Part shown: one piece after another, positions 1 through 29,345 of the stretch | Layout: each line of letters begins with the position of its first letter | Numbering within the stretch: position 1 is the stretch's first letter | DNA from: Macrostomum lignano | Taxonomy: Eukaryota | Direction of reading: 5' to 3' | Assembly: GCA_002269645.1 (NCBI GenBank) | Contig: NIVC01004989.1 | Span: 1 to 29,345, forward strand | DNA: 29,345 bases | Notes under the pieces: model-generated | The model's input: only the letters and a program-made list of their open reading frames with translations | The model's database searches: none | Told to the model about the DNA's origin: nothing | Made by a program: the position numbers and the translations under genes

Positions 1-112
1 CAGCATGAGAATCAGCATGAGAATCAGCATGAGAATCAGCATGAGAATCAGCATGAGAATCAGCATGAGAATCAGCATGAAATCAGCATAAGAATCAGCA
101 TGATAATCAGCA
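1..112. repeat. 12-bp tandem repeat (CAGCATGAGAAT)n, truncated by window start
   Basis: About 9 copies visible directly, degenerating after position 75. Confidence 0.95.
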
Positions 113-695
113 ATGCCAACTAAAAACTTTTAATCCCCCTCGAACGAGTAGATAGGAGCATAATCCTCCAAAGGCAATCGGGTTAAGGATTATTGTCCGG
201 CGTTGAGGGAGAAATCGGAGTCGACAAACTTTGAGGATTTTGGGAGTCGAATATCCGGTCGAGAAGCACTTCTAGCTACGAAGCGTCCATATTTTCGGTT
301 AGAAATATTTTCATGACAGTTACAGTAATTTAGTTGAAACATGATAGCGCCTCAGACTTACCCAAAAGTTAGCCAGCTGCCTTGGACTGCAGTTCGAAGG
401 CCAATCTTGGAAGCCAAGTGTGCGGTCGTCATTTTGCAGCGCATTTTTGTCAAGGTTCAAAGGGAGAGAGAAGGCGCGAATGGCGGATGGAAGTAACGGA
501 CCAATGGCTGGAGGTCTACCGGACTTTCAAACCTCTCTCTCTGCACTCCCCAGCTCCCACCTCCATTGAGTTGGTTGTGAGCATCGAAAGTGAACAATCA
601 AAGGTATAACTTGTGCTAGCGTTCTTTGAAGTGTAACACTGGTGGCATCTGTACAAGGTTTGGTGTACTGGTAACTCAGTAACTGTCACCCGATT

Positions 696-1413
696 GTGAG
701 GTTCCACAGTCTCTTTGACGTGAGGTTCTAGAGTCCCTTGACGTGAGGTTCCACAGTCTCTTTGACATGAGGTTCCACAGTCTCTTTGACGTGAGGTTCC
801 ACAGTCTCTTTGACGTGAGGTTCCACAGTCTCTTTGACGTGAGTTCCACAGTCTCCTTGAAGTGAGGTTCCACAGTCTTCTCGACGTGAGGTTCGATTGT
901 CTACTTGACGTGAGGTTCCACAGCCCCTTGACGTGAGATTCTAGAGTCCCCTTGACGTGAGGTTCTAGAGTCCCCTTGACGTGAGGTTCCACAGTCTCCT
1001 TGACGTGAGGTTCTAGAGTCCCCTTGACGTGAGGTTCCACAGTCTCCTTGACGTGAGGTTCCACAGTCCCCTTGACGTGAGGTTCCACAGTCTCCTCGAC
1101 GTGAGGTTCCACAGTCCCCTTGACGTGAGGTTCCACAGTCTCCTCGACGTGAGGTTCCACAGTCAGTCTCCTCGACGTGAGGTTCTAGAGTCCCTTGACG
1201 TGAGGTTCCACAGTCAGTCTCCTCGACGTGAGGTTCTAGAGTCCCCTTGACGTGAGGTTCCACAGTCAGTCTCCTCGACGTGAGGTTCTAGAGTCCCCTT
1301 GACGTGAGGTTCCACAGTCAGTCTCCTCGACGTGAGGTTCTAGAGTCCCCTTGACGTGAGGTTCCACAGTCAGTCTACTCGACGTGAGGTTCTACAGTCT
1401 CGTTGACGTGAGG
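696..1413. repeat. ~24-bp minisatellite (GACGTGAGGTTCCACAGTCTCCTT; TCTAGAG variant; 23- and 28-bp length variants)
   Basis: Roughly 28-30 units visible; indel variants shift the repetitive ORFs between frames, so it is non-coding. Confidence 0.95.
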
Positions 1414-1900
1414 CGCCAGCGTCAACCTGAATTGAAGCATCCTTCCCACAGTTCCCTTCTTATCACTTCGTTCTAAAAAACACGAAAGATCGAAGTGGAA
1501 TCGTCGATGCGACTTTAAAAATCAATTGTGCTTTCTACCTTCTGCTAGCCAAACTTCCCTCACTTGTGTCGCATTCGATAAGTCGGCCAATCAATTTGTT
1601 TCAGTAAAATTGCCTGGGCAGCACAGACAGCTACGAAGCGAATGCAAAGTGCAGGTCACTAGCTTCGGTCTAGCATTTCTCATCTATGTGTCCGATGGAT
1701 TGCAACAGAGTTCCCCGAAAGTCTTGGTGAGCACAGATTTAGAAATCTATGCATTATTTATGAGTATGACGCAGCTGCCTTGATTGCACTAAAGTGTTGT
1801 TATAAAAGAAATACTCGAACGGTCGTACTTACATGTATGCCTTACCAAGAAATTCTGGGTCACAAGTATAGCTTAACATCTTCTTTAGCGCAAAAACTCT

Positions 1901-2030
1901 CTTCCTTAGCGCTACAACTCGCTTCCTTAGCGCCACAACTCGCTTCCTTAGCGCTACAACTCGCTTCTTTAGCGCCACAACTTACTTCCTTAGCACCACA
2001 ACTCGGTTGTTTAGGGCCACAAGTTGCTTC
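1901..2030. repeat. 21-bp minisatellite (CTTCCTTAGCGCYACAACTCG), about 6 degenerate copies
   Basis: Direct repeats visible; they produce the SLAPQLA periodicity in ORF 1780..2208. Confidence 0.85.
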
Positions 2031-2584
2031 AGTAGCTCCAATTCCGACTTATGTGACATCAACCGCTCCCCTCATTGTCAACCGTCTGTTCCTTCACCAC
2101 GCTATTCGCAGCAAATCCAGTGGTATCATTGAGAAAAGCAACTTAAGATCGGACTCAGCCTTGAGCACTGGAACGCCTCACTGCTTCAAGGGGATTACAC
2201 GAGACTAGGAGGGGGATTACAACTCAAGCCATATTTCTGATTGACCGCCTGTGACAAAAATTGACATCGAAAAGTAGGCCTTCGGGAGGTGATGAGAAGC
2301 GCTGACAGAAATTCGAAACAGAACAGAGTAGTCAGCCGATCAATGAAGGCCCTCAGGACATCTGTAAGCCATGCAATGCTGAAGCAGAATTTTCCTGATA
2401 AGAAATGTCCAGGTTCAATGTCCACTTATCGACAAATTTGACAGAGGATGCCGCCTCGAGTCCGACTGTTGCTTCTGGGTTCGATTCGGTGGCGCGGTCA
2501 CCTTAACTCAGGAGGGGCCAGCCTCCTTTGGTACGGGGTGTGGGTACACTGCCAGGCTGGCTTGTACGTATCAGGTGTCTGCGA

Positions 2585-3628
2585 GTTGCAGAAGGTCTTG
2601 CGCCCCTTGCAGAAGCTATGGTACCCATTGCAGAAGCTATGGTACCTCTTGCAGAAGCTATGGTACCTCTTGCTGAAGCTATGGTACCTCTTGCAGAAGC
2701 TATGGTACCTCTTGCAGAAGCTATGGTACCTCTTGCAGAAGCTATGGTACCCATTGCAGAAGCTATGGTACCTCTTGCAGAAGCTATGGTACCCATTGCA
2801 GAAGCTATGGTACCTCTTGCAGAAGCTATGGTACCTCTTGCAGAAGCTATGGTACCCATTGCAGAAGCTATGGTACCTCTTGCAGAAGCTATGGTACCTC
2901 TTGCAGAAGCTATGGTACCTCTTGCAGAAGCTATGGTACCTCTTGCAGAAGCTATGGTACCTCTTGCAGAAGCTATGGTACCTCTTGCAGAAGCTATGGT
3001 ACCTCTTGCAGAAGCTATGGTACCTCTTGCAGAAGCTATGGTACCTCTTGCAGAAGCTATGGTACCTCTTGCAGAAGCTATGGTACCTCTTGCTGAAGCT
3101 ATGGTACCTCTTGCAGAAGCTATGGTACCTCTTGCAGAAGCTATGGTACCCATTGCAGAAGCTATGGTACCTCTTGCAGAAGCTATGGTACCTCTTGCAG
3201 AAGCTATGGTACCTCTTGCAGAAGCTATGGTACCTCTTGCAGAAGCTATGGTACCTCTTGCAGAAGCTATGGTACCTCTTGCAGAAGCTATGGTACCTCT
3301 TGCTGAAGCTATGGTACCTCTTGCAGAAGCTATGGTACCTCTTGCAGAAGCTATGGTACCTCTTGCAGAAGCTATGGTACCTCTTGCAGAAGCTATGGTA
3401 CCTCTTGCAGAAGCTATGGTACCTCTTGCTGAAGCTATGGTACCTCTTGCAGAAGCTATGGTACCCATTGCAGAAGCTATGATACCTCTTGCAGAAGCTA
3501 TGGTACCCATTGCAGAAGCTATGGTACCTCTTGCAGAAGCTATGGTACCTCTTGCAGAAGCTATGGTACCCATTGCAGAAGCTATGGTACCTCTTGCAGA
3601 AGCTATGGTACCTCTTGCAGAAGCTATA
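2585..3628. repeat. 21-bp minisatellite (GCAGAAGCTATGGTACCTCTT), about 49 copies
   Basis: Highly homogeneous units with a few recurrent variants (CCCATT, GCTGAAG); explains four overlapping repetitive ORFs. Confidence 0.97.
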
Positions 3629-4134
3629 GCCATTCTCGCCGATATGTAGTGAAAGTTTTCTTCGCCAAGAGTCCAATTCGAGAGCCAAAGAAGAAACCAA
3701 CAGAAAAAAGTGTGACAGGATAAAAAAACTGAGAGTAATTGAAAGATGGAGAGAAGAGAGAGAAAGAGAGGGAGAGGGAGGAGGGGCCTGATGGATCAAT
3801 GAATTTTAATCAGTTTTCCCAACCCCAGCCCTGCAAACAGAAGGGTCTCTGAGACCGCTTGGAGCTCTCTCTTTCTTTCTCTGCTGCTGTTTTCACAAGA
3901 GCGGTGTGGATCGGCCAGCCTCCCGCATCATAGTGTGACCGGTGCAACAGTGCAGTAGCGAGCCAATCTAAAGTCGTTAATCATTTCCTGCGCCGAAGAA
4001 GTGCAGAATGGGCCGGTGAAGAATGGATGGATTTCTATTGGCACTTAGCTTTTTGAGACTGCGGTCTTCCATCCTTCATTTTATACTCAGAACTGTGCTA
4101 CTAAATTAGACAGTTTTCTTATCATCATCGATTA

Positions 4135-4720
4135 GATTAGTTCAGATTAGATCTAATCCGAATAGAAAAGAATAGATCAGATAAGAATAGAATAGAATAG
4201 AATATATTAGATTAGATTAGATTAGATTAGATTAGATTAGATTAAATTAAATTAGATTATATTAGACTTGATTAGATGAGACTTGATTAGATTAGATTAG
4301 ACTTAATTAGATTAAACTTGATTAGATTAGATTAGACTTGATTAGATTAGATTAGGTTAGATTAGATTAGATTAGTTTAGATTAGATTAGATGAGATTAG
4401 ATCACTTTAAATTAGATTAGAATAGATTAGATTAGATTAGACTCGATTAGATTAGATTAGATTAGACTTTATTAGATTAGATAAGATTAGATTAGTTTAG
4501 ATTAGATTAGATGAGATTAGATTAGATTAGATTAGATTAGATTAGTTTAAATTAAACTAGATTAGATTAGATTAGATGAGATTAGATTAGGTGAGATTAG
4601 ATTAGATGAGATTAGATTAGATTAGATTAGATTAGATGAGATTAGATTAGATGAGATTAGATAAGTTTAAATTAAACTAGATTAGATTAGATTAGATTAG
4701 ATTAGATTAGATCAGATTAG
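4135..4720. repeat. (ATTAG)n pentanucleotide microsatellite, imperfect
   Basis: Long run of ATTAG with ACTTG, ATGAG and TTTAA variants. Confidence 0.95.
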
Positions 4721-5590
4721 AAAAGAATATATTAAATCGAAAAGTAGCATCGATGCTTCGCTAAATCGCAGCACCGGAACCAAATTAGGCAATCTTTCAA
4801 CTTCTCCACAGTAGAAAATCCCACTTGGAGATTATTCGTCTAAGGAATCTTCGAGTCGAATCGAGTAGCCAGTCGTTACTCCATCAGCTCAAAGCGAATG
4901 AGTAGTTCAAGAGGTGCTCAAATCCCCATGGGAGGCCCAGCCCATCCTCAAACTCCCATCCCAGCGCCAGAGCGTCATCTTCAAAGTGAAGATAAGTGTC
5001 TCTATTCCATGTCCCGGACAGAGGCAAAACTAAATCCTCTGCCTTAGCCATGCCGACATCATTAACCCCTCTGACCGCACAGCTTCCTCATTTCCTGTTT
5101 CGGGCGCCTTCTATCCCTTACTCTATCTCCTTCATAGCCTGCCCTTATCCAGCTTCATCTCTGTCTCCTCGGCTTGCTGTCCTGCGCGGCCGAACGCATT
5201 TCTAATCAAGCCGTCATTCAGTGCAGCTCCGGCTCCAGAGCTTCGCTAGACGAGGCAACTCAATCCCGGTGGCTGCCTGCAGCACGCATGGTGCCCCGGC
5301 GCCGTGACAACTTTTCTATCCTTTGATTCGCGGGTCCTTTGAGGCGCTCGAACCCCCTCGCCCCCTCTCCGACCCCGATGCAACGATCTAAGCATGTAAT
5401 TGGCTTTGCTTTTCTAACTTAGGTCCGTCTGCAGCTGCAGTATGGAGCATGCAGATGCCTGCTTGTACATGCAGATGAGCTTGACGCTTCAATAGGCTTA
5501 CTGGATTTTTGCTCATTTTTAATGAGCTCTATGCTGCACCTCGGTTAATCTACGTCTCTTTGATGGCTCGTTCCTGCTTCTCACACTGCG

Positions 5591-7625
5591 CCCCATCAGT
5601 GCTTGAGACTCTGCCTCTCCGCTCCCCATCAGTGCTTGAGAATCTGCCTCTCCGCTCTCCATCAGTGCTTGAGAATCTGCCCCTCCGCTCTCCATCAGTG
5701 CTTGAGAATCTGCCTCTCCGCTCTCCATCAGTGCTTGAGAATCTGCCCTCCGCTCTCCATCAGTGCTTGAGAATCTGCCTCTCCGCTCTCCATCAGTGCT
5801 TGAGAATCTGCCTCTCCGCTCTCCATCAGTGCTTGAGAATCTGCCTCTCCGCTCTCCATCAGTGCTTGAGAATCTGCCCCTCCGCTCTCCATCAGTGCTT
5901 GAGAATCTGCCTCTCCGCTCTCCATCAGTGCTTGAGAATCTGCCTCTCCGCTCTCCATCAGTGCTTGAGAATCTGCCTCTCCGCTCTCCATCAGTGCTTG
6001 AGAATCTGCCTCTCCGCTCTCCATCAGTGCTTGAGAATCTGCCCCTCCGCTCTCCATCAGTGCTTGAGAATCTGCCTCTCCGCTCCCCATCAGTGCTTGA
6101 GAATCTGCCTCTCCGCTCTCCATCAGTGCTTGAGAATCTGCCTCTCCGCTCTCCATCAGTGCTTGAGAATCTGCCCTCCGCTCTCCATCAGTGCTTGAGA
6201 ATCTGCCTCTCCGCTCTCCATCAGTGCTTGAGAATCTGCCTCTCCGCTCTCCATCAGTGCTTGAGAATCTGCCTCTCCGCTCCCCATCAGTGCTTGAGAA
6301 TCTGCCTCTCCGCTCTCCATCAGTGCTTGAGAATCTGCCTCTCCGCTCTCCATCAGTGCTTGAGAATCTGCCTCTCCGCTCCCATCAGTGCTTGAGAATC
6401 TGCCTCTCCGCTCTCCATCAGTGCTTGAGAATCTGCCTCTCCGCTCCCCATCAGTGCTTGAGAATCTGCCTCTCCGCTCCCATCAGTGCTTGAGAATCTG
6501 CCTCTCCGCTCCCCATCAGTGCTTGAGAATCTGCCTCTCCGCTCTCCATCAGTGCTTGAGAATCTGCCTCTCCGCTCCCATCAGTGCTTGAGAATCTGCC
6601 TCTCCGCTCTCCATCAGTGCTTGAGAATCTGCCCCTCCGCTCTCCATCAGTGCTTGAGAATCTGCCTCTCCGCTCTCCATCAGTGCTTGAGAATCTGCCT
6701 CTCCGCTCTCCATCAGTGCTTGAGAATCTGCCCCTCCGCTCTCCATCAGTGCTTGAGAATCTGCCTCTCCGCTCTCCATCAGTGCTTGAGAATCTGCCTC
6801 TCCGCTCTCCATCAGTGCTTGAGAATCTGCCTCTCCGCTCCCCATCAGTGCTTGAGAATCTGCCTCTCCGCTCTCCATCAGTGCTTGAGAATCTGCCTCT
6901 CCGCTCTCCATCAGTGCTTGAGAATCTGCCTCTCCGCTCCCATCAGTGCTTGAGAATCTGCCTCTCCGCTCTCCATCAGTGCTTGAGAATCTGCCTCTCC
7001 GCTCTCCATCAGTGCTTGAGAATCTGCCTCTCCGCTCCCATCAGTGCTTGAGAATCTGCCTCTCCGCTCTCCATCAGTGCTTGAGAATCTGCCTCTCCGC
7101 TCTCCATCAGTGCTTGAGAATCTGCCTCTCCGCTCCCCATCAGTGCTTGAGAATCTGCCTCTCCGCTCCCCATCAGTGCTTGAGAATCTGCCTCTCCGCT
7201 CTCCATCAGTGCTTGAGAATCTGCCTCTCCGCTCCCCATCAGTGCTTGAGAATCTGCCTCTCCGCTCCCCATCAGTGCTTGAGAATCTGCCTCTCCGCTC
7301 CCCATCAGTGCTTGAGAATCTGCCTCTCCGCTCCCCATCAGTGCTTGAGAATCTGCCTCTCCGCTCTTCATCAGTGCTTGAGAACCTGCCTCTCCGCTCC
7401 CCATCAGTGCTTGAGAATCTGCCTCTCCGCTCTCCATCAGTGCTTGAGAATCTGCCCCTCCGCTCTCCATCAGTGCTTGAGAATCTGCCTCTCCGCTCTC
7501 CATCAGTGCTTGAGAATCTGCCTCTCCGCTCTCCATCAGTGCTTGAGAATCTGCCTCTCCGCTCTCCATCAGTGCTTGAGAATCTGCCTCTCCGCTCCCC
7601 ATCAGTGCTTGAGAATCTGCCTCTC
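5591..7625. repeat. 33-bp minisatellite (CCATCAGTGCTTGAGAATCTGCCTCTCCGCTCT), about 61 copies
   Basis: Unit of 33 bp gives the 11-aa periodicity in the ORF track; scattered 1-bp deletions break the frames, so it is non-coding. Confidence 0.97.
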
Positions 7626-8126
7626 TTCTCCATTGGCTCACAGAATATACTGTGCCATCGGCTACTGATTTTATCTTCCAGTTTCTGACTTACCTTTAGT
7701 CTGCTTTATGGATTCCAAAGCCTTCCAGTTCAAATTTCGGCAAGATTTGCTCATCAAACGGACCTGACCTGAATGAAGCGGCCCAATTTGACATCACCAG
7801 CAATCTGTCATCTTTGTGGTCCCGCCTACCCAATGAGTCCCTTGTCCCAATATTTACTGCATGTTTTATGAAGGCACAGCACGAAGCATCCATCCTGCGT
7901 TGTTTGATGTGCAGTGAAGTTTTTTAAAACAAAAAATATCCCGTAGTACCTACTCATGCCAGTAGCAAAGATAGGACAGGAGACAGTTTGCCTACCTGAA
8001 TCTCGGCAATGATCGGAGTTCACCCTGCAGTACATGCACGATGCCTTCGAGACCTGGAGACATCGGCGACAAGCGAGACTTACTTGACTCAGCTGCAGGG
8101 GGCTCCGGGCATCCGGATGCAGCGAG

Positions 8127-8446
8127 GAGGCGTTGCCGCCCATTCCGCCAGCCCCTGGCGACCACGGGCAGCTGGTGCTGCGGTGTCGCGCAGAGAGATC
8201 CGGTGGTGCCGGTGTCCGCAGCGCGGTCCCCCTCCGGAGAGTCCAGGAGGTGGATTGTCGCTCGCCGGTAGCCCTTAGGTAGGGACGAGCTGGCAGAGAT
8301 TCTCGGGCTTAAAAACGTCGGAGAGGTCCGGGTTTGGGCCGAGGTAGGTGAGCTTGTCCTGAGTAAAGGCGGGGCAGTCACAGATGAAGTGCTCCGCATT
8401 CTCGACACCGGAGAGGCAGAAGGGGCATTCCTCGCTGCGGATTTTT
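8127..8446 (-). mobile_element. 5'-truncated non-LTR retrotransposon (LINE) 3' fragment: C-terminal CCHC zinc finger of ORF2 plus probable 3' UTR
   Basis: Manual translation of a minus frame not in the ORF track: KIRSEECPFCLSGVENAEHFICDCPAFTQDKLTYLGPNPDLSDVFKPENLCQLV, then with one frameshift YLRATG. The C-x2-C-x8-H-x4-C pattern and L..(F/Y)LR.TG ending resemble ORF2 ends of I/Nimb/R1-type LINEs (recalled). GC-rich island in AT-rich flank. Confidence 0.65.
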
Positions 8447-9587
8447 TTCCTGGAGTCATAATAATATTAAAATTATACTTACAATATTTAATGCACACAT
8501 CGAGGGTCAGTCATGTCTTTGATGTATTTTGTTAGAATTTAAATTACGCCTCTATATCTTCTTAAGTCCTTAGGTAAATTACTTTATCCTTAGGCTTAAA
8601 CTAAACTTAAACTTCACTTCACTCTCCACCCTCACATGGGGACTTTGGGCAGGTCCTGTCCTCTTACGTGATCTTGGTTTGCTATTTAAACTGTAACATT
8701 TCTAAGGACATACTTTTCCGTTGAGTAGTGTCTCCTAATCGCATCAATTACTTAATAAAATCAATAACTACAATTTTAAATTTAAACAATGAATCTGAAC
8801 CAGAAAAAAATTAATAGAACACTTCATTTATTTCAGTATTACTTGAGTCTTTTTCGGTCATAATTGGCATCTTAAAAGAATAAATAATAGCCATCAACCA
8901 ACTGACTGACGTCATAAATATCGCAGTGTGTAGCAAAATAAATAAACATGGTTAGATTAAGAATGAAAACGTCGTTTTGAACTGAACGAAAACGCACAGA
9001 TTGAGATAAACCAGGACCTACCGACGTCAGTTTATTGACGCTGTACTATTTATGTGCCAATCACACTGCCTGTTACACTGCGACATTCAGTGTGAGGTTT
9101 GTGGGTGGGCAAAGCCCGTCCTATACGAGTACGACCATAGACTATTTTAATGAATCAAACTAAACCAAGTGCTCGGGAATAGATTTCCACCGGTTGTCTA
9201 TGGTAATTGGCAGAGTTGTTGCTTTTCGTTAATGATTAAATCGGGGCTTTTACGCTCGTATATGTCTATGGTCAATGATGGGTGTGATTTTATCTTATAG
9301 TAACTGACGGCTGCTAATAAGTTGGTCGAATATCAATCTGAATGTCTGAGGAGGCGTGTCTCCGATCGTTGACCTGTAGTTAATTTTTCTGTATGCTGAA
9401 ACCATCGGAGAATTACAATATTATTCAATAATTAAAAGATTCGCAGACACGAGGCTCTACGTATGCTTACCGTAAAAAAAACTTTAAATAAAATGTTCGT
9501 AGAGCATCCATGTTTAAGCAAAATATCGTGCAAAATATCTTAGTGCAATAGAAAATTTAGAAACATTATAAAATTACCGAAGTGCAC

Positions 9588-10205
9588 TCACTGCAAGTAC
9601 AAATTTTTCTGTAGATACATATTCACGCGCGGATTTTGCTTGTTACTTGTCTGACACTGTGTTTCATGGCAAACGTGCCTCATTGTGAGCCTGAACTCTT
9701 CGTGACGCTGCAGCAATCCATTCTGCTGCACGCGCTCTTTGAAGCAGTCGAAGAATTGGCTGCAGTGCAACTCCTCGCCAGCGGAGTGGCTCCATGTGTA
9801 CAGGCTGTTCGGGTGGCTGTCAGATGTCCGTACTGGCCAGGAAGTGACAATGGCACCGTCTACAACCTCTGCATAGCCTTGAACAATGAAAAGGTTCACG
9901 TCTGCCCTGAGGCGGAGCAGGACGTCTCTTTTCTCAGAGCCTATGGAGCAAAAATCCACCAGGAACTGGGCCACCAGGCCCTCCTGCGCGCCAACAAATC
10001 GATCAATGTGGCTCTCCGTGAGGTCGGCGGCAACTCTGAGTTGAAGAAATTCAGCTAGAGCTAGGCCGAGCCTCCTAATTATAATGGGAATTTCATTCGC
10101 AACGATTTGTTCCACCGCATGACTCGAAACGTATATTCCAGAGGGCTCTTTTATGTGGCTGCACATTATGATGTAAGCGGCTTTGTTTTCAAATTCATAG
10201 TTCTC
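9588..10205 (-). other. Caspase-fold (peptidase C14-like) domain of paralogue 1, catalytic His and Cys apparently substituted
   Basis: Elements in canonical order versus caspase-3: KAAYIIMCS (GLCIIINN), RVAADLTESHIDRF (RNKNDLTREEIVEL), QFLVDFCSIG (SFVCVLLSHG), NLFIVQGY (KLFIIQAC), SLYTWSHSAG (FLYAYSTAPG), SQFFDCF (SWFIQSL), KQNPRVNMYLQKNLYL (KQIPCIVSMLTKELYF). Manual alignment only. Confidence 0.7.
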
Positions 10206-13200
10206 TTCAAACAGATTCATATCATCTGCTTGGTTACCAGGTTCTGCAGCATCATGACTTCTTGTACTTCTTTCTGCATCGTCGTTTCCGCCACTGTTTC
10301 CGCAACCGCTTCCACCACCGTTTCCGCCACCGCTTCCGCCACCGCTTCCGCCACTGCTTCCGCCACCGCTTTCGCCACTGTTTCCGCCACTGTTTCCGCC
10401 ACCATTTCCGCCACTGTTTCTGCAACCGCTTCCGCCACCGCTTCCGCCACCGCTTCCGCCACCGCTTCCGCCACCGCTTCCGCCACCGCTTCCGCCACCG
10501 CTTCCACCACCGCTTCCGCCACTGTTTCCGCCATTGTTTCCACCACCATTTCCGCCACCATTTCCGCCACCATTTCCGCCACCGCTTCCGCCACTGTTTC
10601 CGCCACTGTTGCCGCCACCGCTTCCGCCACTGTTGCCGCCAGCGCTTCCGCCACTGTTTCCGCCACTGTTTCCGCCACCGCTTCCGCCACTGTTTCCGCC
10701 ACTGTTTCCGCCACCGCTTCCGCCACTGTTTCCGCCACTGTTTCCGCCAACGCTTCCGCCACTGTTTCCGCCACTGTTTCCGCCACTGTTTCCGCCACTT
10801 TTTCCGCCACTGTTTCCGCCACTGTTTCCGCCACTGTTTCCGCCAACGCTTCCGCCACTGTTTCCGCCACTGTTTCCGCCACTGTTTCCGCCACTGTTTC
10901 CGCCAACGCTTCCGCCACTGTTTCCGCCACTGTTTCCGCCACTGTTTCCGCCAACGCTTCCGCCACTGTTTCCGCCACTGTTTCCGCCACTGTTTCCGCC
11001 ACCATTTCCGCCACTGTTTCCGCCACCATTTCCGCCACCATTTCCGCCACCATTTCCGCCACTGTTTCCGCCGCTGTTTCCGCCACCATTTCCGCCACTG
11101 TTTCCGCCACCATTTCCGCCACCATTTCCGCCACCATTTCCGCCACTGTTTCCGCCACTGTTTCCGCCACTGTTTCCGCCACTGTTTCCGCCAACGCTTC
11201 CGCCACTGTTTCCGCCACTGTTTCCGCCACTGTTTCCGCCACTGTTTCCGCCACCATTTCCGCCACCGCTTCCGCCACTGTTTCCGCCACCATTTCCGCC
11301 ACCGCTTCCGCCACTGTTTCCGCCACTGTTTCCGCCAACGCTTCCGCCACTGTTTCCGCCACCATTTCCGCCACTGTTTCCGCCACCATTTCCGCCACCA
11401 TTTCCGCCACCATTTCCGCCACCGCTTCCACCACTGTTTCCGCCACTGTTTCCGCCACCATTTCCGCCACTGTTTCCGCCACCATTTCCGCCACTGTTTC
11501 CGCCACCATTTCCGCCACCGCTTCCGCCACTGTTTCCGCCACTGTTTCCGCCACTGCTTCCGCCACCGCTTCCGCCACCGCTTCCGCCATTGTTGCCGCC
11601 ACCATTTCCGCCACCATTTCCGCCACCATTTCCGCCACCGCTTCCGCCACTGTTTCCGCCACTGTTTCCGCCACTGCTTCCGCCACCGCTTCCGCCACTG
11701 TTTCCGCCACTGCTTCCGCCACCGCTTCCGCCATTGTTGCCGCCACCATTTCCACCACCATTTCCGCCACCATTTCCGCCACCGCTTCCGCCACTGTTTC
11801 CGCCACTGTTTCCGCCACCATTTCCGCCACTGTTTCCGCCACCATTTCCGCCACTGTTTCCGCCACCATTTCCGCCACCGCTTCCGCCACTGTTTCCGCC
11901 ACTGTTTCCGCCACTGCTTCCGCCACCGCTTCCGCCACCGCTTCCGCCATTGTTGCCGCCACCATTTCCGCCACCATTTCCGCCACCATTTCCGCCACCG
12001 CTTCCGCCACTGTTTCCGCCACTGTTTCCGCCACTGCTTCCGCCACCGCTTCCGCCACTGTTTCCGCCACTGCTTCCGCCACCGCTTCCGCCATTGTTGC
12101 CGCCACCATTTCCACCACCATTTCCGCCACCATTTCCGCCACCGCTTCCGCCACTGTTTCCGCCACTGCTTCCGCCACCGCTTCCGCCATTGTCTTTTTC
12201 GTCTCCCTCTCCACCATTCGTACTAGTTCTTTTAGCGCAACTTTTTTCCCCTTGTAAGCGTGTAGGTTTGACGCCCCTGTCTAAATATTTTATCAATAGC
12301 ACCAATTTTCTGATTCCAAATTCTGTGAGAAGATCAATGATAGAGTAATTAAAAATTTCTTGATGAACGAGAGGCCTATTCAACCGACTATCTTCAGCAA
12401 TATCATTTAGTTTACCACAAAATCGCAGAAACTGTTCAACTGCGCTCAGATATTTATCGTCGCCAACTTCAACCGAACAACCGACATTTGAGCTATTTTT
12501 ATTAACTTCTTTACCGTCACCATCACTGCAGTACTTTGCGGTCTTAGCGTGACCTTTGAGTGAATCTTCACCATTTTTTGCTGCACGTGTATCTCCATCG
12601 CTCTTTAAAGTACATACAGACTCAGGCTGAGTCGGATCAGTAGTGTCGTCATTGCCACATGTTTCCGATTCGCTCATAGAAATTCGATGGCTACTCATTT
12701 CATAGATTCTGCAAAGCAATTAAAAATAAATGATGCTGCAGTTTCTACTTCGTCAGCCTAAGACTGATTATTCCTACCTGGACCTGATGAAGGCCTCCAC
12801 TTCCGAGTGCTTCATGCGTCTGGCCCACTCCTCGGCTGTCAAATCGAAATCGCCTTTCACCTGCCAGTCTTTGACATCCTTAACAAACGGAGCCAGCGCT
12901 CCGATGGCGTCGAGGTTCCCCTCCTTGGCGCACAAAATGATCGGCGTGTTGTCGCAGCAGTCCGGCAGTCGGTGGTCGGCTCCAGCCTCCAGGAGGGCGC
13001 TGACCACGTCAGCAGCGTTCCTCTCCGCTGCGTGCGCGAGGGCGGTGAGGCCCTGAATGTCCTGGAAGGGAGCCGGTTAGGAAAAACTATGGCTAATTGG
13101 GAGTCAATTTAGAGCAACACCTGGTCTGCCAAGATATTTTAAAGACTCTAACCTGACAGTCGACATCCAGACCCAGCTGCCTGTGCTGGAGCAGCAGCTC

Positions 13201-13380
13201 TATCATTTTGACATCTTTGTTTATTGCAGCTAGGATCAGCGCGTTCCTTCTGCAGTAGTCTTTGTCTTCCAGAGATGCAAAATCCTCAGGCCGATCCCTC
13301 AGGTACTGCTCCACCGCTGTGAGATCATTTTCCTTAACTTTCACCAGGAAATGGGTCTTGCCGCTGATGTCGCGCGTCAT
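9588..13380 (-). CDS. Ankyrin-repeat / Gly-rich / caspase-like (predicted pseudo-caspase) protein, paralogue 1; 3 exons, 1210 aa
   Basis: join(complement) 13153..13380, 12778..13061, 9588..12708 = 3633 nt, open from ATG to TGA. Introns 13062..13152 (91 nt, CAG|GTTAGA...TTCCAG, phase 0) and 12709..12777 (69 nt, AG|GTAGGA...TTGCAG, phase 2). Ankyrin motifs: RNALILAAINKDVKMIELLL, GLTALAHAAERNAADVVSALLEAGAD, NTPIILCAKEGNLDAIGAL. Same intron positions and phases as paralogue 2. Confidence 0.88.
10281..12190 (-). repeat. Coding 12-bp tandem repeat (GGCGGAAACAGT and variants) encoding about 630 aa of GGNS/GGNG/GGSG
   Basis: In frame throughout exon 3 of paralogue 1; contains a 360-bp higher-order duplication (11461-11760 identical to 11821-12120). 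Confidence 0.92.
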
Positions 13381-13711
13381 TTCTGCCTGTCTGGGTGAGT
13401 CAGATTCAGCTGCTTAAAAATGAATTTAGAACAATATACTCGTACAAACATGGATCTTGTCTATGGCTCCTTTATAGCCAATCAACAATGCCATAATCAT
13501 TTAATATTGCTCATAAGCTTCAATATTCAAATTTCTAGCTTATATTTTAAATTCGTTTCGACCATAGACAAACGGTCTCGTCGACTTTTGAGCAGATATG
13601 CATGGAAAGCTCAAGTAGAGTGACGACGCTACCACGATTTTCTTGGGAATGAGATGGAGGCCTATAAGGAATCAAGGAGTTATCAAGTTGTCCTTGTAAG
13701 GAATATATATT

Positions 13712-14521
13712 TGCTCATCTGAAATAGTCTATGGTCGAGTTCTTTCCTCCAAACTTGGAATTTACCCCCCTAGGAATCTATTGGCTGATGAAAGTTAAAA
13801 ATAATCCCCCGTAGGACTTGATTGGCTGCTGAATCAGTCTATCAAATACATCTTTGGATTTCCTTCAAATTTTCAGCAGCTAGACATGCTTGTAGGTAGA
13901 AAAGCCCAAATAAAGCATCACGCTGTTGCCTGCGGACGTCTCACCGGTCCTGATCATTAATCACAATGAGACTGGAATGGACGACCGGTGTGAGCCTTAA
14001 CTGGTTTTGTTTTTTATTTAATAGCGAGGGTTGAAATTACGTCTCCAATTGCTGTCTAGGATAATCCTCTTGGGGCAAGGATCTTCCTCCTTAACACTAA
14101 GGTTGAAGTGATAACAAATGTTACCGACTTTAAACGACCAGTGTTCGTTATCGGAGCAGTACATAATTATTAAGATGCCGATTATTAATATAGCTAGCTC
14201 TAGGTGCATAAAATTCCTAAATTATGAATTAATAATTATGGTCGCTGCCACCAGTCCAATGTTCCTACTATTAAGATGTAAATATAGAGTTAACAGGTAA
14301 CACAGAGACACAGAGACAGAAGCATACTGCTACAATATTCTTTGAAAACACTCAAAGTCAAACTCACACCCCGATCTTCGAATTCCCCCTGACTGATTCA
14401 GCAGCCAGTCAAGTCCTACGGGGGATTATTTTTAACTTTTATCAGCCAATAGATTACTAGGGGGGGTAAATTCCAAAAGTTTGGAGGAAAGAACTCGACC
14501 ATAGACTATTTCAGATGAGCA
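13712..14521. repeat. ~130-bp inverted repeat pair (13712..13839 and 14391..14521) around a ~550-bp spacer; MITE/foldback-like
   Basis: The arms are reverse complements with only a few substitutions and small indels. No TSD found. The motif CGACCATAGACTATTT recurs near 9132. Confidence 0.8.
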
Positions 14522-16176
14522 CTCCAGTGTATTCCTTCATCCATGGCTAGGCGCTTTCCAGAGGTAAGTACTCGCTTCTAGAATAATGTTCAAATATTTT
14601 CGTGGGGAAAAACTTACATATGTTTACCGTAGAACACTTGAACTGTTGGACTGTCTTTCTTCTAATAGTTGTGTGCTGTATTGTTAGAGATTGTTTAAAT
14701 ACGTTTATAACGTCGCAGAGCAAAAAGTGTTTTTCTGTGCAGTCGTTTCTTGTTATGACAGACAACAACGCTCTTTCGTCTATTATGCAGCGATTCTATA
14801 CATATCGCGTCATTTCTACTCAACAAGGTTCGGTGCAGTGCTCTCAAAATGAGTCTTCTATATGAGAATACTTTATAAATATTAATAGTTCAACCTTAAA
14901 GCATCTCTGGATGAAAACTCTGATGATGTTTTGTTGTGTACTTGCTTTGCAGCTTGCTTATTGTGTACGAGTGGGGTTAAAATAGCAAATGATGCTCATG
15001 TACTAAAAATGGTTGTCGGTATCTATCTAGTAAAGCGCTAAAACTTTAAACTCTGGGATGCTAGCTCGCACTTAAAGAATTTCAGTCTTTCGAATTTCGA
15101 CGCTTCGTTAACACACTCAGGTCACCGACCTTTTTGTCTGCATAGCAGAAGTGAAGCTTTCAAACTCAGTCAATAGATGCTAAGGTAACTAATACGTATC
15201 AGAACAAAAAGCTAGGTAAAACGTAACAGTAACTTACGAACAGGACTTTTATCACACGTAAATATGTATGGGACGTATTACGTTGACCTCAATAGTTCCA
15301 AATCGTTGCTGAAGTCGAACAGAAGATTATGATAGCACGTTTATAGAAATTCCAACAAGCTACATGTAGCTACTTCTTGCGTTTAAAACGACAAAAACTC
15401 AGCCATAAAATATGCTGGCTAAAAGTTATAAAACTTGAGTTTCCGGTGTTTTGCTTACAAGCATATACCCAAGTAATATCATCGTGCAATTCTGATCTGG
15501 AATTGTTATGATTTCGAAACTGAAAAGTTACTTTTCTTTAAGTGAACATTTACTTTTAGAAAACTTTTGCATCAAAAACCTGACGCAGGAAATACACATC
15601 GTAATGTTTCTGAAGCAAGGACAGGCTCAGCCTTAAGCTGTGCCCCAATAAAGTATGCAATATGAACTTCAAACGTATACGATTCTTGATAGTTCAAAGA
15701 TACAGCGACCCAGTACGGTGAATAAATACATCTGAAAAAATATGCTAAAGGCAGAACAAAGGCCAGCTATGCAAGTTCAAGATGTTTATCTACAGATGAC
15801 GCCCATCGCAGGTTGCAAAAACTGTCGCCAAGGCAGCAATCCGCAGGTCACAAAGCAAGAGGATCGGGGAAACACGATAGAATTGGATCATCTCTGCAGC
15901 GGATGACAGGACAGTCCGCAAATATCTAGGAGATTAAAACAGATCTAAAAGTACATCAAAGTACAAACACAAGCTCCGAGTCCATCGCAAAGTTTAGCAT
16001 AATGAAAGTAGCAAAGAAGTAACGCCAGCAGAGGACGGTACGGTCTTCACATTCTGAACCCCAGGGTTATACTTTAGTAGAATATTGCAGATAAAGTGTC
16101 AAAGCTATCAGCAACTAAAGACAATCTCAACTTAAACTTTGCATATTAAACAATGTAAGAAATCTTCAACTCTCTG

Positions 16177-16800
16177 TCATTGCAGGTACAACTGCTTGCA
16201 AAGGTAATTGTCAAAGAACGGATTTTGAATTCTGTTTGTTTGAAGCTGCGTTATGCCACGCACGTGCGCCATTGTGAGCGTAAACTCCTCGCTCACCTGA
16301 TTCCATGAATTCTTCTCTACATGCTCGCTAAAACAGCTGAAAAAGTCGCTGCCCTGCATGTCCTCGGTGACCGAGTGGCTGCAGATGTACAGGCAATTCT
16401 CGTGACTGTTGTGAATTCGTTCTGGTAAACTAAACACTCGGCCATTCGCGTCTCTGTGGTCAAGGCTGCCCTGCACTATGAATAGATTTACATCTGCCCT
16501 GGGATGAAGGAGAGCCATCATGTAGTCAACCCTAATTGAGCAAAAGTCCACAAGAAACTGAGCAACAAGGCCAGACTGTGGGCTCATAAATCGTGCTAAG
16601 GAGGGTTGGTCCAGATCTGCAGCAGTGCTCGGCTTGAGATGATTCTTCAAGTCCTTCATCTTTCGGATAATTTTTCCGATTGATGCCGTAATTTCATTAG
16701 TGGCCTGCATCCTGTATATTTGCCCTGTCGAATCCACTAGAGAACTAACGGAAATGATATATGCCGCTTTAGTTTGAAATCCGTAGCTTTCTAAGACTGT
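16177..16800 (-). other. Caspase-fold domain of paralogue 2, catalytic His and Cys apparently substituted
   Basis: KAAYIISVS, AADLDQPSLARF, QFLVDFCSIR, NLFIVQGS, CLYICSHS, GSDFFSCF (cf. GSWFIQSL), IQNPFFDNYLCKQLYLQ. Blocks are conserved with paralogue 1. Confidence 0.7.
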
Positions 16801-18830
16801 TTCTAAGTCAGTCTGCCGATTGCGGCACCCACCAGCAATTCTTTGACCTCCTCCACCCCCTCCTCCACCGCCTCCTCCACCGTCTCCTCCACCGTCTCCT
16901 CCACCGTCTCCTCCACCGTCTCCTCCACCGTCTCCTCCACCGCCTCCTCCACCGCCTCCTCCACCGTCTCCTCCACCGTCTCCTCCACCGTCTCCTCCAC
17001 CGCCTCCTCCACCGCCTCCTCCACCGCCTCCTCCACCGCCTCCACCGCCTCCACCGCCTCCTCCACCGCCTCCACCGCCTCCACCGTCTCCACCGCCTCC
17101 TCCACCGCCTCCACCGCCTCCACCGTCTCCTCCACCGTCTCCTCCACCGTCTCCTACACCGCCTCCTCCACCGCCCAGTCCACTGCCTCCTACACCGCCT
17201 TCTGCACCGCCACCTCCACCACTGAATCCTTCGCCATCTCCTTCATCGATTCCGTCATCCTTATCGCCATGTGTTCCACCCTGTTTATCAGAGGCGCCGC
17301 TAAGCATGCTCTTCTTTAACGAACTGTCGCAGTTGACTTTGTTTACTTCAGCTAAAAGCATGAGTAGAAATCGTTTCGCAGGGCTTGTACTGTGCTTAAG
17401 TTGAATTCCGCTTAATGTGTAGGCAATAAGCACGGATAAAATTGACTTCCCAGTAACGCTGTGCTCAATGCTTTTTAGCCCGCTATCATTGCCTTTTCCA
17501 TGCCTGTGCTCTTTACCGTCTTCTATTTTCCGATCAGAAACGACCTCTCCGTCACAGAACGCTGTTCCGATGTGTTCAAAAAGTTGGTCCGTTTCCGAAT
17601 AAAGCTGCTCGACATTGCTTGCAGTGCTGCCGCTTTGACCACTGCTACGAGTCTCCATTAGCACGAGTGAGGACATCTTGTGGCCTTCGTTCAGCTGATT
17701 GTTTCTGCTGTCCTTAGAGCCGCCATTTCCAATGTCAATAATTGTTATTTTCAACATTTTCTTTATCAGCGTAGCGAGCTCCTTGACGAGTTGAGTGATC
17801 AGTCGAGTGAATTTATCATGCATCGAAGAGTATTTGACCTCTTTTTTAGTTGACTTGAAAACTTCTGCGCGAACGATTTTATCAACATTTTGATCGACGT
17901 TGCCTTTGCGTTGCTCTGTCACGCACATTTCGCTCTCTTCAAGTGGCGCGATCCCAACCTGGTTGTCAGTGTCGCCAAGCTGATCAAATTTTATTGATTG
18001 ACCGATACGACTTTGAGAACACTCTCGACTGCCAGAGCATAGTTCCTTGATTCTGAGAAGCGAAAGAAATGATGCAGTTAACATTTTACTGCGGTAACGA
18101 GCAACTCTTATTTGTAAATCAAAAGCAGAGCTAAAACAGACTGAGCTTACCTGGACCTGATGAAGGCCTCCACTTCCGAGTGCTTCATGCGTCTGGCCCA
18201 CTCCTCGGCTGTCAAATCGAAATCGCCTTTCACCTGCCAGTCTTTGACATCCTTAACAAACGGAGCCAGCGCTCCGATGGCGTCGAGGTTCCCCTCCTTG
18301 GCGCACAAAATGATCGGCGTGTTGTCGCAGCAGTCCGGCAGTCGGTGGTCGGCTCCAGCCTCCAGGAGGGCGCTGACCACGTCAGCAGCGTTCCTCTCCG
18401 CTGCGTGCGCGAGGGCGGTGAGGCCCTGAATGTCCTGGAAGGGTTGGTCGGTATTTGTTTACTTGCAGTCGCCAGGGCTTTTGAGCACAGCCCTGAGCAC
18501 GCACAAGCATGGATACGAAGCTACGCAGGCACTTGCTCACACAGGGTATACCGCGGCCTTGACTTTTTCAATATCCAGACACAGAAGTTTCTACGGTAGT
18601 ATGAAGAATCTTACCCGACAGTCAATTTTCAAGTTCCAGCTCCTGTTCTGAAGCAGCAAATTCGTCATCGGAAGGTCTTTATTAATGGCAGCTAGAATCA
18701 AGGCATTCCGTTCGCAGTAGTCTTTGTCTGCCAGAGCTTCACAAACTCCATCGCTATTAGCTAGGTAGTTCTTCACAGCTTCGTAAATTCCGCTCTTCAC
18801 CTTTCTTAGAAAGTCGCTCCTGCCGCTCAT
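16177..18830 (-). CDS. Ankyrin-repeat / Gly-rich / caspase-like (predicted pseudo-caspase) protein, paralogue 2; 3 exons, 791 aa from ATG 18830
   Basis: join(complement) 18615..18830, 18151..18434, 16177..18052 = 2376 nt, open to TGA. Introns 18435..18614 (180 nt, CGG|GTAAGA...TTCCAG, phase 0) and 18053..18150 (98 nt, AG|GTAAGC...TCTCAG, phase 2). Homologous to paralogue 1 in ankyrin exons and C-terminal domain. The start may lie further upstream. Confidence 0.86.
16849..17236 (-). repeat. Coding Gly-rich repeat (GGDG/GGGG; GGTGGAGGAGAC-type 9-12 bp units), about 130 aa
   Basis: In frame within exon 3 of paralogue 2, immediately before the caspase-like domain. Confidence 0.9.
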
Positions 18831-20625
18831 GTCTCGCTCTTTCGCCAGCGGCGGCTGAGTAATAATGTCTGAAGTTTTGGGGCGATATTGTTTGTTCAAT
18901 AACAAAGTGACATCCGCTTGAATGTGCTTTGCACATCTTGCAACTTACCATTAGAGATTTCGTCAGAATGATCTTCCTTTTTGTCAGGCATTGTGGGTTC
19001 TCTCCAATAATCAGGTCTTTTCTGTGTTGAACAAAGAATTCACTAATTTTTGGCTACTCTGAATCTCTAAGGAATCGCTGTTCAAAGTTGCTTAGCACAA
19101 GAAGGCTTGGCAAATTGTATTAAATCTTGATAAGACTGCTTCTAACCAAGGCATTTAACCAGATAAGCTCCAGCTACATGGATCTTCTTAAGTAGCTAAA
19201 TGCATAAAGAAAACCGTGCGACTGCTGTTCTGCAGGTACTGCGGTTGCAAAGCTGCGCACAGTACGGCCCGATGAACAATACAAGGACAGGGCTCGCAGC
19301 TGAAGCATCTGTCTCTCTTAAACACAGTTTCGCGCTCAATATTTTATCTTGAATGCTTTCATAAGCATTACCTTATTTCTTTTCTTTAGGGCTCGAAATT
19401 GTTCGAGTCTGCAGCGTGTTACGAGCGTAGACTAGGCCGGGCCATGGACCTCTAAGAATCTGGCTTGGAAGCAGTGTCTATTCATCATTTGACCAATAAA
19501 CGAAATTATTTAGACACCTGGGAAACTTTGAAATTTTCCGCTGAAGCGTGCGAGTTGGCTTCTGATCCAAGTAACCAAAGAGGTCCCTGGCCATAGATAC
19601 AGACTTAAGGGCAGCTTAGACTAGAATTTTTGAAGTGCATATATGAATAGTTACTAAAAATAGAATTTATCATGTGACCAAACATAAAGCTACATATTAA
19701 AAGAGAGACGCAGAAAACATTTTAGCTGGCAGCAAACAATTATTTTGTTTAAATGTGTCCAACCGTCTATTGCAATACATTACTTTCTAGTTATATCTTT
19801 TGCTAGAAATTGGATTTCCGGGTGCAGTGTGCTTTCTCTAATAAACTGCGTTTAGGATTAATAAAAATCCGACATAAAAACTTTTAAGCAAAAAATTCCA
19901 AAATTTTGTCAGCTGGAAAATAAATATGAAATGTCACGGGTAAAAAACGTTGGTAATTTTAAAACTGTTATTATTATTATACTGTATATATTAATCTATT
20001 ATCCTATCTATACATGTCTTGTGCCTAAAATCATAAAAATGGCACAGGTCGACTCATTGGTTTCATTAATCTATCAGTATTTTATCATTCTTAGCTTATT
20101 ACTGTGCAACTGAAAGGTGTAACAGAATGATAAAATAGATTCATAAAATCAGTGAGTCGAGCCGTGCCATCAACGGAATTTTATGCACTTAAGATGGCAA
20201 TTATATGTTGAACTTGAGTAGGATATGCTGTTGGATAATTGGCCGGAAAAAATCTAGGTGCATGATCGTCAGGTTTATTACTAGCTCGCAGGAGCACAAA
20301 TTAAACAATGACAACGAATATACGAGGTAATATATAACATTTCTGATGAGACGAAGACAGTGAGCAGTCATAATTCGTATCGTATGTACAATAAGATTTG
20401 GCATATGCACTGGAGTCCATAGCCAGTGGGCAATGTTCAATTCGGGTCGATTTTTCACTTTAAAAGTGTGCACAGAAACCCGTCAGTGCTCACTATTGCT
20501 CATTCTCAGATAACACTGAGAACACTACCTGTGCCACTATGTTGCCTCAAGGATATTTTTAAGCTAGTTTACAAGCCTGTAAGCTAGGGACAAGATTGCT
20601 TGACAACTATAGCAACATCTGTTGT

Positions 20626-21584
20626 ATAAGGCGTAGGAACGCTTCAAAAAGTGTGGGGGGGGGCAGGTTCAGTGACGGATTTGGGGGGGGGGCGCACAGG
20701 GGGCACGCCCCCGTCGAGTTAGATTTGAAAAATGCACATTATCATGTACCGATTATTTTCAGAATCCATCTTGTCAGCACTCATTTTATAAAGCGCCGCA
20801 GGCACTCATTTTAGCACCGCAGGCACTCATTTTATAAAGCGCCGCAGGCACTCATTTTAGCACCGCAGGCCCTCATTTTATAAAGCGCCGCAGGCACTCA
20901 TTTTAGCGCCGCAGGCACTCATTTTAGCGCCGCAGGCACTCATTTTAGCGCCGCAGGCACTCATTTTAGCACCACAGGCACTCATTTTAGCGCCACAGGC
21001 ACTCATTTTAGCGCCGCAGGCACTCATTTTAGCGCCGTAGGCACTCATTTTAGCACCACAGGCACTCATTTTAGCGCCACAGGCACTCATTTTAGCGCCA
21101 CAGGCACTCATTTTAGCACCGCAGGCACTCATTTTAGCACCGCAGGCACTCATTTTAGCACCGCAGGCACTCATTTTAGCGCCGCAGGCACTCATTTTAG
21201 CACCGCAGGCCCTCATTTTATAAAGCGCCGCAGGCACTCATTTTAGCGCCGCAGGCACTCATTTTAGCGCCACAGGCCCTCATTTTAGCGCCGCAGGCAC
21301 TCATTTTAGCACCGCAGGCACTCATTTTATAAAGCGCCGCAGGCACTCATTTTATAAAGCGCCACAGGCACTCATTTTAGCGCCGCAGGCACTCATTTTG
21401 GAGCTGCAGGCGCTATGTTTTGTCACCCTGCAGCAAAATGCATTCATGCAAAGCAGCAAAAACCAAAAATAAGCAAGAAATCTAAATTTTACATTTAAAA
21501 TGTGGAGGCGCCAAGATACCATTACTGCCCCCCCCCCACAATTTTAAAAAGGCCTCACTGGCCCCCCTCATTTCTACGCCTATG
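20626..21584. mobile_element. Non-autonomous DNA transposon (MITE-like), 959 bp, with 9-bp TSD and internal minisatellite
   Basis: Direct repeat ATCTGTTGT at 20617..20625 and 21585..21593. Termini are ATAAGGCGTAG and CTACGCCTATG (reverse complement CATAGGCGTAG). Subterminal inverted AAAA.TGTG(G)nCAG and CTG(C)nACA.TTTT. No coding capacity. Confidence 0.78.
20777..21412. repeat. 21-bp minisatellite (TTTTAGCGCCGCAGGCACTCA; 25-bp TTTTATAAAG variant), about 29 copies
   Basis: Direct repeats visible; source of the SACGAKM ORF. Confidence 0.95.
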
Positions 21585-23121
21585 ATCTGTTGTAGTCTTC
21601 CGCTCATCCAGAGCTGGCAATTGTGTGGCTATGGACTATCAGCAGCCAAATCTGACTGTGAATACAAAGTATTTACTCACAATCTCTCTTAGTCACATCC
21701 AAAAATCTAAATATGTATTTGTTGTTTTTGTTTACTTTTTCGCTTCAACCTAACGCTGCACCTAAGAGTGCGAAGCGCGTCGTGAACTTCACCTGGAATC
21801 ATTTATTCACATTTGCTCTAGTGGTCCTAATGATGTGCCAGCAGCCTAGACTCGAAGGCACAGTGAAGTGCACATGCCTAACGATAAACAAAGTTAGGGC
21901 CGCTGTACACTCCTGTGTGAGTGTGTGCCTGTGCGTATGACTGCGTACGTATCCGCGCGCTCGTGTGCCTGCTCAGGGGAGTCGGCGGAATGGGCAGCAA
22001 TGCCTCTCACCGGTTGTGTGACAATGTCGCCTAAAGTGCGCTTGGGCGCACGAGCCATCCAGCCTCTAATAAAAAAATCATTCCTACAGTCAGGACTTAA
22101 ACAGCTACAGATCTTTGAATTAAAAAAATTGAACACAGATCTGGAATATCCATTTCAAGCTGTAATTTGCGCTTAAAAGCCAAATAAAAAAGGATTGCAA
22201 GGGTAACAATGCAGCACAATCGTAACCGCAATTATATATATGTGTATGTTTATATCAATTACTAGCAATAAATGGAAGGAAAACCTTTGTCTATCTTCAC
22301 ATGCGCTCAAGACAGACACATATAGTACCGTATCAATATTCAGCTTGATTGAGATTCTCAAATAAAAAAGCAATAAAAAGTGAAACAAAAAAGAGGACTA
22401 AACCAAGAAGACTATAGCGGGCAAAAACACAGTGTCGACCTTCACGCGATTGCTATTGCAAAGAAGAATTACTCGTACCAGGGCAGGTAGCAAGCCATAA
22501 TTAACGCTAACCGGCTAAAATAACAGCAATAAATTATAAATAACATTTAATCAGCCTGTCATGGACAAGCCAAAACTAGCAAATAACTAAATCCATATAC
22601 TAAAAATGAATAAATAGCTAAATGTAAATATGCATATAGATGACCATAAAACACTACTACAACAGTAGCTAATAAGCGAGTATAACAGTTATAATTTTAA
22701 ATAAACTAAAAAAACAAAAAGTTCCGCAATAGGCGCTTGAATACCACTAAAATATGTATTTATGACTTAAAACCGATCATAAAAATCATAATAGTATAAA
22801 ACTTCAACTAGTTTTTTCCGAGTATCCTTGCGAGCTTTCATTACTCATCCTAATAATATCAATCATAAATGTATTGCAGAGATTGCAAATGTAAATAGAA
22901 ATCAAATAAATAAAATTAAAGGTATTAGTAAACGTGACACATTGATTCCAGCCTTCAAAACTTTCTTAGAAACAAAGCTTTGTCCTTGATAAAAAACACA
23001 GAAAACGCAAGAAAAAAACACGGCAATCAAGCGACATGCGCGTTAAAAACACTAATTATGAGAAAAAGCTGTCACCAATCCAGGTGTCACTTAACTAGCT
23101 AGCAGTCCATGGCCCGCCAGG

Positions 23122-23322
23122 CTACCAGAGACTACCAGAGCTGGCCCCGCCTGGCGGCTGGTTGGTGCGAATGCCCGACTTGGACGGTCGCTTATCGTCG
23201 AATTGAGCGCCGGACAGGCTGAAGGAGCTCTCCTGCATGTCCCGGCCGCCGCCGCGGGTTGGCGGGCGCTGACGGAAGTCGTCATGCACGATGGGGTTCG
23301 ACGGTCGCGTTGGGGCGGAGGC
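23122..23322 (-). CDS. DPYS: Dihydropyrimidinase/CRMP family gene, last coding exon
   Basis: Acceptor CCTCCTCTCGCCTCGATCTCAG|, phase 0; encodes ASAPTRPSNPIVHDDFRQRPPTRGGGRDMQESSFSLSGAQFDDKRPSKSGIRTNQPPGGASSGSLW*, matching the CRMP/DHP C-terminal motif (RNLHQSGFSLSGAQIDD...PPGG). DPYS versus CRMP orthology cannot be resolved from this fragment. Confidence 0.85.
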   Translation of the reverse strand, partial: ASAPTRPSNPIVHDDFRQRPPTRGGGRDMQESSFSLSGAQFDDKRPSKSGIRTNQPPGGASSGSLW

Positions 23323-23513
23323 CTGAGATCGAGGCGAGAGGAGGTTGGGCGGTGGTTATTGAACCTGGCTAGGTGAGTTCAGGCTTGCAATAAACAGATC
23401 CGAAATGCAGCCCGACATTACATAATCAATTTAGACACTACAGAACAGAACCAGTCAAGCTATTACAGATTAAATCTAGTTATTATAGAATCAATTAAGA
23501 CATTCAGAGTCAG

Positions 23514-24328
23514 AGAGCCAATCCTTGGTGTTACAGAGCCAATCCCTGGTGTTACACAGAATCAATCCCTGGTGTTACACAGAATCAATCCCTGGTGTTA
23601 CACAGAGCCAATCCCTGGTGTTACAGAGCCAATCCCTGGTGTTACACATAGTCAATCCCTGGTGTTACACAGAGCCAATCCCTGGTGTTACACAGAATCA
23701 ATCCCTGATGTTACACAGAATCAATCCCTGATGTTACACAGAGCCAATCCCTGATGTTACACAGAATCAATCCCTGGTGTTACAAATAGTCAATCCCTGG
23801 TGTTACAGAGCCAATCCCTGGTGTTACAGAGCCAATCCCTGGTGTTACAGAGCCAATCCCTGGTGTTACACATAGTCAATCCCTGGTGTTACAGAGCCAA
23901 TCCCTGGTGTTACACAGAGTCAATCCCTGGTGTTACAGAGCCAATCCCTGGTGTTACAGAGCCAATCCCTGGTGTTACAGAGCCAATCCCTGGTGTTACA
24001 CAGAGTCAATCCCTGGTGTTACACAGAATCAATCCCTGGTGTTACACATAGTCAATCCCTGGTGTTACAGAGTCAATCCCTGGTGTTACAGAGCCAATCC
24101 CTGGTGTTACACAGAGTCAATCCCTGGTGTTACAGAGCCAATCCCTGATGTTACACAGAATCAATCCCTGGTGTTACAGAATCAATCCCTGGTGTTACAG
24201 AGCCAATCCCTGGTGTTACACAGAATCAATCCCTGATGTTACACAGAATCAATCCCTGGTGTTACACATAGTCAATCCCTGGTGTTACACAGAGCCAATC
24301 CCTGGTGTTACACAGAGCGAATCCCTGG
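23514..24328. repeat. 19/21-bp minisatellite (AGAGCCAATCCCTGGTGTTAC[AC]), about 40 copies, in DPYS/CRMP intron
   Basis: Direct repeats with mixed unit lengths. Confidence 0.96.
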
Positions 24329-24340
24329 CAGCAGTCTCAC

Positions 24341-24623
24341 CTGGTCGGACTTGAGCTCAACCACCGGTCCATCATAGGCAGCCCTGGTCACGGGCAGCTG
24401 GCTGGCGGCCTTGGCCCGCTCCCGCCGATCCACCCGGCCATAGGCGTGCATGCCGAACGGCGGCATCGAGACGAAACGGCCGACGCCCTGGGTGACGCGC
24501 AGCTGCCGCTCGTCAACGGCCAGACGGCCGCCGCTGATGACAAACTCGGGGGCGCCGTGGCAGGCGAAGCCGTCGAATACGCTGAAATCGCTGGCCTCGT
24601 GGTGCGCCTTGACCGAGATGGTC
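24341..24623 (-). CDS. DPYS: Dihydropyrimidinase/CRMP family gene, penultimate coding exon
   Basis: CAAG|G (phase 2) to CAG|GTGAGA (phase 0). Translation TISVKAHHEASDFSVFDGFACHGAPEFVISGGRLAVDERQLRVTQGVGRFVSMPPFGMHAYGRVDRRERAKAASQLPVTRAAYDGPVVELKSDQ aligns with DPYS [29 protein letters not shown]..V....V..G.G.F..R.PF....Y.R. Not in the ORF track because it lacks a start codon. Confidence 0.92.
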
Positions 24624-25064
24624 CTTGGGGTAAATGAGGTACATATTTTGTTAAATAATAAATACTTTGTTATAACGCCAGTCTCGTAATTTCCGGATTT
24701 TTATTTTGAAATCCAGTTATCCATTTCAAGTTAAATTCAATTTGTAAGGATTTGATTTTAAAGCAGTTCCAAAAAAGGAGCAACAAGAATGAAAATATGA
24801 TTGAGAAAATGAATTTGAAAAGCTGCTACACCAAGAGTAACGACGCTTGCACCAAATATAAAAAGATCGAATGCTTTTTCAGCAGTAGAGTCACACGTCA
24901 ACAGCAACACTCATCCTGCATTAAAAAGTGCTAATCTTGTGTCTATTAATTTAGCTAGTCTAATATTATGATAGTATAAATGCAAGCACTTACCCTTAAT
25001 GCCATATCATGCTCTGGATTTTTCATAGTAAGCAAATATATATGCAAATGTTCGAATTGTGCTT

Positions 25065-26030
25065 AGATGAGGGGTACAGGTAGATGCATGGTACAGATAG
25101 ATGCAGGGTAGATAGATGCGGGGTACAGATGGATGCAGGGTAGATAGATGAGGGTACAGATAGATGCAGGGTTGATGGATGCAGGGTACAGATGGATGCA
25201 GGGTAGATAGATGAGGGTACAGATGGATGCAGGGTAGATAGATGAGGGTACAGATAGATGCAGGGTTGATGGATGCAGGGTACAGATGGATGCAGGGTAG
25301 ATAGATGAGGGTACAGATAGATGCAGGGTTGATGGATGCAGGGTACAGATGGATGCAGGGTACAAATAGATGCAGGATACAGATAGATGCAGGGTACAGA
25401 TGGATGCAGGATACAGATAGATGCAGGGTACAGATGGATGCAGGGTACAGATAGATGCAGGGTACAGATGGATGCAGGGTACAGATGGATGCAGGGTACA
25501 GATAGATGCAGGGTACATATAGACGCAGGGTACAGATAGATGCAGGGTACAGATGGATGCAGGGTACATATATACGCAGGGTACAGATTGATGCAGGGTA
25601 CATATAGACGCAGGGTACAGATGGATGCAGGGTACAGATAGATGCAGGGTACATATAGACGCAGGGTACAGATAGATGCAGGGTACAGATGGATGCAGGG
25701 TACATATATACGCAGGGTACAGATTGATGCAGGTACATATAGACGCAGGGTACAGATTGATGCAGGGTACAGATAGATGCAGGGTACAGATGGATGCAGG
25801 GTATATATAGACGCAGGGTACAGATAGATGCAGGGTACAGATAAACGCAGGGTACAGATAGATGCAGGGTACAGATAGATGCAGGGTACATATAGACGCA
25901 GGTACAGATAGATGCAGGGTACAGATAGATGCAGGGTACAGATGGATGCAGGGTACAGATAGACGCAGGGTACAGATGGATGCAGGGTACAGATGGATGC
26001 AGGGTACAGATAGACGCAGGGTAGATAGAT
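25065..26030. repeat. 17-bp minisatellite (GATGCAGGGTACAGATA), about 56 copies, in DPYS/CRMP intron
   Basis: Direct repeats; the 17-aa periodicity in the ORF track equals 3 units. A 21-bp GGTAGATAGAT variant occupies the left part. Confidence 0.96.
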
Positions 26031-26107
26031 TGTTCAGACTCAGAGCGGACAACTGCACAAAATGAAAAGAAGCTTACGGGAGATGAGCAGCAACAGGCAG
26101 CACTCAC

Positions 26108-26139
26108 CGGGAGATGGCGGGATTCCACACAATGACGTC
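26108..26139 (-). CDS. DPYS: Dihydropyrimidinase/CRMP gene, truncated exon remnant (DVIVWNPAIS-R)
   Basis: Encodes DVIVWNPAIS plus CG|GTGAGT (phase 2, matching the next exon); cf. DADIVIWDPKATRTIS. Homology stops abruptly upstream of 26139 with no acceptor AG. Confidence 0.8.
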
Positions 26140-26340
26140 CCGGTGGGAAAAAAATGGTCGCCGCGACGGCTTCTGTTTGTTGCGTTTACGACGGCGGAAA
26201 CTCCGTTCGAGTGAACGCCGAGTTTCCGTCGCCACAACGGTCGCTGCGACGGCGGTCGGAAGACCCATTAGCGACTCTTATATGCGTACGATACTACTTG
26301 TATCGTGTAGTAGTGTAGATGGACCATGATATATCCCACG
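26139..26340. mobile_element. Probable terminus of a DNA transposon (CMC/EnSpm-like) inserted in the DPYS/CRMP exon
   Basis: Begins CCCGGTGGGAAAAAAATGGTCGCC at the exon breakpoint, followed by clustered direct and inverted CGACGGC/CCGTCG motifs (26156-26258) resembling subterminal repeats. The other end is not in the window. Confidence 0.45.
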
Positions 26341-26966
26341 AATTTTTTTTTTTTCGGAATAAAAAAGAAACGAAATATAGATGCAGTCCTTTTCAACAAA
26401 TAAACATTATGTTGCTATGGGAAATGCTTTTTAGCATTATATTTATAGAATTACCTGATTATTCAGTTCCTGCTAGAGAAGAAAAAATTCACCCATAGAC
26501 ATACTTCAAAAAAGTACAATAATATCAAACTGTTGTTTATTAAGCATACACGAAGCGTACAAGAAAGCAATCGTTCACAATATTAAGTACAATAAAGTAC
26601 AATAAGGTATAAATGGCCTATAGGGTCCATTGTACCCCACAGACAAATAAGCAGTCATCAATAGAAATATGGCGTGCATTAGCTAACTAATTTTCTGATT
26701 ATGAACATTGAGCAACTACTCCAGATCAGAGCAGTACTCGAGTTCGAGCTCTTGCTCAACTCAGAGTTTGAGGTGAAACTTGCCAGTTATTGCTCACTTT
26801 ATTCATACGGCCAAATGACTAATTCAATGGGCTTTCTATGCACATAAAGTAATAACACTGTTATGTACAGAAGCTGCAATAATAGTCGATTTATGGGGTC
26901 AAAAAACTCATTATTTTTTAAACGTTTGGGGTTTAGAGTAAAAGATCAGCTGTATCATTTAACATA

Positions 26967-27857
26967 CAAGGACACCTAATTTAGCGCCCCAAGGACATCT
27001 AGTTTGATCCCCTAAGGACACCTAATTTATCGCCCCAAGTACATCTAGTTTATCGCCCCAAGGACACCTAATTTAGCGCCCCAAGGACATCTAGTTTGAT
27101 CCCTAAGGACACCTAATTTATCGCCCCAAGTACATCTAGTTTAGCGTCCCAAGGACACCTAATTTATCGCCCCAAGGACACCTAATTTAGTGCCCAAGGA
27201 CATCTAGTTTAACGCCCCAAGGACACCTAATTTAGCGCCTCAAGGACATCTAGTTTAGCGTCCCAAGGACACCTAATTTATCGCCCCAAGGACACCTAAT
27301 TTAGCGCCCCAAGGACATCTAGTTTAGCGTCCCAAGGACACCTAATTTATCGCCCCAAGGACACCTAGTTTAGCGTCCAAGGACACCTAATTTATCGCCC
27401 CAAGGACACCTAGTTTAGCGTCCCAAGGACACCTAATTTATCGCCCCAAGAACACCTAGTTTAGCGTCCCAAGAACATCTAGTTTGACCCCCTAAGGACA
27501 CCTAATTTATCGCCCCAAGGACACCTAATTTAGCGCCCCAAGGACATCTAGTTTAGCGTCCCAAGGACACCTAATTTATCACCCAAGGACACCTAATTTA
27601 TCGCCCCAAAACATCTAGTTTGACCCCCTAAGGACACCTAATTTATCGCCCCAAGGACACCTAATTTAGCGCCTCAAGGACATCTAGTTTAGCGTCCCAA
27701 GGACACCTAATTTATCGCCCAAGGACACCTAGTTTAGCGTCCCAAGGACACCTAATTTATCGCCCCAAGGACACCTAGTTTAGCGTCCCAAGGACACCTA
27801 ATTTATCGCCCCAAGAACACCTAGTTTAGCGTCCCAAGTACATCTAGTTTGACCCCC
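26967..27857. repeat. ~23-bp minisatellite (CAAGGACACCTAATTTAKCGCCC and CAAGGACATCTAGTTTAGCGTCC variants), about 39 copies
   Basis: Direct repeats with two alternating variant types. Confidence 0.95.
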
Positions 27858-28476
27858 ACAGAGAATCGCTCGCTGTGAGAAGCGCCAATTGACAACTGCT
27901 TTCAGAAATTTTTCTTTGAGACTCACTGTATGAGAATCTCTTTCATGCGAGAATTGTCCCTTGCGAAGAACCTTGCAAAAATCGATTCGCAGAGACCCTA
28001 ACCTGACGTTTTAATAACTCAAATCTCCAATCCATAGGCGCGTATGGTAATTATAAAGCTTCCTCTCTGGCTCAATGGCCTCCATAAAATTTAGAAAATG
28101 CTGTGGAAAAATTTCGGCATGCAGTTGGCTTTTGCGAATTTTTTTCTTGATGAATAGCTATTTGCATATGCCATTTTCTAACGCCCTATAAACACATTTT
28201 ACAATCGGCTTTCGCGTGGCTATATCTGAGAATAAACATATTTTCAAGACAGCTAATTATGGAGGTGGAACAGTAAAATGGGGCATCTTTGTGAGAAGGG
28301 CAACTGAACCACAAAAGGGAAATTCTTAGCTTACTATATGCACCTAAAAATGAGGCATAGAAATGAGATTTTGAGATTGGGGGATTTTTGCGTCACCGAT
28401 TGTCGGGGGATTTTCCGGAGAATTCCCAGGGGGGCTTTGTTTTGACGGGAGGGTGATAGTTGTGCACATATGATGG

Positions 28477-29339
28477 TTAAGGCGATGGAGACTCGTCAGA
28501 TAAGTCCTGCGAATCAGGATAGTGCCGCTTTCCGCTGCCCTGCTCGGGTGCACTTGGGCGCTTCTTCGCCTTCTTGCGCAGGTTGTCCCCCGCATGCTTA
28601 AGAGCCGAGATGACGTGTTTTTCTACATCTCGCTCAGATGGCCTCTCATGAGGCTTGTCGTCTTTGTACATCGTGGAAACGGCTCCTGGAATTGGATTGG
28701 TGGTTTTATTCTGTCAAATTTATTCTACTCTATGCTCCATAGTCCCTACTTTAAGTAGACATTATTCACTTGAATTTGTCTAAATGTTTCATTCTGAACC
28801 AGTTTCATTGAAGAAACTATACTATAAAATTAGGCAAAATGATTCTGATTCTAGATTTACAATTACACACTTTCGGATTTCTGTAAACTTACGCTTCAGA
28901 AGAGGAAGCAGTGTTGTCTGGAAGCCAAGGCTGTCATCTGTTCCCGCGCCGCCGGACCTCTCGGCCAAGCCTCGACCGCAATAGTTTAGCTGGGCCATCA
29001 TTTCAGGGGTGATACACTTTAGCAGCATCCGTCGGATGGTGCTCGCAACACTGTCACCCCGGCAGCGTGCCAGTTGCGTGCGCAGAACTTTCTGTGCCTC
29101 CTTATCTGATGCCAGCTTTAGATAGCCCGCCCACGAAGCAGCTGGTTGCCATTCAGCTTCGGGCAGCTCGATGATAGTGCCGCCAACAGTCGAGTTGCCC
29201 TGCCTGTTGAGGGCCGCCAGAATCTCCCGCTGCTGCTGTTGTATTGTTGCGTCTCGCTGCTCTTGGAGCTGCTGGCCGCGCAACACCAGCAACATCAGCT
29301 GCGAGATACCCTTCAGACTCGCCAAGTCACCGAACTTGG
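28477..29339 (-). CDS. DUF4806-like protein, last two exons (5' part beyond the window)
   Basis: Exons 28893..29339 (TAACAG| acceptor, phase 1; AAGC|GTAAGT donor) and 28477..28685 (TTCCAG|GA), intron 207 nt. Spliced product ...LRTQLARCRGDSVASTIRRMLLKCITPEMMAQLNYCGRG...LGFQTTLLPLLKRAVSTMYK...SERDVEKHVISALKHAGDNLRKK fits the recalled DUF4806 pattern (GG...V..IL..L....A...W.G...F..L....I..AV...E.E..I..WL..A.DR). Confidence 0.65.
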
Positions 29340-29345
29340 CTGTTA

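Follow-up and report, generated by a model that had tools for sequence, protein, structure and literature searches.

c-FLIP(L) (CFLAR) is a dead paralogue of caspase-8 that arose by gene duplication and has the prodomain type common to its active paralogue. In C. elegans, CED-3 is restrained by CSP-3 and CSP-2, caspase homologues that are partial or inactive. In flatworms, caspases carrying an ankyrin-repeat (ANK) prodomain form a clade of published architecture (Krasovec et al., Genome Biol Evol 2024, PMC11463336); according to that paper they were first noted in Schistosoma in 2014, and examples are S. mansoni XP_018647858.1, E. granulosus CDS23854 and M. lignano PAA88208, the last an active ANK caspase listed in its supplement. 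We found that PAA88208 matches Pfam Ank_2 (E=5.6e-25) and Peptidase_C14 (E=9e-55), has a Q-rich linker and ends in LRKKIYFK; it is an active M. lignano paralogue with an ANK prodomain (ANK + Peptidase_C14). The combination of ANK and caspase domains, which a first-pass annotation of the DNA analysed here had not recognised from any characterised protein, is therefore already known, and from the same species.

The window, that is the whole stretch of M. lignano DNA analysed (29,345 nucleotides), contains two neighbouring genes on the minus strand, A (9588-13380) and B (16177-18830), each with three exons:

13153..13380, minus strand: gene A exon 1; ATG at 13380, N-terminal cap and first ankyrin repeat, 76 codons (Pfam Ank_2); donor CAG|GTTAGA
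12778..13061, minus strand: gene A exon 2; ankyrin repeats 2-4 and C-terminal cap; acceptor ttccag|GAC, donor CAG|GTAGGA, phase 2
9588..12708, minus strand: gene A exon 3; codes for the middle region, the Gly/Ser/Asn tract and the C-terminal domain, and contains the stop; acceptor tttgcag|A, in frame with the ORF at 9588-12719
18615..18830, minus strand: gene B exon 1; includes the start codon and codes for the cap and the first ankyrin repeat in 72 codons (Pfam)
18151..18434, minus strand: gene B exon 2; ankyrin repeats, with no difference in sequence from gene A exon 2
16177..18052, minus strand: gene B exon 3; codes for the middle region, a poly-Gly/Asp tract and the C-terminal domain, and contains the stop

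The introns (91 and 69 nt in gene A, 180 and 98 nt in gene B) all have conserved GT-AG borders and a polypyrimidine tract. Their phases are the same in the two genes and every splice is in frame with the long last exon. The two spliced genes of the first-pass annotation are present where it had placed them. The predicted proteins are 791 and 1210 aa long. Identity around exon 2 extends over a 296-bp block (A 12775-13070, B 18148-18443; 296/296 by blastn), and the middle regions of the two genes show no sequence relation to each other.

The ankyrin repeats were confirmed by Pfam (Ank_2 E=1.3e-15 in A and 2.1e-13 in B), with Ank, Ank_2, Ank_3, Ank_4 and Ank_5 all above cut-offs in the window proteins, as tandem 33-residue repeats. 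A and B thus have an N-terminal ankyrin-repeat prodomain, as in flatworm ANK caspases. We counted three canonical repeats plus degenerate capping repeats, and an earlier count of four to five is therefore acceptable. The module is 30% identical to that of PAA88208, no closer than to unrelated ANK proteins.

Among database proteins, only A0A1I8GBE0 (UniRef100, M. lignano, ANK_REP_REGION domain-containing protein, 288 aa) is closely related. It shares 75% identity with gene A between the second ankyrin repeat and the beginning of the Gly tract, and so truly belongs to the family. Unlike gene A, it is a shortened model that ends where the Gly tract begins; lacking the C-terminal domain, it is uninformative on the caspase-like part. 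Genes A and B would then be old tandem paralogues in a Macrostomum-specific family of at least three members.

The argument for caspase ancestry concerns the C-terminal domain, in which the following features were located:

9591..10226, minus strand: gene A C-terminal domain, 212 aa; candidate dead caspase-like domain, from its identity to B and its collinearity with the caspase profile
16180..16812, minus strand: gene B C-terminal domain, 211 aa; candidate dead caspase-like domain
9939..9980, minus strand: gene A GLVAQFLVDFCSIG, the longest block invariant between A and B; it contains the strand earlier read as SHG changed to SIG
9879..9893, minus strand: gene A LFIVQ, matching the caspase LFFIQ strand before the catalytic Cys (hhalign score 14.9 over 5 columns)
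9873-9875, minus strand: gene A residue at the Cys position, Tyr (codons checked)
16471-16485, minus strand: gene B LFIVQ, with Ser at the Cys position (16465-16467)
9594..9785, minus strand: gene A p10-like segment, S..SQFF..EEF.LTM.HV..KQNP....YLQKNLYL, with a single residue between it and the stop codon
16183-16374, minus strand: gene B p10-like segment, aligned in the same register as that of gene A

The two domains share 47% identity over 212 aa (E=8e-54). Synonymous change has reached saturation (pS 0.79) with dN at 0.49, and both copies have therefore long been retained as coding sequence. This pattern of substitution indicates that the domains evolve by purifying selection under long-term constraint, and bears out the earlier description of a conserved C-terminal domain of about 200 aa. 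The candidate beta3 and beta4 strands coincide with the two longest stretches unchanged between A and B, and these strands are also the most conserved blocks in caspases.

The codons read in the first-pass annotation are correct: 9942-9944 encodes Ile (FCSIG) and 9873-9875 Tyr (VQGY) in gene A, and 16534-16536 encodes Ile (FCSIR) and 16465-16467 Ser (VQGS) in gene B. The catalytic Cys of the QACxG loop after beta4 is thus absent, with LFIVQ-G-Y in A and LFIVQ-G-S in B. For the catalytic His, every candidate mapping that we examined failed to give a His conserved in both copies. The earlier mapping puts SIG (A) and SIR (B) at the SHG position, whereas other aligners put FLVDFC on the alpha3 F.GD.C motif, and the register differs among aligners for beta1, the 'SHG' strand and beta5. 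The GLVAQFLVDFCSIG block of gene A is consequently ambiguous between the beta3/His strand and the alpha3 motif. A proposed deletion of about 19 aa between the two catalytic positions is arithmetically right, but only if the His strand is mapped as in the earlier reading, and that mapping is insecure.

We compared the C-terminal domain by hhalign with a diverse caspase profile of 21-27 sequences, a targeted comparison in which the hypothesis had been formed from the same sequence. Residues 151-211 of the query aligned with the p10 subunit, covering the caspase positions GSWF...KQxP...LxKxLYF end to end up to the C-terminal LxKxLYF motif, with P=0.0047-0.0064 and an HH probability of 6-7%; a P of about 0.005 applies to this single targeted comparison and is not significant on a database-wide scale. 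The p10 score was equalled by 2 of 400 column shuffles, and the reversed query behaved like the null. With a caspase HMM (HMMER), both paralogues aligned in one register at their C-termini (A, 5.1 bits), at scores reached by 4 of 2000 shuffles for A and 71 of 2000 for B. Chained collinear matches, of which LFIVQ against caspase LFFIQ directly before the catalytic Cys position is a part, scored 72.5 against 44.1 +/- 7.9 in shuffles, a value reached by one of 300 column shuffles. With a chaining penalty the score was 52.5 against 29.1 +/- 5.2, reached by none of 300; none of 300 shuffles in blocks of twelve residues reached the chain score either, and a larger profile agreed. Collinearity with caspases is therefore weak and reproducible, and runs through a substituted Cys position.

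Unbiased database searches were negative. Pfam PF00656 (Peptidase_C14), which the first-pass annotation had proposed as a check, gave no match at E<=10 for whole domains or halves. HMMER searches of PDB sequences with the full profile and with a p10-only profile returned no caspase chain among the matches, and an HMM search with the C-terminal domain against 1.84 billion representative proteins returned no homologue of any kind. By hhalign, a caspase-3-only profile gave P=0.22 and a profile of the ANK clade only P=0.3, worse than the general caspase profile; the similarity is no closer to ANK caspases than to other caspases, and the sequence is too divergent for phylogeny. A semi-global profile alignment was not significant, the reversed query scoring equally well, and the N-terminal (p20) half reached only P=0.2-0.3 against the caspase profile. 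With this and the unstable registers, the earlier statement that every p20/p10 element is present in order is too strong. Models built with AlphaFold2 from the two-sequence alignment had pLDDT values of 33.8 and 34.0 and are unusable for the fold.

These negatives are what would be expected if the C-terminal domain were lineage-specific and unrelated to caspases, the proteins being ankyrin scaffolds with an orphan effector or binding domain whose motifs resemble those of caspases by chance, as between alpha/beta domains. The unbiased searches, the low HH probability, the caspase-3-only result, the semi-global alignment and the unstable p20 register all suit this explanation, and ankyrin repeats occur fused with very many unrelated domains. 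It has nevertheless to account for a collinear chain that beats 299-300 of 300 shuffles under three nulls while the reversed query is null-like, for a best match that sits at the extreme C-terminus of both query and caspase profile in both paralogues, for an LFIVQ correct in place and order, and for the active caspase of identical layout in M. lignano, PAA88208. We consider it possible but doubtful. The C-terminal domain probably descends from a caspase catalytic domain whose catalytic Cys was lost, to Tyr in A and Ser in B, to judge from the profile comparisons. The pseudo-caspase reading in the first-pass annotation is thus partly supported, by the collinear similarity and the replaced Cys.

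A second alternative concerns the gene models, which join the ankyrin part to the C-terminal domain through long Gly-rich tracts:

10266..12218, minus strand: gene A low-complexity tract, about 635-650 aa; 61% Gly, 20% Ser, 18% Asn
16846..17220, minus strand: gene B Gly-rich tract, 110-126 aa; 85% Gly, 10% Asp

The tracts, already remarked on in the earlier reading, are real in both genes, and each is coded by a 12-bp minisatellite, with 159 copies at 10284-12193 in A (TRF) and 32 copies at 16847-17220, with 4% indels, in B. The window holds at least ten further minisatellite arrays, clearly non-coding.

The minisatellite might be intronic, lie past the transcript end or have been lengthened in assembly, in which case the ankyrin part and the C-terminal domain would be separate or the protein much shorter. 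The 12-bp repeat is open in all six frames, and a long ORF alone is therefore weak evidence; the sole annotated relative, A0A1I8GBE0, stops exactly at the start of the tract, the C-terminal domain is found in no database protein, and the other arrays of the window are non-coding. Against this, unique sequence on both sides of the tract lies in one frame in both genes, despite the indels in B; the C-terminal domain, though under purifying selection, lacks a separate start codon context or upstream exon; and the known ANK caspases likewise have long low-complexity linkers. We regard an artefact of this kind as improbable. From frame continuity in both genes, we infer that the Gly tract and the C-terminal domain lie on one mRNA, and all parts would be translated as a single protein.

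It is very improbable that A and B encode a still-active caspase-fold protease with relocated residues, such as the Cys of LVDFCS with H138, H147 or H184, for although C93, H138, H147, C161 and H184 are invariant between the two domains and clan CD enzymes tolerate large sequence change, a beta3-strand Cys is used by no known caspase, the canonical Cys position is Tyr or Ser in a QACRG loop reduced to QGY or QGS, and any spatial closeness of the invariant residues would be conjectural at the pLDDT values above.

We therefore favour, at a probability of roughly 0.55, the reading of A and B as ANK proteins with a dead, caspase-derived C-terminal domain, non-catalytic relatives of the ANK caspases. 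Since active ANK caspases have been described in flatworms, the two proteins would represent a dead version of an established type. Both groups have an N-terminal ANK prodomain and a long low-complexity linker, and the flatworm enzymes likewise have a C-terminal domain (210-260 aa) that ends just past L-x-K-x-(I/L)-Y-(F/L). SHG and QACRG are retained in the enzymes, whose Pfam Peptidase_C14 score is 186 bits, whereas the window proteins score nothing; the latter also differ at the Cys position, which is Tyr or Ser, in the linker, which is rich in Gly where that of the enzymes is rich in Q, and in an ankyrin part without specific similarity.

c-FLIP(L), like gene A, has Tyr at the catalytic Cys position, and serves as the model for the proposed role of the window proteins as heterodimer regulators; unlike them, it is readily recognised in sequence as Peptidase_C14, has DED prodomains and forms a demonstrated heterodimer with caspase-8. 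In CSP-3 and CSP-2, as in the window proteins (residues 148-211), only a small-subunit-like part is clearly caspase-like. Both would also resemble them in the proposed action, binding an active caspase, but CSP-3 is short and without a prodomain, whereas the window proteins, at 791 and 1210 aa, have ANK and Gly-rich regions.

Under the favoured reading of A and B as non-catalytic relatives of ANK caspases, the protein would consist of an ankyrin module, a fast-evolving disordered middle, a hypervariable Gly-rich minisatellite spacer and a C-terminal alpha/beta domain presumably of caspase/hemoglobinase fold; the counterpart layout in an ANK caspase such as PAA88208 would be ANK, low-complexity linker and active caspase. 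By analogy with c-FLIP/caspase-8 and CSP-3/CED-3, the ankyrin module would recruit the protein to a partner or platform common to the active enzyme, and the dead domain, through a conserved p10-like surface, would form a pair with an active caspase monomer and thereby block or tune its activation.

We suggest tentatively that Macrostomum, a free-living genus, may have a FLIP-like regulatory layer for the ANK-caspase pathway specific to flatworms, a small, fast-evolving tandem family of dead ANK caspases in which spacer length would be set by an expanding and contracting coding minisatellite. If this is true, then together with PAA88208 it would mean that the ANK-caspase system predates parasitism, and that diversification into enzyme and pseudo-enzyme had already taken place at the base of Rhabditophora.

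The first-pass annotation had described two spliced ankyrin genes in tandem, and this observation was confirmed by the exons, the splice sites and the Pfam matches to N-terminal ankyrin repeats in both. Genes A and B share a three-exon plan on the minus strand (9588-18830) and encode predicted proteins of 1210 and 791 aa respectively, in which the ankyrin repeats are followed by a variable middle region, a Gly-rich tract and a C-terminal domain.

Exons of the two genes
13380-13153, 13061-12778, 12708-9588, minus strand, exons 1 to 3 of gene A
18830-18615, 18434-18151, 18052-16177, minus strand, exons 1 to 3 of gene B

The four introns are 69-180 nt long, have GT-AG ends and polypyrimidine tracts, and are identical in phase between the genes; the exon 2-exon 3 junction is in phase 2 and, in A as in B, leads back into the frame of the long terminal ORF. 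Neither stop codon has a canonical poly(A) signal within 400 nt, and no Rfam family or tRNA was found in the window. Similarity was not detected between the middle regions of A (12184-12708) and B (17221-18052). That of A contains a hydrophobic stretch, SAVEQFLRF...IIDLLTEFGIRKLVLLIKYL, which is probably helical, and may be a small folded element besides a linker. A block of 296 bp (12775-13070 and 18148-18443), made up of exon 2 together with 9 and 3 bases of intron, is 100% identical between the genes; outside it they are too diverged for blastn, with a dS of 1.28 in exon 1 and saturation in the C-terminal domain. Either very recent gene conversion that affected just the one conserved exon, or an artefact of assembly, is suggested.

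The C-terminal domains (the last 212 residues of A and 211 of B) are 47% identical (E=8e-54), with the blocks KAAYII, GLVAQFLVDFCSI, RADVNLFIVQG, EEF.LTM.HV, QNP and YL.K.LYLQ invariant between them. Synonymous sites are saturated (pS 0.79) while dN is 0.49, which indicates that the duplication is old and that both copies have been under purifying selection. Among 5.8 billion proteins, the ankyrin and middle regions of gene A have one close relative, M. lignano A0A1I8GBE0 (75% identity over 286 aa; 70-80% in the middle region), which assigns the window to Macrostomum, a free-living, regenerating flatworm, and brings the family to three members or more. This only annotated member is a 288-aa fragment that starts within the first ankyrin repeat and stops as the Gly tract begins; the minisatellite probably interrupts the public gene model, and the C-terminal domain of the family is missed by annotation.

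That omission accounts for the outcome of an exhaustive profile (HMM) search of 1.84 billion representative proteins, which found no homologue of the C-terminal domain; its sole match, a repetitive bacterial adhesin, was judged spurious. A word-indexed homologue search returned no matches. The Pfam comparison proposed in the first-pass annotation gave no match to Peptidase_C14 with the domains whole or halved, and the NCBP3, Spectrin_SYNE1 and IcmF_helical hits obtained with domains, halves and middle regions were sub-threshold noise. PDB sequence searches with the full profile and with a p10-only profile returned no caspase. The best PDB match, SSU72 phosphatase (E=0.039 over the C-terminal half), covered no catalytic motif, was not reproduced with a related query and was attributed to chance. 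AlphaFold2 models from the two-sequence alignment, run once headed by A and once by B, were unusable (pLDDT 34 for both).

We then compared the domain directly with caspase profiles built from human caspases, caspase-3 orthologues from databases and flatworm caspases from a preprint supplement. Using hhalign, residues 151-211 aligned with the p10 subunit (P=0.0047-0.0064), in tests on the same sequence from whose inspection the caspase hypothesis had been drawn. The alignment reaches both C-termini end to end and pairs SQFF with GSWF, EEF.LTM.HV with the alpha5 helix, and KQNP....YLQKNLYL with KQxP....LxKxLYF. Its score was matched in 2 of 400 column shuffles, and the reversed query behaved like the null. 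A caspase HMM aligned A and B in one register, with 4 of 2000 shuffles reaching the score for A and 71 of 2000 for B. Chaining collinear sub-optimal matches added LFIVQ/LFFIQ, the strand preceding the catalytic Cys; the chain (z ~3.6-4.5) was reached by 1/300 and 0/300 column shuffles and by 0/300 shuffles of twelve-residue blocks. The HH-suite probability of the caspase alignment was 6-7%, and a caspase-3-only profile gave P=0.22. An in-house semi-global profile alignment against caspases was not significant, the reversed query scoring equally. A profile of ankyrin-prodomain (ANK) caspases alone gave no specific signal, and the caspase-like similarity is no closer to that clade than to other caspases.

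The pseudo-caspase reading of the first-pass annotation is partly supported, by the collinear, p10-like similarity, but Pfam and PDB searches lend it no caspase match. We put at about 0.55 the probability that the domain is caspase-derived and catalytically dead. The empty unbiased searches speak for an unrelated orphan domain, a possibility that we regard as real but distinctly weaker, and against which the shuffle controls of the p10 alignment and of the collinear chain argue.

A gene-model artefact around the minisatellite is also conceivable. The Gly tracts are 12-bp minisatellites, with 159 copies of the unit in A (~650 aa, composed of Gly, Ser and Asn) and ~32 copies in B (85% Gly), and because such a repeat is open in every frame, a long ORF is no proof of translation. 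However, the unique sequences flanking the tract lie in one frame in both A and B, and there is no other route by which the C-terminal domain, which is under constraint, could be expressed. We infer from this that ankyrin part, tract and C-terminal domain form one protein, and consider the artefact improbable. Minisatellite arrays are unusually dense in the window (TRF periods from 5 to 91 bp).

Minisatellite arrays (periods 5, 12, 17, 21, 23, 24, 33 and 42 bp; each at most 2 kb)
1-112, array
696-1413, array
1880-2030, array
2603-3627, array
4130-4721, array
5593-7625, array
20792-21411, array
23514-24328, array
25064-26023, array
26967-27850, array

These listed arrays cover about one-third of the window, and many give long spurious ORFs in several frames. 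Separately, a 167-aa ORF (28822-29325, minus strand; MASLKGISQLML...CITPEMMAQLNYCGRG...) has no Pfam match and presumably resembles a domain of transposon-derived metazoan proteins.

If the caspase homology is real, one point is robust: Tyr (A) or Ser (B) occupies the position of the catalytic Cys. No conserved His falls at any candidate position. The codons cited for these substitutions in the first-pass annotation were verified as correct. The register of the p20 half is unstable: either AAYIIM or IPIIIRR may represent beta1, beta5 can be placed in two registers, and FLVDFC may belong to the His strand, as previously placed, or to the alpha3 F.GD.C motif. We consider it very improbable that the domain is still a working protease that uses relocated residues. 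Modelling with caspase-3 orthologues added to the alignment was rejected: MAFFT removed the His strand and displaced beta5, and a caspase-seeded model would mirror the caspases put in. In a tblastn search of the window with caspases, no active caspase gene was found. Caspase-motif-like fragments upstream of gene A (13776-13931, minus strand; among them LFYLQAC, GNPKMYLI and GIIFNFHQPID; E=3-19) contain stop codons, mix frames and occur in the wrong order, and are therefore ascribed to chance rather than to a decayed caspase exon.

It has been proposed that ANK caspases are an adaptation to parasitism and might serve as a drug target. To our knowledge no other class of initiator-type caspases is specific to flatworms. 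The novelty that the first-pass annotation saw in joining ankyrin repeats to a caspase fold does not hold, as the architecture is already published in flatworms, its first identification being credited to 2014 Schistosoma work (PMC11463336). M. lignano and free-living flatworms are listed as without ANK caspases (Table S1 and text; PMC11463336, preprint 10.1101/2023.12.11.571055). The supplementary FASTA of that preprint (part 40) nevertheless holds M. lignano PAA88208, in which Pfam scores Ank_2 (E=5.6e-25) and Peptidase_C14 (E=9e-55), joined by a Q-rich linker; the ANK caspases thus extend beyond the parasitic flatworms. PAA88208 keeps SHG and QACRG, and is by these motifs an active enzyme of the same genus. 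It resembles A and B in its layout of ankyrin repeats, low-complexity linker and C-terminal domain, and in its terminal motif (LRKKIYFK), which makes a degenerate paralogue the natural reading of A and B. Their ankyrin modules, however, are only 30% identical to that of PAA88208, no better than to unrelated ANK proteins. What A and B would add to the known flatworm ANK caspases is a dead, Gly-linked form in a free-living flatworm.

Non-catalytic partners are modelled by c-FLIP with caspase-8 and CSP-3 with CED-3. By analogy, the most likely role of a dead A/B domain would be as partner of an active caspase. The ankyrin module would recruit the protein, the Gly-rich minisatellite would serve as a flexible spacer whose length varies, and the conserved p10-like surface would pair the dead domain with the active caspase, so inhibiting or tuning its activation.

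Present annotation misses genes of this family because the coding minisatellite interrupts both assemblies and gene models. Were the caspase ancestry wrong, A and B would constitute an orphan, Macrostomum-restricted ANK family. If it is right, a dead paralogue that shares the prodomain type of the ANK caspases, in a genetically tractable, regenerating, free-living flatworm, would provide an entry point to the ANK-caspase pathway, and would extend the recurring 'enzyme plus decoy paralogue' pattern of caspase-8 and c-FLIP to a new lineage.
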